Sequence record: PQ303785.1
Length of the DNA stretch: 64,000 bases
DNA from: Escherichia phage LYE-01
Direction: 5' to 3' (one strand)
In this document: positions 1 through 64,000 of the stretch, in pieces
Position numbering within the stretch: position 1 is the first letter of the stretch
Layout: each line of letters opens with the position of its first letter
Notes under the pieces: generated by a model
Database searches by the model: none
What the model was told of the DNA's origin: nothing
What the model saw: the letters and a program-made list of their open reading frames with translations, nothing else
Made by a program: the position numbers and the translations under genes

Positions 1-86
1 GATATGATTTTTCATTTTGGTCCAGAATTTTATTCGCAATACAGTTTAGTGCTTATCAATGCTTGGTTAATCAATTAAGGGTAAAT

Positions 87-299
87 ATGTATAAATTTCG
101 TAAAGGTTTAGCTGATTTTCTTACAACCGTAACGTTCTTTTTGTTTATGGCAGTTGGAGCTATTTTCCTTATTCCTTTTATTGCTATATTTTTCGTGATT
201 AGTTTGATTTCTCCAGAAAAAGGCTTATCTTCTAGTGAATTTAATGAGCGTCTGGATAAAATTACTAACAAGCTGAATGCTGCTCTTAGTAAGGAATAG
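87..299 (+). CDS. hypothetical small membrane protein (70 aa from ATG 87; frame opens at TTG 63)
   Basis: ORF with hydrophobic core FFLFMAVGAIFLIPFIAIFFVISLI; AAGGG 6 nt before ATG; no family recognised. Confidence 0.35.
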   Translation: MYKFRKGLADFLTTVTFFLFMAVGAIFLIPFIAIFFVISLISPEKGLSSSEFNERLDKITNKLNAALSKE

Positions 300-301
300 T
301 T

Positions 302-610
302 GTGAAACAAAACAAGATTGAAGTCTATGGAATTCCAGATGAAGTAGGTCGTTGTCCTGGATGTCAATCAGTTACAAAACTTCTAAAGGAGCTCAATGCT
401 CCTTTTACTTTCTATAAAGTTCTTACAAATAATGGTAAGATTGAGTATGATCGTCCACTGATTGTATCTCTTGCTAAACGCGCTGGATTCACATCTCTTA
501 ACATTCGTTATCCAGTCATTTTCATCAATGATTCTAGACAAAAGAACATTAAACACTTCAAAGAAACTCTCATTTCACTTGGATATGATAGAGATATCAT
601 AGAAGACTAA
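302..610 (+). CDS. thioredoxin-fold redoxin, NrdH/glutaredoxin-like (102 aa, GTG start)
   Basis: CPGC redox motif near N-terminus; AAGGA before GTG; position upstream of the gene 55 block as for T4 nrdH (recall). Confidence 0.5.
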   Translation: MKQNKIEVYGIPDEVGRCPGCQSVTKLLKELNAPFTFYKVLTNNGKIEYDRPLIVSLAKRAGFTSLNIRYPVIFINDSRQKNIKHFKETLISLGYDRDIIED

Positions 611-640
611 GACGGGCCCTCTGGGCCTTTCTTTCTCACA
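611..640 (+). terminator. hairpin GGGCCC-TCT-GGGCC followed by TTTCTTTCT
   Basis: GC stem plus T-rich tract directly after the redoxin stop codon. Confidence 0.45.
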
Positions 641-707
641 TTCTGTATATTACCATTCTAACTATCATTCACTTCTTATCATTCCCTAAAATAATTTTCA
701 CAAAGTT

Positions 708-737
708 GTTTACAACAAGTTCAAACTGTGGTATTAT
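708..737 (+). promoter_or_regulatory. T4-type early promoter (-35 GTTTAC, 18 nt spacer, TG-extended -10 TATTAT)
   Basis: AAAGTTGTTTAC at 702-713 and TGTGGTATTAT at 727-737, matching the T4 early promoter consensus; precedes ORF 768. Confidence 0.55.
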
Positions 738-767
738 TAACATATGAATTGCCTTTGAGGAATTGAT

Positions 768-950
768 ATGGTTGTGGTTGATAAAGAAATTAAAAAGGGA
801 CAGTATTATTTTATTAATGGTAATGTTGTTCGTGTTACTTATGTAAACGGTTTTGAAGTTTATTATCTTATACTCAAGTTACATAAACAGATGATTTGTG
901 ATCGTGCTGTATTTAGTTCAGTTGCTAAGGAAATTAAACTCCATGGGTAA
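768..950 (+). CDS. hypothetical protein (60 aa)
   Basis: ORF with GAGG SD; position of T4 55.x ORFs. Confidence 0.35.
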   Translation: MVVVDKEIKKGQYYFINGNVVRVTYVNGFEVYYLILKLHKQMICDRAVFSSVAKEIKLHG

Positions 951-1236
951 AACGTATCGTCGTAAAGATTTAAAAGTACGTGATTATGACTATTTCGGAA
1001 AGCGTAAAGCTCCTGATGGTGTAAGTCATAAAGATATGGTTGAAAACATTTTTCGCTCAGATAAATGGCGTAGAATGAAAGGCATTGATTCAGAAGTTAA
1101 AGATGAGTTAAATCGTCAATTACGTGGTGAAGTAAGAAAGTTGAAAAAATCAGTTTACATTGATGGCGATTTTGATTATAATACTTCTCAACGAGTTGCT
1201 AAGCGTAAATCAAACGAGTGTTATCGTTATAGCTGA
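943..1236 (+). CDS. hypothetical basic protein (frame open from 898; ATG 943 chosen)
   Basis: ORF; start uncertain. Confidence 0.3.
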   Translation: MGKTYRRKDLKVRDYDYFGKRKAPDGVSHKDMVENIFRSDKWRRMKGIDSEVKDELNRQLRGEVRKLKKSVYIDGDFDYNTSQRVAKRKSNECYRYS

Positions 1237-1243
1237 GGAAAAT

Positions 1244-1378
1244 ATGAATATCAAACGCATGCTTTTTAAACAAGGATTATACACTTTAAATGTTGCTCCA
1301 AAAGGCGATACGACCAAGTGGTCAGTAAATGACTGGATTAAATTCATTGATGAAAACGGTAACTGGTGGAAAATTTAA
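1244..1378 (+). CDS. hypothetical protein (44 aa from ATG 1244; frame open from 1160)
   Basis: GAGGA SD before ATG 1244. Confidence 0.3.
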   Translation: MNIKRMLFKQGLYTLNVAPKGDTTKWSVNDWIKFIDENGNWWKI

Positions 1379-1579
1379 ATGAATCCTGAATCTAAATTAT
1401 CACAACGAATTGCTGAAGCTCGTCGTCAGTTCTTTGAAAATATGATAGCCCAAGGTATTGATGACGAAGTTTTTCTGAACTGGTTTTGGAATCACAAATA
1501 TTCAAGCTGTTCAGGGGCAATATTAATATCAGCCGCAATGATGTACGAAGGCTGGAAGGGCGCCAAACAGTTTAGCTAA
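1379..1579 (+). CDS. hypothetical protein (66 aa)
   Basis: ATG overlaps upstream stop (TAAATG); followed by terminator. Confidence 0.4.
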   Translation: MNPESKLSQRIAEARRQFFENMIAQGIDDEVFLNWFWNHKYSSCSGAILISAAMMYEGWKGAKQFS

Positions 1580-1598
1580 GGGCTTCGGCCCTTTTTGG
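1578..1598 (+). terminator. rho-independent terminator, GGGCTTCGGCCC hairpin with UUCG tetraloop plus T-run
   Basis: AGGGCTTCGGCCCTTTTT seen directly. Confidence 0.6.
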
Positions 1599-1631
1599 AT
1601 AATAAAATTTTAACGTAATTGAGGATAATGT

Positions 1632-1958
1632 ATGACTATTCAAATTAAAAACGCCATCAATTCTTACGCATATGATAAAGTAGTTTCTCTGCTAGAAAAA
1701 GGCGATATTGTAACTCCTCAAATTTTGGATAAATGGGAAAAAGAGCTTCATCAGACGATGAAACAGAATGATCAGAAAATTGGGCGCAATACTGTCCGTG
1801 AATTGTTGGTTCAATATATCTTGTCAGAATTTGATGTTAAAGCTTTTGGTGTAGAATCTAAAGCTTATCAGAAGCATGAAATTTCTGATAAAACTATTCG
1901 TCGTATGAAAAATCAACGCAAGAAAAAATTTGCTGACCTGAAAATTACTAAGGCATAA
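1632..1958 (+). CDS. hypothetical protein (108 aa)
   Basis: ORF with GAGGA SD. Confidence 0.45.
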   Translation: MTIQIKNAINSYAYDKVVSLLEKGDIVTPQILDKWEKELHQTMKQNDQKIGRNTVRELLVQYILSEFDVKAFGVESKAYQKHEISDKTIRRMKNQRKKKFADLKITKA

Positions 1959-1960
1959 TT

Positions 1961-2176
1961 ATGAATGAAGCTCTTATTAACGATTTACGTCTTGCCGGAT
2001 ATGAAGTAAATACAAACGGCATTGGTTTAACTCAAATTGAAGGAAACGGATTCATCCTTGAGTATGAATTTAGCCAATGGTGGTTATATGCTAATTATGG
2101 CGAATTAATTGAATATGTCGATCAATTTGATTCACTAGATGCAGCTCTCGAAGCTGCTAACTTAATGAATGCGTGA
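1961..2176 (+). CDS. hypothetical acidic protein (71 aa)
   Basis: ORF tightly packed after previous stop. Confidence 0.4.
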   Translation: MNEALINDLRLAGYEVNTNGIGLTQIEGNGFILEYEFSQWWLYANYGELIEYVDQFDSLDAALEAANLMNA

Positions 2177-2193
2177 AATTGATTCATCCTCTA

Positions 2194-2221
2194 TGCTTTA
2201 AGATAGATCTTCAAATATTAT
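2194..2221 (+). promoter_or_regulatory. candidate MotA-dependent middle promoter (MotA box TGCTTTA plus -10 TATTAT)
   Basis: TGCTTTA at 2194-2200 and TATTAT 15 nt downstream; precedes gene 55. Confidence 0.35.
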
Positions 2222-2258
2222 GATATAATAGATCTATGAATTGAGCTAAGAGGTGAAA

Positions 2259-2816
2259 ATGTCAGAAACTAAGCCTAAATATAATTACGTAAACAATAAA
2301 GAGCTTTTACAAGCTATTATTGATTGGAAAACAGAATTAGCAAATAATAAAGACCCAAATAAAGTAGTTCGTCAGAATGATACTATCGGATTAGCCATTA
2401 TGCTTATTGCAGAAGGCTTATCTAAACGTTTCAACTTTTCAGGATACACCCAGTCTTGGAAACAAGAAATGATTGCAGATGGTATAGAAGCTTCTATTAA
2501 GGGGCTTCATAATTTTGATGAAACGAAATATAAAAACCCACATGCATATATAACTCAAGCTTGTTTTAATGCATTCGTCCAACGTATTAAAAAAGAACGT
2601 AAGGAAGTTGCAAAGAAATATAGTTACTTCGTTCACAATGTCTATGACAGTCGTGACGACGATATGGTTGCGTTAGTAGATGAAACTTTTATTCAAGACA
2701 TCTACGATAAAATGACGCATTACGAAGAATCAACCTATAGAACACCGGGGGCTGAAAAGAAAAGTGTTGTAGACGATTCTCCTAGTTTGGATTTTTTATA
2801 TGAGGCTAACGATTAA
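2259..2816 (+). CDS. 55: gp55, late-transcription sigma factor (185 aa)
   Basis: From ATG 2259 the product begins [23 protein letters not shown], which I recognise as T4 gp55; 185 aa. Confidence 0.9.
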
Positions 2817-3018
2817 CCTCTCCGGATTCTTGGAAGAAATACCTGAAGTTGAAGCTATTCCCTATTTACTTAAAATGTATCTCAGGGAAGTTTTAGCTCT
2901 TGACATTGATATTGATCCAGAAAATCCGTATGATACCGCTTTTAAATCTAATGGTGTAGAATTAAACTATCGGTATCATTTAACAGATGATGATTTTTAT
3001 TTTATATTAGAGAAATAA
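2800..3018 (+). CDS. hypothetical protein (72 aa)
   Basis: ORF overlapping gene 55 end. Confidence 0.35.
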
Positions 3019-3019
3019 T

Positions 3020-3337
3020 ATGACTGATAAACCCGAAATTAATGATGAAGTGGAAAAGCTTATTTCTTCTATTGAAGAAAAGAACCGTCTTGAAGCAGAA
3101 AGAAAAGCAAATAAGTTATTGTCTAAAAATAAACGCGAACTGAACCGTCTTTATAAACACGCTCAAATTGCAGCTGAAAACAATAATTTTGCTCAATACG
3201 AATATGCTATCAAGAAAAGTCGGGATATTCTAAAACAGCCATATAACGATGAACTCATTAGTATTCTTTGGAAGACTACTAGATCACAGATTGAGGATAT
3301 GATTGATGCTTACACACGTAAAATTCAAGCGTCTTAA
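3020..3337 (+). CDS. hypothetical protein (105 aa), predicted coiled coil
   Basis: ORF; K/E-rich helical sequence. Confidence 0.4.
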   Translation: MTDKPEINDEVEKLISSIEEKNRLEAERKANKLLSKNKRELNRLYKHAQIAAENNNFAQYEYAIKKSRDILKQPYNDELISILWKTTRSQIEDMIDAYTRKIQAS

Positions 3338-3509
3338 AATTAATGCAGGATTTACTGAATCTTTGAACGGCCATCTTTGTGTGAAAATTTCTGAAAAAGA
3401 ATACCATGATAGTTCAATTAAAGAAGTTAATCCTCCTATTGTAAGAGCAGACCCTAATATGAAAGTGTGGGTTGATTCTTATCAAGTCAAAAAATGGTGG
3501 CAACTGTGA
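3303..3509 (+). CDS. hypothetical protein (68 aa)
   Basis: ORF overlapping previous. Confidence 0.3.
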   Translation: MMLTHVKFKRLKINAGFTESLNGHLCVKISEKEYHDSSIKEVNPPIVRADPNMKVWVDSYQVKKWWQL

Positions 3510-3512
3510 AAG

Positions 3513-3686
3513 ATGAACACCCAGACTTCTGAAATAGATTATAATAAAATTCGTTCCTCTAAAGTAGAAATGATGAGACGCTTTAAAGAGTCTCATGATA
3601 AAGCTAAAGCAGAAGGAACTATAACATATAAGCGCATAAAATTTAGAAGCTCTAACGAGCCTTTGTATGGCGTATTATGCGGATAG
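3513..3686 (+). CDS. hypothetical protein (57 aa)
   Basis: ORF below the track threshold; stop lies inside a UUCG hairpin. Confidence 0.25.
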   Translation: MNTQTSEIDYNKIRSSKVEMMRRFKESHDKAKAEGTITYKRIKFRSSNEPLYGVLCG

Positions 3687-3710
3687 GAGCTTCGGCTCCT
3701 ATATTGCTTT
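3685..3710 (+). terminator. hairpin AGGAGC-TTCG-GCTCCT with weak T tract
   Basis: Stem with UUCG loop; poor U-run, so may be an RNA stability element. Confidence 0.35.
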
Positions 3711-3752
3711 ATAAATTTTTGGTAAAATAAACCAAAACAATGAGGATATTAA

Positions 3753-4955
3753 ATGAAAGTATGTATTTTTATGGCTCGAGGTCTTGAAGGTTGCGGTGTA
3801 ACTAAATTTTCTCTTGAGCAGCGTGATTGGTTTATTAAAAATGGTCATGAAGTAACTTTGGTTTATGCTAAAGATAAATCATTTACTCGTAATTGCGCGC
3901 ATGATTATAAATCATTTTCAATTCCGGTTTTATTGGCAAAAGAATACGATAAAACACTTAAGCTGGTAAATGATTGTGATATTCTAATTATCAATTCAGT
4001 TCCTGCTACTTCAGTCGAAGAAGACACGATTAATAACTATAAAAAAATTATTGATAACATTAAACCTTCGGTTCGTGTTGTAGTTTATCAGCATGACCAT
4101 TCTTCTCTTTCTTTGCGTCGAAATTTGGGATTAGAAGAAACTGTTCGTCGAGCTGATGTTATTTTTAGCCATTCTGATAATGGCGATTTTAATAAAGTTT
4201 TAATGAAAGAATGGTATCCAGAAACTGTTTCACTGTTTGATGATATTGAAGAAGCACCGACCGTATATAACTTTCAGCCTCCTATGGATATTGCGAAGGT
4301 TCGATCAACCTACTGGAAAGATGTTTCTGAAATTAACATGAATATCAATCGTTGGATTGGTCGTACTACTACATGGAAAGGCTTTTATCAGATGTTTGAT
4401 TTTCACGAAAAACATCTTAAACCTGCAGGACTAAGTACTATTATGGAAGGCCTGGAACGTTCTCCAGCGTTCATTCCTATTAAAGAAAAAGGAATTCCAT
4501 ACGAGTATTATCGTCTTCATCAAGTAGACCAAATTAAAATTGCTCCTAATTTGCCAACGCAAATTCTCGACCGTTATGTAAATAGCGAAATGCTTGAACG
4601 CATGAGTAAATCCGGATTTGGTTATCAGCTGAGTAAGTTGGACAAAAAATATCTACAGCGTTCTTTAGAATACACTCATCTCGAGCTTGGTGCATGTGGA
4701 ACAATTCCGGTATTTTGGAAATCTACGGGCGAAAATTTAAAATTCCGTGTTGATAATACTCCATTAATTTCTCATGATAGCGGTATCGTTTGGTTTGATG
4801 AAAATGACATGGAATCAACATTTGAACGTATTAAAGAACTGTCATCTGACCGAGCTCTTTATGACCGTGAACGTGAAAAAGCTTATGAATTTTTGTATCA
4901 GCATCAAGATTCAAGCTTCTGCTTTAAAGAACAGTTTGACATTATTACAAAATAA
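3753..4955 (+). CDS. agt: DNA alpha-glucosyltransferase (400 aa)
   Basis: 400 aa; sequence matches my recollection of T4 alpha-gt; synteny between 55 and 47. Confidence 0.85.
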   Translation: MKVCIFMARGLEGCGVTKFSLEQRDWFIKNGHEVTLVYAKDKSFTRNCAHDYKSFSIPVLLAKEYDKTLKLVNDCDILIINSVPATSVEEDTINNYKKIIDNIKPSVRVVVYQHDHSSLSLRRNLGLEETVRRADVIFSHSDNGDFNKVLMKEWYPETVSLFDDIEEAPTVYNFQPPMDIAKVRSTYWKDVSEINMNINRWIGRTTTWKGFYQMFDFHEKHLKPAGLSTIMEGLERSPAFIPIKEKGIPYEYYRLHQVDQIKIAPNLPTQILDRYVNSEMLERMSKSGFGYQLSKLDKKYLQRSLEYTHLELGACGTIPVFWKSTGENLKFRVDNTPLISHDSGIVWFDENDMESTFERIKELSSDRALYDREREKAYEFLYQHQDSSFCFKEQFDIITK

Positions 4956-4978
4956 AGGGCTTCGGCCCTTTAGCTTTA
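4955..4978 (+). terminator. GGGCTTCGGCCC hairpin plus T tract after alpha-gt
   Basis: AAGGGCTTCGGCCCTTTAGCTTT. Confidence 0.5.
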
Positions 4979-4994
4979 TACGGAGTTTGATATA

Positions 4995-5135
4995 ATGATA
5001 TTTCTTGGATATGTGATACTTTTTCTGGCGTTTTATTTGTTCACCAGAGCGTGTTGGATTGGGTTCTTTAGTACTCCAGATGGATTTATTTCAATAATTT
5101 TATTTTGCATTTCAATGACGGTTCTTGATATATGA
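4995..5135 (+). CDS. hypothetical small membrane protein (46 aa)
   Basis: Hydrophobic ORF; ATG overlaps an extended -10-like TGATATAAT, so expression is uncertain. Confidence 0.25.
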   Translation: MIFLGYVILFLAFYLFTRACWIGFFSTPDGFISIILFCISMTVLDI

Positions 5136-5755
5136 AAAAATATATAACTTATTTAACAATATATAGTGGAGATAAACTTCCTCCTTTTTATATTGGATCT
5201 ACATCTTTAGACAGGCATTTAGCCGGATATCATGGATCAGTTTTATCTAAAAAGTATAAGAAAATTTATAATGAAGAACTTTCAAATAACCCACATTTAT
5301 TTGATTCATGCATTTTAGATGAATTTGATACACGCGAAGAAGCTATTAAATGCGAGCTATATTATCAACGTTTGCATGATGCGGTTAAAAATCCATTATT
5401 CTTTAATATGTCATATGCTGCTCCAAAAGGTTCATTTGGAAGAGATATTAAAGGACAAAATCATCCATTATATGGTTCTCATAATTGTAAAGGAAACATA
5501 CATTCACATGACCCATTAACAGGAAAATCTGCCTTTTTACCGTATATTCCAGAAGGTTATGTAAAAGGAAGGTCAAATAAATTTAAAGCTTCATCACATA
5601 ATAAAGGTAAAAAATGGTATAATAACGGAGTTAAGCAAATGTTATGTCATGAACCTCCTGGTCCTGAATGGACAAAAGGAAAAATTAAAGAACTAGTTTC
5701 AAAAGCAGCTAAATTAGGATGGAAAAGACACCATGAAAATACTAAACTTGGGTGA
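5132..5755 (+). CDS. GIY-YIG family endonuclease, Seg-like homing endonuclease candidate (207 aa)
   Basis: N-terminus YITYLTIYSGDKLPPFYIGSTS gives GIY and YIG motifs about 11 residues apart; basic C-terminal region (NKGKKWYNNG); overlaps gene 47 start by 23 nt. Confidence 0.6.
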   Translation: MKKYITYLTIYSGDKLPPFYIGSTSLDRHLAGYHGSVLSKKYKKIYNEELSNNPHLFDSCILDEFDTREEAIKCELYYQRLHDAVKNPLFFNMSYAAPKGSFGRDIKGQNHPLYGSHNCKGNIHSHDPLTGKSAFLPYIPEGYVKGRSNKFKASSHNKGKKWYNNGVKQMLCHEPPGPEWTKGKIKELVSKAAKLGWKRHHENTKLG

Positions 5756-6752
5756 TTGGCATTTAGGCGTTAAAGCTGATGATGAATGGATTCGCGGTAT
5801 TCAAATTGATGGAATTAAACAAGCGATAGAATATTCTAAGAAAAATGGAATTACTGTATGGATTCAATACGGTGATATTTTTGATGTACGAAAAGCGATC
5901 ACGCATAAAACTATGGAGTTTGCTCGTGAAATAGTTCAAATGCTTGATGACGTTGGAATCACATTACATACTATTGTAGGAAATCACGATCTCCACTATA
6001 AAAATGTAATGCATCCAAATGCTTCTACTGAGCTTTTGGCTAAATATCCTAATGTTAAAGTATATGATAAGCCTACTACAGTAGATTTTGACGGATGCTT
6101 GATTGATTTAATTCCTTGGATGTGTGAAGAAAATACTGGTGAAATTCTTGAACACATCAAAACTTCATCTGCTTCTTTTTGTGTCGGTCACTGGGAGCTG
6201 AATGGATTTTATTTTTATAAAGGAATGAAATCTCACGGTCTTGAACCTGATTTCCTTAAGACTTATAAAGAAGTGTGGTCTGGTCACTTCCATACTATCT
6301 CTGAGGCTGCTAACGTCAGATATATTGGGACACCATGGACACTAACTGCAGGTGACGAGAATGACCCTCGCGGGTTCTGGATGTTTGATACAGAAACAGA
6401 ACGAATGGAATTTATTCCAAACAACACTACCTGGCATCGTCGAATTCAATATCCATTTAAGGGAAAAATTGACTATAAAGATTTTACAAATCTATCAGTA
6501 CGTGTTATAGTAACTGAGGTAGACAAAAATCTGACGAAGTTCGAATCTGAACTAGAAAAAGTTGTGCATTCATTACGAGTTGTGTCAAAGATTGATAACT
6601 CTGTCGAGTCAGATGATAGCGAAGAGGTTGAAGTTCAATCTCTTCAGACGTTGATGGAAGAATACATTAATGCAATTCCAGACATCACTGATTCTGACCG
6701 CGAAGCACTTATTCAATATGCAAATCAGTTATATGTAGAGGCAACACAATGA
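5733..6752 (+). CDS. 47: gp47 recombination nuclease subunit (Mre11-like, 339 aa)
   Basis: Phosphoesterase motifs (GDWH, GNHD, GHFH); size and synteny as T4 gp47. Confidence 0.9.
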   Translation: MKILNLGDWHLGVKADDEWIRGIQIDGIKQAIEYSKKNGITVWIQYGDIFDVRKAITHKTMEFAREIVQMLDDVGITLHTIVGNHDLHYKNVMHPNASTELLAKYPNVKVYDKPTTVDFDGCLIDLIPWMCEENTGEILEHIKTSSASFCVGHWELNGFYFYKGMKSHGLEPDFLKTYKEVWSGHFHTISEAANVRYIGTPWTLTAGDENDPRGFWMFDTETERMEFIPNNTTWHRRIQYPFKGKIDYKDFTNLSVRVIVTEVDKNLTKFESELEKVVHSLRVVSKIDNSVESDDSEEVEVQSLQTLMEEYINAIPDITDSDREALIQYANQLYVEATQ

Positions 6753-7012
6753 CTTTTGATGAATTTAAAAATGTTATGATGAGTCAGCATTTTGAATGCG
6801 AAGTAAAAGATGATATTGGGCATAAAGAAATTATTGAATACTGGTTTGAACCACTAGAGGTTGAAGATAATTGTATTAAAAAGGTTACGGTCTGCACTGA
6901 CTGGGCTGTATCTTTTAACTTCAACATTTTAGATAATGACACACCTAAATCAGTACAAGATATGGCTGTATCTTGTATTAAGGATGCATACTGTGAAGTT
7001 TTCGACATTTGA
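6749..7012 (+). CDS. hypothetical protein (87 aa)
   Basis: ATG overlaps gene 47 stop (ATGA). Confidence 0.4.
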   Translation: MTFDEFKNVMMSQHFECEVKDDIGHKEIIEYWFEPLEVEDNCIKKVTVCTDWAVSFNFNILDNDTPKSVQDMAVSCIKDAYCEVFDI

Positions 7013-7199
7013 CATTAACGATGAATTCATAGCAAATATTGATTACACCGAAGAAGATTCTAGATATGTTGGAATAATTTATATCACATCAAAAGCAGCA
7101 CAAGGTGTTGTTTGCATGGCTGAATTTGATGAATACTTTTTAGATTATGATGATATGATAGAATGGTCTAAAAGATACATTAAAAGGAATCTTTTGTGA
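6993..7199 (+). CDS. hypothetical protein (GTG 6993 chosen; frame open from 6936)
   Basis: N-terminus VKFSTFDINDEF resembles the N-terminus of the downstream HNH ORF. Confidence 0.3.
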   Translation: MKFSTFDINDEFIANIDYTEEDSRYVGIIYITSKAAQGVVCMAEFDEYFLDYDDMIEWSKRYIKRNLL

Positions 7200-8050
7200 A
7201 GAATTTTAAACTTGACATTAATGATGAATTTTTAATAAAGGAATTAGTTGAAAAATTAGCGTTGAGTGAAGAAGACGCCAAGTCTTACATTAATTTTATT
7301 TCTATGAATTCAACTGTTAAAACTCCAGGTAAAACGGAAGCACACCACGTGCTTCCTAAATCAATATTTCCTGAATATTTAAAATCTACATGGAATTTAG
7401 TTAATTTAAGTCATTTTAATCATTTTAAAGCACACTTCTTATTAGCAAAAGGTAAAAATGGAAAAATGCTAAATGCTTTAAATAGAATGATGTCAGGAAA
7501 AACATATAAAAATTTATCTTTAGCCGAAGTTGATTTAATAGCTGCTGAATATAGTTTTATAAAACAAGATGTAAGTGACACAATATCAAAAAGGCTTCAA
7601 CAGTATTATTCAAATCCGCAAAATAGAAATGCTGCTAGAGAAAGGGCATTAAAATATTTTTCAGTAGCAAAAAATAGGAAAGATAACAAAGAAAGATTAA
7701 ATAATTTTAAAACAAAACAAAAAATTTCAATGGCTTCAAGGGAATGGTTTAATAACGAAGAAAATAAAATTAAACACCAAAAGGCTGTTCGTGCTGCTTT
7801 ATCAAAACCTGAATATAAAATAGCTATATCAAATTCAGTAGCTGCTAGTTGGAAAAATCCGGAGATTAGAAAAGCTCATATAGCATCTAGACGAAAAGGC
7901 TATCATTGGGATAATAAAGATAAATTGTATGAATTGTGGATATCATATAATCGTCCTAAACATGTGATGTTTAGGAAAATGTTAGTTAAGAATGGATATC
8001 CAATAGAGGCTTCATTACAGGCTTTAGTTAAAGAATTTTCTTCATTGTGA
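7196..8050 (+). CDS. HNH homing endonuclease candidate (Mob-like, 284 aa, GTG start)
   Basis: HNH motif EAHHVLPKS...NLVNLSHFNHFKAH; C-terminal repeated basic modules; AT/Lys-rich composition; sits between 47 and 46. Confidence 0.65.
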   Translation: MKNFKLDINDEFLIKELVEKLALSEEDAKSYINFISMNSTVKTPGKTEAHHVLPKSIFPEYLKSTWNLVNLSHFNHFKAHFLLAKGKNGKMLNALNRMMSGKTYKNLSLAEVDLIAAEYSFIKQDVSDTISKRLQQYYSNPQNRNAARERALKYFSVAKNRKDNKERLNNFKTKQKISMASREWFNNEENKIKHQKAVRAALSKPEYKIAISNSVAASWKNPEIRKAHIASRRKGYHWDNKDKLYELWISYNRPKHVMFRKMLVKNGYPIEASLQALVKEFSSL

Positions 8051-8065
8051 ACAATTGGATACAAA

Positions 8066-9748
8066 ATGAAATCATTTAAACTTAATAGAGTAAAATATAA
8101 AAATATAATGTCAGTTGGTCAAAATGGAGTTGACATTCAATTAGATAAGGTTCAAAAAACTCTTATTACTGGACGAAATGGCGGTGGTAAGTCTACTATG
8201 TTAGAAGCCATCACATTTGGGCTTTTTGGCAAGCCATTTCGTGATGTAAAGAAAGGTCAATTAATAAACAGCACAAATAAGAAAGAACTTTTAGTTGAAC
8301 TGTGGATGGAATATGATGAGAAAAAGTACTATATCAAAAGAGGACAAAAACCAAACGTTTTCGAAATCACCGTTAACGGTACACGTCTTAATGAATCTGC
8401 CAGCAGTAAAGATTTCCAAGCAGAATTTGAACAGCTTATCGGAATGTCATATGCCAGTTTCAAGCAGATTGTTGTCCTTGGTACAGCAGGGTATACCCCT
8501 TTCATGGGTTTGTCGACCCCTGCGCGAAGAAAGCTTGTGGAAGACCTGCTTGAGGTAGGAACATTAGCTGAAATGGATAAGCTTAATAAAGCACTAATAC
8601 GTGAATTAAATTCACAAAACCAAGTGCTTGATGTTAAAAAAGATAGTATTATCCAGCAAATTAAAATATATAATGATAACGTTGAACGTCAGAAAAAATT
8701 AACTGGTGATAACCTTACTCGTCTGCAGAATATGTATGATGATTTGGCGAAAGAAGCTAGAACGTTAAAATCGGAAATAGAAGAAGCTAATGAAAGATTA
8801 GTTAATATTGTTTTGGATGAAGACCCGACTGATGCATTTAATAAAATCGGTCAAGAAGCATTTTTAATTAAATCAAAAATTGACTCGTATAATAAAGTCA
8901 TTAATATGTATCACGAAGGTGGATTATGTCCAACCTGTTTGTCACAATTAAGTTCCGGTGATAAAGTTGTTTCTAAAATTAAAGATAAAGTTTCTGAATG
9001 CACGCATTCGTTTGAACAGCTTTCAACACATCGTGATAATTTAAAAGTTCTCGTTGATGAATACCGAGATAATATTAAAACCCAGCAGACGTTGGCGAAT
9101 GATATTCGCAATAAAAAGCAATCCTTAATCACGACGATAGATAAAGCTAAAAAGGTTAAAGCGGCTATAGAAAAAGCATCATCCGAGTTTATTGACCATG
9201 CTGATGAAATAGCACTGCTTCAAGAAGAACTTGATAAAATTGTTAAGACAAAAACTAATTTAGTAATGGAAAAATACCACAGAGGAATTTTGACTGACAT
9301 GCTCAAAGATTCTGGTATTAAAGGTGCTATTATTAAAAAGTACATTCCATTATTTAATAAGCAGATTAACCATTATCTTAAAATAATGGAAGCGGATTAT
9401 GTGTTTACATTAGATGAAGAATTTAATGAGACAATTAAATCCCGTGGTCGCGAAGATTTTAGTTATGCTTCATTCAGTGAAGGTGAAAAAGCACGAATTG
9501 ATATTGCTCTTTTATTTACTTGGCGTGATATTGCTTCTATCGTATCTGGTGTTAGTATTAGTACATTAATTCTTGATGAAGTGTTTGATGGGTCATTTGA
9601 TGCCGAAGGTATTAAAGGTGTAGCGAATATTATAAATTCAATGAAAAATACTAATGTTTTTATAATTTCGCATAAAGACCACGACCCGCAAGAATATGGT
9701 CAGCATCTTCAAATGAAGAAAGTTGGTCGGTTTACTGTAATGGTTTAA
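8066..9748 (+). CDS. 46: gp46 recombination nuclease ATPase subunit (Rad50/SbcC-like, 560 aa)
   Basis: Walker A GRNGGGKST, Zn-hook CPTC, coiled-coil middle, C-terminal LILDE Walker B; 560 aa as T4 gp46. Confidence 0.9.
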   Translation: MKSFKLNRVKYKNIMSVGQNGVDIQLDKVQKTLITGRNGGGKSTMLEAITFGLFGKPFRDVKKGQLINSTNKKELLVELWMEYDEKKYYIKRGQKPNVFEITVNGTRLNESASSKDFQAEFEQLIGMSYASFKQIVVLGTAGYTPFMGLSTPARRKLVEDLLEVGTLAEMDKLNKALIRELNSQNQVLDVKKDSIIQQIKIYNDNVERQKKLTGDNLTRLQNMYDDLAKEARTLKSEIEEANERLVNIVLDEDPTDAFNKIGQEAFLIKSKIDSYNKVINMYHEGGLCPTCLSQLSSGDKVVSKIKDKVSECTHSFEQLSTHRDNLKVLVDEYRDNIKTQQTLANDIRNKKQSLITTIDKAKKVKAAIEKASSEFIDHADEIALLQEELDKIVKTKTNLVMEKYHRGILTDMLKDSGIKGAIIKKYIPLFNKQINHYLKIMEADYVFTLDEEFNETIKSRGREDFSYASFSEGEKARIDIALLFTWRDIASIVSGVSISTLILDEVFDGSFDAEGIKGVANIINSMKNTNVFIISHKDHDPQEYGQHLQMKKVGRFTVMV

Positions 9749-9802
9749 TTTATAAGAGATTATGCTTTAATTTATTAGAGTATAATCTCTATGGAGGAAA
9801 AC

Positions 9803-9991
9803 ATGGAATATTCAACTGGACAGCATCTATTAACTATTCCTGAAATAAAACGATATATTCTGAGAAATAATTTTTCTAATGAAGAGCATATAGTTACTGA
9901 ATCTATGCTTAAGAATGCATTTAAAGCAGAATATACGAAAATAATGTCCAACAGAAATGAAGCTTGGACTGTTACTGATTATTATGACTAA
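9803..9991 (+). CDS. hypothetical protein (62 aa from ATG 9803)
   Basis: GGAGG SD before ATG 9803. Confidence 0.35.
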   Translation: MEYSTGQHLLTIPEIKRYILRNNFSNEEHIVTESMLKNAFKAEYTKIMSNRNEAWTVTDYYD

Positions 9992-10000
9992 AGGTGTATT

Positions 10001-10390
10001 ATGACTAAAATTACTGTGAATTATACTGTTGATGTAAAAGATATTCAGCCAAAACACGTGCGTTCTGAATCAAATCCACAAAACCAAAATAAAATTCGTC
10101 GAGCATGGGTTTTGTCTCTTTCTAATAACGCAATGGAAGTTATTCAAAACAAAATTAAATCTGCACCTGCTCGTCATGCGTATTATGAAGCTATCGATAG
10201 TGAAGTGAGTGATAAATGGATCGAACTGATGCGCAAACATACGACAGAATCTCTAAACGCTGGTGCCAAATTTATTATGACTTCATGTGGTGAACGCCTT
10301 GAAGATGATTATTGTGGTAATGCAGATGAACGTCTAATTGTTGCTGCTCAAATTGTTGCGGAAACAATTGCTGCTGATTTTAATCGTTAA
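10001..10390 (+). CDS. rpbA: RNA polymerase-binding protein RpbA-like (129 aa)
   Basis: 129 aa ORF immediately upstream of gene 45, as T4 rpbA (recall of size and position only). Confidence 0.55.
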
Positions 10391-10391
10391 T

Positions 10392-10416
10392 TGCTTTATT
10401 AAATTAGTTATAAAAT
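10392..10416 (+). promoter_or_regulatory. candidate MotA-box middle promoter overlapping a late-promoter-like TATAAAAT, upstream of gene 45
   Basis: TGCTTTA at 10392-10398; TATAAAAT at 10409-10416. Confidence 0.4.
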
Positions 10417-10445
10417 TAAATCTCATTTGAATTGAAGGAAATTAC

Positions 10446-11132
10446 ATGAAACTGTCTAAAGATACTACTGCTCTGCTCAAAAATTTCGCTACTATTAACT
10501 CCGGTATTATGCTTAAATCCGGCCAATTTATTATGACTCGCGCAGTTAATGGTACCACTTATGCGGAAGCAAATATTTCTGACACTATTGATTTTGATGT
10601 AGCGATTTACGATTTGAACGGTTTTCTCGGTATTCTGTCTCTAGTTAATGATGATGCAGAAATTTCCCAGTCAGAAGATGGTAATATTAAAATTGCTGAT
10701 GCTCGTTCAACAATTTTTTGGCCAGCAGCCGATCCGAGTACAGTAGTTGCTCCTAATAAACCAATTCCATTCCCGGTAGCATCTGTTGTTACTGAAATTA
10801 AAGCTGAAGACCTTCAACAGCTGTTGCGTGTATCTCGTGGTCTGCAGATTGATACAATTGCTATCACAGTAAAAGAAGGTAAAATCGTAATTAACGGTTT
10901 TAATAAAGTAGAAGATTCTGCTTTGACACGTGTTAAATATTCTTTGACTCTTGGTGATTATGATGGTGAAAATACATTTAATTTCATTATCAATATGGCA
11001 AATATGAAAATGCAACCAGGAAATTATAAACTTCTGCTCTGGGCAAAAGGTAAACAAGGCGCTGCTAAATTTGAAGGTGAACATGCGAATTATGTAGTAG
11101 CTCTTGAAGCTGATTCTACCCACGATTTTTAA
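10446..11132 (+). CDS. 45: gp45 sliding clamp (228 aa)
   Basis: 228 aa; sequence and synteny as T4 gp45. Confidence 0.9.
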   Translation: MKLSKDTTALLKNFATINSGIMLKSGQFIMTRAVNGTTYAEANISDTIDFDVAIYDLNGFLGILSLVNDDAEISQSEDGNIKIADARSTIFWPAADPSTVVAPNKPIPFPVASVVTEIKAEDLQQLLRVSRGLQIDTIAITVKEGKIVINGFNKVEDSALTRVKYSLTLGDYDGENTFNFIINMANMKMQPGNYKLLLWAKGKQGAAKFEGEHANYVVALEADSTHDF

Positions 11133-11134
11133 TA

Positions 11135-11153
11135 GAGGGCTTCGGCCCTTTAT
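11135..11153 (+). terminator. GGGCTTCGGCCC UUCG hairpin after gene 45
   Basis: GAGGGCTTCGGCCCTTTATAATTT. Confidence 0.5.
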
Positions 11154-11183
11154 AATTTACACTAAAACTTGAATGAGGAAATT

Positions 11184-12143
11184 ATGATTACTGTAAATGA
11201 AAAAGAACACATTCTTGAACAGAAATATCGTCCATCTACTATCGATGAATGTATTCTTCCCGCCTTTGATAAAGAAACCTTTAAATCTATTACAAGTAAA
11301 GGTAAGATTCCACATATTATTCTTCATTCTCCTTCTCCAGGAACAGGTAAAACAACCGTAGCAAAAGCATTGTGTCATGACGTAAATGCTGATATGATGT
11401 TTGTGAATGGGTCAGATTGTAAAATTGATTTCGTTCGCGGTCCTTTGACCAATTTTGCTAGTGCAGCTTCATTTGATGGTCGTCAAAAAGTAATTGTTAT
11501 TGATGAATTTGACCGTTCAGGATTAGCAGAATCTCAGCGACATCTTCGTTCCTTTATGGAAGCTTATAGTTCAAACTGTAGTATTATTATTACTGCTAAC
11601 AATATTGATGGTATTATTAAACCGCTTCAGTCACGCTGCCGAGTTATTACATTCGGTCAACCGACCGATGAAGATAAAATTGAAATGATGAAGCAGATGA
11701 TTCGTCGATTGACTGAAATCTGCAAGCGTGAAGGAATTGCTATAGCTGATATGAAAGTTGTAGCAGCTTTGGTTAAAAAGAATTTTCCTGATTTTCGTAA
11801 AACTATTGGCGAGCTCGATAGTTATTCATCTAAAGGTGTTTTGGATGCTGGTATTTTATCACTGGTTACTAACGATCGTGGTGCTATTGATGATGTTCTT
11901 GAATCTCTCAAAAATAAAGATGTTAAACAGCTCAGAGCTTTAGCACCAAAATATGCAGCTGATTATTCGTGGTTCGTAGGTAAACTTGCCGAAGAAATTT
12001 ATTCACGTGTAACTCCACAGAGTATTATTCGTATGTATGAAATTGTTGGTGAAAATAACCAGTATCATGGAATTGCGGCTAATACGGAATTACATTTAGC
12101 ATATCTTTTCATTCAATTGGCATGTGAAATGCAGTGGAAGTGA
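11184..12143 (+). CDS. 44: gp44 clamp-loader ATPase subunit (319 aa)
   Basis: From ATG 11184 begins [17 protein letters not shown]; Walker A GTGKTT; DEFD box; matches T4 gp44. Confidence 0.9.
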
Positions 12144-12144
12144 T

Positions 12145-12708
12145 ATGAGCTTATTTGAAGATGATATTCAATTAAACGAGCATCAAGTTGCTTGGTATTC
12201 AAAAGATTGGACAGCTGTCCAATCTGCTGCTGATTCTTTTAAAGAAAAAGCTGAAAATGAATTTTTTGAAATAATTGGGGCTATTAATAATAAAACTAAA
12301 TGCTCTATTGCTCAAAAAGATTATTCAAAATACATGGTTGAGAATGCATTATCACAATTTCCTGAGTGCATGCCAGCTGTATATGCTATGAATTTAATTG
12401 GATCAGGTTTAAGCGATGAAGCCCATTTTAATTATCTGATGGCTGCTGTTCCTCGGGGTAAAAGATATGGTAAATGGGCAAAACTGGTTGAAGATTCTAC
12501 TGAAGTATTGGTTATTAAGTTACTTGCTAAGCGGTATCAAGTTAATACAAATGATGCAATTAACTATAAATCAATTCTTACTAAAAATGGAAAACTTCCT
12601 TTAGTATTAAAGGAACTAAAAGGTTTAGTCACGGATGATTTTTTGAAAGAAGTGACTAAGAACGTAAAAGAACAGAAACAACTCAAAAAACTAGCATTGG
12701 AATGGTAA
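12145..12708 (+). CDS. 62: gp62 clamp-loader subunit (187 aa)
   Basis: From ATG 12145 begins [13 protein letters not shown]; 187 aa; follows gene 44. Confidence 0.85.
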
Positions 12709-12709
12709 A

Positions 12710-13078
12710 ATGATTGAAATTACTCTTAAAAAACCTGAAGATTTTCTGAAAGTAAAAGAAACCTTGACTCGTATGGGAATTGCTAATAATAAAGATAAAG
12801 TTCTGTATCAGTCCTGCCACATTCTTCAGAAAAAAGGACTATACTATATCGTTCATTTTAAAGAAATGCTTCGTATGGATGGTCGCCAGGTTGAAATGAC
12901 AGAAGAAGATGAAGTTCGTCGTGATTCGATTGCATGGCTGTTAGAAGATTGGGGACTGATTGAAATCGCTCCCGGTCAAAGAACTTTTATGAAAGATTTA
13001 ACTAATAACTTCCGAGTTATTTCTTTTAAACAAAAACATGAATGGAAGCTCGTTCCCAAATATACGATTGGTAATTAA
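12710..13078 (+). CDS. regA: RegA translational repressor (122 aa)
   Basis: 122 aa beginning MIEITLKKPEDFLKVKETLTRMG; synteny 62-regA-43. Confidence 0.85.
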   Translation: MIEITLKKPEDFLKVKETLTRMGIANNKDKVLYQSCHILQKKGLYYIVHFKEMLRMDGRQVEMTEEDEVRRDSIAWLLEDWGLIEIAPGQRTFMKDLTNNFRVISFKQKHEWKLVPKYTIGN

Positions 13079-13080
13079 GC

Positions 13081-13103
13081 AAGGGGCTTCGGCCCCTTAT
13101 TTG
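13081..13103 (+). terminator. GGGGCTTCGGCCCC UUCG hairpin plus T tract
   Basis: AAGGGGCTTCGGCCCCTTATTT. Confidence 0.5.
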
Positions 13104-13118
13104 GAGTATAATATATCA

Positions 13119-13156
13119 AGAGCCTAATAACTCGGGCTATAAACTAAGGAATATCT
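13119..13156 (+). promoter_or_regulatory. gene 43 translational operator (hairpin with UAAUAACUC-type loop adjacent to SD)
   Basis: GAGCCTAATAACTCGGGCT hairpin then AAGGA SD; matches the classical T4 gp43 autoregulatory RNA operator as I recall it. Confidence 0.6.
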
Positions 13157-15853
13157 ATGAAAGAATTTTATATCTCTATCGAAACAGTCGGAAATAACAT
13201 TGTTGAGCGTTACATTGATGAAAACGGAAAGGAACGTACTCGTGAAGTAGAATATCTTCCGACTATGTTTAGGCATTGTAAGGAAGAGTCAAAATACAAA
13301 GACATTTATGGTAAAAATTGCGCTCCTCAAAAATTTCCATCAATGAAAGATGCCCGAGATTGGATGAAACGAATGGAAGACATCGGTCTCGAAGCTCTCG
13401 GTATGAACGATTTTAAACTCGCTTATATCAGTGATACATATGGTTCAGAAATTGTTTATGACCGAAAATTTGTTCGTGTAGCTAACTGTGACATTGAGGT
13501 TACTGGTGATAAATTTCCTGACCCAATGAAAGCAGAATATGAAATTGATGCTATCACTCATTATGATTCAATTGACGACCGTTTTTACGTCTTTGATTTG
13601 TTGAATTCAATGTACGGTTCAGTATCAAAATGGGATGCAAAGTTAGCTGCTAAGCTTGACTGTGAAGGTGGTGATGAAGTTCCTCAAGAAATTCTTGACC
13701 GAGTAATTTATATGCCATTTGATAATGAGCGTGATATGCTCATGGAATATATTAATCTCTGGGAACAGAAACGACCTGCTATTTTTACCGGTTGGAATAT
13801 TGAGGGATTTGACGTTCCGTATATCATGAATCGTGTTAAAATGGTTCTCGGTGAACGCAGTATGAAACGTTTCTCTCCAATCGGTCGAGTAAAATCTAAA
13901 TTAATTCAAAATATGTACGGTAGCAAAGAAATTTATTCTATTGATGGCGTATCTATTCTTGATTATTTAGATTTGTACAAGAAATTCGCATTTACTAATT
14001 TGCCATCGTTCTCTTTGGAATCAGTTGCTCAACATGAAACCAAAAAAGGTAAATTACCGTACGATGGTCCTATTAATAAACTTCGTGAGACTAATCATCA
14101 ACGATACATTAGTTATAACATTATTGACGTAGAATCAGTTCAAGCAATTGATAAAATTCGTGGGTTTATCGATCTAGTTTTAAGTATGTCTTATTATGCT
14201 AAAATGCCTTTTTCTGGTGTAATGAGTCCTATTAAAACTTGGGATGCTATTATTTTTAACTCATTGAAAGGTGAACATAAGGTTATTCCTCAACAAGGTT
14301 CGCACGTTAAACAAAGTTTTCCAGGTGCATTTGTGTTTGAACCTAAACCGATTGCTCGTCGATACATTATGAGTTTTGACTTGACGTCTCTGTATCCTAG
14401 CATTATTCGTCAGGTTAACATTAGTCCTGAAACTATTCGTGGACAGTTTAAAGTTCATCCAATTCATGAATATATCGCAGGAACAGCTCCTAAGCCAAGT
14501 GATGAATATTCTTGTTCTCCGAATGGATGGATGTACGATAAGCATCAAGAAGGTATCATTCCAAAGGAAATCGCTAAAGTATTTTTCCAGCGTAAAGATT
14601 GGAAAAAGAAAATGTTCGCTGAAGAAATGAATGCCGAAGCTATTAAAAAGATTATTATGAAAGGCGCAGGGTCTTGTTCAACTAAACCAGAAGTTGAACG
14701 ATATGTTAAGTTCAGTGATGATTTCTTAAATGAACTATCAAATTACACCGAATCTGTTCTTAATAGTCTGATCGAAGAATGTGAAAAAGCAGCTACACTT
14801 GCTAACACAAATCAGCTGAACCGTAAAATTCTTATCAACAGTCTTTACGGCGCTCTTGGTAATATTCATTTCCGTTACTATGATTTGCGAAATGCTACTG
14901 CTATCACAATTTTTGGTCAAGTCGGTATTCAGTGGATTGCTCGTAAAATTAATGAATACCTGAATAAGGTGTGTGGAACTGATGGTGAAGATTTCATCGC
15001 AGCAGGTGATACTGATTCGGTATATGTTTGTGTAGATAAAGTTATTGAAAAAGTAGGTCTTGACCGCTTTAAAGAACAAAATGATTTAGTTGAATTCATG
15101 AATCAGTTTGGTAAGAAAAAGATGGAACCTATGATTGATGTTGCATATCGTGAGTTATGTGATTATATGAATAACCGCGAGCATCTGATGCATATGGACC
15201 GTGAAGCTATTTCTTGTCCTCCACTTGGTTCAAAGGGTGTTGGTGGATTTTGGAAAGCGAAAAAGCGTTATGCTCTGAACGTTTATGATATGGAAGATAA
15301 ACGATTTGCTGAACCACATCTAAAAATCATGGGTATGGAAACTCAGCAGAGTTCAACACCAAAAGCAGTACAAGAAGCTCTCGAAGAAAGTATTCGTCGT
15401 ATTCTTCAGGAAGGCGAAGAGTCTGTCCAAGAATACTACAAGAACTTTGAGAAAGAATATCGTCAACTTGATTATAAAGTTATTGCTGAAGTAAAAACCG
15501 CGAACGATATAGCGAAATATGACGATAAAGGTTGGCCAGGATTTAAATGCCCGTTCCACATTCGTGGGGTGCTAACTTATCGTCGAGCTGTTAATGGTTT
15601 AGGTGTAGCTCCAATTTTGGATGGAAATAAGGTAATGGTTCTTCCATTACGTGAGGGAAATCCATTTGGTGACAAGTGCATTGCTTGGCCATCGGGTACG
15701 GAACTTCCAAAAGAAATTCGTTCTGATGTACTGTCTTGGATTGACTACTCAACTTTGTTCCAAAAATCGTTTGTTAAACCGCTTGCGGGTATGTGTGAAT
15801 CGGCAGGTATGGACTATGAAGAAAAAGCTTCGTTAGACTTCCTGTTTGGCTGA
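13157..15853 (+). CDS. 43: gp43 DNA polymerase (family B, 898 aa)
   Basis: 898 aa; exonuclease and polymerase motifs (NCDIEV, DLTSLYPS, YGDTDS); matches T4 gp43. Confidence 0.95.
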   Translation: MKEFYISIETVGNNIVERYIDENGKERTREVEYLPTMFRHCKEESKYKDIYGKNCAPQKFPSMKDARDWMKRMEDIGLEALGMNDFKLAYISDTYGSEIVYDRKFVRVANCDIEVTGDKFPDPMKAEYEIDAITHYDSIDDRFYVFDLLNSMYGSVSKWDAKLAAKLDCEGGDEVPQEILDRVIYMPFDNERDMLMEYINLWEQKRPAIFTGWNIEGFDVPYIMNRVKMVLGERSMKRFSPIGRVKSKLIQNMYGSKEIYSIDGVSILDYLDLYKKFAFTNLPSFSLESVAQHETKKGKLPYDGPINKLRETNHQRYISYNIIDVESVQAIDKIRGFIDLVLSMSYYAKMPFSGVMSPIKTWDAIIFNSLKGEHKVIPQQGSHVKQSFPGAFVFEPKPIARRYIMSFDLTSLYPSIIRQVNISPETIRGQFKVHPIHEYIAGTAPKPSDEYSCSPNGWMYDKHQEGIIPKEIAKVFFQRKDWKKKMFAEEMNAEAIKKIIMKGAGSCSTKPEVERYVKFSDDFLNELSNYTESVLNSLIEECEKAATLANTNQLNRKILINSLYGALGNIHFRYYDLRNATAITIFGQVGIQWIARKINEYLNKVCGTDGEDFIAAGDTDSVYVCVDKVIEKVGLDRFKEQNDLVEFMNQFGKKKMEPMIDVAYRELCDYMNNREHLMHMDREAISCPPLGSKGVGGFWKAKKRYALNVYDMEDKRFAEPHLKIMGMETQQSSTPKAVQEALEESIRRILQEGEESVQEYYKNFEKEYRQLDYKVIAEVKTANDIAKYDDKGWPGFKCPFHIRGVLTYRRAVNGLGVAPILDGNKVMVLPLREGNPFGDKCIAWPSGTELPKEIRSDVLSWIDYSTLFQKSFVKPLAGMCESAGMDYEEKASLDFLFG

Positions 15854-15865
15854 TAGAATAAATCT

Positions 15866-15888
15866 AGGGACCTCCAGGTCCCTTTTTC
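15866..15888 (+). terminator. rho-independent terminator GGGACC-TCCA-GGTCCC plus TTTTT
   Basis: Perfect 6-bp GC stem and T5 run after gene 43. Confidence 0.65.
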
Positions 15889-15970
15889 ATACAAGTAATA
15901 TAAATCTATACTTATGAAAAAGAGATGATTCTGGACCCTTTGGATTCCCTAAAATTTTTTTCACAAAACT

Positions 15971-16000
15971 GTTTACATCCCGGTTCCTTTATGGTACTAT
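15971..16000 (+). promoter_or_regulatory. T4-type early promoter of a PeSL-like cassette (GTTTAC, 18 nt spacer, TACTAT)
   Basis: TTTTCACAAAACTGTTTAC...TATGGTACTAT; one of four near-identical cassettes in the window. Confidence 0.55.
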
Positions 16001-16005
16001 ATAAC

Positions 16006-16034
16006 TATCAACTGATACGGATTTGGAGAATGAA
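16006..16034 (+). repeat. conserved early leader: TATCAACTGATA hairpin plus GGAGAAT SD
   Basis: TATCAACTGATACGGATTTGGAGAATGAAATG, near-identical to 43982-44013. Confidence 0.55.
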
Positions 16035-16415
16035 ATGAAAATCGCTATTTTGGTTATTGCATTGGGTCTTACTGGTTGTGTAGCTCAAGGACCGGTAGTA
16101 AATCAGTCTGATGTAGGAAAAATTGTAAACTGTTCAAGCAAATTTTATAATCCTAATGTTAAGTGTTATAAAGAGGCTCCAAAACAGACAGTAGAACAAA
16201 TGCAGGCGAATTTTGACGAAGCTATTCGTCCAGATGAATCTGCACAAGCATATCGTAATTCAGATGTGATTACACGCGAAGAAAAAATTGAAAACTACTG
16301 TGCTGAACTTTGGGCAAATTGGGCTAATAATTACCAATGGCGTACTGGTAAAAATGCTCCGATGGAGTATGTAGTAAATTCTTATAATTCATGTGTAAAA
16401 AATTTGACTAAGTGA
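16035..16415 (+). CDS. predicted lipoprotein (126 aa from ATG 16035)
   Basis: Signal peptide with lipobox (MKIAILVIALGLTGC); GGAG SD; position of T4 imm.1. Confidence 0.5.
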   Translation: MKIAILVIALGLTGCVAQGPVVNQSDVGKIVNCSSKFYNPNVKCYKEAPKQTVEQMQANFDEAIRPDESAQAYRNSDVITREEKIENYCAELWANWANNYQWRTGKNAPMEYVVNSYNSCVKNLTK

Positions 16416-16422
16416 GGAAAAC

Positions 16423-16674
16423 ATGGAAACTTTAGTAGCAGGTTCAATTTTTATGGTTTTAGTTTCAGGCGTGTTGGCTATTATTATATACATGCTTCCA
16501 TGGTTTATCGCCTTGATGCGTGGGTCAAAATCGACAGTAGGAATCTTTTTCACATCTTTACTGTTTAATTGGTCAATTATTGGTTGGTTTATTACATTTA
16601 TTTGGTCAATTGCGGGTGAAACTAAAAAATCTGCACAGCAAAACCAAGTAATTATCATCAGAGAGAAGGAATGA
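16423..16674 (+). CDS. imm: Imm, superinfection immunity membrane protein (83 aa)
   Basis: 83 aa two-TM protein between 43 and 42, as T4 imm. Confidence 0.7.
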   Translation: METLVAGSIFMVLVSGVLAIIIYMLPWFIALMRGSKSTVGIFFTSLLFNWSIIGWFITFIWSIAGETKKSAQQNQVIIIREKE

Positions 16675-16820
16675 AAAGCAAAATTATAGCAGTGTTGCTT
16701 TTAATCTTGATGATTATAATAAGTATATACTATAGTGTAACGGTTCCTCTTATGATTCCAACGCTTATTATAGGGTGGAGTTTATTACTGTTACAAGTTA
16801 AATATGAATGTATCAATTGA
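16671..16820 (+). CDS. hypothetical small membrane protein (49 aa)
   Basis: ATG overlaps imm stop (ATGA); hydrophobic; ends 8 nt before gene 42. Confidence 0.3.
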   Translation: MKSKIIAVLLLILMIIISIYYSVTVPLMIPTLIIGWSLLLLQVKYECIN

Positions 16821-16827
16821 GGTTTAA

Positions 16828-17568
16828 ATGATTAATGATTCTATGACAGTTGAAGAAATCCGTCTTCATTTGGGAATTGCATTAAAGGAAAAAGATTTCG
16901 TAGTTGATAAAACCGGTGTTAAAACTATTGAAATTATTGGTGCATCATTTGTAGCAGATGAACCTTTTATTTTTGGCGCTCTTAATGATGAATACATTCA
17001 GCGTGAACTTGAATGGTATAAGTCTCAAAGTTTGTTTGTTAAAGATATTCCAGGTGAAACACCAAAGATTTGGCAGCAGGTAGCATCTTCTAAAGGCGAA
17101 ATTAACTCGAATTATGGTTGGGCCATCTGGTCAGAAGATAACTATGCCCAGTATGATATGTGTTTAGCTGAACTTGGTCAAAATCCTGATTCTCGACGTG
17201 GTATCATGATTTATACTCGTCCATCTATGCAGTTTGACTACAATAAAGATGGTATGTCAGATTTCATGTGTACGAATACAGTACAGTACCTGATTCGTGA
17301 TAAGAAAGTCAATGCAGTAGTTAACATGCGCTCAAATGACGTGGTCTTCGGATTCCGTAATGATTATGCATGGCAAAAATACGTACTAGATAAACTAGTA
17401 TCTGATTTGAATGCAGGTGATTCAACTCGCCAGTATAAAGCAGGTTCCATTATATGGAATGTTGGAAGCCTTCATGTGTATTCCCGTCATTTTTATTTGG
17501 TTGACCATTGGTGGAAAACTGGCGAAACTCATATTGCGAAAAAAGATTATAATGGTGAGTGGAAATGA
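16828..17568 (+). CDS. 42: gp42 dCMP hydroxymethylase (246 aa)
   Basis: 246 aa; thymidylate-synthase-like sequence; synteny. Confidence 0.9.
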   Translation: MINDSMTVEEIRLHLGIALKEKDFVVDKTGVKTIEIIGASFVADEPFIFGALNDEYIQRELEWYKSQSLFVKDIPGETPKIWQQVASSKGEINSNYGWAIWSEDNYAQYDMCLAELGQNPDSRRGIMIYTRPSMQFDYNKDGMSDFMCTNTVQYLIRDKKVNAVVNMRSNDVVFGFRNDYAWQKYVLDKLVSDLNAGDSTRQYKAGSIIWNVGSLHVYSRHFYLVDHWWKTGETHIAKKDYNGEWK

Positions 17569-18407
17569 TTCAATTTGTAATTCCAAGTTATCAACGCGTA
17601 GGGGCAGTTTCTGCCCTTGATATGTTTCCGACTGATTATGAACCTCATATTGTAGTACGTGAACATGAAGAAAAAGCTTATTATGACGCTTACGGGTCTA
17701 GAGCTAAAATTATAACTATTCCTGATGATGTTAATGGAATTGCTGGTACTCGTAAAGCAATTACTGATATGTATGCAGGTCAACGAATCTGGATGATTGA
17801 TGATGATACTACTATTCGTATGAGTTCAATGCGAAAGAAAGATGATCGTCGCTGCGTAGATAAAATTAATCAGTTAACCCGTGAGCAGTTCTATGAATTG
17901 ATTCAATACGTTGAAGATGCCATGGATTGCGGGTATTATCATGGTCATGCTCGTCTACCAATTTTTAAAATTACTTCATCTTGGGGTAATTATCGTGAAA
18001 ATTCATATGGATTCACGAATACATGGTATGATTTAGGAAAACTTACAACAGAACAAATTGGGTATGGAAAAATTGATTTATGCGAAGATATGTATGCATT
18101 TCTCAATTTAATTAATCAAGGTTATCCACATTTAGCCTTGTTCAAATATCTGGTTGTATCCGGAAAAGCACAGGCTCCCGGTGGATGCAGCTCAATTCGT
18201 AGTAATTCTAAACATAATAGAGCGCTTGAGCAAATCAATAGAGAGTTTCCAGAGCAAGCTCGTTGGAAAACTTCTAATATTGAAAAACGAAAATCATTAG
18301 GTGAAGAAGACGAGCCATTAAAGGTTCTTCGCATGTGTGTTTCACGCAAAGAAAAATCAGAAGCGTTTCATAAGTTTAATGCTATTCATCCAATAGCGGT
18401 TGATTAA
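17565..18407 (+). CDS. glycosyltransferase, GT-A-like with DxD motif; candidate beta-alpha-glucosyl-HMC transferase in the T4 beta-gt position (280 aa)
   Basis: IWMIDDDT DxD motif; occupies the 42-uvsX slot but is not T4 beta-gt (351 aa, different sequence by recall); ATG overlaps gene 42 stop. Confidence 0.55.
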   Translation: MIQFVIPSYQRVGAVSALDMFPTDYEPHIVVREHEEKAYYDAYGSRAKIITIPDDVNGIAGTRKAITDMYAGQRIWMIDDDTTIRMSSMRKKDDRRCVDKINQLTREQFYELIQYVEDAMDCGYYHGHARLPIFKITSSWGNYRENSYGFTNTWYDLGKLTTEQIGYGKIDLCEDMYAFLNLINQGYPHLALFKYLVVSGKAQAPGGCSSIRSNSKHNRALEQINREFPEQARWKTSNIEKRKSLGEEDEPLKVLRMCVSRKEKSEAFHKFNAIHPIAVD

Positions 18408-18485
18408 TGCCTAAATTTATTGTGTTATAATTACTCTATCTTTAACCAGTGAGGAAAATATAATGATGCCTATGGAAAAAAATGA

Positions 18486-19667
18486 ATGTCTATTGCAGAT
18501 TTAAAATCCCGTTTGATTAAAGCTTCCACTTCTAAAATGACTGCTGAACTGACTACATCTAAATTCTTTAATGAAAAGGATGTAATCCGTACAAAAATCC
18601 CAATGCTTAATATCGCTATTTCAGGTGCGATTGACGGTGGTATGCAGTCTGGTTTAACCATTTTTGCAGGTCCTTCTAAACACTTTAAATCAAATATGTC
18701 TTTGACTATGGTTGCGGCGTATTTGAACAAATATCCTGACGCGGTATGTCTATTTTATGATAGCGAATTTGGTATTACTCCAGCTTATTTGCGATCCATG
18801 GGAGTTGACCCGGAACGAGTAATTCATACACCAATCCAGTCAGTTGAACAGCTGAAAATTGATATGGTGAATCAGCTTGAAGCTATTGAGCGCGGTGAAA
18901 AGGTTATTGTATTCATTGACTCAATCGGTAATATGGCTTCTAAGAAAGAAACGGAAGATGCCTTGAATGAAAAATCTGTGGCAGATATGACTCGTGCTAA
19001 ATCACTGAAGTCATTATTCCGTATTGTTACTCCTTATTTTAGTATTAAAAACATTCCGTGTGTTGCGGTTAACCATACAATTGAAACAATTGAAATGTTT
19101 AGTAAAACCGTGATGACAGGTGGTACAGGCGTAATGTATTCGGCTGATACTGTATTCATTATCGGTAAGCGCCAGATTAAAGATGGTTCTGATCTTCAGG
19201 GGTATCAATTTGTTCTAAATGTAGAAAAATCTCGTACCGTTAAAGAAAAAAGTAAATTCTTTATTGATGTTAAATTTGACGGTGGCATCGATCCTTATTC
19301 TGGATTGTTAGATATGGCTCTTGAATTAGGATTTGTGGTAAAACCTAAAAATGGCTGGTATGCTCGTGAATTTCTTGACGAAGAAACTGGCGAGATGATT
19401 CGCGAAGAAAAATCTTGGCGTGCAAAAGATACCAATTGCACTACATTCTGGGGTCCTTTATTTAAGCATCAACCATTCCGAGATGCTATTAAACGTGCTT
19501 ATCAATTAGGTGCTATTGATAGTAATGAAATTGTTGAAGCTGAAGTTGATGAATTAATTAACTCAAAGGTTGAAAAATTTAAATCTCCAGAAAGTAAAAG
19601 TAAATCAGCAGCTGATTTAGAAACTGACCTAGATCAGTTAAGTGATATGGAAGAATTTAATGAATAA
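18486..19667 (+). CDS. uvsX: UvsX recombinase (RecA-like, 393 aa)
   Basis: Walker A GPSKHFKS; high similarity to T4 UvsX by recall. Confidence 0.9.
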   Translation: MSIADLKSRLIKASTSKMTAELTTSKFFNEKDVIRTKIPMLNIAISGAIDGGMQSGLTIFAGPSKHFKSNMSLTMVAAYLNKYPDAVCLFYDSEFGITPAYLRSMGVDPERVIHTPIQSVEQLKIDMVNQLEAIERGEKVIVFIDSIGNMASKKETEDALNEKSVADMTRAKSLKSLFRIVTPYFSIKNIPCVAVNHTIETIEMFSKTVMTGGTGVMYSADTVFIIGKRQIKDGSDLQGYQFVLNVEKSRTVKEKSKFFIDVKFDGGIDPYSGLLDMALELGFVVKPKNGWYAREFLDEETGEMIREEKSWRAKDTNCTTFWGPLFKHQPFRDAIKRAYQLGAIDSNEIVEAEVDELINSKVEKFKSPESKSKSAADLETDLDQLSDMEEFNE

Positions 19668-19998
19668 AGATGATTTAGATCTAGAAATTATCGACGAATC
19701 CCCCTCTTCGGAGGGGGAAGAAGAAAGAAAAGAACGTCTTTTTAATGAATCTCTTAAGATAATTAAATCTGCCATGGAAAATGTTATCCAGGAGATTGTC
19801 ATTAAACTAGAAGACGGTTCTACACACATTGTGTATGTGACAAAATTAGATTGGGTTGATGGAAAAGTCGTAATGGACTTTGCTGTTCTTGACCAAGAAA
19901 GAAAAGCTGAGTTAGCTCCTCATGTAGAAAAATGTATTACAATGCAACTACAAGATGCATTTAATAAAAGGTCAAAGAAAAAATTTAAATTCTTTTAA
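19660..19998 (+). CDS. 40: gp40 head-vertex assembly protein (112 aa from ATG 19660; frame open from 19642)
   Basis: Small ORF between uvsX and 41; start overlaps uvsX stop. Confidence 0.55.
   Translation: MNKDDLDLEIIDESPSSEGEEERKERLFNESLKIIKSAMENVIQEIVIKLEDGSTHIVYVTKLDWVDGKVVMDFAVLDQERKAELAPHVEKCITMQLQDAFNKRSKKKFKFF
19700..19717 (+). repeat. perfect 7-bp hairpin with UUCG loop inside gene 40 coding sequence
   Basis: CCCCCTC-TTCG-GAGGGGG. Confidence 0.4.
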
Positions 19999-20007
19999 GG
20001 AGTAAGT

Positions 20008-21435
20008 GTGGTAGAAATTATTCTTTCTCATCTCATATTTGATCAAGCTTATTTTTCAAAAGTTTGGCCATATATGGATTCAGAATATTTTGAAAGTGGT
20101 CCAGCTAAAAATACATTCAAATTAATTAAATCTCATGTTAATGAGTACCATAGCGTTCCATCTATTAATGCGTTAAATGTTGCGTTAGAAAATAGTTCAT
20201 TTACTGAAACAGAATATTCTGGTGTAAAAACACTTATTTCAAAACTGGCCGATTCTCCGGAAGACCATAGCTGGTTAGTAAAAGAAACAGAAAAATATGT
20301 TCAGCAAAGGGCGATGTTTAACGCTACATCTAAAATAATTGAAATTCAAACTAATGCTGAGCTTCCTCCGGAAAAACGAAATAAGAAAATGCCAGATGTA
20401 GGTGCTATTCCTGACATCATGCGCCAAGCATTATCAATTTCATTTGATAGTTACGTTGGTCATGATTGGATGGATGACTACGAAGCACGTTGGCTATCTT
20501 ATATGAATAAAGCTCGTAAGGTTCCATTTAAACTCAAAATTCTAAATAAAATTACTAAAGGCGGAGCTGAAACTGGAACACTGAACGTTTTAATGGCTGG
20601 TGTTAACGTTGGTAAGTCATTAGGTCTGTGTTCATTGGCAGCAGATTATTTACAGCTTGGACATAATGTTCTTTACATTTCCATGGAAATGGCAGAAGAA
20701 GTCTGTGCTAAACGTATTGATGCTAATATGCTTGACGTTTCTCTTGATGACATTGATGATGGGCATATTTCTTACGCTGAATATAAAGGAAAAATGGAAA
20801 AATGGCGTGAGAAATCTACTCTTGGACGTTTAATCGTTAAACAGTATCCTACTGGTGGAGCAGACGCTAATACATTTCGTTCTCTTTTGAACGAATTGAA
20901 GCTCAAGAAGAATTTTGTTCCAACAATCATTATTGTCGACTATCTGGGCATTTGTAAATCTTGCCGCATCAGAGTTTATTCGGAAAATAGTTACACAACT
21001 GTTAAAGCCATCGCAGAAGAATTGCGTGCTCTGGCTGTTGAAACTGAAACTGTTCTTTGGACTGCAGCACAGGTTGGTAAGCAAGCTTGGGATTCTTCTG
21101 ATGTTAACATGAGCGATATTGCGGAATCTGCCGGTCTTCCAGCAACAGCCGATTTTATGCTTGCGGTCATTGAAACCGAGGAGTTAGCAGCTGCTGAACA
21201 ACAACTCATTAAGCAAATCAAATCACGATATGGTGATAAGAATAAATGGAATAAGTTTTTGATGGGTGTTCAAAAAGGAAATCAGAAATGGGTAGAAATT
21301 GAACAAGATTCTACTCCAACTGAAGTGAACGAAGTAGCAGGTTCACAACAGATACAAGCTGAACAGAACCGCTATCAAAGAAACGAATCCACTCGAGCTC
21401 AGTTAGATGCTTTGGCGAATGAATTAAAATTTTAG
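20008..21435 (+). CDS. 41: gp41 replicative DNA helicase (475 aa, GTG start)
   Basis: Begins MVEIILSHLIFDQAYF; Walker A GVNVGKS; 475 aa as T4 gp41. Confidence 0.9.
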   Translation: MVEIILSHLIFDQAYFSKVWPYMDSEYFESGPAKNTFKLIKSHVNEYHSVPSINALNVALENSSFTETEYSGVKTLISKLADSPEDHSWLVKETEKYVQQRAMFNATSKIIEIQTNAELPPEKRNKKMPDVGAIPDIMRQALSISFDSYVGHDWMDDYEARWLSYMNKARKVPFKLKILNKITKGGAETGTLNVLMAGVNVGKSLGLCSLAADYLQLGHNVLYISMEMAEEVCAKRIDANMLDVSLDDIDDGHISYAEYKGKMEKWREKSTLGRLIVKQYPTGGADANTFRSLLNELKLKKNFVPTIIIVDYLGICKSCRIRVYSENSYTTVKAIAEELRALAVETETVLWTAAQVGKQAWDSSDVNMSDIAESAGLPATADFMLAVIETEELAAAEQQLIKQIKSRYGDKNKWNKFLMGVQKGNQKWVEIEQDSTPTEVNEVAGSQQIQAEQNRYQRNESTRAQLDALANELKF

Positions 21436-21464
21436 TTTACAAGCTGACAAGACTATGGTATAGT
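21435..21464 (+). promoter_or_regulatory. early promoter; -35 GTTTAC shares its G with the gene 41 TAG stop; -10 lies inside an 8-bp inverted repeat
   Basis: TAGTTTACAAGCTGACAAGACTATGGTATAGTAGTCTTGT. Confidence 0.5.
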
Positions 21465-21493
21465 AGTCTTGTTGGTTAAATGAGGAGATTGTT

Positions 21494-21676
21494 ATGGAAT
21501 TGGTAAAGGTAGTTTTTATGGGGTGGTTTAAGAATGAAAGCATGTTTACTAAAGAAATCACAATGATGAAAGATGACGTTCAATGGGCTACTACTCAATA
21601 TGCTGAAGTTAATAAAGCATTAGTTAAAGCTTTCATTGATGACAAGAAAGTATGCGAAGTGGATTGCCGAGGATAA
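21494..21676 (+). CDS. dmd: Dmd, discriminator of mRNA degradation (60 aa)
   Basis: 60 aa beginning MELVKVVFMGWFKNESMF, recognised as T4 Dmd (gene 61.5). Confidence 0.75.
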   Translation: MELVKVVFMGWFKNESMFTKEITMMKDDVQWATTQYAEVNKALVKAFIDDKKVCEVDCRG

Positions 21677-21677
21677 T

Positions 21678-21920
21678 ATGCACATTGTTTTATTTAAACC
21701 TACTCCGTATAATGTCAGGAAAAATACTCAATTCAAGGCACTTATTGCGGATACGTGGGAATTGGTGTTAGATATTCCAGCAGAAGAAAGCCCTCCATTT
21801 GGTCGAGTGGAATTTATTAAGTTTGCTGTGCGCCCTACGAAGCGACAGATTCGCCAATGCAAAAGATACTTTCGTAAAATCGTCAAGTTAGAGAAACAGT
21901 TATTGATGCTAGTAAAATAG
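21678..21920 (+). CDS. hypothetical protein, 61.4-like position (80 aa from ATG 21678)
   Basis: GAGGA SD; starts 2 nt after dmd stop; basic C-terminus. Confidence 0.4.
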   Translation: MHIVLFKPTPYNVRKNTQFKALIADTWELVLDIPAEESPPFGRVEFIKFAVRPTKRQIRQCKRYFRKIVKLEKQLLMLVK

Positions 21921-21922
21921 TA

Positions 21923-21952
21923 GTTTACAAGCTGATAGAGTTGTGTTATAGT
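21923..21952 (+). promoter_or_regulatory. early promoter (TAGTAGTTTAC, 18 nt spacer, TATAGT) with -10 embedded in a 9-bp inverted repeat
   Basis: AGCTGATAG...CTATCAGCT flank GTTATAGTA; paralogous to the element at 21435. Confidence 0.5.
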
Positions 21953-21983
21953 AATTCTATCAGCTAATCGCGGAGAAAAGAAA

Positions 21984-22238
21984 ATGATGCTAGTTAATAG
22001 AGAATATCAGTTTAAATCAGAAGAAGATTTGGAAAAATTCGCGAGTGGTTGTGAACTGAATAGACGCACAGCTAAAGTCATAGGATTAAAACCCTTTACA
22101 GTTCTAGATTGTGAAGTTTCTAAATTCCGCAGAGGGTGTTCTATTAGCGGTCATGCTCTGGTTGATGGAAACACATTTTTCTTTGTTTTTAGCGTCAGAG
22201 AACTTTTATTGATTAACGAACTTGAGGAAATAAAATAG
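21984..22238 (+). CDS. hypothetical protein (84 aa)
   Basis: ORF with its own promoter cassette and GGAG SD. Confidence 0.4.
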   Translation: MMLVNREYQFKSEEDLEKFASGCELNRRTAKVIGLKPFTVLDCEVSKFRRGCSISGHALVDGNTFFFVFSVRELLLINELEEIK

Positions 22239-22267
22239 TTTACTTTTGTTGGAAATTGAGATACTAT
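22238..22267 (+). promoter_or_regulatory. early promoter (TAGTTTAC junction) upstream of sp
   Basis: GTTTAC at 22238-22243 sharing G with the upstream TAG stop; TACTATTAT -10 region; GAGGAG SD. Confidence 0.45.
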
Positions 22268-22296
22268 TATAAACATAAACTACTGAGGAGATTATC

Positions 22297-22590
22297 ATGA
22301 AAAAATTTGTTTTTGCTGCAATTTTTGCTTTAGCTTCTTGCGCTGCTCAGCCTGCTATGGCAGGTTATGATAAAGATTTGTGCGAATGGTCTATGACTGC
22401 AGATCAGACTGAGGTTGAAACTCAGATTGAAGCAGATATTATGAATATCGTTGAGCGTGATCGCCCTGAAATGAAAGCTGAAGTACAAAAACAGCTTAAG
22501 TCTGGTGGTGTAATGCAGTATAATTACGTTCTGTATTGTGATAAAAACTTCAATAATAAAAATATCATCGCTGAAGTGGTAGGTGAATAA
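22297..22590 (+). CDS. sp: Spackle-like periplasmic protein (97 aa, signal peptide)
   Basis: 97 aa; N-terminal signal peptide MKKFVFAAIFALASCAAQPAMA; position between 41 and 61. Confidence 0.6.
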   Translation: MKKFVFAAIFALASCAAQPAMAGYDKDLCEWSMTADQTEVETQIEADIMNIVERDRPEMKAEVQKQLKSGGVMQYNYVLYCDKNFNNKNIIAEVVGE

Positions 22591-23216
22591 TGCTTTATCA
22601 AATGCACAAGTGCAAAGACACGTACAAATATAAAGGTGCCCAGTGTTATATCATTAATCGTGAAAACGCAGGTCCAGGTCATTCGCATCAATCGCGGTTT
22701 GTATTCGTTAAAAACAACGAAATTATAGCAGTTGCTAATTACGTGCTTGTGACTAGTGATGTTAATCCGGTGCCTTTTACATATTATAATCTAATGGACT
22801 TGGCGTACGATTATAATTGGTTTAATCATGACACTTTGGCTCATATCGAAGGCGTAGGATTTGACATCTCTTACTCTAGTTACTCGTTGTGTCCTATGAG
22901 CCGAGCTCATAAAGAGCCTGAATATTTTTCATTTCGGCGGCGCGTAGACTTTAAACGCAGCACAGAGTATATTGGTGGAATCTTTGTTAAAGATAATCGA
23001 ATTACTCGCATTATTTATCCTTTGGGTTGTGGTCAAAAAGATATTGAGGTTGATTTAGACTTTACTGAAAACATCATTAATCATATTGCTTCTGTGTATT
23101 TTGATATTGATCACAAAATTGTAATATGCGGATATGAATTACCATCGGAAAAACAGTTTAAAGTAAAAGTTTCTATTGATGACCAAATTTTTAATGCTTT
23201 TATGAATAGAGGTTAA
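22590..23216 (+). CDS. hypothetical protein, 61.2-like position (208 aa)
   Basis: ATG overlaps sp stop (TAATG). Confidence 0.45.
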   Translation: MLYQMHKCKDTYKYKGAQCYIINRENAGPGHSHQSRFVFVKNNEIIAVANYVLVTSDVNPVPFTYYNLMDLAYDYNWFNHDTLAHIEGVGFDISYSSYSLCPMSRAHKEPEYFSFRRRVDFKRSTEYIGGIFVKDNRITRIIYPLGCGQKDIEVDLDFTENIINHIASVYFDIDHKIVICGYELPSEKQFKVKVSIDDQIFNAFMNRG

Positions 23217-23217
23217 T

Positions 23218-23382
23218 ATGAAAACATATAAAGAATTTATCAAAGAAGATATGGTAGCTGGAGATTCAGGTGGTAATCCTGAAAATATCTCTACTGGAAC
23301 AACGTCAGGCGCTGTAGTAAATAAAGGTCCTGAACAGATTCCTAAAAAGAAAAAAGAGGAATCTAAAGAAAAAGAAGAGTAA
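23218..23382 (+). CDS. hypothetical small protein (54 aa)
   Basis: ORF filling the gap before gene 61; Lys/Glu-rich tail. Confidence 0.3.
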   Translation: MKTYKEFIKEDMVAGDSGGNPENISTGTTSGAVVNKGPEQIPKKKKEESKEKEE

Positions 23383-23384
23383 AA

Positions 23385-24413
23385 ATGTCATCAATACCTT
23401 GGATTGATAATGAGTTTGCATACCGTGCGCTAGCTCATTTACCTAAATTCACACAAGTAAATAATAGTTCAACTTTTAAATTACGGTTTAGATGCCCTGT
23501 TTGTGGAGATTCAAAAACCGACCAAAATAAAGCCCGTGGATGGTATTATGGCGATAATAATGAAGGAAATATTCATTGTTATAATTGCAACTATCATGCA
23601 CCAATCGGAATATATTTAAAGGAGTTTGAACCCGATTTATATCGTGAGTATATCTTTGAAATAAGAAAAGAAAAAGGTAAAAGTCGTCCAGTAGAAAAAC
23701 CTAAAGAACTTCCTAAACAACCTGAGAAGAAAATAATTAAATCTCTTCCGTCATGTATTAGATTAGATAAACTGGCGGAAGACCATCCAATTATAAAATA
23801 CGTAAAAGCTCGCTGTATTCCAAAGGACAAATGGAAATATCTTTGGTTTACAACCGAATGGCCTAAATTAGTTAATAGCATAGTACCAGGAACATACAAA
23901 AAGGAAATACCTGAGCCTCGTCTTGTTATTCCAATTTATAATGCTAATGGAAAAGCTGAGTCTTTTCAAGGACGTGCATTAAAGAAAGATGCTCCTCAAA
24001 AATATATCACCATCAAAGCTTATCCTGAGGCAACAAAAATCTATGGTGTTGAACGGATTAAAGACGGTGATGTATATGTTCTAGAAGGACCTATAGATTC
24101 GCTTTTTATTGAAAATGGTATAGCTATTACGGGCGGTCAATTAGACCTAGAAATTGTTCCATTTAAAGATAGACGTGTATGGGTTTTAGATAATGAACCT
24201 CGTCACCCTGACACTATTAAACGAATGACTAAATTAGTTGATGCAGGAGAAAGGGTTATGTTTTGGGATAAATCTCCCTGGAAATCAAAAGATGTTAATG
24301 ATATGATTAGAAAGGAAGGTGCAACCCCTGAACAAATTATGGAATATATGAAAAATAATATTGCCCAAGGGCTGATGGCTAAAATGCGGCTATCTAAATA
24401 TGCTAAGATTTAA
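23385..24413 (+). CDS. 61: gp61 DNA primase (342 aa)
   Basis: Begins MSSIPWIDNEFAYRALAHLPKF; Zn-ribbon CPVCGDS...CYNC; 342 aa as T4 gp61. Confidence 0.9.
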   Translation: MSSIPWIDNEFAYRALAHLPKFTQVNNSSTFKLRFRCPVCGDSKTDQNKARGWYYGDNNEGNIHCYNCNYHAPIGIYLKEFEPDLYREYIFEIRKEKGKSRPVEKPKELPKQPEKKIIKSLPSCIRLDKLAEDHPIIKYVKARCIPKDKWKYLWFTTEWPKLVNSIVPGTYKKEIPEPRLVIPIYNANGKAESFQGRALKKDAPQKYITIKAYPEATKIYGVERIKDGDVYVLEGPIDSLFIENGIAITGGQLDLEIVPFKDRRVWVLDNEPRHPDTIKRMTKLVDAGERVMFWDKSPWKSKDVNDMIRKEGATPEQIMEYMKNNIAQGLMAKMRLSKYAKI

Positions 24414-24610
24414 ATTAACCCAACCAAAGCAAATGCTAAATCTACGAATGTATCAAGAGTAATTACTGGAATACTAACGCCATGAGCAATAGCAACTGGC
24501 GATAAAACAAAATTCCAAAGTAAAATTCCTATCATAGCAGAAATAGTAAAAGCTATACGTTTTTTATTACCTTTGATGGCATTAACAAGTGCCATTAATT
24601 TTTGTACCAT
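24410..24610 (-). CDS. hypothetical small two-TM membrane protein (66 aa), antisense to the early block
   Basis: ATG preceded by AGGAGG at 7 nt spacing; two hydrophobic helices; stop overlaps gene 61 stop tail-to-tail. Confidence 0.45.
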   Translation of the reverse strand: MVQKLMALVNAIKGNKKRIAFTISAMIGILLWNFVLSPVAIAHGVSIPVITLDTFVDLAFALVGLI

Positions 24611-24659
24611 GCGTCGTCCTCCTTTAAATTAAATATTTATCGCAAATTTTACAAAATTT

Positions 24660-24689
24660 GTTTACTTTCTCAGCTTGCTGTGGTATTAT
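24660..24689 (+). promoter_or_regulatory. T4-type early promoter (GTTTAC, 18 nt spacer, TG-extended TATTAT) driving ORF 24715
   Basis: TTTGTTTACTTTCTCAGCTTGCTGTGGTATTAT then CTGAGGATAAT SD leader. Confidence 0.55.
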
Positions 24690-24714
24690 AAAATAAACTG
24701 CTGAGGATAATATA

Positions 24715-26054
<1,340 letters not shown>

Positions 26055-26055
26055 C

Positions 26056-26080
26056 TGCTTATATATTCAAATGATATAAT
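26056..26080 (+). promoter_or_regulatory. candidate MotA-dependent middle promoter upstream of gene 56
   Basis: TGCTTA at 26056-26061, 13 nt, TATAAT at 26075-26080. Confidence 0.4.
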
Positions 26081-26114
26081 TATTTAACTTATTAATGAAT
26101 TGAAAGGAAAAATA

Positions 26115-26633
26115 ATGGCATACTTTAATGAATGTTCACAACTGATTGAAGGCGCTGATAAAGCTCAAAATGAATACTGGGATATTCTCGGTGATGAAAA
26201 AGACCCGCTGCAAGTTATGCTTGATATGCAGAAATCTTTGCAGGTTCGTTTAGCTAAAGATAAACCTGAATATAACCGTCATCCTGATGATTTGGCTACT
26301 GCAGGTGAAGTTGTCGATTGGCTGCGTAATCAGAAAGATTATATTGACGATGAATTCCGTGAACTTCTGACATCTCTTGGCGGTATGAGCAATGGCGAAA
26401 AAGATGCATCTGCTGTATGGAAGCCTTGGAAAGCTCAACATGGTGAACGTCGTGAAACTCTAATTACTGATTTGTCTCCACAAGACCAGTTGGAAATTAA
26501 ATTCGAAATGATTGATATTCTTCATTTCGTTCTGAATATGTTCCAAGGTCTCGGCCTTACTGCTGAAGAAATCTTTAAACTTTATTATCTGAAGAATGCT
26601 GAAAACTTCGCTCGTCAAGACCGAGGTTATTAA
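26115..26633 (+). CDS. 56: gp56 dCTPase/dUTPase (172 aa from ATG 26115)
   Basis: Begins MAYFNECSQLIEG, similar to T4 gp56; ends ARQDRGY. Confidence 0.85.
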   Translation: MAYFNECSQLIEGADKAQNEYWDILGDEKDPLQVMLDMQKSLQVRLAKDKPEYNRHPDDLATAGEVVDWLRNQKDYIDDEFRELLTSLGGMSNGEKDASAVWKPWKAQHGERRETLITDLSPQDQLEIKFEMIDILHFVLNMFQGLGLTAEEIFKLYYLKNAENFARQDRGY

Positions 26634-26677
26634 TAGCTCGTTTATTTAAACGACGACTTAAAAGCCGCGAGAATTAT

Positions 26678-26685
26678 TATAAATA
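26678..26685 (+). promoter_or_regulatory. T4 late promoter TATAAATA upstream of soc
   Basis: Exact TATAAATA 31 nt upstream of soc ATG. Confidence 0.6.
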
Positions 26686-26715
26686 ATCATGTAATTTAAA
26701 TAAAAGGAGAATTAC

Positions 26716-26961
26716 ATGGCTAGTACTCGCGGTTATGTTAATATCAAAACGTTTGAGCAGAAATTAGATGGAAATAAGAAAATTGAAGGAAAGGAAATTT
26801 CTGTAGCTTTCCCTCTTTATTCTGACGTTCACAAAATTTCTGGCGCTCATTACCAGACATTCCCTTCAGAAAAAGCAGCATATACTACTGTATATGAAGA
26901 AAATCAACGTACTGAATGGATTGCCGCAAACGAAGATTTGTGGAAAGTAACTGGTGGTTAA
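26716..26961 (+). CDS. soc: Soc small outer capsid protein (81 aa)
   Basis: Begins MASTRGYVNIKTFEQKLDGNKKIEGKEISVAFPLY, recognised as T4 Soc. Confidence 0.85.
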   Translation: MASTRGYVNIKTFEQKLDGNKKIEGKEISVAFPLYSDVHKISGAHYQTFPSEKAAYTTVYEENQRTEWIAANEDLWKVTGG

Positions 26962-26967
26962 TAATTC

Positions 26968-26994
26968 AAGGACTCCTTCGGGAGTCCTTTTTTC
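26968..26994 (+). terminator. rho-independent terminator GGACTCC-TTCG-GGAGTCC plus TTTTTT
   Basis: Stem-loop with UUCG loop and T6 run after soc. Confidence 0.65.
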
Positions 26995-27003
26995 ATTTTA
27001 CTG

Positions 27004-27033
27004 GTTTACTTTCCAAAATGAGTATGGTATAAT
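27004..27033 (+). promoter_or_regulatory. T4-type early promoter (GTTTAC, 18 nt spacer, TATGGTATAAT)
   Basis: Consensus -35/-10 with TG extension; GGAGAG SD; precedes ORF 27060. Confidence 0.55.
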
Positions 27034-27059
27034 AAAATTATCTTATAGAGGAGAGCACT

Positions 27060-27266
27060 ATGTTAAATCGCTGGATTAAACCAAATGAAGATTTAGATAT
27101 TATCATTTCACGACATGTAATGAAGAAATATGAACTACAGCCATGGTCTACAGAAGTTGTTGTGCATTCATTTATGATGTACGCAGATGGTTCTGTCGAA
27201 TTTAATGCAGAGATTCGATATGATTATGGTGAGAAGCAAGTTGAATTCAAGAGAGGCTTTTTGTAA
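27060..27266 (+). CDS. hypothetical protein (68 aa)
   Basis: ORF with SD. Confidence 0.4.
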   Translation: MLNRWIKPNEDLDIIISRHVMKKYELQPWSTEVVVHSFMMYADGSVEFNAEIRYDYGEKQVEFKRGFL

Positions 27267-27607
27267 TGTTTATCTTTAACTGGTTTAAAAATTTCTTTAC
27301 GGATTTTTTCTCTACAGCTCCTGGAGAAGGTGTAGTTCCTATTTCAAATGACTACCTTCCTTTAACTGTAGTTGAATATGTTTATATGGGAGATGGAACA
27401 GTAGAAGCGGTTACTATGACTTATGAAGAAGCCCAGGAATATTATAAAAATCCTTGGCGCTGGTCAACACCTGCTGCATCATCTAATACACAGAATACAC
27501 AGTCTAGTTCTGATTCATATGACACTAATGTTCCTGTTCATGTATGGGCGGGCGATTCGTGTGGAAGTTCTTGTGATTCTAGTTGTTCATCTACATTTTG
27601 CGATTGA
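27266..27607 (+). CDS. hypothetical protein with Cys/Ser-rich C-terminus (113 aa)
   Basis: C-terminal [18 protein letters not shown]. Confidence 0.4.
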
Positions 27608-27615
27608 GGAAAATT

Positions 27616-28101
27616 ATGGAAGCGATTTTGTTTGAAATGTATATTAGCAGTGATAGCATGTCGTTTGCTAAAGATGTTCCAATTACAGTAGCAGTAATGA
27701 TTGATAAGGGTTATTGTGACCCAATGTATCTAGTAGAAAATTTCGTTTCAATGCCAGTTCCAGAAGATGCTGAAATAAAGCTTAAAAAGATCGGAATTAT
27801 TGAAACTGTACCAAATATTCCGTTTAGAGCAATTGAAGCATTTACTAAATCCGAATACATTAATGTTAGCGCAGAACAATATAATGATAAGCCTTTATCT
27901 TTTTATTCGTACGATTCACTATATAGTTGGAAAATAGATAAAGGAAATAAATTTATAATTGCAAGTGAAGATGCTTTATCATACTTTATTTCTTCTGTAT
28001 GGAATAGTTTACATCCAAATTTGCTAAAAATTCATGAATTTGATGATGCTCCTACTGTTGTTTTAGGTAAAACAAATGAAAGTTCTGAAGAAAATGTTTG
28101 A
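27616..28101 (+). CDS. hypothetical protein (161 aa from ATG 27616; frame open from 27583)
   Basis: GAGGAAA SD before ATG 27616. Confidence 0.4.
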
Positions 28102-28279
28102 ATGGTTCAATAGACCAAACTCAATGTATATTGACGATGGTTGGGTTGAACAAGCAAATAAAGAAATGCAGAACGAATCAGAAGAATGGATGAAATCAAT
28201 GATTAGTGCCGAGAAAGAAAAGAAATTAGAACGCTCAGCGCTTAAATTGATGAGAGACATCTATGGGGATAAATCATGA
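28076..28279 (+). CDS. hypothetical protein (67 aa)
   Basis: ORF overlapping previous end. Confidence 0.35.
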
Positions 28280-28440
28280 ACAAAGATATGACGCTAGAAG
28301 AGGCCAAGGCTAAAGCAAATGAAGCATTGGATTTGCTTCTTAAAATTGGCAGTAAAATGATGGAAGAAAATGAGAAATATATCCAGGAAAACAAAATTCC
28401 TGACGGCCCGTTAGTAGGCAAGAGGAAATCACATGATTGA
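28276..28440 (+). CDS. hypothetical protein (54 aa)
   Basis: ATG overlaps upstream stop (ATGA); below track threshold. Confidence 0.25.
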
Positions 28441-28903
28441 AGTAGCAAAACATTATTCAATAGAATTTATGTCTAAAGAAGGTAAATCAGTAAATACACT
28501 TGATAAAAAGTGCTCATTAATTATTCCTTTAGCAGAAAATCCGGATATTTTAATTAAAGATATAAAAGAAAGAAAATATCCAGAAAATGTTATTCTAATT
28601 ATAAAGCATACTGAAGATATTTTGCAGAATACTGATTCACCGTTTTCTTCTTCTGAAGCTTTAACTATCAAAGGCTATAAAAGAGCTCATGAATATGGTC
28701 TTTTTGACCTGTTTGAAGATGATAAAGTTAAATTAGCGAGTCAACCTTCTAAAAGTAAAACATTCATTATTGAAGATATTAAAGACATAAATGCATTTGT
28801 TAAGATGGTCTGGGCTCATTTTGATGTTGGACTACGCTGGAGAATGTCCGAAGAAGAAAGAAAAATTATTGAAGCTAATCGTTATTTTGGTTTTTATCGC
28901 TAG
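28433..28903 (+). CDS. hypothetical protein (156 aa)
   Basis: ORF with GAGGAAA SD. Confidence 0.4.
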
Positions 28904-28911
28904 GAATTAAT

Positions 28912-29094
28912 ATGGATTTATTTGAGATGTTAGAAGATAATCATTCTACGAATATCCAGAATGATTCTAGTGATTATAAGAAAGAGTACCGTATAGTATT
29001 ACAGAATTATGGAATTGAAGCCCCAGATGCTCTTCTAGAAGAACTAGCTTCATACCATCTTGACCCTCCGCCCTGGGCTCCCTGGGCAAAATAA
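28912..29094 (+). CDS. hypothetical acidic protein (60 aa)
   Basis: ORF with SD. Confidence 0.35.
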   Translation: MDLFEMLEDNHSTNIQNDSSDYKKEYRIVLQNYGIEAPDALLEELASYHLDPPPWAPWAK

Positions 29095-29105
29095 TTCAAA
29101 AAGTT

Positions 29106-29135
29106 GTTTACTTTCCTTCCTAACAATGATATGAT
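29106..29135 (+). promoter_or_regulatory. T4-type early promoter upstream of modB
   Basis: AAAGTTGTTTAC, 18 nt spacer, TATGAT. Confidence 0.5.
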
Positions 29136-29161
29136 AGCTTCTGAAGTATATGGAGGCTATC

Positions 29162-29785
29162 ATGATTATTAATCTTGCAGATGTTGAACAGTTATCTATA
29201 AAAGCTGAAAGCGTTGATTTTCAATATGATATGTATAAAAAGGTCTGTGAAAAATTTACTGACTTTGAGCAGTCAGTTCTTTGGCAATGTATGGAAGCCA
29301 AAAAGAATGAAGCTCTTCATCGGCAGTTGAATAAAATCGTTAAAAAGCATTTAACTGAATCACCTTATCAGTTATATCGTGGTATATCAAAATCGACAAA
29401 AGAACTCATTAAAGATTTACAAGTTGGAGAAGTGTTTTCAACGAACAGAGTAGATTCATTTACTACTAGTTTGCATACAGCGTGTTCTTTTTCTTATGCT
29501 GAATATTTCACTGAAATAGTACTTCGCTTAAAAACTGATAAAGCTTTTAATTACTCTGACCATATCAGCGATATTATACTTTCTTCTCCTAATACTGAGT
29601 TTAAGTATACATATGAAGATACTGATGGATTAGATTCAGAACGTACTGATAACTTAATGATGATTGTGCGTGAACAAGAATGGATGATTCCAATTGGAAA
29701 GTATAAAATAACTTCTATTTCAAAAGAAAAATTACACGATTCATTTGGAACATTTAAAGTGTATGATATTGAGGTAGTTGAATGA
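29162..29785 (+). CDS. modB: ModB-like ADP-ribosyltransferase (207 aa from ATG 29162)
   Basis: Paralogous to the downstream ModA-like ORF; GGAGG SD before ATG 29162; position upstream of modA. Confidence 0.55.
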   Translation: MIINLADVEQLSIKAESVDFQYDMYKKVCEKFTDFEQSVLWQCMEAKKNEALHRQLNKIVKKHLTESPYQLYRGISKSTKELIKDLQVGEVFSTNRVDSFTTSLHTACSFSYAEYFTEIVLRLKTDKAFNYSDHISDIILSSPNTEFKYTYEDTDGLDSERTDNLMMIVREQEWMIPIGKYKITSISKEKLHDSFGTFKVYDIEVVE

Positions 29786-30384
29786 AATATTCAGCAATGC
29801 AATTAAAAGATTTTAAAATCAAATCAATGAATGCATCGGTGCGTGCTTCTATTCGTGAAGAATTACTTTCTGAAGGATTTAATTTATCTGAAATTGAACT
29901 TTTAATTCATTGTATTACTAATAAGCCAGACGATCATTCTTGGTTAAATGAAATAATCAAATCTCGTTTGGTTCCAAACGATAAACCTCTTTGGAGAGGT
30001 GTTCCAGTTGAGACTAAACAGGTGTTAAATCAAGGAATTGATATTATTACATTTGATAAAGTAGTATCAGCTTCATATGATAAAAATATAGCTCTGCATT
30101 TTGCTTCTGGATTAGAATACAACACACAAGTTATTTTTGAATTCAAAGCTCCTATGGTATTTAATTTTCAGGAGTATGCTATAAAAGCTCTACGTTGTAA
30201 AGAATATAGTCCGAGTTTTAAGTTTCCGGATAGCCATCGCTATCGTAATATGGAATTAGTTTCAGATGAACAAGAAGTAATGATACCAGCTGGAAGTGTA
30301 TTTAGAATTGCAGATAGATATGAGTATAAAAAGCATTCAACATACACTATCTATACTCTTGACTTTGAAGGATTTAATCTATAA
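29782..30384 (+). CDS. modA: ModA-like ADP-ribosyltransferase (200 aa)
   Basis: 200 aa; R-S-E-type ART features; position before srd/dda as T4 modA. Confidence 0.6.
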   Translation: MKYSAMQLKDFKIKSMNASVRASIREELLSEGFNLSEIELLIHCITNKPDDHSWLNEIIKSRLVPNDKPLWRGVPVETKQVLNQGIDIITFDKVVSASYDKNIALHFASGLEYNTQVIFEFKAPMVFNFQEYAIKALRCKEYSPSFKFPDSHRYRNMELVSDEQEVMIPAGSVFRIADRYEYKKHSTYTIYTLDFEGFNL

Positions 30385-30440
30385 TGGAAGGACTTAGATT
30401 CATTATACCATGAAAGTTTTAAAGCATTTTTCATAAAGTT

Positions 30441-30470
30441 GTTTACAAGCTGAAGTAAAAATGATATAGT
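30441..30470 (+). promoter_or_regulatory. T4-type early promoter upstream of srd
   Basis: AAAGTTGTTTAC, 18 nt spacer, TGATATAGT. Confidence 0.5.
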
Positions 30471-30499
30471 ATAAGTAGTTAACCGTCCGTGAGAAAAAT

Positions 30500-31246
30500 A
30501 TGAAACTGTCTAAAAATCAAATTCGTAAAATTACACGTCGTTTAGAGCATACTCAGGCATCAGCTAAAAGACGTTCTAAAGATTTTAACTTAGACTTCAA
30601 TTACATTAAGAATATTTTAGATCAAAAAGTTTGTGCCTATTCAGGAGAACCTTTTGATAATCGTATTGAAGGAGAGAAATTATCATTAGAACGTTTTGAT
30701 AATAACATTGGATACATTAAAGGGAATGTTATTGCAGTAAAGAAAAAGTATAATACATTTCGTTCTGATTATACTTTAGAAGAGTTGATTGAAAAGCGTG
30801 ATTTATTTGCTTTGCGAATTGGTCGTTCATCTGCGAAAAAAGTTCATAAACTAAATTTAGATGAAAAGAAATGGGCTAAAATCAAAAAGACTTATAATCA
30901 AATTAAAGCTATACAGAAGAAACGTGAAAACCGAATTGAGCACATTTCTCAGCTTTCTAAATCAAAACAAACTTCTGACGTTAAGCTAACGATTATAGCA
31001 CTTAAAGCTCGTATTGATGGTTCTCGTATAGCAGAAGGCGCTGAAGTTGTTAAATTAAACGTTCTTCTTAAAGGCTCAGATTGGAAAACCGTGAAAAAGT
31101 TGTCAGAAGCAGAAATGCAATATGATATGTGTGATAAAATTATTCAAGGTGTAGAGCGGTATCAAAACTTGTCTTTTATTGATAAACTTAAACTGAAAAG
31201 AGGATACCCGCTAAATTGTTCAATTTTTAAACTTATCCGAGGATAA
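30500..31246 (+). CDS. srd: Srd-like protein (248 aa)
   Basis: Size and position between modA and dda (recall of T4 order); no motif verified. Confidence 0.45.
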   Translation: MKLSKNQIRKITRRLEHTQASAKRRSKDFNLDFNYIKNILDQKVCAYSGEPFDNRIEGEKLSLERFDNNIGYIKGNVIAVKKKYNTFRSDYTLEELIEKRDLFALRIGRSSAKKVHKLNLDEKKWAKIKKTYNQIKAIQKKRENRIEHISQLSKSKQTSDVKLTIIALKARIDGSRIAEGAEVVKLNVLLKGSDWKTVKKLSEAEMQYDMCDKIIQGVERYQNLSFIDKLKLKRGYPLNCSIFKLIRG

Positions 31247-31247
31247 T

Positions 31248-31559
31248 ATGTTTTATGTATATGCGATAGTGTATAGAGATAAAGATGGATTTGCGGTGCC
31301 TGTTCCTCTTGATGAACATCGCCCTGCTGTATTTTTTGAAAGGGAGATTGCTGATAAAGTATTTACAACTCTTAAAGATCAGTATCAACTAGCTTTAGGT
31401 ATGGGAATTCCGAGATTAGTTGAGACTCCACGCAAGTTTTGGTTTAATAAAATAGAAGTTAAACATGTTAAGCCTGATGTAGACACGCAAAGATTATATA
31501 GGCGAATTTTAGATACTGGGCGTATTGTTAGTATACCAATTGCAGGGAATTTACGATGA
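31248..31559 (+). CDS. hypothetical protein, dda.1 position (103 aa)
   Basis: ORF tightly coupled between srd and dda. Confidence 0.45.
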   Translation: MFYVYAIVYRDKDGFAVPVPLDEHRPAVFFEREIADKVFTTLKDQYQLALGMGIPRLVETPRKFWFNKIEVKHVKPDVDTQRLYRRILDTGRIVSIPIAGNLR

Positions 31560-32875
31560 CATTTGATGATTTGACAGAAGGCCAGAAAAATGCCTTTAAC
31601 ATCGTTATGAGGGCTATTAAAGAAAAGAAACATCATGTAACTATTAATGGACCTGCTGGTACTGGTAAGACTACTCTTACTAAGTTCATCATTGAAGCTT
31701 TAATATCTACAGGCGAAACTGGAATTATTTTAGCAGCTCCTACACATGCAGCTAAAAAGATTCTTTCAAAACTATCAGGGAAAGAAGCGAGTACTATTCA
31801 CAGTATTCTTAAAATTAACCCAGTAACATACGAAGAAAACGTTCTTTTTGAACAAAAAGAAGTACCGGATTTAGCTAAATGCAGAGTATTAATCTGCGAC
31901 GAAGTATCAATGTATGATAGAAAGCTATTTAAAATTCTGCTTTCAACTATTCCACCTTGGTGTACTATAATTGGAATAGGCGATAATAAGCAAATTAGAC
32001 CTGTTGACCCAGGAGAAAACACTGCTTATATCAGTCCATTCTTTACGCACAAAGATTTTTATCAATGTGAACTCACTGAAGTTAAACGCAGTAATGCTCC
32101 TATTATTGATGTAGCTACTGATGTTCGCAACGGTAAGTGGATTTATGATAAAATTGTTGACGGGCATGGAGTACGTGGATTTACTGGTGATACCGCTTTA
32201 CGCGATTTTATGGTAAATTATTTTTCAATCGTAAAATCGCTAGATGATTTGTTTGAAAATCGTGTAATGGCATTTACGAATAAATCTGTTGATAAGTTAA
32301 ATAGCATTATTCGCAAAAAGATTTTTGAAACTGATAAAGATTTTATCGTTGGTGAAATTATTGTAATGCAGGAACCATTAATTAAAACATATAAAATTGA
32401 TGGAAAGCCTGTGTCAGAAATTATTTTTAATAACGGGCAATTAGTTCGTATTATAGAAGCAGAGTATACATCAACATTTGTTAAAGCTCGTGGTGTTTCT
32501 GGAGAATATCTAATTCGTCATTGGGATTTAACAGTAGAAACTTACGGCGATGATGAATATTATCGTGAAAAGATTAAAATAATTTCATCTGATGAAGAGC
32601 TGTATAAGTTTAACTTATTTTTAGGTAAAACGGCAGAAACTTATAAAAATTGGAATAAAGGTGGAAAAGCTCCGTGGAGTGATTTTTGGGATGCTAAATC
32701 GCAGTTTAGTAAAGTGAAAGCACTTCCTGCATCAACGTTCCATAAAGCGCAGGGTATGTCTGTAGACCGTGCTTTCATCTATACGCCTTGTATTCATTAT
32801 GCAGACGCTGAATTGGCTCAGCAGCTTCTTTATGTTGGTGTCACTCGTGGTCGTTATGATGTGTTTTATGTATGA
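31556..32875 (+). CDS. dda: Dda DNA helicase (SF1B, 439 aa)
   Basis: Begins MTFDDLTEGQKNAFNIV; Walker A GPAGTGKTT; 439 aa as T4 Dda. Confidence 0.9.
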   Translation: MTFDDLTEGQKNAFNIVMRAIKEKKHHVTINGPAGTGKTTLTKFIIEALISTGETGIILAAPTHAAKKILSKLSGKEASTIHSILKINPVTYEENVLFEQKEVPDLAKCRVLICDEVSMYDRKLFKILLSTIPPWCTIIGIGDNKQIRPVDPGENTAYISPFFTHKDFYQCELTEVKRSNAPIIDVATDVRNGKWIYDKIVDGHGVRGFTGDTALRDFMVNYFSIVKSLDDLFENRVMAFTNKSVDKLNSIIRKKIFETDKDFIVGEIIVMQEPLIKTYKIDGKPVSEIIFNNGQLVRIIEAEYTSTFVKARGVSGEYLIRHWDLTVETYGDDEYYREKIKIISSDEELYKFNLFLGKTAETYKNWNKGGKAPWSDFWDAKSQFSKVKALPASTFHKAQGMSVDRAFIYTPCIHYADAELAQQLLYVGVTRGRYDVFYV

Positions 32876-32896
32876 TTAAATTTGAGGAAGCTATTC

Positions 32897-33142
32897 GTGG
32901 AAATAACTAAAGATCAGTTTTATCTTCTTCAAGATAAAGTAAGCGAAATTTATGAAATTGCTTATAGCAAAAATCGTGAAACTGTAAAAATAGAATCTAG
33001 TAAGTTGATGCTTCAATTAGAAGAAATTGAACGAGATTTAATTGCGTTAGAATTCTTTTGTGGTGAAGTTAAAACTGTTACAATCAATGATTACGTTTTA
33101 GGCGAAATTAGCTATCTTTATAAGGCGATTATTAATGATTGA
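32897..33142 (+). CDS. hypothetical protein (81 aa from GTG 32897), paralog of next ORF
   Basis: Shares LEEI..D...DY.LG.I motif with ORF 33135. Confidence 0.4.
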   Translation: MEITKDQFYLLQDKVSEIYEIAYSKNRETVKIESSKLMLQLEEIERDLIALEFFCGEVKTVTINDYVLGEISYLYKAIIND

Positions 33143-33377
33143 ATTAAGTTGGTACCAATTTAAATCTCTTATGACAAATGTTAAAGCTGTCATTGAAGAA
33201 AATCCGGGTCCTGAAAATATTACTATTCGCGAAAAAGCTTTAAAGATAGTATACAGTCTTGAAGAAATACAAAAAGATATTGAATCTATGGCAAAATTTA
33301 TTGATGAGCCTATCAATAAAGTTTATATTCAAGACTATACTGTAGGTCAAATTCGTGATTTAGCGAGGAAAATTTAA
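33135..33377 (+). CDS. hypothetical protein (80 aa), paralog of previous ORF
   Basis: Tandem paralog, overlapping stop/start. Confidence 0.4.
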   Translation: MIELSWYQFKSLMTNVKAVIEENPGPENITIREKALKIVYSLEEIQKDIESMAKFIDEPINKVYIQDYTVGQIRDLARKI

Positions 33378-34060
33378 TGTTTGATTTTATTATAGATTTT
33401 GAAACAATGGGAAGCGGTGAAAAAGCAGCTGTTATTGATTTGGCTGTAATTGCTTTTGACCCTAACCCAGAAGTAGTTGAAACATTTGATGAATTAGTTT
33501 CACGCGGCATTAAAATCAAATTTGATTTAAAAAGCCAAAAAGGACATCGTCTTTTTACTAAAAGCACTATCGAATGGTGGAAGAATCAATCTCCTGAAGC
33601 TAGAAAAAATATTGCACCATCCGATGAAGATGTAAGCACTATCGATGGTATTGCAAAATTTAATGATTACATTAATGCACATAATATCGATCCTTGGAAA
33701 TCTCAAGGCTGGTGTCGTGGAATGTCATTTGATTTTCCAATTTTAGTCGATCTCATTCGTGATATTCAGCGTCTTAATGGTGTATCTGAGAATGAGCTTG
33801 ACACATTTAAGTTAGAACCATGTAAATTCTGGAATCAGCGTGATATTCGTACCAGAATTGAAGCACTTCTCCTTGTTCGTGATATGACCACATGTCCTCT
33901 TCCAAAGGGAACTTTAGATGGATTCGTTGCACATGATTCTATTCATGACTGTGCGAAAGACATCCTGATGATGAAGTATGCTTTGCGATATGCTATGGGT
34001 CTTGAAGATGCTCCGTCAGAGGAAGATTGCGATCCTCTATCTCTTCCAACAAAACGATAA
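33377..34060 (+). CDS. dexA: DexA exonuclease A (DEDD 3-5 exonuclease, 227 aa)
   Basis: N-terminal DFETMG exo motif; 227 aa; position as T4 dexA. Confidence 0.8.
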   Translation: MFDFIIDFETMGSGEKAAVIDLAVIAFDPNPEVVETFDELVSRGIKIKFDLKSQKGHRLFTKSTIEWWKNQSPEARKNIAPSDEDVSTIDGIAKFNDYINAHNIDPWKSQGWCRGMSFDFPILVDLIRDIQRLNGVSENELDTFKLEPCKFWNQRDIRTRIEALLLVRDMTTCPLPKGTLDGFVAHDSIHDCAKDILMMKYALRYAMGLEDAPSEEDCDPLSLPTKR

Positions 34061-34066
34061 AAAGTT

Positions 34067-34096
34067 GTTTACTTCCTCGGTTAGTTGTGGTATTAT
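34067..34096 (+). promoter_or_regulatory. T4-type early promoter
   Basis: AAAAGTTGTTTAC, 18 nt spacer, TGTGGTATTAT; GAGGATAAT SD leader. Confidence 0.55.
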
Positions 34097-34123
34097 AACA
34101 CCATAGCTACTGAGGATAATAAA

Positions 34124-34624
34124 ATGAAAATTTATCGTGTTGAATCATCTTTTAGTATTCTTAATTATGAAGATGCTATAACAATACGTCGAAATCTTTG
34201 TGTTCAAATAACGCCGTACAGGAGTATAATAGATTCATGGAGCGAAGAGTGGTTATTACACGTAGGTTATGATAGACCTAATTTTATGCATCATAGCGAT
34301 AATAATAAAAGAATTCCTTTACCACACGAAGATAAACTATTAGTTAAAAACGCTAATATAGTAATTAATACTAAGTTCAAGAAAGATTATGTTGGAGTAG
34401 AATATCATATTCCAGGATGGTTTATAGCTCTTTATCATTTTGCTTTCGCTAGTGAATATGATATGATGAGATGGTTCACACGAGAAGAGCGGGAAGAATT
34501 ATCTTCTAAAGGATTTTATCTTGCTGTATACGAAGTGCCAGATGACCAAGTTATCATTGGCAGGCGCCAAGTAATGTTCCGCAAATCACATGCTGAACTC
34601 GTAGATTTTATTGAAATGAGATAA
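34124..34624 (+). CDS. hypothetical protein (166 aa from ATG 34124)
   Basis: ORF after early promoter and SD. Confidence 0.4.
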   Translation: MKIYRVESSFSILNYEDAITIRRNLCVQITPYRSIIDSWSEEWLLHVGYDRPNFMHHSDNNKRIPLPHEDKLLVKNANIVINTKFKKDYVGVEYHIPGWFIALYHFAFASEYDMMRWFTREEREELSSKGFYLAVYEVPDDQVIIGRRQVMFRKSHAELVDFIEMR

Positions 34625-34625
34625 T

Positions 34626-35168
34626 ATGAAATTTAATTATACTCCTGAATACACACCAAATCCGGCAGCTAAACTGATTGATTTTGATGTTGTAAGCACT
34701 TATGTATGCCCTGTTAAACCACTGGAAATTAAGGAACCTACTATGACTACCGCTATTGAAATCGGCAAAACCTACAAACTGGTTGAAACTGAAATTAAAA
34801 CTAATGCCTTAATTTCCGGCCATAAAATTTTGACTGATGTTTTTGGCGAAGGCGAATTTACCGTTGAAGACTTTGAAAAAAGTAAATGGTTTACTAAATC
34901 TTATATTGTCCACGGTCGTCGTTTAGACAATAACAAAATAGAGAAAATCCTGGTTTATGAAGCAGAGTTCATCCTGTTCCAAGAAGTTGAAGAACAAGAC
35001 CCTACCGACCTTCTAACTCGTGCAGTAGCTATTAAGACCCCATTTATTTCGGTCTGCGGTTGGGTAACAGACCAGTGGGTTGAAGACGGTGTTGAACTTC
35101 TAAACGTTGTTCATGCAGGTGATTTTAGCGTAGTACCTCGTAGTGCGGTGGTAGCTATTTTAAATTAA
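34626..35168 (+). CDS. MotB paralog (180 aa)
   Basis: C-terminal GWVTDQWVEDGVELLNVV shared with MotB (GYITDQWVEDGVKLYNVV). Confidence 0.5.
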   Translation: MKFNYTPEYTPNPAAKLIDFDVVSTYVCPVKPLEIKEPTMTTAIEIGKTYKLVETEIKTNALISGHKILTDVFGEGEFTVEDFEKSKWFTKSYIVHGRRLDNNKIEKILVYEAEFILFQEVEEQDPTDLLTRAVAIKTPFISVCGWVTDQWVEDGVELLNVVHAGDFSVVPRSAVVAILN

Positions 35169-35170
35169 TA

Positions 35171-35206
35171 GTTTACAAACTCTTGGGACCGGAGTATAAT
35201 GGTCCC
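35171..35206 (+). promoter_or_regulatory. early promoter with -10 TATAAT inside a GGGACC/GGTCCC hairpin
   Basis: TAGTTTAC, 18 nt spacer, TATAAT; 6-bp inverted repeat flanks the -10. Confidence 0.5.
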
Positions 35207-35244
35207 GCGGAGTATAAAATCTTTTTAACAAGTGAGAGATAACT

Positions 35245-35733
35245 ATGATTATTAATATTGGTGAAATTGCTCGTGTATCTGATAAATCTCGTTCTAAAGC
35301 AGCAGGAAAATTGGTCGAAATTGTAAGCATTCAGCTTAAACACGGCGTTAAAGATGAAGATTCTGAAGTAAAAGTGCGTATCATTCCTAAAGATGGAAAG
35401 TCTAAACCTCAGTTTGGCTATGTTCGTGCGAAATTTCTTGAATCTGCGTTTTTGAAAGCTGTTCCCGCTAAAGGAATTGAGACGATTGATACTTCGCATG
35501 TAGGTGTAGACTTTAAGTGGAAACTCGGTCAATCTATTAAGTTCATTGCTCCTTGCGAATTTAAATTCATTCCAGATGATGGAAAGGCTGTTTATACTCG
35601 TGCTATGTGTGGATACATTACCGATCAATGGGTAGAAGATGGTGTTAAGTTGTACAACGTGGTATTTTTAGGAACATACAAAGTCATTCCTGAAAGTTGG
35701 ATTAAACACTATAGAAATGCGCTCTATGCATAA
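35245..35733 (+). CDS. motB: MotB-like protein (162 aa)
   Basis: 162 aa; position between dexA and 39 as T4 motB. Confidence 0.55.
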   Translation: MIINIGEIARVSDKSRSKAAGKLVEIVSIQLKHGVKDEDSEVKVRIIPKDGKSKPQFGYVRAKFLESAFLKAVPAKGIETIDTSHVGVDFKWKLGQSIKFIAPCEFKFIPDDGKAVYTRAMCGYITDQWVEDGVKLYNVVFLGTYKVIPESWIKHYRNALYA

Positions 35734-35781
35734 AGTTTAAAATTTTTTCATAAAACTATATACATCAGTAGTTGATTATGG

Positions 35782-35830
35782 TACTATATCAATATCAACT
35801 ACTGATACAGAAAACAACTTGGAGAATAAA
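35782..35830 (+). repeat. PeSL-like leader copy with degenerate -35 (TACTAT, TATCA-ACTAC-TGATA hairpin, GGAGAAT SD)
   Basis: Near-identical to the 47594-47640 copy. Confidence 0.45.
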
Positions 35831-36100
35831 ATGGAAAACTTAATTATCATCGAACAATCTTTCAACGATTATGGTATGGCTTACGGTTATCGTGCGATAA
35901 TGGAAGATTCTCGTGGATGTGTTATCGATATTGCTGAATGTAAAGATTTACTGCAGCTTTTGAAGATTGTTCGCAAAAATTGGGATTGTGAAAACATTAA
36001 AGTTCGTGTTGTAACGGAAGAAGAAACTGTTTTTCATGATGTAAAATTTGCCAAAGGTGCTGCTACTCTTCTGAAACGCATCGCTCCACTGTTCAATTAA
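35831..36100 (+). CDS. hypothetical protein (89 aa from ATG 35831)
   Basis: ORF behind the conserved GGAGAATAAAATG leader. Confidence 0.4.
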   Translation: MENLIIIEQSFNDYGMAYGYRAIMEDSRGCVIDIAECKDLLQLLKIVRKNWDCENIKVRVVTEEETVFHDVKFAKGAATLLKRIAPLFN

Positions 36101-36113
36101 TGAGGAAATTGTA

Positions 36114-36329
36114 ATGAAACGTAAAATTGTTCAGAACTGCACTAATGACGAATTTGAAGATGTATTATTCGATCCAGATTTGGTAGTAGTTCAAAAGGAA
36201 CACACCATTAAGTTTACCCACTTGACTTCGGTTTATGTGTATGAAAAGGTTGGTGATAAACAACCAATTTACGGTGTATTTCGTGAAATTACTGAAGATG
36301 GCACAACTTACTGGAAGGAAATTTATTAA
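36114..36329 (+). CDS. hypothetical protein (71 aa)
   Basis: ORF with GAGGAAA SD. Confidence 0.35.
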
Positions 36330-36748
36330 TGGCTATTAAATTTGAAGTTAATAAATGGTATCAATTTAAAAATAAACAAGCTCAAGAAAATTTTATTAAA
36401 GACCATACTGATAACGGAATCTATGCACGACGTTTAGGTATAGAACCTTTTAAAATTTTAGATGTTGACTATTACGGGCGTCCTACTAAAATTGTGACAT
36501 CTACTGGCACAATTGGATATTCAACATGTGGTACAGTCATTGACGAAAACTTTATCTGGCTCTCTACTAACGAAGCTGAGTTCTTTGATGAAGTTGAAAA
36601 TCCATATCAGGCATCTGAAGAGCAAGGGCAGGAAGAGCAAGAACAAATAGAAGATTTCACAGAATTCCCTGTCATGAAAGTTACTATTGAAAATAATGAA
36701 CAGGCATGGTCCTTGTATCAGATGTTGAAAGCACACTTTAAGGAATAA
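36329..36748 (+). CDS. hypothetical protein with acidic Q/E-rich linker (139 aa)
   Basis: ORF overlapping previous stop. Confidence 0.35.
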
Positions 36749-36750
36749 TT

Positions 36751-36927
36751 ATGCCAATGTATGATTATAAATGCCAATCCGAAGATTGTGGGCATGAATA
36801 TGAAAAAATTAAAAAGATTTCTGAACGAGAAAATGATGTTTGCCCTAAATGTCATCGTTTGTCTACTCGTCGGCCTTCTGCTCCTAAGCATGTGAATGGT
36901 GGATTTTACGACTTACTTAAAGGGTAA
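36751..36927 (+). CDS. putative zinc-ribbon protein (58 aa)
   Basis: CxxC...CxxC (YKCQSEDCGHEY...DVCPKCHRL), FmdB-like arrangement. Confidence 0.35.
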   Translation: MPMYDYKCQSEDCGHEYEKIKKISERENDVCPKCHRLSTRRPSAPKHVNGGFYDLLKG

Positions 36928-36929
36928 TT

Positions 36930-37301
36930 ATGTTTAAAATCGGTAAGAAATATCGTGTTCGCGAAGGTGAAGAAAAGAAATATCTACTTTCTTCTATTTA
37001 TAGGAATAGTTCTATTAATACTGTAATATCTACAAGCGAATTTATCGTTGAAGATATGAAAGGTCATAATGTTACAATGATTAGTACAGCATCTGGAAAT
37101 GATGGAAAAATTCTTCACAGCTTTCAGAGTAATGTTCTAATTTATGATGAAGAATTTGACTTCTTCGAAGAAGTTACAGAAGATTTTGATTTTGGATGCA
37201 CCATCACTATGAAATCTGGTGACCCTCTTTCATTTACGGTTAAAGATGAAAGAAGTCGCTTGAGAATTATTAGTCTTCTTCAAGCCATTAAATTTGAGTG
37301 A
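36930..37301 (+). CDS. hypothetical protein (123 aa)
   Basis: ORF. Confidence 0.4.
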   Translation: MFKIGKKYRVREGEEKKYLLSSIYRNSSINTVISTSEFIVEDMKGHNVTMISTASGNDGKILHSFQSNVLIYDEEFDFFEEVTEDFDFGCTITMKSGDPLSFTVKDERSRLRIISLLQAIKFE

Positions 37302-37305
37302 AATT

Positions 37306-37566
37306 ATGAAATATGTTAATCGTTCTATCGCGGCATTAGTATTAGCAGTATCTTTAGTAGGATGTACTGATGCTGATAATGCAACCAAAGTTTTGTCTTC
37401 AAGTGGGTTTACTAATATTGAAATCACTGGATACAATTGGTTTGGTTGCTCTGAAAATGATTTCCAACACACTGGATTTCGTGCTATTGGACCTACTGGG
37501 CAGAAAGTAGAAGGAACCGTGTGTTCTGGTCTATTCTTCAAGGATTCGACTATCCGTTTTAAATAA
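37306..37566 (+). CDS. predicted lipoprotein (86 aa from ATG 37306)
   Basis: Signal peptide plus lipobox (AVSLVGC). Confidence 0.45.
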   Translation: MKYVNRSIAALVLAVSLVGCTDADNATKVLSSSGFTNIEITGYNWFGCSENDFQHTGFRAIGPTGQKVEGTVCSGLFFKDSTIRFK

Positions 37567-37590
37567 AAGGCCTTCGGGCCTTTAGCTTTA
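37566..37590 (+). terminator. GGCCTTCGGGCC UUCG hairpin plus T tract
   Basis: AAAGGCCTTCGGGCCTTTAGCTTT. Confidence 0.5.
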
Positions 37591-37635
37591 TGATTACTGG
37601 AGTATAATATTCCCGAAACCAAACGAGGATAAGTG

Positions 37636-39453
37636 ATGATTAAGAATGAAATTAAAATTCTGAGCGATATTGAACATATCAAAAAGCGTAGCGGCATGTA
37701 CATTGGCTCTTCCGCTAATGAAATGCATGAGCGCTTTCTGTTTGGTAAATGGGAAAGTGTTCAGTATGTACCTGGTCTTGTTAAGCTTATTGATGAAATT
37801 ATTGATAACTCAGTAGATGAAGGTATTCGTACTAAGTTTAAATTCGCAAATAAAATTAATGTTACTATCAAAAACAATCAAGTAACAGTTGAAGATAACG
37901 GTCGTGGTATTCCACAAGCGATGGTTAAAACACCTACCGGTGAAGAAATTCCTGGTCCAGTTGCTGCATGGACTATTCCAAAGGCAGGTGGTAACTTTGG
38001 TGATGATAAAGAACGCGTCACTGGTGGTATGAATGGTGTTGGTTCTAGTTTAACTAACATTTTTTCTGTGATGTTTGTCGGTGAAACTGGCGACGGTCAA
38101 AATAATATTGTAGTTCGTTGTTCAAATGGCATGGAAAATAAATCATGGGAAGATATTCCTGGAAAATGGAAAGGAACACGTGTTACTTTCATTCCTGATT
38201 TTATGTCATTTGAAACTAATGAGCTATCTCAGGTTTATCTTGACATTACACTAGATCGTCTCCAGACACTTGCGGTAGTTTATCCTGATATTCAATTTAC
38301 CTTTAATGGTAAAAAGGTTCAGGGTAATTTTAAGAAATATGCACGCCAATATGATGAACACGCTATCGTTCAAGAACAAGAAAATTGTTCTATTGCGGTT
38401 GGTCGTTCACCTGATGGTTTTCGTCAATTAACATACGTTAATAACATTCATACTAAGAATGGTGGCCATCACATTGACTGCGTTATGGATGATATTTGTG
38501 AAGACCTTATTCCACAAATCAAACGTAAGTTCAAAATTGATGTAACTAAAGCACGTGTTAAAGAATGTTTGACTATCGTTATGTTTGTTCGTGATATGAA
38601 AAACATGCGATTTGATTCTCAAACTAAAGAGCGTTTGACTTCTCCATTTGGTGAAATTCGTAGTCATATTCAGCTTGATGCTAAAAAGATTTCACGTGCT
38701 ATTTTAAATAATGAAGCAATTTTAATGCCAATCATTGAAGCTGCCTTGGCTCGTAAATTGGCGGCAGAAAAAGCAGCAGAAACTAAAGCAGCTAAAAAGG
38801 CTTCTAAAGCCAAGGTTCATAAACATATTAAAGCGAATCTTTGTGGTAAAGATGCTGATACTACTCTTTTCTTGACTGAGGGTGATTCTGCTATCGGATA
38901 TCTTATTGATGTTCGTGATAAAGAACTTCATGGTGGTTATCCATTGCGTGGTAAAGTTCTCAACAGTTGGGGTATGTCTTATGCTGATATGCTTAAAAAC
39001 AAAGAACTGTTTGATATTTGCGCAATCACTGGATTGGTTCTTGGTGAAAAGGCTGAAAACTTAAATTATCATAATATTGCAATTATGACCGATGCTGACC
39101 ATGATGGTCTAGGAAGCATTTATCCTTCTCTGCTCGGATTTTTTAGTAATTGGCCAGAACTGTTTGAACAAGGAAGAATTCGCTTCGTCAAAACTCCTGT
39201 AATCATCGCTCAGGTCGGTAAAAAACAAGAATGGTTTTATACAGTCGCTGAATATGAGAGTGCTAAAGATGCTCTACCTAAACATAGCATCCGTTATATT
39301 AAAGGACTTGGCTCTTTGGAAAAATCTGAATATCGTGAGATGATTCAAAACCCAGTATATGATGTTGTTAAACTTCCTGAGAATTGGAAAGAGCTTTTTG
39401 AAATGCTCATGGGAGATAATGCTGACCTTCGTAAAGAATGGATGAGCCAGTAG
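37636..39453 (+). CDS. 39: DNA topoisomerase II large (ATPase) subunit, continuous gene 39 of T2/T6 type (605 aa)
   Basis: Begins MIKNEIKILSDIEHIKKRSGMYIGS; GHKL ATPase motifs; continuous to 605 codons with no split or bypass. Confidence 0.9.
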   Translation: MIKNEIKILSDIEHIKKRSGMYIGSSANEMHERFLFGKWESVQYVPGLVKLIDEIIDNSVDEGIRTKFKFANKINVTIKNNQVTVEDNGRGIPQAMVKTPTGEEIPGPVAAWTIPKAGGNFGDDKERVTGGMNGVGSSLTNIFSVMFVGETGDGQNNIVVRCSNGMENKSWEDIPGKWKGTRVTFIPDFMSFETNELSQVYLDITLDRLQTLAVVYPDIQFTFNGKKVQGNFKKYARQYDEHAIVQEQENCSIAVGRSPDGFRQLTYVNNIHTKNGGHHIDCVMDDICEDLIPQIKRKFKIDVTKARVKECLTIVMFVRDMKNMRFDSQTKERLTSPFGEIRSHIQLDAKKISRAILNNEAILMPIIEAALARKLAAEKAAETKAAKKASKAKVHKHIKANLCGKDADTTLFLTEGDSAIGYLIDVRDKELHGGYPLRGKVLNSWGMSYADMLKNKELFDICAITGLVLGEKAENLNYHNIAIMTDADHDGLGSIYPSLLGFFSNWPELFEQGRIRFVKTPVIIAQVGKKQEWFYTVAEYESAKDALPKHSIRYIKGLGSLEKSEYREMIQNPVYDVVKLPENWKELFEMLMGDNADLRKEWMSQ

Positions 39454-39482
39454 TTTACTTTACCACAAGGATGTGGTATAAT
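39453..39482 (+). promoter_or_regulatory. early promoter (TAGTTTAC junction with gene 39 stop; TG-extended TATAAT)
   Basis: TAGTTTACTTTACCACAAGGATGTGGTATAAT. Confidence 0.55.
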
Positions 39483-39507
39483 TAATTGGGCAAATGAGGA
39501 TATTGAA

Positions 39508-39711
39508 ATGAAATCATATAAAGTAAATTTAGAACTTTTTGATAAAGCAGTTCATCGAGAATATAGAATCATTCAACGCTTTTTCGATATGGGAGAAGCT
39601 GAAGAGTTTAAAAACCGCTTTAAGGATATTAGAGATAAAATTCAATCCGACACCGCAACTAAAGATGAACTACTAGAAGTTGCTGAAGTTATTAAACGCA
39701 ATATGAATTAA
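39508..39711 (+). CDS. hypothetical protein (67 aa)
   Basis: ORF with GAGGA SD. Confidence 0.4.
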
Positions 39712-39721
39712 TGAGGAAATT

Positions 39722-41899
39722 ATGATTATCACCACTGAAAAAGAAACAATTCTTGGTAATGGTTCTAAATCAAAAGCATTTAGCATCACAGCGTCTCCTA
39801 AAGTATTTAAAATTCTGTCATCTGATTTGTATACAAACAAGATTCGCGCAGTGGTTCGTGAATTGATTACCAATATGATTGATGCCCATGCTCTTAATGG
39901 AAATCCTGAAAAATTTATCATTCAAGTTCCAGGACGATTAGATCCGCGATTTGTTTGCCGAGATTTTGGTCCAGGTATGAGCGATTTTGATATTCAGGGT
40001 GATGATAATTCTCCTGGGTTGTATAATTCATACTTCAGTTCATCTAAGGCTGAATCTAACGATTTCATTGGTGGATTTGGTTTAGGTTCTAAATCTCCGT
40101 TTAGTTATACTGATACGTTTAGTATTACTTCGTACCATAAAGGTGAAATTCGCGGTTATGTAGCTTATATGGATGGTGACGGTCCGCAGATTAAACCTAC
40201 ATTCGTAAAAGAAATGGGTCCAGACGATAAAACTGGTATTGAAATCGTAGTTCCAGTTGAAGAAAAAGACTTTAGAAACTTTGCTTATGAAGTTTCTTAT
40301 ATCATGCGACCATTCAAAGATTTGGCTATCATTAATGGTCTTGACCGCGAAATTGATTATTTTCCGGATTTTGATGATTATTACGGCGTAAATCCAGAAA
40401 GATACTGGCCAGATCGTGGTGGATTGTATGCTATCTATGGTGGTATTGTTTATCCTATTGATGGTGTTATTAAAGACCGTAACTGGTTGAGCATTCGCAA
40501 TGAAGTGAATTACATTAAGTTTCCAATGGGTTCACTTGATATTGCTCCATCACGTGAGGCTCTTTCATTAGATGATCGTACTCGTAAAAATATTATTGAG
40601 CGTGTTAAAGAGCTTAGTGAGAAGGCATTCAATGAAGATGTAAAACGATTTAAAGAATCTACATCTCCTCGTCATACATACCGTGAATTGATGAAGATGG
40701 GATATTCTGCTCGAGATTATATGATTAGTAATTCGGTCAAATTCACGACTAAAAATCTGTCATATAAAAAGATGCAGAGCATGTTTGAGCCTGATAGTAA
40801 GTTATGCAATGCAGGGGTTGTGTATGAAGTAAATCTTGACCCTCGACTGAAACGCATTAAACAAAGTCATGAAACTTCAGCCGTTGCATCAAGTTATCGT
40901 CTGTTTGGTATTAACACAACAAAAATTAATATCGTTATTGATAATATTAAAAATCGTGTTAATATTGTCCGTGGATTAGCACGTGCATTAGATGATAGTG
41001 AATTTAATAACACTTTGAATATTCATCACAATGAGCGTCTTCTGTTTATTAATCCGGAAGTAGAATCGCAGATTGATTTGCTTCCTGATATTATGGCAAT
41101 GTTTGAAAGTGATGAAGTTAACATTCATTATCTGTCAGAAATTGAGGCTTTAGTTAAAAGTTATATTCCAAAGGCAGTAAAAAGTACAGCTCCTCGTCCT
41201 AAAGCTGCTACTGCGTTTAAGTTTGAAATTAAAGACGGTCGCTGGGAAAAAGAGGAACTGTTTACGCTCACATCAGAAGCAGATGAAATTACTGGTTATG
41301 TAGCATACATGCATCGTTCTGATATTTTCTCTATGGATGGTACTACATCGCTTTGTCATCCATCTACGAATATTTTGATTCGTATGGCTAATCTTATTGG
41401 CATTAATGAATTTTATGTTATTCGTCCGCTTTTGCAGAAAAAGGTAAAAGAACTTGGTCAGTGCCAATGTATTTTTGAAACTTTGCGTGATTTATATGTA
41501 GATGCTTTTGATGATGTAGATTATGATAAGTATGTAGGTTATTCAAGTTCAGCTAAACGATATATTGATAAAATTATCAAGTATCCTGAACTAGATTTTA
41601 TGATGAAGTACTTCAGTGTAGATGAAGTTTCTGAAGAATATACACGACTCGCTAATATGGTTAGTTCATTACAGGGTGTATATTTCAACGGTGGAAAAGA
41701 TACCATCGGTCATGACATCTGGACAGTAACTAATCTTTTTGATGTATTATCAAATAATGCTTCAAAAAACAGTGATAAAATGGTTGCTGAGTTTACCAAG
41801 AAATTCCGTATTGTTTCCGACTTCATCGGTTATCGCAACTCTTTAAGTGATGATGAAGTTTCCCAAATCGCTAAAACTATGAAGGCCCTTGCGGCCTAA
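39722..41899 (+). CDS. rIIA: rIIA protein (725 aa)
   Basis: 725 aa; GHKL-like N-terminal motifs; immediately upstream of rIIB. Confidence 0.85.
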
Positions 41900-41910
41900 T
41901 AAGGAAAATT

Positions 41911-42849
41911 ATGTACAATATTAAATGCCTGACCAAAAACGAACAAGCTGAAATTGTTAAACTGTATTCAAGTGGTAATTACACCCAACAGGAATTGGCT
42001 GATTGGCAAGGTGTATCGGTTGACACAATCCGTCGTGTTTTGAAAAATGCTGAAGAAGCTGAGCGTTCCAAAGTTACTATTAGCGGTGATATTACAGTTA
42101 AAGTTAAGAGTGATGTAGCTATTGCTTCAGTTGCTAAATCTGACATTATTTGGAATGCATCTAAAAAATTCATTTCAATTACTGTTGATGGCGTAACTTA
42201 CAACGCAACTCCTAATACTCATTCAAACTTCCAGGAAATTCTTAATCTGCTTGTTGCAGATAAATTGGAAGAAGCGGCACAAAAAATTAATGTTCGTCGC
42301 GCTGTTGAAAAATATATTTCCGGTGATGTTCGAATTGAAGGTGGAAGCCTGTTCTATCAAAATATTGAATTGCGGTCTGGTTTAGTTGATCGTATTCTCG
42401 ATTCGATGGAAAAAGGTGAAAACTTTGAATTTTATTTTCCGTTCTTGGAAAATCTGCTGGAAAACCCGAGCCAAAAAGCGGTATCTCGACTCTTTGATTT
42501 CTTGGTAGCAAACGATATTGAAATTACAGAAGACGGTTACTTCTATGCTTGGAAAGTAGTTCGCAGCAATTACTTTGACTGTCACTCAAATACCTTTGAT
42601 AACAGTCCTGGTAAAGTAGTTAAAATGCCACGTACTCGTGTGAATGACGATGATACACAAACTTGTTCTCGTGGTCTGCATGTGTGTTCTAAATCTTATA
42701 TTCGTCACTTTGGCAGTTCAACCAGTCGAGTTGTAAAAGTTAAAGTACATCCTCGCGATGTAGTATCAATTCCGATTGATTACAACGATGCTAAAATGCG
42801 TACCTGCCAATACGAAGTAATTGAAGACGTTACTGAACAATTTAAATAA
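41911..42849 (+). CDS. rIIB: rIIB protein (312 aa)
   Basis: 312 aa ORF following rIIA, as T4 rIIB. Confidence 0.85.
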   Translation: MYNIKCLTKNEQAEIVKLYSSGNYTQQELADWQGVSVDTIRRVLKNAEEAERSKVTISGDITVKVKSDVAIASVAKSDIIWNASKKFISITVDGVTYNATPNTHSNFQEILNLLVADKLEEAAQKINVRRAVEKYISGDVRIEGGSLFYQNIELRSGLVDRILDSMEKGENFEFYFPFLENLLENPSQKAVSRLFDFLVANDIEITEDGYFYAWKVVRSNYFDCHSNTFDNSPGKVVKMPRTRVNDDDTQTCSRGLHVCSKSYIRHFGSSTSRVVKVKVHPRDVVSIPIDYNDAKMRTCQYEVIEDVTEQFK

Positions 42850-42865
42850 GGGCTTCGGCCCTTAA
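42848..42865 (+). repeat. GGGCTTCGGCCC UUCG hairpin without U-run (RNA stability or processing element)
   Basis: AAGGGCTTCGGCCCTTAACT. Confidence 0.4.
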
Positions 42866-42877
42866 CTAAGGAAAATT

Positions 42878-43072
42878 ATGTTAGGTTATCAAGCACGAGT
42901 AAAAGAAGAATACGATCAATTAATGCTCAAAATTAATGCACTGAGCAAATTTTTAGAAAGCACAAAGTTTCTAACGATTAATGAAGTTGAGCAAGAACTG
43001 TTGCTTTCACAATTTATCTCAATGAAATCTTACGCAGATTGTTTAGAGAAAAGAATTGCACAATTCAAATAA
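42878..43072 (+). CDS. hypothetical protein (64 aa)
   Basis: ORF with AAGGA SD. Confidence 0.4.
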   Translation: MLGYQARVKEEYDQLMLKINALSKFLESTKFLTINEVEQELLLSQFISMKSYADCLEKRIAQFK

Positions 43073-43075
43073 AAT

Positions 43076-43100
43076 AAGGGGCTTCGGCCCTTTTGTTTTA
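43076..43100 (+). terminator. GGGGCTTCGGCCC UUCG hairpin plus TTTTGTTTT
   Basis: Seen directly. Confidence 0.55.
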
Positions 43101-43110
43101 AGGAAAAATT

Positions 43111-43440
43111 ATGATTTATTGTATGAATATCGGTGATTCCGACATAAAAGAGATTAAACTGCACGGAAATCATCACGCTAATATTGTGTACTGCAATAAA
43201 TTTGAGTTTGGTCACGAAAAACTTGGGTTTCTTTACTGCAATGATGTTATAGTCATGGATAAAAAGAAACTCGATGAACTTGACCGTGAGTCTTTAAATG
43301 AAAATGATCGAATTTATTATGGTACTCTTAAAGTATATAACGCTTATCTTAGTGGTAAAAAGGAAAGTCTAAATGCAGAAAACGAATCCAGGTTTACAGA
43401 GACTATTTCAGATTCCGACATTTACCCTATCGAACAGTGA
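43111..43440 (+). CDS. hypothetical protein (109 aa)
   Basis: ORF; overlaps next ORF by 68 nt. Confidence 0.3.
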   Translation: MIYCMNIGDSDIKEIKLHGNHHANIVYCNKFEFGHEKLGFLYCNDVIVMDKKKLDELDRESLNENDRIYYGTLKVYNAYLSGKKESLNAENESRFTETISDSDIYPIEQ

Positions 43441-43930
43441 CTTGACTAGTGAAATGAAGGTCAAAATTGCTGATACAGCAAGATACTCTTTAAAACAAAA
43501 TCCTAATCAGGATAAAGCAGAAGTTATTGAAAGATGTCGCATCGCTGTGTACGCAGAATTTTTTGTAGCAGATTGGCTAAGCGGGTATGTTAACAAAGGC
43601 CAAGAGGATGTTAATGACCCGTATACATATGCGTGGGATGTACTGGCGCATCCAAAATACTGCGGGCTTCGTGTAGAAGTCAAAACACATCAAACTGACT
43701 CACGTTGGATTTCGGTAACAACCGGATGCAGCGGAGAGTATCCATACGGTTCTGGAATAAATCTAGGGCCCATTCTGAATCATCAAGTCGCTGACTGTAT
43801 AATTATATTCAACACTAAAGAAATTCATCCAGGTGTCATCCAGTACACTCCGAAGTTCATCGGTGATAGAGAAGACCTTCGTAAGGTTGTAAGAAAAAGC
43901 AACTACAACGGATGGTATCTTTCCATTTAA
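43373..43930 (+). CDS. denB: DenB-like endonuclease IV (185 aa)
   Basis: 185 aa ORF in the rIIB-ndd interval where T4 denB lies; size and position from recall only. Confidence 0.5.
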   Translation: MQKTNPGLQRLFQIPTFTLSNSDLTSEMKVKIADTARYSLKQNPNQDKAEVIERCRIAVYAEFFVADWLSGYVNKGQEDVNDPYTYAWDVLAHPKYCGLRVEVKTHQTDSRWISVTTGCSGEYPYGSGINLGPILNHQVADCIIIFNTKEIHPGVIQYTPKFIGDREDLRKVVRKSNYNGWYLSI

Positions 43931-43946
43931 AAATTTTCACAAAACG

Positions 43947-43976
43947 GTTTACATACCACAAGGACTGTGGTACTAT
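43947..43976 (+). promoter_or_regulatory. T4-type early promoter of a PeSL-like cassette
   Basis: TTTTCACAAAACGGTTTAC, 18 nt spacer, TGTGGTACTAT. Confidence 0.55.
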
Positions 43977-43981
43977 ACAAC

Positions 43982-44010
43982 TATCAACTGATACGGATTT
44001 GGAGAATAAA
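43982..44010 (+). repeat. conserved early leader: TATCAACTGATA hairpin plus GGAGAAT SD
   Basis: Identical core to 16006-16034. Confidence 0.55.
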
Positions 44011-44217
44011 ATGTTTACTACAGCTGAATTAAAACGAGCAAAAGCTAAGAAAGGGCAAGGAAAATATAAAGCTGAATTAGTTAAAGAACTTCAGTTTGCT
44101 GAGGCTGAATTGAATTCAATGATTATTCAAAATGCTCCAGAAACTGAAATTGCTCTTAAACGTATTGCGAATAAGTGTCTTCGTGATGCAATCGTCGTTC
44201 TTTTAGCGGATTATTGA
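44011..44217 (+). CDS. hypothetical protein (68 aa)
   Basis: ORF behind conserved leader. Confidence 0.4.
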   Translation: MFTTAELKRAKAKKGQGKYKAELVKELQFAEAELNSMIIQNAPETEIALKRIANKCLRDAIVVLLADY

Positions 44218-44434
44218 GTAAAATGAAAATCGTTGAGATTGAACTATGAGTTCATTATGGTGGTGTTTCATTTGGTTAATTAGTATTCCATTAATTTGTT
44301 TAACATTTACTTTTGTGATGAGGTTATTATGAAAATTTTGAATTCTGTACTTATTGCTTGTGCGTGGTGGGTTGCGCAAGTTTCGGCAGTAGTGATTGGT
44401 ATTCACATTTATTACGAATATTTTTAAAAAAGTT

Positions 44435-44464
44435 GTTTACAAGACTGTTCCTCTGTGGTATTAT
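44435..44464 (+). promoter_or_regulatory. early promoter; 7-bp inverted repeat GTTCCTC/GAGGAAC brackets the -10 and SD
   Basis: AAAGTTGTTTAC, 18 nt spacer, TGTGGTATTAT. Confidence 0.5.
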
Positions 44465-44492
44465 TACTCTATCAACTACGGAGGAACAGAAA

Positions 44493-44606
44493 ATGAAAAA
44501 GATTGTTAAAGCTATATGGAATGTAGTTATAATACTAGTAGTTTTGAGTATATTCCCAATCGTTTTAATGATTGATGTATTAAACGCTTACTTTGGATTT
44601 ATGTGA
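44493..44606 (+). CDS. hypothetical tiny membrane protein (37 aa)
   Basis: GGAGG SD; single TM. Confidence 0.3.
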   Translation: MKKIVKAIWNVVIILVVLSIFPIVLMIDVLNAYFGFM

Positions 44607-44613
44607 GGAAAAT

Positions 44614-44811
44614 ATGAAGCGTAAACGCAGTGCTTTTACATTTATTGAATGGTTTTTCGATAATATTTTTCCGGCTTTATTCATTTTCATGTTGATTTTC
44701 GCCTTAGGTTCTGTTGTAGTTGGAATCTATTTGATGGCAGTTGTCGGAATGGATATTCACCAAAATGGTTTAAAATCTGTGGTTGAAACAATTTGGAATG
44801 GTGTAAAATGA
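44614..44811 (+). CDS. hypothetical small membrane protein (65 aa from ATG 44614)
   Basis: GAGGAAA SD; hydrophobic segment. Confidence 0.35.
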   Translation: MKRKRSAFTFIEWFFDNIFPALFIFMLIFALGSVVVGIYLMAVVGMDIHQNGLKSVVETIWNGVK

Positions 44812-44926
44812 TGAATTTACTAAACATTTGGTTTTATATTCTTATGTTTTACATTGGCGCAAATATCCCATATTGGATGGGATGGTCAACAACTGCATTT
44901 GGATTTTATACTCCCTGAGGTGAATT

Positions 44927-45142
44927 ATGAAAATCTTTAAAGATGTAAAAGTTGGTGAAATTTTTTGCTTAGATAGTGGTGATCAGTTAATTCGTATTTC
45001 ACCTCTTAAGAGCACTAGCGAGAAAATGACGGTTAATGCTACTTTAGCAAATAACAGTAATGAACGTTTCTGTATTGAAAATGATACTGAAACTTATACT
45101 GTAGAAGAGTTCTGGGAATTGAGCGTCGCCTGCGACGATTAA
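44927..45142 (+). CDS. hypothetical protein (71 aa)
   Basis: ORF with GAGG SD. Confidence 0.4.
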   Translation: MKIFKDVKVGEIFCLDSGDQLIRISPLKSTSEKMTVNATLANNSNERFCIENDTETYTVEEFWELSVACDD

Positions 45143-45202
45143 TTTATCGGCCGTATGAATTCATACGGCCTTGGAGTAGAAAATAATTTAGAGGAAATTA
45201 AC

Positions 45203-45658
45203 ATGAAATATATGACTGTTACTGATTTGAATAATGCAGGCGCAACTGTTATTGGTACAATCAAGGGCGGTGAATGGGTTTTTGGAACTCCGCATAAAGA
45301 CATTTTGTCTAACCCTGGATTTTACTTTTTAGTGAGTAAATTTGGTGGTCCATTTGATAGTCCGTGTGTATCTGCACGATTTTATGTAGGTAATCAGCGT
45401 TCTAAGCAAGGATTCAGTGCAGTTCTAAGTCATATTCGTCAGCGTCGGTCTCAGCTTGCGCGTACTATTGCAAATAACAATGTTCCATACACAGTATTTT
45501 ATCTACCTTCTTCTAAGATGAAACCTCTGACGACGGGATTTGGAAAAGGTCAGTTAGCTTTAGCGTTTACTCGTAATCATCATTCTGAGTATCAAACGCT
45601 TGAAGAAATGAACCGTATGTTGGCTGATAACTTTAAATTTGTTTTGCAGGCATATTAA
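45203..45658 (+). CDS. ndd: Ndd nucleoid disruption protein (151 aa from ATG 45203)
   Basis: Begins [18 protein letters not shown]; 151 aa; immediately followed by stp. Confidence 0.7.
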
Positions 45659-45738
45659 TGAGTAATTTCCATAACGAACATGTGATGCAGTTTTATCGTA
45701 ATAATCTTAAAACTAAAGGCGTCTTCGGACGCCAGTGA
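45658..45738 (+). CDS. stp: Stp peptide (26 aa)
   Basis: Encodes [26 protein letters not shown], recognised as T4 Stp; ATG overlaps ndd stop (TAATG). Confidence 0.7.
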
Positions 45739-45745
45739 GGAAAAT

Positions 45746-45901
45746 GTGAATATTGCAAAATTATTAGGAGTTATTTCATTTATTTGTTGGATAGTAGCAT
45801 GTGTTTTAACTATCTGTATTGATGCCAGCAGCGTGTTTTCGCAAGCTTTAGCTCAGGGTATGTGTGCATATTTAACATTTGCGTTGTTATCTAATGATTA
45901 A
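45746..45901 (+). CDS. Ac-like small membrane protein (51 aa, GTG start)
   Basis: 51 aa hydrophobic ORF after stp; position and size of T4 ac (recall). Confidence 0.4.
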   Translation: MNIAKLLGVISFICWIVACVLTICIDASSVFSQALAQGMCAYLTFALLSND

Positions 45902-46034
45902 GAAAATCTTGGGCTATTCATTAGCCCTTGCTACTTTATTGGTAGCACTATATTATGGAGTAATGTTCGGATTAATTCAAGTCGTGCTTTTCATTTCTGA
46001 TGTTATTATGGCACTACATTCACTAGTATGGTAA
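45894..46034 (+). CDS. hypothetical small membrane protein (46 aa)
   Basis: Hydrophobic ORF ending 5 nt before gene 52. Confidence 0.3.
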   Translation: MIKKILGYSLALATLLVALYYGVMFGLIQVVLFISDVIMALHSLVW

Positions 46035-46038
46035 ATTT

Positions 46039-47367
46039 ATGCAACTGAATAATCGCGATTTAAAAAGTATCATTGATAATGAAGCATTGGCTTATGCTAT
46101 GTACACGGTTGAAAATCGTGCTATTCCAAATATGATTGATGGATTTAAGCCAGTTCAACGATTTGTTATCGCTCGAGCTCTTGATTTGGCGCGGGGAAAT
46201 AAAGATAAGTTTCACAAACTCGCTTCTATTGCAGGTGGTGTAGCTGACCTTGGATATCATCATGGCGAAAACTCTGCACAAGATGCGGGGGCTTTGATGG
46301 CTAACACTTGGAATAATAACTTTCCTTTGTTAGATGGTCAAGGAAACTTTGGTTCTCGTACCGTTCAAAAAGCAGCGGCAAGCCGTTATATTTTTGCTCG
46401 TGTAAGTAAAAATTTCTATAACGTATATAAAGATACTGAATATGCTCCGGTACATCAAGATAAAGAACACATTCCTCCTGCTTTCTATTTGCCTATTATT
46501 CCTACTGTTCTTCTTAATGGTGTTTCCGGTATTGCAACTGGTTATGCAACTTACATTCTTCCTCATAGTGTTTCTTCTGTCAAGAAAGCTGTACTACAAG
46601 CTCTTCAAGGAAAGAAAGTAACTAAACCGAAGGTAGAATTCCCAGAATTTCGTGGTGAAGTCGTTGAGATTGACGGGCAATATGAAATTCGTGGAACATA
46701 TAAGTTTACTTCACGAACTCAAATGAATATCACTGAGATTCCGTATAAGTATGATCGTGAAACTTATGTGAGTAAAATCTTAGACCCGCTTGAAGATAAG
46801 GGCTTCATTACATGGGATGATGCTTGCGGTGAGCATGGTTTTGGCTTTAAAGTTAAATTCCGCAAAGAATATTCTTTGAGCGATAACGAAGAAGAACGCC
46901 ATGCAAAAATTATGAAAGACTTTGGGTTGATTGAGCGTCGTTCCCAAAATATTACAGTCATCAACGAGAAAGGAAAGTTACAAGTTTACGATAACGTAGT
47001 TGATTTAATTAAAGACTTCGTTGAAGTTCGTAAAACTTATGTCCAAAAACGAATTGATAACAAAATCAAAGAAACTGAATCAGCATTTCGTTTAGCCTTT
47101 GCCAAGGCGCATTTCATTAAGAAAGTAATTTCAGGTGAAATCGTTGTACAGGGTAAAACTCGTAAAGAACTGACCGAAGAACTTTCTAAAATTGATATGT
47201 ATTCTTCTTATGTTGATAAACTAGTTGGAATGAATATTTTTCATATGACTTCCGACGAAGCAAAGAAACTTGCTGAAGAAGCTAAAGCTAAGAAAGAAGA
47301 AAACGAATATTGGAAAACTACTGATGTAGTTACAGAATACACCAAAGATTTAGAGGAAATCAAATGA
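46039..47367 (+). CDS. 52: gp52 topoisomerase II medium subunit (GyrA-like, 442 aa)
   Basis: 442 aa; begins MQLNNRDLKSIIDNEALAYAMYTVENRAIP; matches T4 gp52. Confidence 0.9.
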   Translation: MQLNNRDLKSIIDNEALAYAMYTVENRAIPNMIDGFKPVQRFVIARALDLARGNKDKFHKLASIAGGVADLGYHHGENSAQDAGALMANTWNNNFPLLDGQGNFGSRTVQKAAASRYIFARVSKNFYNVYKDTEYAPVHQDKEHIPPAFYLPIIPTVLLNGVSGIATGYATYILPHSVSSVKKAVLQALQGKKVTKPKVEFPEFRGEVVEIDGQYEIRGTYKFTSRTQMNITEIPYKYDRETYVSKILDPLEDKGFITWDDACGEHGFGFKVKFRKEYSLSDNEEERHAKIMKDFGLIERRSQNITVINEKGKLQVYDNVVDLIKDFVEVRKTYVQKRIDNKIKETESAFRLAFAKAHFIKKVISGEIVVQGKTRKELTEELSKIDMYSSYVDKLVGMNIFHMTSDEAKKLAEEAKAKKEENEYWKTTDVVTEYTKDLEEIK

Positions 47368-47513
47368 GTCCATTTATAGGTATTACAAGCGCGGCATTAG
47401 TATCTGGTGGCATTTTACTAGCGGGGGTAGGTGTTGTTCCAGCCGTAGCAGGAGGTCTTCTTGCATTCGGAATTCAACGCGTTATCATGACAGTTATCAC
47501 AGTCATGCAGTAA
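47364..47513 (+). CDS. hypothetical Gly-rich small membrane protein (49 aa)
   Basis: ATG overlaps gene 52 stop (ATGA); followed by terminator. Confidence 0.35.
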   Translation: MSPFIGITSAALVSGGILLAGVGVVPAVAGGLLAFGIQRVIMTVITVMQ

Positions 47514-47518
47514 TTTTA

Positions 47519-47545
47519 GGGAGAGCCTCGGCTCTCCCTTTTTTA
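47519..47545 (+). terminator. rho-independent terminator GGGAGAGCC-TCG-GCTCTCCC plus TTTTTT
   Basis: Perfect 8-9 bp stem and T-run. Confidence 0.65.
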
Positions 47546-47569
47546 TTTCAAAATTTTTTTCACAAAACG

Positions 47570-47599
47570 GTTTACAACCAAAGCATACTGTGGTACTAT
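47570..47599 (+). promoter_or_regulatory. T4-type early promoter of a PeSL-like cassette upstream of motA
   Basis: TTTTTTTCACAAAACGGTTTAC, 18 nt spacer, TGTGGTACTAT. Confidence 0.55.
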
Positions 47600-47604
47600 A
47601 CAAC

Positions 47605-47640
47605 TATCAACTACTGATACAGAATTACGGAGATTAGAAA
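47605..47640 (+). repeat. conserved leader hairpin TATCA-ACTAC-TGATA plus GGAG SD before motA
   Basis: Paralogous to 35793-35830. Confidence 0.5.
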
Positions 47641-48276
47641 ATGTCTAAAGTAACTTACATCATCAAAGCTTCTAACGATGTTCTGAATGAAAAAACTGCT
47701 GCGATTTTAATTACCATTGCTAAGAAAGATTTCATTACAGCTGCAGAAGTTCGTGAGGTGCATCCAGATTTAGGTAATGCAGTAGTTAATAGTAATATTG
47801 GGGTATTGATTAAAAAAGGCCTGGTGGAGAAATCTGGTGATGGATTAATCATTACAGGTGAAGCTCAGGATATTATTTCAAATGCAGCAACTTTATACGC
47901 ACAGGAAAACGCTCCTGAACTGCTGAAAAAACGAGCAACTCGTAAAGCTCGTGAGATTACTTCTGATATGGAAGAAGATAAAGACTTCATGTTAAAACTT
48001 TTAGATGAAAATGGATTTGTTCTTAAAAAGGTTGAAACTTATCGTAGTAACTATCTCGCTATTTTAGAAAAACGCACTCACGGAATTCGTAATTTTGAAA
48101 TTAACAACAATGGAAATATGCGAATTTTTGGATACAAAATGATGGAACATCATATTCAGAAATTTACTGATATCGGAATGTCATGTAAAATCGCTAAAAA
48201 CGGTAATGTGTATCTTGACATTAAACGCTCGGCAGAAAACATTGAAGCTGTAATCACCGTAGCATCTGAACTGTGA
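47641..48276 (+). CDS. motA: MotA middle-transcription activator (211 aa)
   Basis: Begins MSKVTYIIKASNDVLNEKTAAILITIAKKDF; 211 aa as T4 MotA. Confidence 0.9.
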   Translation: MSKVTYIIKASNDVLNEKTAAILITIAKKDFITAAEVREVHPDLGNAVVNSNIGVLIKKGLVEKSGDGLIITGEAQDIISNAATLYAQENAPELLKKRATRKAREITSDMEEDKDFMLKLLDENGFVLKKVETYRSNYLAILEKRTHGIRNFEINNNGNMRIFGYKMMEHHIQKFTDIGMSCKIAKNGNVYLDIKRSAENIEAVITVASEL

Positions 48277-48286
48277 GGAATAAATA

Positions 48287-48616
48287 ATGAACAAGTTAGA
48301 AATTGTCAATGAACTTCGTCGTTGCGCAGAACCTACTCAAGAGGGATGGGACATTTGGTACCATGGGGCTTATCTTGGAACTATTGTAAAGATTAAGACT
48401 GGCAAATACATGATTATTCGTGAAAGTAAAGATGCTCCAGTAGGTATTCGCAATAATTTCATGGCAGCGATAAGTTCCTTTACGGATTCAGCTTACGAAA
48501 TTTACCTTGCCGATTATAAAGAATTCCAGGAATCTCAACCAGTTATTCGCTCAATTGGTGTTAACAAAGCTCAACAGAAAACTTTATGGCAACGTATTAA
48601 AGGATGGTTTAAATGA
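48287..48616 (+). CDS. hypothetical protein (109 aa)
   Basis: ORF with SD. Confidence 0.45.
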
Positions 48617-49074
48617 ACCCATTTATTAATCGTTTAAAAATGCTGAATGTTCCTTTATCTCGTGAAACTCCAGAAAGTCTTGCTGAAAAATTTAAAGCGC
48701 ATGGTTATAAATGCACAGAAGAAGATATTTTAAAAGAAGTTCCTGAAATCTGTTGGCAGTCTGCATACTGGGATGAAAACCAAAAGTACCAACGACGGAT
48801 TGTTTGCGCAGCCAACCGTTTTAAATTAAAAGATGGACGAACTCTTATTATTCCGGGTGCTCGTCATTATTCTAAAGATATGGCCGAAGTTTTAGATGTA
48901 GTTAAACCCCAATTAGTTACTCAGCAAGTTTGTGATGATGACCAAGGGTTTATTGACCAATATAGTAATTATTGGACACGTGAAGAAGCAATGATTATTG
49001 CAACTTACGCTGGACAAGTACGTATTGAACGTGGTGGCAGTGAAAAAGAACTTTACTCTGAGGACCTTTACTAA
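48613..49074 (+). CDS. hypothetical protein (153 aa)
   Basis: ATG overlaps previous stop. Confidence 0.45.
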
Positions 49075-49370
49075 TGAATATTAAAAAGTTTCAAATTGAT
49101 GGAATTACTAATCAAATCCAGGCATTGGAATATGCCAATAAAATGATGTCAACTAATTGGGGAATTTATGCTAATGAACCTGCATTTCAGTTTTGTGATA
49201 TGGAATTAACTAAAAAGCTCGTAGGAAAAGATTATGTATGTCCATTTAGTTCTCCAGTAAATGGAATGTTAAAACCTGCTTTACGCGATCTTTATATTGC
49301 GATGAACGAAGAGATGATAAAAGAGCTAAAACGTCAACTGAAGGTGATTCAATTTGGCCAGGGAAATTAA
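49074..49370 (+). CDS. hypothetical protein (98 aa)
   Basis: ATG overlaps previous stop. Confidence 0.4.
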   Translation: MNIKKFQIDGITNQIQALEYANKMMSTNWGIYANEPAFQFCDMELTKKLVGKDYVCPFSSPVNGMLKPALRDLYIAMNEEMIKELKRQLKVIQFGQGN

Positions 49371-49572
49371 TTCAAAATCAGATTATTTTAATTCTCTCAA
49401 CGATAAAGATAAAAATCTAATACGGCACTTTATCGTTGAGATGGGATATACTGACACACGTGATTTAAGAGAACATATATTTGAGTGTGGTGTAGCTAAA
49501 AAGTTTTCATTCACATGCAAATGTTTAAGAGAGGTAATTCAGCATTATGAACAATTTAGTAGCAAAACATAA
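49354..49572 (+). CDS. hypothetical protein (72 aa; TTG start, doubtful)
   Basis: Open frame only; no ATG near the 5-prime end. Confidence 0.2.
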   Translation: MAREINSKSDYFNSLNDKDKNLIRHFIVEMGYTDTRDLREHIFECGVAKKFSFTCKCLREVIQHYEQFSSKT

Positions 49573-49655
49573 TTTTAATAAAGCTTCTGTCCATAAGGAT
49601 AAAAAGAAAGCGTTTAAAGAATCTAATCGCAAACAGAAACATAAGGGGAAGGTCT

Positions 49656-49934
49656 ATGATTATTGATTCTCAATCTGTGGTTCAATATACAATCAAAATT
49701 GATATTTTAGAAAAGCTATATAAGTTTCTACCAAATTTATACCACTCAATTGTTAATGAATTAGTTGAAGAACTACATCTTGAAAATAATGATTTTTTGG
49801 TTGGAACTTATAAAGATAACTCAAAGGCGGGATATTTCTACGTAATTCCAGCTCCAGGAAAAAGTATTGATGATGTATTAAAAACTATAATGTTTTACGT
49901 CCATGATTACGAAATTGAAGATTATTTCGAATGA
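49656..49934 (+). CDS. acidic 92-aa protein, Arn-like (anti-restriction) candidate
   Basis: 92 aa, strongly acidic; lies between motA and asiA where T4 arn lies (recall). Confidence 0.4.
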   Translation: MIIDSQSVVQYTIKIDILEKLYKFLPNLYHSIVNELVEELHLENNDFLVGTYKDNSKAGYFYVIPAPGKSIDDVLKTIMFYVHDYEIEDYFE

Positions 49935-50083
49935 GTCATAATCTTGAAAAGGTAATCGAGCATAATGTAGCTCAGGAACGCGAGTCGTTCAAGGAATTCG
50001 TAGAAAAAATTTTTGAAGAAAATAACACAGACCAGTTTACAAATCGAGTGTCTGATGATATTATAATAAAGTCAACTAATTGA
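49931..50083 (+). CDS. hypothetical protein (50 aa)
   Basis: ATG overlaps upstream stop (ATGA). Confidence 0.3.
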   Translation: MSHNLEKVIEHNVAQERESFKEFVEKIFEENNTDQFTNRVSDDIIIKSTN

Positions 50084-50095
50084 GTGGTATAGTTA

Positions 50096-50368
50096 ATGAA
50101 TAAAAACATTGATACAGTTCGTGAAATTATTACTGTTGCATCTATTTTGATTAAATTTTCCAGAGAAGATATTGTTGAGAATCGTGCTAATTTTATTGCA
50201 TTTCTGAATGAGATTGGAGTAACGCATGAAGGTAGAAAGTTAAATCAGAATTCATTCCGTAAAATTGTTTCTGAATTAACCCAAGAAGATAAGAAAACCC
50301 TCATCGACGAATTCAACGAGGGTTTTGAGGGTGTATATCGATATCTAGAGATGTATACAAACAAATAA
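50096..50368 (+). CDS. asiA: AsiA anti-sigma70 factor (90 aa)
   Basis: Begins MNKNIDTVREIITVASILIKFSREDIVENRANF, recognised as T4 AsiA. Confidence 0.9.
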   Translation: MNKNIDTVREIITVASILIKFSREDIVENRANFIAFLNEIGVTHEGRKLNQNSFRKIVSELTQEDKKTLIDEFNEGFEGVYRYLEMYTNK

Positions 50369-51025
50369 TTATTTAGCCCTTCCTAATATTCTGGCCGCCT
50401 GAGAACATATTGATTCAAGGCGGTCATTACTTATATGATCATTTCTATACCAGTACATGGTTATCGTTCCAGCATAGATATTATCCAAATTAAAATATGG
50501 ACAACTGTACATGTAGTTTATTTCGGGAGTAGGCTTTTTAGTTGGTAAAAAAGCAAATTTTGAGTTGGAATAATAATGACGTCCATTTAAATGAACTGTA
50601 TATTCATCCATAGTTTTATCAACAGGATATCCTCCAAGTGATTTTTCGCTTATTGTTGAAGGTAATTTTCCTTCATATGCTATAATATCAACAAAATAGT
50701 TTAAGTTTTTAGGGCGGAAAGAATACACCGCACTAAAGTCTGCCTCAGATGATATATGAACTATCTGGAGTTGTTCCAGGGCGACAGATTCAAAGCGTGC
50801 ATTTCTTTCCTTTTCAATAATTTCACTGTATGTTTCATACTTTGATTGCTTATAGTACTCAAAGAAACTATCTCCCCTATACCAAACAATCGCCATTATA
50901 AACAAAAGAATTACGACAGCTACTCGGGAAGCAAGAACCTTCCCGGTAGCGTTATCTTTGAACAAGCGATCTAGAACACCCAACAGAATATCAGAGGGCG
51001 AAAATGATATTCTAGGTGCTGCCAT
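50369..51025 (-). CDS. t: holin T (218 aa)
   Basis: Begins MAAPRISFSPSDILLGVLDRLFKDNATGKVLASR; single TM; 218 aa as T4 gpt; convergent with asiA. Confidence 0.9.
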   Translation of the reverse strand: MAAPRISFSPSDILLGVLDRLFKDNATGKVLASRVAVVILLFIMAIVWYRGDSFFEYYKQSKYETYSEIIEKERNARFESVALEQLQIVHISSEADFSAVYSFRPKNLNYFVDIIAYEGKLPSTISEKSLGGYPVDKTMDEYTVHLNGRHYYSNSKFAFLPTKKPTPEINYMYSCPYFNLDNIYAGTITMYWYRNDHISNDRLESICSQAARILGRAK

Positions 51026-51055
51026 AGACCCTCCTTTTAAGGATATTTATTCAAA

Positions 51056-51835
51056 TTATACTCTTGGACCATATATTGCTCCAACGTTTTGCCATGTCGG
51101 TGTAGACCCTATGACGGCATAACCAGCAGCACCACCGTTATATTCTGTACCGTTCCCATGAATATTACATCTACCTCCTGCTGAGCCAACTTCACCGCCA
51201 TTCCCGCCTGTATATACCCAAAGAGACCCCTCACCGACAGATCCTGCACCCGGAGCGGAAATGGTGCCAGCGGTTGCACCAGCACCCATATGAGAGGAAG
51301 ACCCGCCAGCACCGAATGGGCGACCACCACCACCACCAAATGATAGTCTACCGTAGTTACCGCCGCCGCCACCGCCACCGCCGCCTGCAATAGCTCCACC
51401 ATTATTAATTCTTAGTCTCCCACCAATATCGTTTTGAATACAATGACCTCCAGCTGAGCCAGGACTATTGCTACCGCCATTACCGCCACGTCCATACATC
51501 GTTACGCCGTGTATATTCAACTGAACATATTCATTCGGTGTATCTCCGTACATGAAGAATAAAGGAACATCTTTAGAATATGATACTAAATCTCCAGTGA
51601 TATTAAACACTATAGGTGTACTACCTGCCTCAAAACATCTATCTCGGAACCATTGACCATTGAAGTTATGGTCTGCTCCAAGTGTATGAATAATTTCTCT
51701 TGAGCGACCTGCAAATTGACTCATCCAGCAAGGAACACCCAATCTTAATTGACCAGCTGCTTGACTCATCCAGCGCTGACCCGTTTCATTTACGGCTGAA
51801 CTTCCAATCCAGCCAGGAACTCCAACTACTGCCAT
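51056..51835 (-). CDS. 38: gp38 long tail fiber tip adhesin, T2/T6 type with glycine-rich motifs (259 aa)
   Basis: Poly-Gly blocks ([38 protein letters not shown]) between conserved segments; downstream of gene 37; unlike 183-aa T4 gp38. Confidence 0.8.
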
Positions 51836-51850
51836 AATTTATACTCCAAA

Positions 51851-51865
51851 GGGGGCATTTCCCCC
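51851..51865 (-). repeat. GGGGG-AAATG-CCCCC hairpin between genes 37 and 38
   Basis: Perfect 5-bp G/C stem; no strong U-run. Confidence 0.35.
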
Positions 51866-51871
51866 TTGTTG

Positions 51872-54800
51872 TTAGAATTTAAAATATTTACTAATTTTGC
51901 GAGCAATTTTAGTAAAGAGAGGCGTTTTCAATTCTTTAATTTCTTCACTCATTTCCTGAATAGCCTTAATTAAAAGAGCATTCACTGTAGAGTTAGAAAT
52001 TGTTAAAATCTCTTCTGGGTTATCAAGAGATCCGACATTAGAAGTGCTAACAGCTTCCGGTAAAATTTCTTGTAAATCCTGCGCGATAATACCAATCTCA
52101 TGTGCGATGACTTCTCGGTCAGAAAGAGACTTAACTTTATCGTAGGTTTTAACTTTTAGTTTATTTACCTTATCTACCGCATTTTCTTCGTAGTCTTCAA
52201 CGTTAATTTTCAGACGACGGTCGGAACGAATATAAACATCGTTACAGTAAACCGACGCACTAGATGTGAAATCGCCATTTGCAGCCCATGAATACCAGCC
52301 GCCTTTGTTCATATGCATCATTACGGTAGCTTGACCACCGCCAGCATGAACACCCATTGCCGCAAGATGATCAACACCCCAATGAGTTGCTTTCCAAATT
52401 GAATATGCTCGGGTTTGTGAATCCTGACAATCTAAGAGAATACCAGCAGGACGGTTGCGCCAGTCATCCCAAGCACCACCAAAAACATCACCACGGATAA
52501 GAGCGTATTCACTATTATAAGGAACTTGCTCTCCCGCTTTAATCATTGCACCCTGGAAGTGATGACTAAATGAACCCCCATGATTATTTCGTATATGTAA
52601 AATACCCTCATCTGTAGCCCAGATAACAGCCTTTTCTGCATCGCTATCATCTCTAAACCAGATATGGCGAGCACCAGTTGAGTTTTTGATGGTTATTCCG
52701 CTAGGTCCATGCACGGTCAAAGAACCAGCAACATCAAACATCAAACTGTTATCTGTCCTGCGTTCAGCATAGAAGTGATAACCTTTTGAATCGCCGACTT
52801 CCAATACTGCCGCGCGACCAACTTCTGAATTTCCCCAATTGTTGATAGAGAATCGTTCAGAGCTATTATTCATCTGATTTAGGTATAATGTACCATCAGT
52901 GAATGTTTCGCCAAAGAAACGAGTTTTAATTGCACCTGTCGCTAAAGTACGTTCAGTGGAAAAATGGGCGCCTTGACTATCTTCTAACTGGATGATGTTA
53001 TCACGAGCGTTATTGCTATCACCCCAATGGTTAAATTTAAAATAATCTCGTGATCCTAAACGTCCGGCGTCAAAAGTCATCAAGCCTTTCATGTTAATAT
53101 CACCGCCGACCAGAACGTTATCCGGGAAGTTAACTGTACCATCAGCATTAAATCTTGATGTATGGCCCTGTGTTCCATCTTCTTTGATATGGTGTATCAC
53201 GAATGTACCTGAATTAATTTCAGTACCTAAAGACCAAACTGCTTTACCTTGAAGGTATTTTTGCTTAACAATCGGATAATATTTGTTTACAGCATCATCA
53301 TCGATTTCCTGGAAAATAGGAGCCGCTTGAACATATTGAATATCATAACCACCAGCGCCAGCGCCATGACCAACAAATTTAATATAGCCGTTCGCAGCGA
53401 ACGTATTGTAACTTGATTGTAAATCTGGAATAGTAACTTTACCGGTATCTAAAGCCATACTAAACGGGCGAAGTGGACCGATATCGCCATGTTTACCTTC
53501 ACCATAAGCAGTTGGAATAATATGAAGACTGCCTTCTGAACGTCTAAAAATAGCTCCATAATCTGCGTTCCAAATGCGAAGACCATTTACAGCATTTGTC
53601 GCGATTTCACCGGCTGCGCTGATTGTACCGTCAAATGTAGCATTTTTTACTACTGTAAAGTTTTCATTAACAATCTGGGTGCCATTTATAACCGATTCGA
53701 TTTTACCCGCAGTTGTTCGTTGAATATAATGCATCCATCCAATATCATCAGAAATTTCCATGACATTTTTACGGGTGCCTTCACTTGGATTAGTAAAAGT
53801 ATTTCCCCAAACAGCTATATACATGTTATCAACGGAGCTTTGACCCATGGTATAGCCTTTAAACATTAAAGTTGAATTATTATTTCTACCATCAATATTA
53901 ACCGAACCACCAATAACGTCAATATTGCCTGGAGTAACTAACAAACCGCCATGAGTATTAATGTTTGTGGTACCCTTACCGCGGAAATAGTGATGATAGT
54001 TACCGCCTTGATAATATCCTAAAAGAGTTTGACCGTCACCATACGCGTTATTATCATGGTAAGTAACAACAGTGGCTAATGCATAGTTTTCTGTCGGTGG
54101 CGTTGTCATAAGAATCCCATCCGGAGAATAACCCATAACCATTTTTCTAAGGCTTTGTGTTTCCGCAGGACCGTAAATGAAAGTTCTTGTTCCGTTGTTT
54201 ACTGCATGAAAATATCCGTCCTGATGCCATTTAAATCCGGTATCATTATCGCCAATAGCAATAGAACCTTTACCTAAGGCTGAATATGTCATAGGACTTG
54301 ATTCCATACCTACTGCAATTGAATGGCCTGCTTGAAGCCCACCGGAATAAGAAAATGACAACATGTAATCAGTAGGGGTTGAACCAGAATACCAACTGAT
54401 GCCGTTATTTTCACAAATTTCATGGAGCATTGCGGCCGCTGGGTCGGTACGTACAATGCGCAAATAGTTTTTATCTGTGTCAGAATTATTATTTGCTAAT
54501 GAAGATATATCATAATCGCCCGTCTTCTTCCCATCTGTAATAACTTTATCGGTCAGAATTTGTGGAGACGAAATAGATTTCCATGCTGATACTTCAGGTG
54601 AAGTAAATAGGCCACTGCCTGAAAATGCATAGGTGCTTTCATCACCAGCGGCGTAGTCTTGAACCCTGATATTAAGTACTTGTGTAGTTAATCCATCATT
54701 AGCCGGGGCATAAATTATTCCGCGTTCGCGGTTATTGCCATCGAAAAAACGAACATGCGCTGTACCTGAACTTTTTGTAATAAGTTCTCCGCCCTCAGTC

Positions 54801-55114
54801 ATAATCTGCCCGGCGGCAATAATATCGCGAGTTACTCGAGCAATACCAGTTAAATTAAAATTACCTGTCTGAGTGAAAGCGCCATTTAAAGTATAATCAC
54901 CAGTTTGATTATAGTTTCCTATATGAATAACATTCCCGTCAATGCTACCGCCCTTAGCAAAACCAAGATCAATGATATTTCCTTGGTCGTCTTTAGTAAA
55001 AAGTACGCGGTCTTTTAAGTTTATAGCCAATTCACCTTCGGCTAATACTGAAGCGGCAGGACGTGCTCCTGCAGTTTTGCTTCTTTTAAATTGTATTTGT
55101 TTTAAAGTAGCCAT
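51872..55114 (-). CDS. 37: gp37 long tail fiber distal subunit (1080 aa) with C-terminal intramolecular-chaperone-like domain
   Basis: N-terminus MATLKQIQFKRSK...AEGELAINLKDR as T4 gp37; C-terminal ~110 aa resembles self-cleaving chaperone domains of T2-type fibers. Confidence 0.85.
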   Translation of the reverse strand: MATLKQIQFKRSKTAGARPAASVLAEGELAINLKDRVLFTKDDQGNIIDLGFAKGGSIDGNVIHIGNYNQTGDYTLNGAFTQTGNFNLTGIARVTRDIIAAGQIMTEGGELITKSSGTAHVRFFDGNNRERGIIYAPANDGLTTQVLNIRVQDYAAGDESTYAFSGSGLFTSPEVSAWKSISSPQILTDKVITDGKKTGDYDISSLANNNSDTDKNYLRIVRTDPAAAMLHEICENNGISWYSGSTPTDYMLSFSYSGGLQAGHSIAVGMESSPMTYSALGKGSIAIGDNDTGFKWHQDGYFHAVNNGTRTFIYGPAETQSLRKMVMGYSPDGILMTTPPTENYALATVVTYHDNNAYGDGQTLLGYYQGGNYHHYFRGKGTTNINTHGGLLVTPGNIDVIGGSVNIDGRNNNSTLMFKGYTMGQSSVDNMYIAVWGNTFTNPSEGTRKNVMEISDDIGWMHYIQRTTAGKIESVINGTQIVNENFTVVKNATFDGTISAAGEIATNAVNGLRIWNADYGAIFRRSEGSLHIIPTAYGEGKHGDIGPLRPFSMALDTGKVTIPDLQSSYNTFAANGYIKFVGHGAGAGGYDIQYVQAAPIFQEIDDDAVNKYYPIVKQKYLQGKAVWSLGTEINSGTFVIHHIKEDGTQGHTSRFNADGTVNFPDNVLVGGDINMKGLMTFDAGRLGSRDYFKFNHWGDSNNARDNIIQLEDSQGAHFSTERTLATGAIKTRFFGETFTDGTLYLNQMNNSSERFSINNWGNSEVGRAAVLEVGDSKGYHFYAERRTDNSLMFDVAGSLTVHGPSGITIKNSTGARHIWFRDDSDAEKAVIWATDEGILHIRNNHGGSFSHHFQGAMIKAGEQVPYNSEYALIRGDVFGGAWDDWRNRPAGILLDCQDSQTRAYSIWKATHWGVDHLAAMGVHAGGGQATVMMHMNKGGWYSWAANGDFTSSASVYCNDVYIRSDRRLKINVEDYEENAVDKVNKLKVKTYDKVKSLSDREVIAHEIGIIAQDLQEILPEAVSTSNVGSLDNPEEILTISNSTVNALLIKAIQEMSEEIKELKTPLFTKIARKISKYFKF

Positions 55115-55122
55115 AAGTCCTC

Positions 55123-55779
55123 TTAATAATAGCCGAAATCTTGAACAGAATCCTTAATAACAATTTGATCAAATCGTGGAACATGTGAAGGTTGAGATGC
55201 AGGATTCTGCGAAAAAAGGTTTGGCGCAGTTAAATTTCCTGTCATAGTATCTCCAGAGCGTAATACCCTAGAGTTTGCGTTTGCTGTAACAATATTTATT
55301 GCTCCATCAACATAATCTTTCCGTGTAAGGTCATAATTATTTACTGGAGATAATGAAGTTGCGCGTATTTGTGATGCTTCAATTACACCCTTTGAGCTAA
55401 TATCTCCATTTCGCGTGTTAATTACTACAGTTCTACCCGCTGAACCCTGTGATGATTTAAAACCAATACCATACCACGAAACAATATCCATATTTGTAGT
55501 ATCATATGTGGCATTATCACCAGGACCAGCAAAAATACCGTTGTCACCTGACCCTGCACCAGGAACAGTCATTCCTTTATTAAAAATTACTTTATTTAAA
55601 TACGTACCACCGTTAGCTTTAGAAACGAAATCGTTATCAGCAGCTTGTGGCTTATTATATTCTGAATATATTTTAAATGATTTATAGAGTACATCGTCAC
55701 CGGCTGGATTCAATGGAAAATTTCCTTGATGCCAAATGACAGAGCCTCCAGTTGTTGAACCTACTTTTAAATCAGCCAT
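55123..55779 (-). CDS. 36: gp36 long tail fiber hinge-proximal small distal subunit (218 aa)
   Basis: Size, order 34-35-36-37, late promoter upstream. Confidence 0.8.
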   Translation of the reverse strand: MADLKVGSTTGGSVIWHQGNFPLNPAGDDVLYKSFKIYSEYNKPQAADNDFVSKANGGTYLNKVIFNKGMTVPGAGSGDNGIFAGPGDNATYDTTNMDIVSWYGIGFKSSQGSAGRTVVINTRNGDISSKGVIEASQIRATSLSPVNNYDLTRKDYVDGAINIVTANANSRVLRSGDTMTGNLTAPNLFSQNPASQPSHVPRFDQIVIKDSVQDFGYY

Positions 55780-55802
55780 TGTATGCCCCTTTATTTTAAT
55801 AG

Positions 55803-55810
55803 TATTTATA
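55803..55810 (-). promoter_or_regulatory. T4 late promoter TATAAATA for gene 36
   Basis: Exact reverse complement TATTTATA on the plus strand, 24 nt upstream of gene 36 ATG. Confidence 0.6.
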
Positions 55811-55811
55811 A

Positions 55812-55837
55812 AGAAAAAGGGAACCCGAAGGCTCCCT
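55812..55837 (-). terminator. hairpin GGGAGCC-UUCG-GGUUCCC plus U-run after gene 35
   Basis: Stem with UUCG loop then TTTTTCTTT on the minus strand. Confidence 0.5.
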
Positions 55838-55841
55838 CAAT

Positions 55842-56960
55842 TTATACTTCTCTAAATTCTTGCCCAAATACTTTACCAGCTTTAGACGATGCTTGCGTAG
55901 GAAGTACCATTATATCCGGAGGTGAAGCAGATTCACAGATATAATTAACACGAATGCCGTTGATACCAAATTCAGCAGGTTTCGAAATACTTCCATTTCT
56001 TGACACTTCCGAAAAGCTTAAATTCCTCATGCCACCTTGACCAGCTTGAGCAGTTCTTTGTGCATATATCGTAAATCCTACTGCATTTTCTGGAATAACT
56101 ACATAATCTTCCTTTAATTCCCATGACCCAGCTTGTCCAGTAAACTCAGCATGTGTTGAAGAAATATATCCATTTGATGCATCATAAAAACGAATGGATA
56201 TATTTGTAGTTCCAAGATCAAGTAAATCAGCATCAGCATATAACTGTGCTTTAAGATAAAGAACATCACCAGGAATTAAATTATAATCAGATAGTTTACT
56301 TATAGCAGCTGAAGTTGGTAATCGCGCAATTTCGTTATTAGTTCCACCAACTGCTGACATAAATTGCTCGACACTTTCATATGTTCTTTTAGGAAATCCT
56401 GTAGCTCCGACGTCTTCTAAACTATCAAATACAACATCTAAAATAGTTTGATAGTCATCTGTGCTTTTTCTATTACTTAGTTTAACATGTTCCAATGCAA
56501 TAGCTCTTTTAGAAGAAGTATAAAAGGCAGCATATGATACGTCAAATCTTGACAATACAGAATCAGATGGAAAAGCAGACGTTCCTGCGGTTCTTATCCA
56601 AGATACTACCTCAGGAGGAAAATTAACTTTTCCGTTAGTTAATATAGCAACAAGTCTATTATTCGTCAAAGAGTTCATGAAACCAACAAAAGCAGCTGAT
56701 GTAGTATCATTTGAAGCCGAAAAAGCATATGACTTACTATCAACTAATGCTCCTGTAGAAGGGTCAAAAACTCTTAAATGAAGTCCTGCGCTAAATGTTT
56801 GACTTCCAACAGGATTATCCTGAAATTTAACGTATGGTCCTTCTGCAGTAGAAAGCGGGCAAGAACCCGCTATACTTATTTTATATCTTACTGAATTGCT
56901 TTCCGATAAAAATGGCGTTTGGACATATCCTTGTCCAAACTCTGCCATAAATTTTTCCAT
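55842..56960 (-). CDS. 35: gp35 long tail fiber hinge protein (372 aa)
   Basis: 372 aa as T4 gp35; synteny. Confidence 0.8.
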   Translation of the reverse strand: MEKFMAEFGQGYVQTPFLSESNSVRYKISIAGSCPLSTAEGPYVKFQDNPVGSQTFSAGLHLRVFDPSTGALVDSKSYAFSASNDTTSAAFVGFMNSLTNNRLVAILTNGKVNFPPEVVSWIRTAGTSAFPSDSVLSRFDVSYAAFYTSSKRAIALEHVKLSNRKSTDDYQTILDVVFDSLEDVGATGFPKRTYESVEQFMSAVGGTNNEIARLPTSAAISKLSDYNLIPGDVLYLKAQLYADADLLDLGTTNISIRFYDASNGYISSTHAEFTGQAGSWELKEDYVVIPENAVGFTIYAQRTAQAGQGGMRNLSFSEVSRNGSISKPAEFGINGIRVNYICESASPPDIMVLPTQASSKAGKVFGQEFREV

Positions 56961-56968
56961 AATACCTC

Positions 56969-59900
56969 TTATTCAACCCATTCAAATTTAACCGTTTTAT
57001 TCACTGGGTCAGGAATAATGCGAACATTACCAATTCGTAAGAAATCACGAATAGTAAGATTCCCCATTATAGCATTATCAGATGGTAAAGCACCGATATC
57101 AGATGGCTGAGGAGGGTTACCTCCATCAAATACCTGAACAAAGCTTGACCAAGAATTTTTGGTTTTCTGCCATGTACGCGTCCAGCGAGTGGTGCGCGCT
57201 TCTGGGGTCGTTGGATAAGTAATCCAATCTTGGTAAAGCGAATCGAGTGTGTTACCAAATTGAGTCAGCGTACCAGGAGATTTAACCTCTTCACCGCGTT
57301 CTAAGTATGGAAGCCCAGTCACTTCATTAGTTTTTTCAACCATTTTAAAATAACCCGGGAACTGGTTATAAGTGGCTGAATCATTAATATCGATTGACCA
57401 GAATCCTACAGTATCAGATGTTGGCGCCCGGGTATATAAATCAGAGGTTTTAGTACCCTGAGAACGAATTCTCGAGTTAACAGTTAAACCACCTGAAGTT
57501 ATAGTAGCACCTTTGGCAATGATTAAGCTTTCACCAATTGTAACCTGACCAGATTGATTATTAATTGATAATGGACGTAATCCATTAAACCCACCAGTCT
57601 GATCACCAGATGCAGTAAGCATAAAATAGGTGTTAGCACCATCATTACGAATAAAGAATCCGTAATCACCATTTATTGCTCTAAAAGCATTCGACGATTT
57701 ACTGATAAATTCGCCATTAGCAGTAACTGAACTACCGAATGTTGCAACGCCATTCGCATTCAATGTTCCTGAAGCATTCACATTTATCGGTGTTACTGTA
57801 CCATTGATATTAAATGTTATATTACCAGCTTTATTGCGCTGAGAATAAAAGTGACTAGACGTTTCATCACTAACTTCAAATACAGTAGAACGCGTTGTGT
57901 CTGATTCACCACTAAATTGATTTCCCCACACTTTGACTGTCATCGTTTGAGCCGGGTTCGTTCCAGTTTGAGGTCCTTTCTCAAAAATCAGACGAGTTGC
58001 TGTTCCAGTATTAGAAATGGTTAGTGTACTATTTGCTGAAACTGATCCACCGAACGTAGCAGTACTAGATGATACAAGAGGGGCACTCAGATTCGTTTGT
58101 TGGGTTAAGGTTAGTGAACCATTAACCGTTTGTGCAATATCCCTACGAATGAACTGAGATGAATCTAGACCATCCAGTAAATTACTATCTACAGCTTTTG
58201 CTTTTAACGGCAAATAATTTGCTAATACACGGTTTAATTCGTATGGCGATACTGCATAACTATTTTTCTCGTACAATTCTAATGACTGTGTTGAACCAAC
58301 TGTATCATTACCAACGAATGTAATTGAACCAGATGAAGTTTTAACAAAACCTCTTACCAGAGTAGTAGCTGCCCAAGTAGGTTCACTCTGCACAATCCAT
58401 TTTAAATTTTTTGGAGATACAGCAGTATTTGCTGACGTTCCAGCTACAGTTTCAGACTGAGTTGCAACTTTAATAACGCCTTCCTGTGCTTCAGTAGATT
58501 TAGTACCTAAAAGCTTTTTAGGAGTTATTAAAACATTATCCAATGTTCCTGCAGCAGCTTCAACTTGCGTAGCCACACGAAGTGTACCACGCTGTGTCTC
58601 ATTTGCTTCAAGAATATTAAGGGTATAATGGTCCCAGAGAGTTCCTGATTCAACTAATCCAGATAGAGCAACAACAGAAGTACGATCAGTACTATTAAAT
58701 CTGGTTTTAATTTTTAATGGTGTAGAGATACGAGTATCGTCGACGCCTGCGTCGAATTCAACTTGCGTAGCAATTTCAGCTATACCACTTAAACTTTCAG
58801 TTGCTTTACGGCCATTTAAAGTTTTAGGAGTGACTGCACGAGTATAATCAGTTCCTGTATTAACTTCACTTTGCGTAGCAATTTCAATTAAACCAATTCT
58901 TGCATCAGTTGATGTCTTTTTATGTAACGTTTCTGGCGTTACAACCGCATTTGCCCATCCTTCTTGACTCTGTCCAGCAATTACTTCACTTTCAACTGCT
59001 AAAATTACTGCACCTTGTTGGGTTGGAGTAGCTTTATACTGATCCAAAGCTTTAGGCGAAACAACTAAATTATTAGTGTTTTTATTATAAACATTTGTAC
59101 CATTTAATTCACGACTAGAAGCTGCAGTAGCTCCTGCAGTAGATACAAAAGTTACAATACCAGATAATGATTCAGAACCTTGACGAGCTTGAAGCTTTTT
59201 AGGAGTGATGATTGTAGTATCATCAGTACCTGCATTAGTTTCTTGCTGTGTAGCAATTTCAGCAACACCTCTACGAGTTTCTGTAGCAGTTCTTTCATTC
59301 AGCTTTTTAGGAGTGACGATAATATCATCAGCAAAAGAGAATGTAGTATCCTGGTTCACTTGAGCAGTGGTTGCTATTCTTGCGATACCTCTACGAGTTT
59401 CTGTAGCAGTACGGTTAGCTAATGTTTCTGGGGTAATTGCTAATTCTTTTTGCGGAGAATTTTCTAAATCAGCATTTGCTTGAGCTTGTGTAGCTAAAGC
59501 AATTACGCCTAATCTTGCTCTAGTAGAATCATTTAAAGAATCAACTCTTTCAACTGTTGGCACGTTTTGCTGCACCACCCAGTATTTTCCATCAGAATCT
59601 TCTATATAAGCAAGCTGTAAAACTGGAACATAATTAGTTTCGCCGTTAAAAACTAATTCTTGAACAGTCACCCATTCAGCTTCAGGCGGATACTCTGAAC
59701 GTTTTGGGAATTGCAACAATTGAACTGAAGAAGCAATTTTATCTTCACCGGCAGCTTTGATTTTAACTGTTTGGCCTTTTCTCATGTAATTCATGGAAAT
59801 TTTAACAGTATCACCAATGGAAATATCGGTTGGAAGTTGAAGTTCAATTGTTTGGGTTGTTCCGTTATTCGCTCCAAATACCATGACTTCTTCATTTGGA

Positions 59901-60838
59901 CGAATACTAGAATTAGTTGTTATAATACGTAAACGTGCTTTACTATCCCCGTCAAACAATCTCCACAATTTTTCATTATCATCATACATCAAGAAACCAT
60001 CAATCGATGTACGGCCTTCAATGGAATGAGTTCCAACTTCTTGCACTGAAGTTGTTTCATCGTATGTAGTAACAATTGTATGATAAAGTGGATTTAATTT
60101 GTCTAAATCGACGAAATTAATAATATCGCCATGATTAGCAAATCTCGGAAGTTTAATATTAATCGCCGCGGCTGAAGTAAATCTGCGCACGATAAAATCG
60201 TTAGATTGCGCCTGATAAAGACTTGCCGGTGTTACGACTACAGCTTCTCTGCTATAATCAGCAACATACATTTGCCACAGACGATTACTAAAAATTAAAA
60301 CTATCTGCGATTTTGGATGAGTCATTAGTACTGAACGTACTTGTTCGCCTCTGAAGTTTACAATACTTTGCACTGGAGCTACAATTAAAACCTGGTTAAC
60401 ACCAGGTTTTCCTCCAATGTCTTGGAGAACGATAGTATCTCCATCAATTGGGGAAGATGGTAAAGTAAATGTAATGTCATTACCAGCTGCAGTATCAACT
60501 GAAATTGATTCGCCTGACTTTAATTGATAAGGTCCTGATGAAACAGTTGTCCAATTAGCATCAGTACGTAATGCTCTCCAACGCACGCTATTAAAAGCTC
60601 CTGCTGGTTTTGGAATATCATTTATAGCAGCCCAAAAGCGGTTATCATAAATGATTACAAAATCTTTTAAATATCCACGAGTTGGATCGTATTGTTGAAC
60701 TGTGTTTTCTTGAATTAAGTAATCAACGTTAACACCGTCAGTTCCTACGGTACGATCAGCTAAAGCTACGTTGATTATTTTATCGCCACCTGCGTCCAGA
60801 CCGTCTTCTGCTCTGAACTTTCTTTTAATCTCGGCCAT
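56969..60838 (-). CDS. 34: gp34 long tail fiber proximal subunit (1289 aa)
   Basis: Begins MAEIKRKFRAEDGLDAGGDKIINVALADRTVGTDGVNVDYLIQ; 1289 aa; matches T4 gp34. Confidence 0.9.
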   Translation of the reverse strand: MAEIKRKFRAEDGLDAGGDKIINVALADRTVGTDGVNVDYLIQENTVQQYDPTRGYLKDFVIIYDNRFWAAINDIPKPAGAFNSVRWRALRTDANWTTVSSGPYQLKSGESISVDTAAGNDITFTLPSSPIDGDTIVLQDIGGKPGVNQVLIVAPVQSIVNFRGEQVRSVLMTHPKSQIVLIFSNRLWQMYVADYSREAVVVTPASLYQAQSNDFIVRRFTSAAAINIKLPRFANHGDIINFVDLDKLNPLYHTIVTTYDETTSVQEVGTHSIEGRTSIDGFLMYDDNEKLWRLFDGDSKARLRIITTNSSIRPNEEVMVFGANNGTTQTIELQLPTDISIGDTVKISMNYMRKGQTVKIKAAGEDKIASSVQLLQFPKRSEYPPEAEWVTVQELVFNGETNYVPVLQLAYIEDSDGKYWVVQQNVPTVERVDSLNDSTRARLGVIALATQAQANADLENSPQKELAITPETLANRTATETRRGIARIATTAQVNQDTTFSFADDIIVTPKKLNERTATETRRGVAEIATQQETNAGTDDTTIITPKKLQARQGSESLSGIVTFVSTAGATAASSRELNGTNVYNKNTNNLVVSPKALDQYKATPTQQGAVILAVESEVIAGQSQEGWANAVVTPETLHKKTSTDARIGLIEIATQSEVNTGTDYTRAVTPKTLNGRKATESLSGIAEIATQVEFDAGVDDTRISTPLKIKTRFNSTDRTSVVALSGLVESGTLWDHYTLNILEANETQRGTLRVATQVEAAAGTLDNVLITPKKLLGTKSTEAQEGVIKVATQSETVAGTSANTAVSPKNLKWIVQSEPTWAATTLVRGFVKTSSGSITFVGNDTVGSTQSLELYEKNSYAVSPYELNRVLANYLPLKAKAVDSNLLDGLDSSQFIRRDIAQTVNGSLTLTQQTNLSAPLVSSSTATFGGSVSANSTLTISNTGTATRLIFEKGPQTGTNPAQTMTVKVWGNQFSGESDTTRSTVFEVSDETSSHFYSQRNKAGNITFNINGTVTPINVNASGTLNANGVATFGSSVTANGEFISKSSNAFRAINGDYGFFIRNDGANTYFMLTASGDQTGGFNGLRPLSINNQSGQVTIGESLIIAKGATITSGGLTVNSRIRSQGTKTSDLYTRAPTSDTVGFWSIDINDSATYNQFPGYFKMVEKTNEVTGLPYLERGEEVKSPGTLTQFGNTLDSLYQDWITYPTTPEARTTRWTRTWQKTKNSWSSFVQVFDGGNPPQPSDIGALPSDNAIMGNLTIRDFLRIGNVRIIPDPVNKTVKFEWVE
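58400..59550 (-). repeat. tandem ~40-codon fiber repeats within gene 34
   Basis: About six repeats of ETRRGIAxIATQxExNxGTDDTxIxTPKKL in the product; recurring GCGTAGCAATTTCAGC-like DNA blocks; bounds approximate. Confidence 0.6.
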
Positions 60839-60871
60839 TCTCCCGGCTCCTATTGTGTTTTCAATAATAAG

Positions 60872-60879
60872 TATTTATA
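60872..60879 (-). promoter_or_regulatory. T4 late promoter TATAAATA for gene 34
   Basis: Exact reverse complement TATTTATA on the plus strand, 34 nt upstream of gene 34 ATG. Confidence 0.6.
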
Positions 60880-60941
60880 CTTGTTTACTTTAAGATTCGG
60901 ATGGTATATAATAGAAATCTCACTAATTGAACGAGGTTCAT

Positions 60942-61859
60942 ATGGATTTAGAAATGATGCTGGATGAAGATTACAAAGAAGGAATCTGCTTAATTGACTT
61001 TAGTCAAATTGCGCTTTCAACTGCTCTAGTAAACTTCCCAGATAAAGAAAAAATTAATTTATCAATGGTTCGTCATTTGATATTGAACTCAATTAAGTTT
61101 AATGTCAAAAAAGCAAAAACTCTTGGATACACTAAAATTGTACTGTGTATCGATAACGCGAAATCTGGATACTGGCGTCGTGATTTTGCTTATTATTATA
61201 AGAAAAACCGTGGAAAAGCACGAGAAGAATCTACTTGGGACTGGGAAGGTTATTTTGAATCCAGTCATAAAGTTATAGATGAATTGAAAGCTTATATGCC
61301 ATACATTGTTATGAATATTGATAAGTATGAAGCAGATGACCATATTGCTGTTCTTGTTAAAAAGTTCTCTTTAGAAGGACATAAGATTTTAATCATTTCA
61401 TCGGATGGTGACTTTACTCAACTTCACAAGTATCCAAATGTTAAGCAATGGTCACCGATGCACAAGAAATGGGTTAAAATTAAAAGCGGTTCTGCTGAAA
61501 TTGACTGTATGACTAAAATTCTTAAGGGTGATAAAAAGGATAACGTTGCTTCAGTTAAAGTACGATCTGACTTTTGGTTTACCAGAGTTGAAGGTGAACG
61601 AACTCCTTCAATGAAAACCTCTATTGTTGAAGCTATTGCTAATGACCGTGAGCAAGCTAAGGTGCTTCTTACCGAATCTGAATATAATCGATATAAAGAA
61701 AATTTAGTTCTAATTGATTTTGATTATATTCCTGATAATATTGCTTCAAATATTGTGAATTACTATAATTCATATAAATTACCACCGCGCGGCAAAATTT
61801 ATTCATATTTTGTAAAAGCGGGTCTTTCTAAATTAACTAATAGCATTAATGAATTTTGA
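60942..61859 (+). CDS. rnh: RNase H (5-3 exonuclease/flap endonuclease, 305 aa from ATG 60942)
   Basis: Begins MDLEMMLDEDYKEGICLIDFSQIAL as T4 RNase H; divergent from gene 34. Confidence 0.9.
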   Translation: MDLEMMLDEDYKEGICLIDFSQIALSTALVNFPDKEKINLSMVRHLILNSIKFNVKKAKTLGYTKIVLCIDNAKSGYWRRDFAYYYKKNRGKAREESTWDWEGYFESSHKVIDELKAYMPYIVMNIDKYEADDHIAVLVKKFSLEGHKILIISSDGDFTQLHKYPNVKQWSPMHKKWVKIKSGSAEIDCMTKILKGDKKDNVASVKVRSDFWFTRVEGERTPSMKTSIVEAIANDREQAKVLLTESEYNRYKENLVLIDFDYIPDNIASNIVNYYNSYKLPPRGKIYSYFVKAGLSKLTNSINEF

Positions 61860-61867
61860 GGCGAATA

Positions 61868-62137
61868 ATGGCTAAAAAAGAAATGGTTGAATTTGATGAA
61901 GCTATCCATGGCGAAGACTTGGCTAAATTTATTAAAGAAGCATCTGACCATAAACTGAAAATTTCTGGTTATAATGAATTGATTAAAGATATTCGAATTC
62001 GTGCTAAAGATGAACTTGGCGTTGATGGTAAGATGTTTAATCGTCTATTAGCTTTGTATCATAAAGATAATCGTGATGTGTTTGAAGCTGAAACCGAAGA
62101 GGTAGTTGAACTTTATGACACAGTTTTCTCTAAATGA
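61868..62137 (+). CDS. dsbA: DsbA double-stranded DNA-binding protein (89 aa)
   Basis: Begins MAKKEMVEFDEAIHGEDLAKFIKE; 89 aa; between rnh and 33. Confidence 0.75.
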   Translation: MAKKEMVEFDEAIHGEDLAKFIKEASDHKLKISGYNELIKDIRIRAKDELGVDGKMFNRLLALYHKDNRDVFEAETEEVVELYDTVFSK

Positions 62138-62453
62138 TATTCGTCCGGTCGATGAGACCGGTCTTTCAGAAAAAGAACTTTCAATTAAGAAAGAAAAGGA
62201 TGAAATAGCAAAGCTTCTTGACCGCCAAGAAAATGGATTTATTATTGAAAAAATGGTAGAAGAGTTTGGAATGAGTTATCTTGAAGCTACAACAGCATTC
62301 TTAGAAGAAAATTCTATTCCTGAAACTCAATTTGCTAAATTTATTCCTTCGGGTATAATTGAAAAAATTCAGTCAGAAGCTATTGACGAAAATCTTTTAC
62401 GTCCTTCTGTTGTTCGTTGTGAAAAAACTAATACATTAGATTTTCTACTATGA
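62115..62453 (+). CDS. 33: gp33 late transcription co-activator (112 aa)
   Basis: Begins MTQFSLNDIRPVDETGL; 112 aa; synteny. Confidence 0.8.
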   Translation: MTQFSLNDIRPVDETGLSEKELSIKKEKDEIAKLLDRQENGFIIEKMVEEFGMSYLEATTAFLEENSIPETQFAKFIPSGIIEKIQSEAIDENLLRPSVVRCEKTNTLDFLL

Positions 62454-63103
62454 TTAAACTCCGCATGCCTGCTGGTGGTGAAAGATATATTGATGGTAAA
62501 TCAGTTTATAAATTATACTTAATGATAAAACAACATATGAATGGAAAGTATGATGTAATTAAGTATAATTGGTGCATGCGGGTGTCTGATGCCGCTTATC
62601 AAAAGCGAAGGGATAAGTATTTTTTCCAGAAGTTATCAGAAAAATATAAATTAAAAGAACTTGCTTTAATCTTTATAAGCAATCTTGTTGCTAACCAGGA
62701 TGCTTGGATTGGTGACATCTCTGACGCTGATGCACTTGTGTTTTATCGTGAATATATCGGACGCTTAAAGCAAATTAAATTTAAGTTTGAAGAAGATATT
62801 CGCAATATTTATTATTTTAGTAAAAAAGTTGAAGTTTCTGCTTTTAAAGAAATCTTTGAGTATAATCCAAAAGTTCAATCAAGTTATATTTTTAAACTAC
62901 TTCAATCGAATATAATTTCGTTTGAGACGTTTATCTTGCTTGATTCGTTTTTAAATATAATTGATAAACATGATGAACAGACTGATAATTTAGTCTGGAA
63001 TAATTATTCTATAAAGTTAAAAGCTTATAGAAAAATTTTAAATATTGATTCACAGAAAGCTAAAAGTGTTTTCATTGAAACTGTGAAATCTTGCAAGTAT
63101 TAA
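62450..63103 (+). CDS. 59: gp59 helicase loader (217 aa)
   Basis: Begins MIKLRMPAGGERYIDGKSVYKLYLMIKQHM; 217 aa as T4 gp59. Confidence 0.9.
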   Translation: MIKLRMPAGGERYIDGKSVYKLYLMIKQHMNGKYDVIKYNWCMRVSDAAYQKRRDKYFFQKLSEKYKLKELALIFISNLVANQDAWIGDISDADALVFYREYIGRLKQIKFKFEEDIRNIYYFSKKVEVSAFKEIFEYNPKVQSSYIFKLLQSNIISFETFILLDSFLNIIDKHDEQTDNLVWNNYSIKLKAYRKILNIDSQKAKSVFIETVKSCKY

Positions 63104-63104
63104 T

Positions 63105-63128
63105 TGCTTATTATAAATAGATTATAAT
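63105..63128 (+). promoter_or_regulatory. stacked gene 32 promoters: MotA box TGCTTA plus TATAAT (middle) overlapping late TATAAATA
   Basis: TGCTTA at 63105-63110; TATAAATA at 63112-63119; TATAAT at 63123-63128. Confidence 0.5.
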
Positions 63129-63135
63129 TATCTCA

Positions 63136-63201
63136 CTGACCAGCTATGAGGTCATACATCGTCATAGCACCAACTGTTAATTAAATTAAAAAGGAAATAA
63201 A
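63136..63201 (+). promoter_or_regulatory. gene 32 autoregulatory translational operator (pseudoknot plus unstructured AU-rich region)
   Basis: CTGACCAGCTATGAGGTCATACATCGTCATAGC then TTAAATTAAAAAGGAAATAAAAATG, matching the T4 gene 32 operator as I recall it. Confidence 0.65.
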
Positions 63202-64000
63202 AATGTTTAAACGTAAATCTACTGCTGAACTCGCTGCACAAATGGCTAAACTGGCTGGAAATAAAGGTGGTTTTTCTTCTGAAGATAAAGGCGAGTGGAA
63301 ACTGAAACTCGACAATGCGGGTAACGGTCAAGCAGTAATTCGTTTTCTTCCGTCTAAAAATGATGAACAAGCACCATTCGCAATTCTTGTAAATCACGGT
63401 TTCAAGAAAAATGGTAAATGGTATATTGAAAACTGTTCATCTACCCACGGTGATTACGATTCTTGTCCAGTATGTCAGTACATCAGTAAAAATGATTTGT
63501 ACAACACTGACAATAAAGAGTATGGTCTTGTTAAACGCAAAACTTCTTACTGGGCTAACATTCTTGTAGTAAAAGACCCAGCTGCTCCAGAAAATGAAGG
63601 CAAAGTATTTAAATACCGTTTTGGTAAGAAAATCTGGGATAAAATCAATGCAATGATTGCAGTTGATGTTGAAATGGGTGAAACTCCGGTTGATGTAACT
63701 TGTCCGTGGGAAGGTGCTAACTTTGTACTGAAAGTTAAACAAGTTTCTGGGTTTAGTAACTACGATGAATCTAAATTCCTGAATCAATCTGCGATTCCAA
63801 ACATTGATGATGAATCTTTCCAGAAAGAACTGTTCGAACAAATGGTTGACCTTTCTGAAATGACTTCTAAAGATAAATTCAAATCGTTTGAAGAACTGAG
63901 CACTAAGTTCAGTCAAGTTATGGGAACTGCTGCTATGGGCGGTGCCGCAGCAACTGCCGCTAAGAAAGCCGATAAAGTTGCTGATGATTTGGATGCATTC
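63202..64000 (+). CDS. 32: gp32 single-stranded DNA-binding protein, 5-prime partial (first 266 codons; runs off window)
   Basis: Begins [50 protein letters not shown]; Zn-binding Cys/His present; absent from the ORF track because no stop lies in the window. Confidence 0.9.

Follow-up and report, generated by a model that had tools for sequence, protein, structure and literature searches.

A conserved gene for a predicted small membrane protein, convergent with primase gene 61 in T4-type phages and unannotated in T4

The locus and its translation signals

The stretch of Escherichia phage LYE-01 DNA that was analysed (PQ303785.1; 64,000 nucleotides, hereafter the window) carries an open reading frame (ORF) of 66 codons on the strand opposite primase gene 61, with the two reading frames meeting tail to tail. 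The encoded protein has the sequence MVQKLMALVNAIKGNKKRIAFTISAMIGILLWNFVLSPVAIAHGVSIPVITLDTFVDLAFALVGLI. The features of the locus are as follows.

24410..24610, minus strand: coding sequence of the 66-residue small membrane protein (ATG 24610-24608, TAA 24412-24410), from the ORF list and the match to phrog_2024
24618..24623, minus strand: Shine-Dalgarno sequence AGGAGG, 7 nt (acgacgc) ahead of the ATG, read directly from the sequence
24626..24630, minus strand: predicted late transcription start, placed solely by late-promoter geometry (PMC2988020)
24634..24641, minus strand: T4 late-promoter-type box GATAAATA, 7/8 of TATAAATA with the mismatch at the tolerant position -13, 23 nt before the ATG
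24410..24413, no strand assigned: TTAA, the shared stop site (gene 61 TAA 24411-24413 on the plus strand, small-ORF TAA 24412-24410 on the minus strand)

The initial annotation had described a minus-strand ORF of 66 codons, an AGGAGG located 7 nt before its ATG and a stop codon overlapping that of gene 61. All three were present at the coordinates listed above, and the ribosome-binding sequence was exact. Gene 61 extends to 24413, its stop codon having 2 nt in common with that of the ORF, and the coding overlap amounts to 4 nt. The initiation region of the ORF was predicted to be free of structure, and every lineage examined retained a GGAG(G) core 5-8 nt from the start.

The position of the gene was constant, on the opposite strand between primase gene 61 and the dCTPase gene 56 (or dam). 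The opposite-strand arrangement relative to genes 61 and 56 was seen in T4, T6, Lutter, EP01, Mosigvirus, VR7, L015, L018, KP179 and AKM_NP4. T4 itself carries the ORF at NC_000866 17738-17938 (+), where it is unannotated; neither the T4 reference records, NC_000866 and AF158101, nor the 1984 record X01416 annotate it, the reference records leave the 309-bp dam-61 spacer empty, and there is no NCBI protein entry for the exact T4 sequence.

The ORF had also been considered part of an insertion, which proved to be wrong. The neighboring gene for a 186-residue nuclease-like protein is missing from T4, the T6-like phages and Mosigvirus, all of which have the ORF. Because T4 has the ORF, the latter does not belong to an insertion; it is T4 that has lost the neighboring nuclease-like gene.

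Conservation and selection

Homologues were found at the same locus in Tequatrovirus, Mosigvirus, Gaprivervirus, Jiaodavirus, Gelderlandvirus and two uncultured lineages. A tblastn search returned 692 phage records with the ORF, 685 of them at a coverage of at least 80%. The number of matches with at least 80% identity (502) was nearly the same as the number of records in which the primase is at least 95% identical (501), indicating that the ORF is present in essentially every Tequatrovirus. Protein identity was 46-54% in Mosigvirus and Gaprivervirus, while the Jiaodavirus and Gelderlandvirus proteins scored 28.9 bits (E 2e-8) and 32.7 bits (E 2e-9), respectively, among 441 ORFs of which the runner-up reached 3.3 bits. 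Five residues, W32, N33, P38, G44 and P48, were invariant across lineages, and in VR7 the gene has a tandem paralog.

Relative to T4 and Lutter, dN/dS was about 0.13-0.15 and third-position changes were dominant. Residues 2-66 matched positions 1-65 of the 65-position phrog_2024 profile (E=1.9e-30, 105.5 bits). The 66-residue protein is an ordinary member of that family, with identical or near-identical sequences at the same locus and in the same orientation; its members, among them RB32 ORF030w, VR7ORF033w and Lutter F10A_0032, are annotated as 'hypothetical protein' in hundreds of T4-like genomes. Purifying selection, conservation across genera and hydropathy thus upheld the earlier reading of the ORF as a gene for a small membrane protein. 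On this comparative evidence, the 66-codon reverse-strand ORF is genuine, and T4-type phages share it as a conserved gene for a small membrane protein.

The T6 RefSeq record has ATT where the ATG is expected, and no such gene was found at the primase locus in Karamvirus, Krischvirus and others, so the gene would be dispensable in some backgrounds.

The late-promoter-type box

A late-promoter-like sequence with a 7/8 match, which had been claimed to lie upstream on the minus strand, was indeed found there. T4 late promoters consist of TATAAATA positioned roughly one helical turn before the start, with single deviations tolerated, mostly at -13, and an A(-13) variant of the box accounts for 9 of the 50 T4 late promoters listed (PMC2988020). 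In the present case the box has a single mismatch, at -13, and the sequence immediately 3' of it, tttaatttaaa, is A/T-rich, as is typical after late boxes. Since the box spans -13 to -6, +1 would lie near 24628, which corresponds to about 17722 on the plus strand of NC_000866, and the leader would be approximately 18 nt long, including the Shine-Dalgarno sequence.

The homologous box reads GATAAATA in T4, Lutter and KP179, AATAAATA in the T6-like phages, Mosigvirus and L015, and CATAAATA in VR7. In all, a NATAAATA box 16-34 nt upstream was kept in 5 of at least 7 Tevenvirinae lineages; inspection of the upstream regions revealed no clean NATAAATA box in the uncultured lineage L018 or in Gelderlandvirus. 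The consensus T at -13 occurred in no lineage, its place being taken by A, C or G. Because of this, and because L018 and Gelderlandvirus have no clean box, the strength and even the use of the promoter are uncertain.

The DNA beyond the box is unrelated between lineages. The upstream DNA was replaced three times with the box kept, being the promoter region of the ORF for the 186-residue protein, in T4 a deletion junction that lies 2-5 nt ahead of the box, and the directly adjoining gene 56 in the T6-like phages. Retention of the box while the upstream sequence was swapped in T4 and the T6-like phages is the pattern of a promoter with no -35 requirement. In the record of phage Lutter, the depositors marked the same 8 bp as a promoter. 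Moreover, the 7-mer ATAAATA occurred 11 times on the two strands of the window, compared to 39 +/- 6 expected, a 3.5-fold depletion, and several of the 11 sites are located just 5' of the Shine-Dalgarno sequence and ATG of late genes, soc and the holin gene t among them. Taken together, the sequence data make it very probable that a late (gp55-type) promoter drives transcription of the gene.

Two late genes in the same window offer a direct comparison, holin gene t (AATAAATA-N18-ATG) and soc (TATAAATA-N30-ATG). The gene for the 66-residue protein resembles them: a box of 8 bp is followed by an A/T-rich start region and a short leader that carries a strong Shine-Dalgarno sequence, and upstream sequence is not needed. 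It differs in that position -13 of the box, in this phage, is G in place of T or A, and in that it opposes the surrounding early genes. A substitution in the box that converts GATAAATA to GACAAATA would fall outside gene 61.

The predicted protein

The N-terminus of the protein is basic; a single strong transmembrane helix bearing the invariant Trp-Asn, Pro and Gly follows, and the C-terminus is a short helix that is both acidic and hydrophobic. The transmembrane segment, at residues 19-41, has a Kyte-Doolittle score of about 2.0, and the C-terminal segment 48-66 is also hydrophobic (1.87) and has two conserved acidic residues. AlphaFold2 predicted helices at residues 2-13, 16-42 and 52-63, with a mean pLDDT of 75. 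Of the two hydrophobic helices originally proposed, the one at 19-41 was borne out, whereas the second was only partly so, as that segment is acidic and the AlphaFold2 helix within it (52-63) has just 12 residues. Hydropathy, charge distribution and the AlphaFold2 helices suggest that the product is a membrane protein, and the second hydrophobic segment may be a true second transmembrane helix, giving an N-in/C-in hairpin. The C-terminus ends in DLAFALVGLI, and there is no basic residue beyond R18; trypsin would yield a single soluble peptide, LMALVNAIK. A conserved motif, Pro-x-x-Ala-x-Ala|His-Gly, resembles a signal peptidase I site.

Alternative explanations

The last motif raises the possibility, which we consider unlikely, that the product is a pre-protein in which residues 1-42 constitute a long signal peptide and signal peptidase I cleaves after Ala-x-Ala to release a 24-residue acidic, hydrophobic peptide, HGVSIPVITLDTFVDLAFALVGLI, to the periplasm or the outer leaflet. 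The basic n-region, the hydrophobic core, the Pro at -5 and the small-x-small sequence that precedes His/Asn/Tyr-Gly in most lineages (AIA, AVA, ALA, LVA, AST) are all in keeping with such processing, but a core of some 19-23 hydrophobic residues exceeds the usual length in cleaved signal peptides, the Trp-Asn-aromatic motif is invariant within it, an unusual feature if the sequence served only for export, and AlphaFold2 gives one continuous helix from 16 to 42. A small, membrane-embedded protein with a late promoter might also be a holin, pinholin or antiholin-type lysis protein, and UniRef and BFVD do apply the name 'Holin' to A0A482MZV5, the OE5505 orthologue. Every other database name is 'hypothetical protein', however, T4-type phages already have holin T, the ORF lies away from t, e, rI and rIII, and the charges are N-terminal, so that the charged C-terminal tail is lacking. 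The antiholin version draws on a local BLASTP match (8/20) to the signal-anchor-release segment of T4 RI, but the similarity vanished with the family profile (2.4 bits) and was not kept in other lineages. A lysis protein of this kind is accordingly given a low probability. A relationship to T4 RI was rejected, as the match was confined to 8/20 residues of a transmembrane segment, the profile score was 2.4 bits and the periplasmic domain is missing.

It had been suggested that transcription of the ORF regulates gene 61 by an antisense mechanism. In one version of this idea the RNA is the selected function: a late transcript that begins at the box would extend antisense into gene 61 at its 3' end, or would pair with early read-through RNA, and would lower primase late in infection, the ORF itself being a bystander. 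In favor of this, the two genes converge and their stop codons overlap, the window shows no canonical intrinsic terminator past the end of the ORF on the minus strand (just a long-range stem within gene 61), and transcription of both strands, at different times, is known for some T4 sites (PMC2988020). Nevertheless, it is the amino acid and not the nucleotide sequence that is conserved, as judged by the 46-54% protein identity across genera and the dN/dS of 0.13-0.15, and synonymous sites are unconstrained, dS in the ORF (0.22-0.25) being no lower than in the flanking genes (0.11-0.28). The geometry is variable as well. The 4-nt overlap of Tequatrovirus (including T4), Mosigvirus and Gelderlandvirus is extended to 14 nt in L015; the ORF and gene 61 are 9 nt apart in L018, with a 9-bp hairpin and U-run between them, 18 nt apart in KP179, with a GC hairpin, and about 200 nt apart in VR7, with the extra paralog between them. 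The suggestion was thus unsupported, and selection for an antisense RNA is highly improbable. A type I toxin-antitoxin system was rejected; the sole overlapping partner is the primase mRNA, in arrangements that range from a 14-nt overlap through a 9-nt gap to a separation of about 200 nt. Finally, antisense ORFs of similar length arise by chance in this A/T-rich genome, and the omission of this one from both T4 reference records and X01416 might be taken to mean that it is a functionless ORF in an intergenic spacer. This reading is effectively refuted by the comparative data, namely purifying selection, invariant residues conserved across genera, near-universal occurrence in Tequatrovirus, conservation of the Shine-Dalgarno sequence and the box, and the tandem paralog in VR7.

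Database searches and significance

Searches of Pfam, NCBIfam and PADLOC and a sequence-profile search of the PDB gave no meaningful match to the 66-residue protein; the single PDB match, to NqrE (E=0.022), was discarded because it reflected transmembrane composition. A word-indexed search of 5.8 billion proteins recovered the same narrow family and an HMM scan of 1.84 billion representatives recovered 6 clusters, all of the same family, with no bacterial relatives and no fusions in either case. A BFVD fold search returned the OE5505 orthologue and two 63-residue proteins with 24-29% identity, one of them from Karamvirus CIP9. Karamvirus ZX13 has no gene of this kind beside the primase, and none was detected by HMM in the 148 of 173 kb that were scanned (up to 100 kb and from 125 kb onwards). 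Full-text literature searches returned no description of the gene, and a preprint on T4 transposon mutagenesis (HIDEN-SEQ) does not discuss the locus.

The gene is already annotated in relatives of T4, as coding for a hypothetical protein. What is new, on the sequence comparisons made here, is that T4 carries the gene unannotated, that the family reaches Jiaodavirus and Gelderlandvirus, and that the late-promoter-type box is conserved. T4 is the reference organism of the group, yet its reference records omit a gene of essentially all Tequatrovirus and at least four further genera, and resources built on its annotation will have passed the gene over, among them arrays, proteomics databases, CRISPRi libraries and per-gene transposon summaries. 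Including it in the T4 annotation would be a minor but tangible correction. As a conserved, probably late membrane microprotein, the product is a reasonable candidate for assays of lysis timing, lysis inhibition and host range; otherwise it is an ordinary small hypothetical protein.

Proposed mode of action

Sequence comparison supports the existence of a gene under selection, its locus, and its promoter-like and ribosome-binding signals, while we infer its timing, topology and mode of action. The reading that we favor, with a probability of roughly 0.6, is that the gene is an independent late transcription unit, placed in opposite orientation within the early replication-gene cluster of a T4-type (Tequatrovirus) phage, that yields an inner-membrane microprotein acting through helix-helix contacts. 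The gp55-type box GATAAATA and the A/T-rich start region would produce a short leader with a strong Shine-Dalgarno sequence, from which the 66-residue protein would be translated late in infection and then inserted into the inner membrane. A basic N-terminal amphipathic helix (K4, K13, K16-R18) would remain on the cytoplasmic side. The single transmembrane helix, comprising approximately residues 19-42, would bear the invariant Trp32-Asn33-aromatic motif and Pro38 and would be followed by a tight turn (Ala-His-Gly ... Pro48), with the short acidic/hydrophobic C-terminal helix (Leu-Asp-x-x-Val-Asp...) lying at, or dipping into, the periplasmic face. Because nearly all of the conserved residues, including the mid-membrane Asn, are in or beside the membrane, the protein most probably acts through the association of helices, its partner being another copy of the protein or a different membrane protein of the phage or host.

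As to the process served, only rough guesses can be offered. A part in late envelope events, such as lysis timing or lysis inhibition, is a tentative suggestion; protection against superinfection or a membrane-acting host defence is slightly more doubtful, and the remainder of the probability falls to any other process. It is improbable, but conceivable, that the protein is an overlooked near-universal component of the T-even late envelope, for example a partner in holin T/antiholin RI/RIII lysis inhibition or in the superinfection response. Since the T4 reference omits the gene, such a component would have escaped decades of T4 genetics and annotation-based screens.

Relation to known membrane proteins

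T4 encodes several small membrane proteins of the infected-cell envelope, among them Imm, which confers superinfection immunity, the antiholin RI, which has a signal-anchor-release domain, and Ac. The 66-residue protein is similar to these in its size class, its predicted inner-membrane location and its presumed non-essential accessory character, but has no sequence relationship to them (the family profile gives RI 2.4 bits). Moreover, Imm is made early, unlike the product of a gene with a late box, and RI has a globular periplasmic domain, whereas the 66-residue protein has only about 24 residues past the transmembrane helix. With the class II holins and pinholins, such as S68 of phage 21, it shares a length of about 65-70 residues and two hydrophobic segments. 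It differs from them in having no charged C-terminal tail, dual-start motif or lysis cassette, and in the two conserved acidic residues of its second segment.

A small gene convergent with gene 61

The window belongs to a Tequatrovirus, a T4-type phage. Its plus strand is the T4 early-gene strand, and the 66-codon small ORF lies opposite it, between the primase gene and a 186-codon gene (ORF186):

23385-24413, plus strand, gene 61 primase
24410-24610, minus strand, 66-codon small ORF
24715-25275, plus strand, 186-codon ORF (ORF186)
25275-26054, plus strand, dam
from about 26100, plus strand, gene 56 dCTPase
26716-26961, plus strand, soc

All sequence elements described in the initial annotation were found at the places given. 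The start region on the minus strand, cGATAAATAtttaatttaaAGGAGGacgacgcATG, had a Shine-Dalgarno hexamer, AGGAGG (24618-24623), with a spacing of exactly 7 nt to the ATG at 24610, a late-promoter-like octamer was located upstream at 24634-24641, and the TAA of the small ORF (24412-24410) interlocked tail to tail with that of gene 61 (24411-24413) in TTAA. The suggestion that the ORF was part of an insertion proved wrong, since T4 has it at NC_000866 17738-17938 (+) with 92% identity and with the same octamer, GATAAATA, the AGGAGG and the 4-nt gene 61 overlap; the indel is the neighboring ORF186.

The small ORF is a real gene, as judged by selection, distribution and residue conservation. Within Tequatrovirus, its dN/dS was 0.13-0.15, with differences concentrated at third codon positions; when the same pairs of genomes were compared, dam, ORF186 and gene 61 gave 0.03-0.08. 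The 500 bp spanning the ORF were 90-99.6% identical in 503 phage records by megablast, while tblastn gave matches to the protein in 692 phage records, and in 685 of these the coverage was at least 80%. It was at least 80% identical in 502 records, compared with 501 records having a primase at least 95% identical to that of the window, and the gene is present in essentially every Tequatrovirus. More distant versions were found in Mosigvirus (about 54% identity), Gaprivervirus VR7 (46%) and two uncultured Tevenvirinae lineages (51% and 66%), both of which have a nucleotide identity of at most 74-84% to any sequenced phage.

At the same locus, Jiaodavirus KP179 and Gelderlandvirus AKM_NP4 have minus-strand ORFs of 63 and 69 aa, respectively, that carry the common core WN[FY]xxxPxAxx[HY]GxxLPxxPL[DE]xV. 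A family profile built from six T-even-type sequences and searched against 441 candidate ORFs gave 28.9 bits for KP179 (E 2e-8) and 32.7 bits for AKM_NP4 (E 2e-9), the next best score being 3.3 bits. Residues W32, N33, P38, G44 and P48 were invariant in all eight lineage representatives. An HMM search through all of 1.84 billion representative proteins recovered just six clusters, all belonging to this family, which is phrog_2024 (function unknown) in PHROGs; no relatives were found in Pfam, NCBIfam, PADLOC or the PDB.

The profile also detected (27.4 bits) a second, unannotated tandem copy (a paralog) in VR7 (NC_014792 locus, 2701-2970, +), whose diverged and longer C-terminal part overlaps the end of the primase gene in antisense by about 70 nt. 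The small gene was not at this locus in Karamvirus ZX13, Krischvirus KFS-EC, phage PhiK2046, Aeromonas Biquartavirus or Yersinia phage MHG19, nor was it detected elsewhere in the 148 of 173 kb of ZX13 that were scanned. In ZX13 a same-strand 94-aa hypothetical gene occupied the position (locus 2223-2507, +), and in KFS-EC the primase gene was followed by about 590 bp without annotation (locus 2527-3117).

The putative late-promoter box

The 7-bp core ATAAATA occurred at 11 sites in the 64-kb window, both strands counted, compared with 39 ± 6 in dinucleotide-preserving shuffles, a depletion that suggests selection against stray late promoters. The octamer of the small ORF is thus more than a trivial match in A/T-rich DNA. 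Five of the 11 sites were TATAAATA, four were AATAAATA and two were GATAAATA. Several were directly 5' of the Shine-Dalgarno sequence and ATG of recognizable late genes, such as soc (TATAAATA-N30-ATG) and the holin gene t (218 aa, MAAPRIS...; AATAAATA-N18-ATG), and the arrangement at the small ORF, GATAAATA-N23-ATG with AGGAGG, follows the same design. The other GATAAATA was at 23012-23019 on the minus strand, inside the coding region of gene 61.2 (22590-23216, +), directly ahead of the start codon (ATG) of an antisense ORF with 34 codons.

The box and all sequence downstream of it were kept in three unrelated upstream contexts, the early-promoter region of ORF186 in the window, remnants of ORF186 coding sequence in T4, and a directly adjoining gene 56 in T6-like phages. 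T4 (locus positions 3140-3240) has lost 549 bp between the near-repeats ATCGCAAA (24639-24646) and ATCACAAA (25188-25195). This deletion removed the ORF186 early promoter, left only the last codons of that gene and ended 2-5 nt upstream of the box, and may be regarded as a natural dissection of the putative promoter. T4 late promoters have no -35 element (PMC2988020), and retention of the box beside exchanged upstream DNA would be expected of such a promoter.

Putative late-promoter boxes upstream of the small gene
GATAAATA: window, T4, Lutter, KP179
AATAAATA: T6-like phages, Mosigvirus, uncultured lineage L015
CATAAATA: VR7; second box of KP179

There were two exceptions: in the uncultured lineage L018 the only such sequence is TACAAATA, 42 nt upstream, and the Gelderlandvirus sequence is ATTAAATA. 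The position at which the box of the small ORF departs from the consensus, -13, is tolerant, because among 50 listed T4 late promoters 32 had perfect boxes and nine had A at -13 (PMC2988020). In the record of phage Lutter, the same octamer was annotated as a promoter by the depositors. Differential RNA-seq of T4 has been reported to give 150 phage transcription start sites, 22 of them antisense (10.1101/2024.04.04.588121).

Relationship to gene 61

Antisense regulation of gene 61 by transcription of the small ORF had been suggested as one possibility. The comparison argues against this idea, since the convergent orientation was conserved but the overlap was not, and synonymous divergence was not reduced.

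Geometry of the small ORF and gene 61
Tequatrovirus, Mosigvirus, Gelderlandvirus: 4-nt overlap
L015: 14-nt overlap
L018: 9-nt gap with a 9-bp hairpin, then a U-run
KP179: 18-nt gap with a GGGGC/GCCCC hairpin
VR7: about 200 nt, filled by the paralog

The synonymous divergence of the small ORF, 0.22-0.25, was as high as that of dam and exceeded that of gene 61, so that there is no sign of constraint at the RNA level. No intrinsic terminator was found downstream of the ORF on the minus strand of the window and a late transcript may well extend into gene 61, although such read-through looks like a by-product rather than a selected function. A terminator-like hairpin of the early-gene strand (24573-24608, +; ATGGCA-ttaacaag-TGCCAT, then TAATTTTTGT) is situated some 160 nt past the gene 61 stop, within the 5'-terminal part of the oppositely oriented small ORF; it is shared with T4, not with Mosigvirus, and could mark a 3' end of gene 61 transcripts.

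The encoded protein

Of the two hydrophobic helices originally described, residues 19-41 form a clear predicted membrane span (Kyte-Doolittle about 2.0), while the second segment, residues 48-66, is hydrophobic (1.87) but acidic, with two conserved residues, D53 and D57. AlphaFold2 placed helices at 2-13, 16-42 and 52-63 (seven-sequence alignment, mean pLDDT 75). Almost all conservation was in and beside the predicted span, which has an invariant Trp-Asn-aromatic motif at its middle and an invariant Pro, and is followed by a tight turn, Ala-His-Gly ... Pro, and a short amphipathic C-terminal helix with acidic residues at i and i+4. The basic amphipathic N-terminus (AIKGNKKR) should remain cytoplasmic by the positive-inside rule.

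An Asn in the middle of the membrane is well known to drive the association of membrane helices. Because the conserved residues cluster in and beside the membrane and include such an Asn, the favored reading is of a microprotein made late in infection that would sit in the inner membrane and bind either to itself or to a different membrane protein. The second hydrophobic segment could instead make it a two-span hairpin, or the chain could be cleaved after a conserved Ala-x-Ala. It could also be holin-like, a reading disfavored by the lack of a charged C-terminal tail and by the failure of the similarity to the T4 antiholin RI in the family-profile test. As to the process that the protein serves, a part in lysis timing or lysis inhibition is a guess of rather low probability, and a role in guarding the cell against superinfection or against a defense that acts on the membrane is a slightly less likely one.

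Annotation of the small gene

The ORF was unannotated in the T4 records NC_000866 and AF158101 and in the 1984 record X01416, and in a collection of 15 billion proteins the exact T4 protein sequence occurred only in raw-read assemblies without an NCBI accession. Records of relatives have long listed the gene as a hypothetical protein (in VR7, for example, 'similar to RB32 ORF030w'), so that as an object it was already known. A search of the accessible literature found no paper describing it. One UniRef entry of the family is named 'Holin'; all other members read in the database are 'hypothetical protein'. In T6, the name 'putative head morphogenesis protein' looks like an unsupported transfer, since its sole backing is a note of similarity to a Shigella phage protein that bears the same name. 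What is modestly new is that the T4 reference annotation leaves the gene out, that the family has members in Jiaodavirus and Gelderlandvirus, that the variant late-type box is conserved and that the evidence speaks against the antisense idea.

The T6 RefSeq record (NC_054907) has ATT at about 1501-1503 of its locus, where all other genomes have the ATG, and annotators therefore began the gene at Met6. The T6-like metagenomic contigs L009-L011 retain the ATG; the ATT could reflect a mutation of the laboratory strain or an error in sequencing, or AUU could serve as a rare start codon.

The adjacent gene ORF186

At this locus, the full stretch was covered in about 146 of the 503 Tequatrovirus records. 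ORF186 (phrog_8706, unknown function) lies directly upstream of dam, with its own T4-early-type promoter, GTTTAC-N17-TATTAT (24661-24689). It has the motif FDIVI...EIKHQ and weak matches to Pfam DpnII (E=0.0025) and PADLOC REase_II (E=5e-5), and its AlphaFold2 model (pLDDT 81, pTM 0.79) resembled restriction-endonuclease-fold nucleases in the PDB, namely VC1899, McrC, the Card1/Can2 nuclease domains, Mus81/Hef and BstEII. It looks like a PD-(D/E)XK nuclease adjoining the Dam GATC methyltransferase, and may belong to a GATC restriction-modification pair, either as a working partner or as a relic.

Follow-up and report, generated by a model that had tools for sequence, protein, structure and literature searches.

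The segment at 51056–52250 of the window (the whole stretch of 64,000 nucleotides of Escherichia phage LYE-01 DNA that was analysed) is very probably the distal host-recognition module of a Tequatrovirus long tail fibre, built to the adhesin-bearing, 'T2-type' design. Judged by sequence, its gp38 is a member of the gp38 adhesin family of the T2/T6/S16 type, and the predicted receptor class of this adhesin is OmpA, because the protein is identical in 259 of 259 residues to gp38 of phage vB_EcoM_IME340 (MH051916), whose receptor is OmpA. The module as such is an ordinary and well-studied T4-like coliphage tail-fibre tip: the family, its fold, the self-cleavage of gp37 and the receptor of the identical gp38 have all been published, and the analysis brings nothing new to the biology. 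No other single feature at present predicts the outer-membrane receptor of a T-even phage, and hence its host range, as well as the sequence of its gp38, so that a confident OmpA call is of use in annotation, in the design of phage cocktails that avoid shared receptors, and in adhesin engineering. Three elements are here carried over from the literature, where they were established by experiment on proteins identical or nearly identical to those of the window: the OmpA receptor, cleavage of the kind seen in gp37 of S16 and of T2, and the polyglycine fold.

Genomic setting and transcription

The window belongs to the genus Tequatrovirus and shares about 98% DNA identity with IME340 across the 24 kb compared, and 99.7% over 51056–52250. 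Gene order and gp38 are the same in the two phages, and their gp37 proteins, both of 1080 residues, differ by the single substitution Q900H. The overall identity of about 98%, taken with this substitution, indicates that the window comes from a sibling isolate of IME340 with a genome of its own. The gp38 of vB_EcoM_SP1 is likewise a 100% match, and the specificity domains of gp38 from JE01, HMD-9 and UoN_LDJ77_1 are identical to that of the window.

The genes are arranged in the order g36-g37-g38-t, as they are in T2 and T6. Gene 36 (55123–55779) is followed on the minus strand by gene 37 (51872–55114), which encodes the distal subunit of the long tail fibre (1080 aa; PHROG 1699 at E=0), and gene 38 (51056–51835, minus strand; stop codon at 51056–51058), which encodes the tail-fibre adhesin. 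The holin gene t (50369–51025; PF11031 at 8e-118) adjoins g38. The adhesin gene thus follows g37 immediately and precedes t, a placement that counts towards membership of the gp38 adhesin family. From the coordinates of these reading frames, the range 51056–52250 takes in all of gp38 and the last 126 residues of gp37. An additional reading frame of 97 residues (51109–51402), on the same strand as g38 in another frame, was set aside as a by-product of GGN-rich DNA.

A stem-loop, GGGGG-AAAUG-CCCCC (51851–51865, minus strand), with a fold energy of -17.3 kcal/mol (z = -2.4), comes after the stop codon of g37 and ahead of the ribosome-binding site of g38 (GGAG at 51844–51847). Stems of other sequences occupy the same position between g37 and g38 in T2, T6, Ox2, Ac3, AR1 and FL18. 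The T4-type late-promoter consensus TATAAATA occurs 5' of g36 (55803–55810, minus strand) and is the likely start of a g36-g37-g38 late transcript; it is the nearest exact copy, as none was found between g37 and g38. The sequence TATAAATT, immediately ahead of the ATG of g38, deviates from the late consensus at one position; it was rejected as a promoter, since neither T6 nor RB5 conserves it and its distance from the start codon is too short for it to serve g38. A sigma-70 scan for a g38 promoter returned 23 sites, which is not above the 17.9 +/- 4.3 of the shuffled control, and neither Rfam at its gathering threshold nor ARAGORN reported an RNA element anywhere in the window.

Architecture of the adhesin

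The affiliation of gp38 is supported by several profiles and structures. The protein covers Pfam GP38 (PF05268) from end to end (profile positions 1-218 of 218; 5e-69, 232.9 bits against a cut-off of 25), its residues 1-42 match Gp38_N (PF21721; 1.1e-20, 73.8 bits, cut-off 25), and it matches PHROG 2056 at 2e-108. Among known structures it matches the receptor-binding domain of PP01 gp38 (PDB 9V85) at 5e-78 and S16 gp38 (PDB 6F45_D) at 3e-53 over residues 5-256, with three tryptophans and the long glycine run in register. As originally predicted, the reading frame on the minus strand encodes a glycine-rich protein of 259 residues, 65 of which (25%) are glycine.

Three parts can be distinguished along the protein. 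The attachment domain (aa 1-45; 51701–51835, minus strand) corresponds to Gp38_N and carries the 'prong' tryptophans W9, W22 and W37, which align with those of S16 gp38, where the role of the three residues in the attachment domain has been described (PMC6851490). It is followed by a conserved middle region (aa 46-113; 51497–51700, minus strand) that aligns with 6F45_D, corresponds to the beta-helix domain of S16, and has a mean pairwise identity of 83% among the 10 adhesins aligned. The specificity domain (aa 114-259; 51059–51496, minus strand) comprises five glycine-rich motifs (GRMs) alternating with four hypervariable segments (HVSs), in the scheme of Trojet et al. Its DNA has a GC content of 53%, against 35% for the window, and includes a composition peak of 0.547 at 51150–51449.

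The alternation of constant and variable elements, which had been proposed from the letters of the sequence, is plainly visible in the 10-sequence alignment, with mean pairwise identities of 95%, 90% and 89% for GRM1, GRM2 and GRM3 against 56%, 33%, 45% and 45% for HVS1 to HVS4; GRM4-5 show 68-72%. GRM2 is a run of nine glycines (aa 151-159; 51359–51385, minus strand) encoded by GGC and GGT codons. The original prediction had the length of this run exactly right, and its position, given there as about 51361–51390, is here corrected. The run aligns with polyglycine-II (PGII) helix 3 of S16, '151-GGGGGGGG-158', and runs of at least nine glycines arose in only 105 of 200,000 residue shuffles that kept the 25% glycine of gp38 itself. 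GRM3 (aa 167-178, 12 residues; 51302–51337, minus strand) includes a run of five glycines (aa 167-171; 51323–51337, minus strand) and R172.

The variable segments, all on the minus strand, are HVS1 (aa 121-128, GSNSPGSA; 51452–51475), HVS2 (aa 160-166, NYGRLSF; 51338–51358), HVS3 (aa 179-208; 51212–51301) and HVS4 (aa 222-234, 13 residues; 51134–51172). HVS2 has the short form, and HVS3 the four-residue insertion GEGS, typical of OmpA binders. A single-sequence AlphaFold2 run on gp38, made without an alignment, gave a pLDDT of 29.3 and a pTM of 0.17, values too low for a usable model. The alignments to 6F45_D and 9V85 point to a polyglycine-II sandwich as the predicted fold of the specificity domain.

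With the S16 adhesin, then, gp38 of the window shares the three tryptophan prongs and the placement of the long glycine run, and is predicted to share the beta-helix and the polyglycine-II sandwich; it differs in its HVS loops, and the S16 protein has 249 residues and recognizes Salmonella OmpC. The relation to T2 is looser than the original label of a T2-type host-range module implied. The label is apt for the generic design, an adhesin seated on a gp37 that is processed in T2 and predicted to be so in the window. The junction formed by the end of gp37 and the start of gp38 is nevertheless of the T6/Ox2 subtype (91-98% identity) and not of the T2 subtype; gp38 is 50% identical to its T2 counterpart, whose glycine run has 7 residues as opposed to 9; gp37 of T2 has 1341 residues against 1080; and the receptors of T2 are FadL and OmpF, as opposed to the OmpA class assigned here.

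Receptor class

The original prediction had proposed that alignment with other adhesins would yield the receptor class, and such a comparison, covering Ox2, T2, T6, AR1, RB5, CM8, EV240, Ac3, FL12, FL18 and FL20 (K3 and M1 were left out), does lead to OmpA. For IME340, a mutant resistant to the phage proved to be mutated in ompA, and deletion of ompA abolished infection, with adsorption lost and then restored by complementation (PMC6499177). The specificity domain of the window gp38 is 100% identical to that of IME340, 94% to those of EV240 and FL12, 88% to that of FL20 and 84-85% to that of FL18. EV240 is OmpA-dependent by RB-TnSeq, and FL12, FL20 and FL18 are likewise OmpA-dependent. Every OmpA binder of the set, the window included, has an HVS2 that is five residues shorter together with a four-residue insertion in HVS3. 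Both by the clustering of its specificity domain and by this pattern of indels, gp38 falls among the OmpA 'type 2' adhesins. R172 is among the residues through which type 2 adhesins are reported to contact OmpA (PMC12032242), and R172, A189 and A253, all three named as type 2 contacts, are present in the window as they are in EV240, FL12, FL20 and FL18. Among these relatives the attachment domain varies in subtype, being T2-like in FL12 and K3-like in FL18, and FL20 resides in a Krischvirus genome.

The reading of gp38 as a T6-like adhesin that binds Tsx and does not bind OmpA draws on a real resemblance. The first 45 residues are 98% identical to those of T6, Ox2 and RB5; the Tsx binders T6, RB5 and CM8 match gp38 of the window in every residue of HVS1 and the core, and also share the subtype of the attachment domain and gp37 end and the run of nine glycines; identity to these three proteins is 84-89% overall and 78-82% in the specificity domain; and Lutz et al. 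(2025) have argued for an origin of the type 2 OmpA adhesins among Tsx binders. HVS1 is near-uniform across the OmpA type 2 and Tsx groups compared, FL20 alone deviating at one residue, and so cannot tell the two apart. The segments beyond it do. In T6, RB5 and CM8, HVS2 is five residues longer (YYSPF[SP]QMRLT) and HVS3 four residues shorter, so that the two indels are common to all five of the proven OmpA binders and found in none of the three Tsx binders. Furthermore, replacing gp38 from HVS2 onward sufficed to turn CM8, a Tsx binder, into an OmpA binder (preprint 10.64898/2026.04.02.716166), and IME340, with the identical OmpA-dependent gp38, still infected a delta-tsx strain along with the other receptor-deletion strains (PMC6499177). 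We therefore regard recognition of Tsx in place of OmpA as highly improbable, and retain OmpA as the predicted receptor class, with HVS2-4 as the segments that would make the contact.

Relative to the other OmpA binders compared, gp38 has private loop residues at Y161 in HVS2, W206-V207 in HVS3 and I225 in HVS4, the W206-V207 pair being private to the IME340-type allele. On account of these residues, the preference among OmpA loop variants may differ from that of related adhesins. It is a tentative and somewhat doubtful suggestion that they shift the preferred OmpA variants, and with them the E. coli host range, relative to FL12, EV240 and FL20, in which case the two indels would constitute the minimal path from Tsx to OmpA.

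The chaperone domain of gp37 and proposed assembly of the tip

The N-terminal portion of gp37, some 640 residues, is 35% identical to T4 gp37, and the likeness stops near residue 640, with no significant similarity between the C-termini of the two proteins. In place of the T4 needle domain, gp37 ends in the kind of chaperone-like domain that the original prediction had placed there. Residues 964-1022 match Pfam Peptidase_S74 (PF13884, 'Chaperone of endosialidase') at 2.9e-14 (53.5 bits, cut-off 22) over positions 1-57 of the 58 in the profile, and the domain matches S16 gp37 (6F45_A) at 5.6e-11 and the ICA domain of MYRF (7DC3) at 0.008. The putative intramolecular chaperone (aa 964-1080; 51875–52225, minus strand) has 117 residues counted from Ser964, close to the estimate of about 110, and a mass of 13.3 kDa.

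The conserved cleavage serine, which the original prediction had suggested looking for, is present in gp37 as Ser964 (codon TCC, 52223–52225, minus strand), which would act as nucleophile and begin the released fragment, together with Lys969 (codon AAA, 52208–52210, minus strand), five positions on, as the predicted general base of a Ser-Lys dyad. The two lie in the motif DVYIR^SDRRLK, of which the part VYIRSDxRLK does not vary among the window, IME340, T2 (VYIRSDIRLK), T6 and Ox2, and which aligns with the experimentally defined site of S16, DLNVS^SDRRIKK; the site of the fPS phages is DVYIR^SDGRLKI (PMC7917993). The Ser/Lys mechanism has been described for T5 pb1 and K1F (PMC4690869), and the T5 counterparts of the two residues are Ser1264 (PMC4690869) and Lys1269. 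The Arg/Asp folding-sensor residues of T5 pb1 could not be placed on gp37 by sequence, because the approximately 100 residues before the cleavage site are very divergent between phages. From the conservation of the motif, gp37 is predicted to be cut at R963^S964, and homology of the site would give a mature protein of aa 1-963 (52226–55114, minus strand; 104.7 kDa) ending in ...SVYCNDVYIR.

Two other readings of the tip bear on this scheme. The S74-like domain could be kept in the mature fibre, either as a remnant that does not cleave or as a tip that stays in place, with gp38 binding elsewhere; the sequence upstream of the gp37 site is indeed unlike that of S16, T2 and T6. Yet the serine and the lysine at +5 are intact in a motif that is invariant across T2, T6 and Ox2 and aligns with the proven S16 site, the five residues DVYIR before the site are exactly those of the fPS phages, the S74 profile is covered end to end, and gp37 of both T2 and T6 is documented to be cleaved and then capped by gp38 (PMC3157838), which makes retention of the domain a very unlikely outcome. 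An even poorer prospect, to which we attach almost no probability, is that gp38 serves as a T4-type assembly chaperone outside the virion and that gp37 itself binds the receptor. The gene has the position of T4 gene 38, between g37 and t, and T4 gp38 is by published accounts no virion component. That position is all the two have in common: T4 gp38 is an unrelated sequence of 183 residues, and BLASTP of the window protein against it gave E=2, with a best alignment of 12 residues and thus no real alignment, whereas it strongly matches the adhesin family and the solved adhesins of S16 and PP01. The S74 chaperone at the end of a gp37 without the T4 needle speaks against it as well. The assignment of gp38 to the adhesins, made at the outset in preference to the T4-type chaperone, is upheld by these alignments.

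We accordingly favour the scheme in which a self-cleaved gp37 carries the adhesin. In it, gp37 would be made as a precursor of 1080 residues, the last 117 of which, as an intramolecular chaperone, would drive the beta-helical tip to trimerise and fold. Once the tip has folded, the Ser964/Lys969 dyad would cut the R963-S964 bond, and departure of the chaperone would expose the blunt end of the trimer. A single gp38 could then dock there by way of its attachment domain, three helices at the N-terminus, with W9, W22 and W37 as the prongs. The C-terminal half of gp38 would form a polyglycine-II 'sandwich' from its glycine-rich motifs, including the runs of nine and five glycines, and the hypervariable segments would be displayed as the distal loops of the sandwich, where they may bind the extracellular loops of E. 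coli OmpA and in this way set the host range.

In its S74-ended gp37, the proposed tip resembles the S16 gp37(3)-gp38 tip (PDB 6F45), which is cleaved at ...S^SDRRIK; the stretch before the cleavage site is largely unlike in the two phages. In the K1F endosialidase, T5 pb1 and the MYRF ICA domain, as is predicted for gp37 of the window, the folding domain at the C-terminus cleaves itself off, with a serine as nucleophile and a lysine at +5. In K1F, T5 pb1 and MYRF cleavage leaves the receptor-binding tip, whereas in gp37 of the window it is predicted to uncover the surface on which another protein, the adhesin, docks.

Identity and architecture of the gp38 adhesin

Positions 51056-52250 fall within a T-even late-gene block of the minus strand. 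On this strand the genes run, 5' to 3', as g35 (55842-56960), g36 (55123-55779; Pfam Phage_T4_gp36), g37 (51872-55114, 1080 aa; Peptidase_S74 at aa 964-1022, and Gp34_trimer), g38 (51056-51835, 259 aa; GP38 and Gp38_N) and the holin gene t (50369-51025; Phage_holin_T). The surrounding 24 kb is 98% identical in DNA to Enterobacteria phage vB_EcoM_IME340, a Tequatrovirus, and the 1195 nt of the range itself are 99.7% identical. What is encoded here is a textbook long-tail-fibre tip of the adhesin type, an identical gp38 having previously been deposited, annotated and receptor-typed.

Over its full length gp38 matches the adhesin family (PF05268, 5e-69; PF21721, 1e-20; PHROG 2056, 2e-108), and it also matches the gp38 receptor-binding domain of PP01 (PDB 9V85, 5e-78) and S16 gp38 (PDB 6F45_D, 3e-53, aa 5-256). 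The rival identity, a T4-type chaperone, on which the original prediction of an adhesin would have fallen, is rejected: gp38 is not similar in sequence to the chaperone encoded by T4 gene 38 (E=2), so the adhesin reading stands. W9, W22 and W37 align with three tryptophans of S16 gp38 that are inserted in pockets at the end of the gp37 trimer, and the Gly9 run aligns with polyglycine-II helix 3 of the same protein. A single-sequence AlphaFold2 model was unusable (pLDDT 29), and we infer a polyglycine fold for gp38 only from alignment to solved structures.

Glycine makes up 65 of the 259 residues (25%), with local GC of 0.55 over the glycine-rich half of g38 versus 0.35 for the genome. The noted run of nine glycines is present at aa 151-159, although at 51359-51385 on the plus strand, a few bases off the position first noted; a Gly5 run follows at aa 167-171 (51323-51337). 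Runs of at least nine arose in only 105 of 200,000 shuffles of gp38's own residues. In an alignment of ten adhesins (the window, FL12, FL20, FL18, Ac3, RB5, T6, Ox2, AR1 and T2), glycine-rich motifs GRM1-3 show mean pairwise identities of 89-95% versus 33-56% for the four hypervariable segments (HVS) between them. This bears out the claim that poly-glycine motifs separate variable segments, a pattern corresponding to the scheme of Trojet et al.

At the DNA level the glycine runs are near-perfect trinucleotide arrays, (ACC)5.3 at 51323-51338 and, encoding the long run, (CCG)8.7 at 51360-51385 (82% matches). The long run counts 7 residues in T2 and Ox2, 8 in AR1 and 9 in the window and T6, a variation compatible with in-frame slippage. 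A 97-aa ORF inside g38 (51109-51402, minus strand, alternative frame) was rejected as a gene, being a composition artefact of GGN-rich coding DNA.

Receptor class

We assign gp38 to the OmpA class with high confidence, because several lines of evidence converge. It is identical to IME340 gp38 at 259/259 residues; an IME340-resistant mutant carried ompA lesions, infection failed on a delta-ompA strain, adsorption dropped without OmpA and was regained on complementation, and strains lacking other receptors, including tsx, were still infected (PMC6499177). The specificity domain (51059-51496) is 94% identical to those of both EV240, whose receptor is OmpA by RB-TnSeq, and FL12, 88% to FL20 and 84-85% to FL18, the last three of which Lutz et al. 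class as OmpA 'type 2'; for T6, RB5 and CM8, which bind Tsx, identity is 78-82%. HVS1 is common to the two groups, with clean differences elsewhere: in all OmpA binders, the window included, HVS2 has the form N[YR]G[RK]L. and is 5 residues shorter than in the Tsx binders, and HVS3 carries a 4-residue insertion. Finally, exchange of CM8 gp38 from HVS2 onward converted Tsx to OmpA specificity. The adhesin alignment proposed originally was made with T2, T6 and Ox2 included. The original observation is confirmed and its interpretation supported. Residues private to the loops of the window allele are Y161, W206-V207 and I225.

The gp37 C-terminus and its predicted cleavage

Residues 964-1022 span the whole Peptidase_S74 profile, in keeping with the self-cleaving type of chaperone suspected at the end of gp37. 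A search with the last 242 aa finds S16 gp37 at 5.6e-11 and gives a weak match to the MYRF ICA domain (0.008). The conserved serine that had been sought is S964, in the motif DVYIR-S964-DRRL-K969, kept as VYIRSDxRLK in T2, T6, Ox2 and IME340. S16 gp37 is cut at DLNVS^SDRRIKK and the fPS phages carry DVYIR^SDGRLKI (PMC7917993), and in T5 pb1 the catalytic pair is a Ser and a Lys at +5, the Ser departing with the chaperone (PMC4690869). On account of the conserved motif and these sites, we predict cleavage between R963 and S964, which would give a mature protein of 963 aa (104.7 kDa) and a freed domain of 117 aa (13.3 kDa). Proteolytic trimming followed by gp38 capping is established for T2 and T6 gp37 (PMC3157838). 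Homology to T4 gp37 is confined to the first ~640 residues, and the T4 protein is without the S74 end.

Upstream, a ~30-aa motif (WGN/WGD ... E..D..G.HF...R) occurs three times in gp37 (aa ~436-470, 689-722 and 757-786; roughly 52757-53807, minus strand). By BLASTP, two of the copies (aa 689-743 and 757-786) align to one and the same T4 gp37 segment. The motif copies are similar to conserved repeats that have been proposed to favour recombination in the fibre genes of T-even phages.

Junction modularity and transcript elements

The last 45 aa of gp37 (51872-52010) and the first 45 of gp38, its attachment domain (51701-51835), form with the intergenic stem-loop a linkage block which, compared with the loci catalogued as L001-L013, co-varies as three subtypes: T6-like (window, T6, Ox2, RB5), T2-like (T2, FL12) and K3-like (Ac3, AR1, FL18). 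The same OmpA-type-2 specificity domain is joined to all three and spans three genera, Tequatrovirus, Mosigvirus and Krischvirus (FL20), which matches published cassette exchange. The description of the module as 'T2 type' accordingly holds for its adhesin-type design, but the junction is of the T6 subtype and T2 gp38 is merely 50% identical.

Within 51844-51865 (minus strand) a GC stem-loop, GGGGG-AAAUG-CCCCC, separates the stop codon of g37 from the Shine-Dalgarno sequence of g38. Stems of different sequence, often with a UUCG tetraloop, occupy the equivalent spot in T2, FL12, T6, Ox2, Ac3, AR1 and FL18, that of T2 and FL12 being AGAGGGC-UUCG-GCCCUCU. Because the stem is kept by differing sequences, a conserved mRNA element acting in stability, processing or translational coupling is suggested. 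Rfam and tRNA scans gave no matches. No dedicated g38 promoter was found, the nearest late-promoter consensus being 5' of g36. There, in the g35-g36 gap on the minus strand, a UUCG hairpin that resembles a terminator and has a T-run (55838-55817) directly precedes an exact match to the T4 late-promoter consensus, TATAAATA (55803-55810); 55803-55838 is likely a transcript boundary and the start of a g36-g37-g38 unit.

The hinge protein gp35 (55842-56960, minus strand) matches Pfam ILEI (PF15711, 'interleukin-like EMT inducer') at aa 59-127, with 32.6 bits versus a curated cut-off of 27 (E=1.2e-7). We take this region to be the 'GG' domain reported as common to phage gp35 and eukaryotic proteins of the FAM3/POMGnT1 type.
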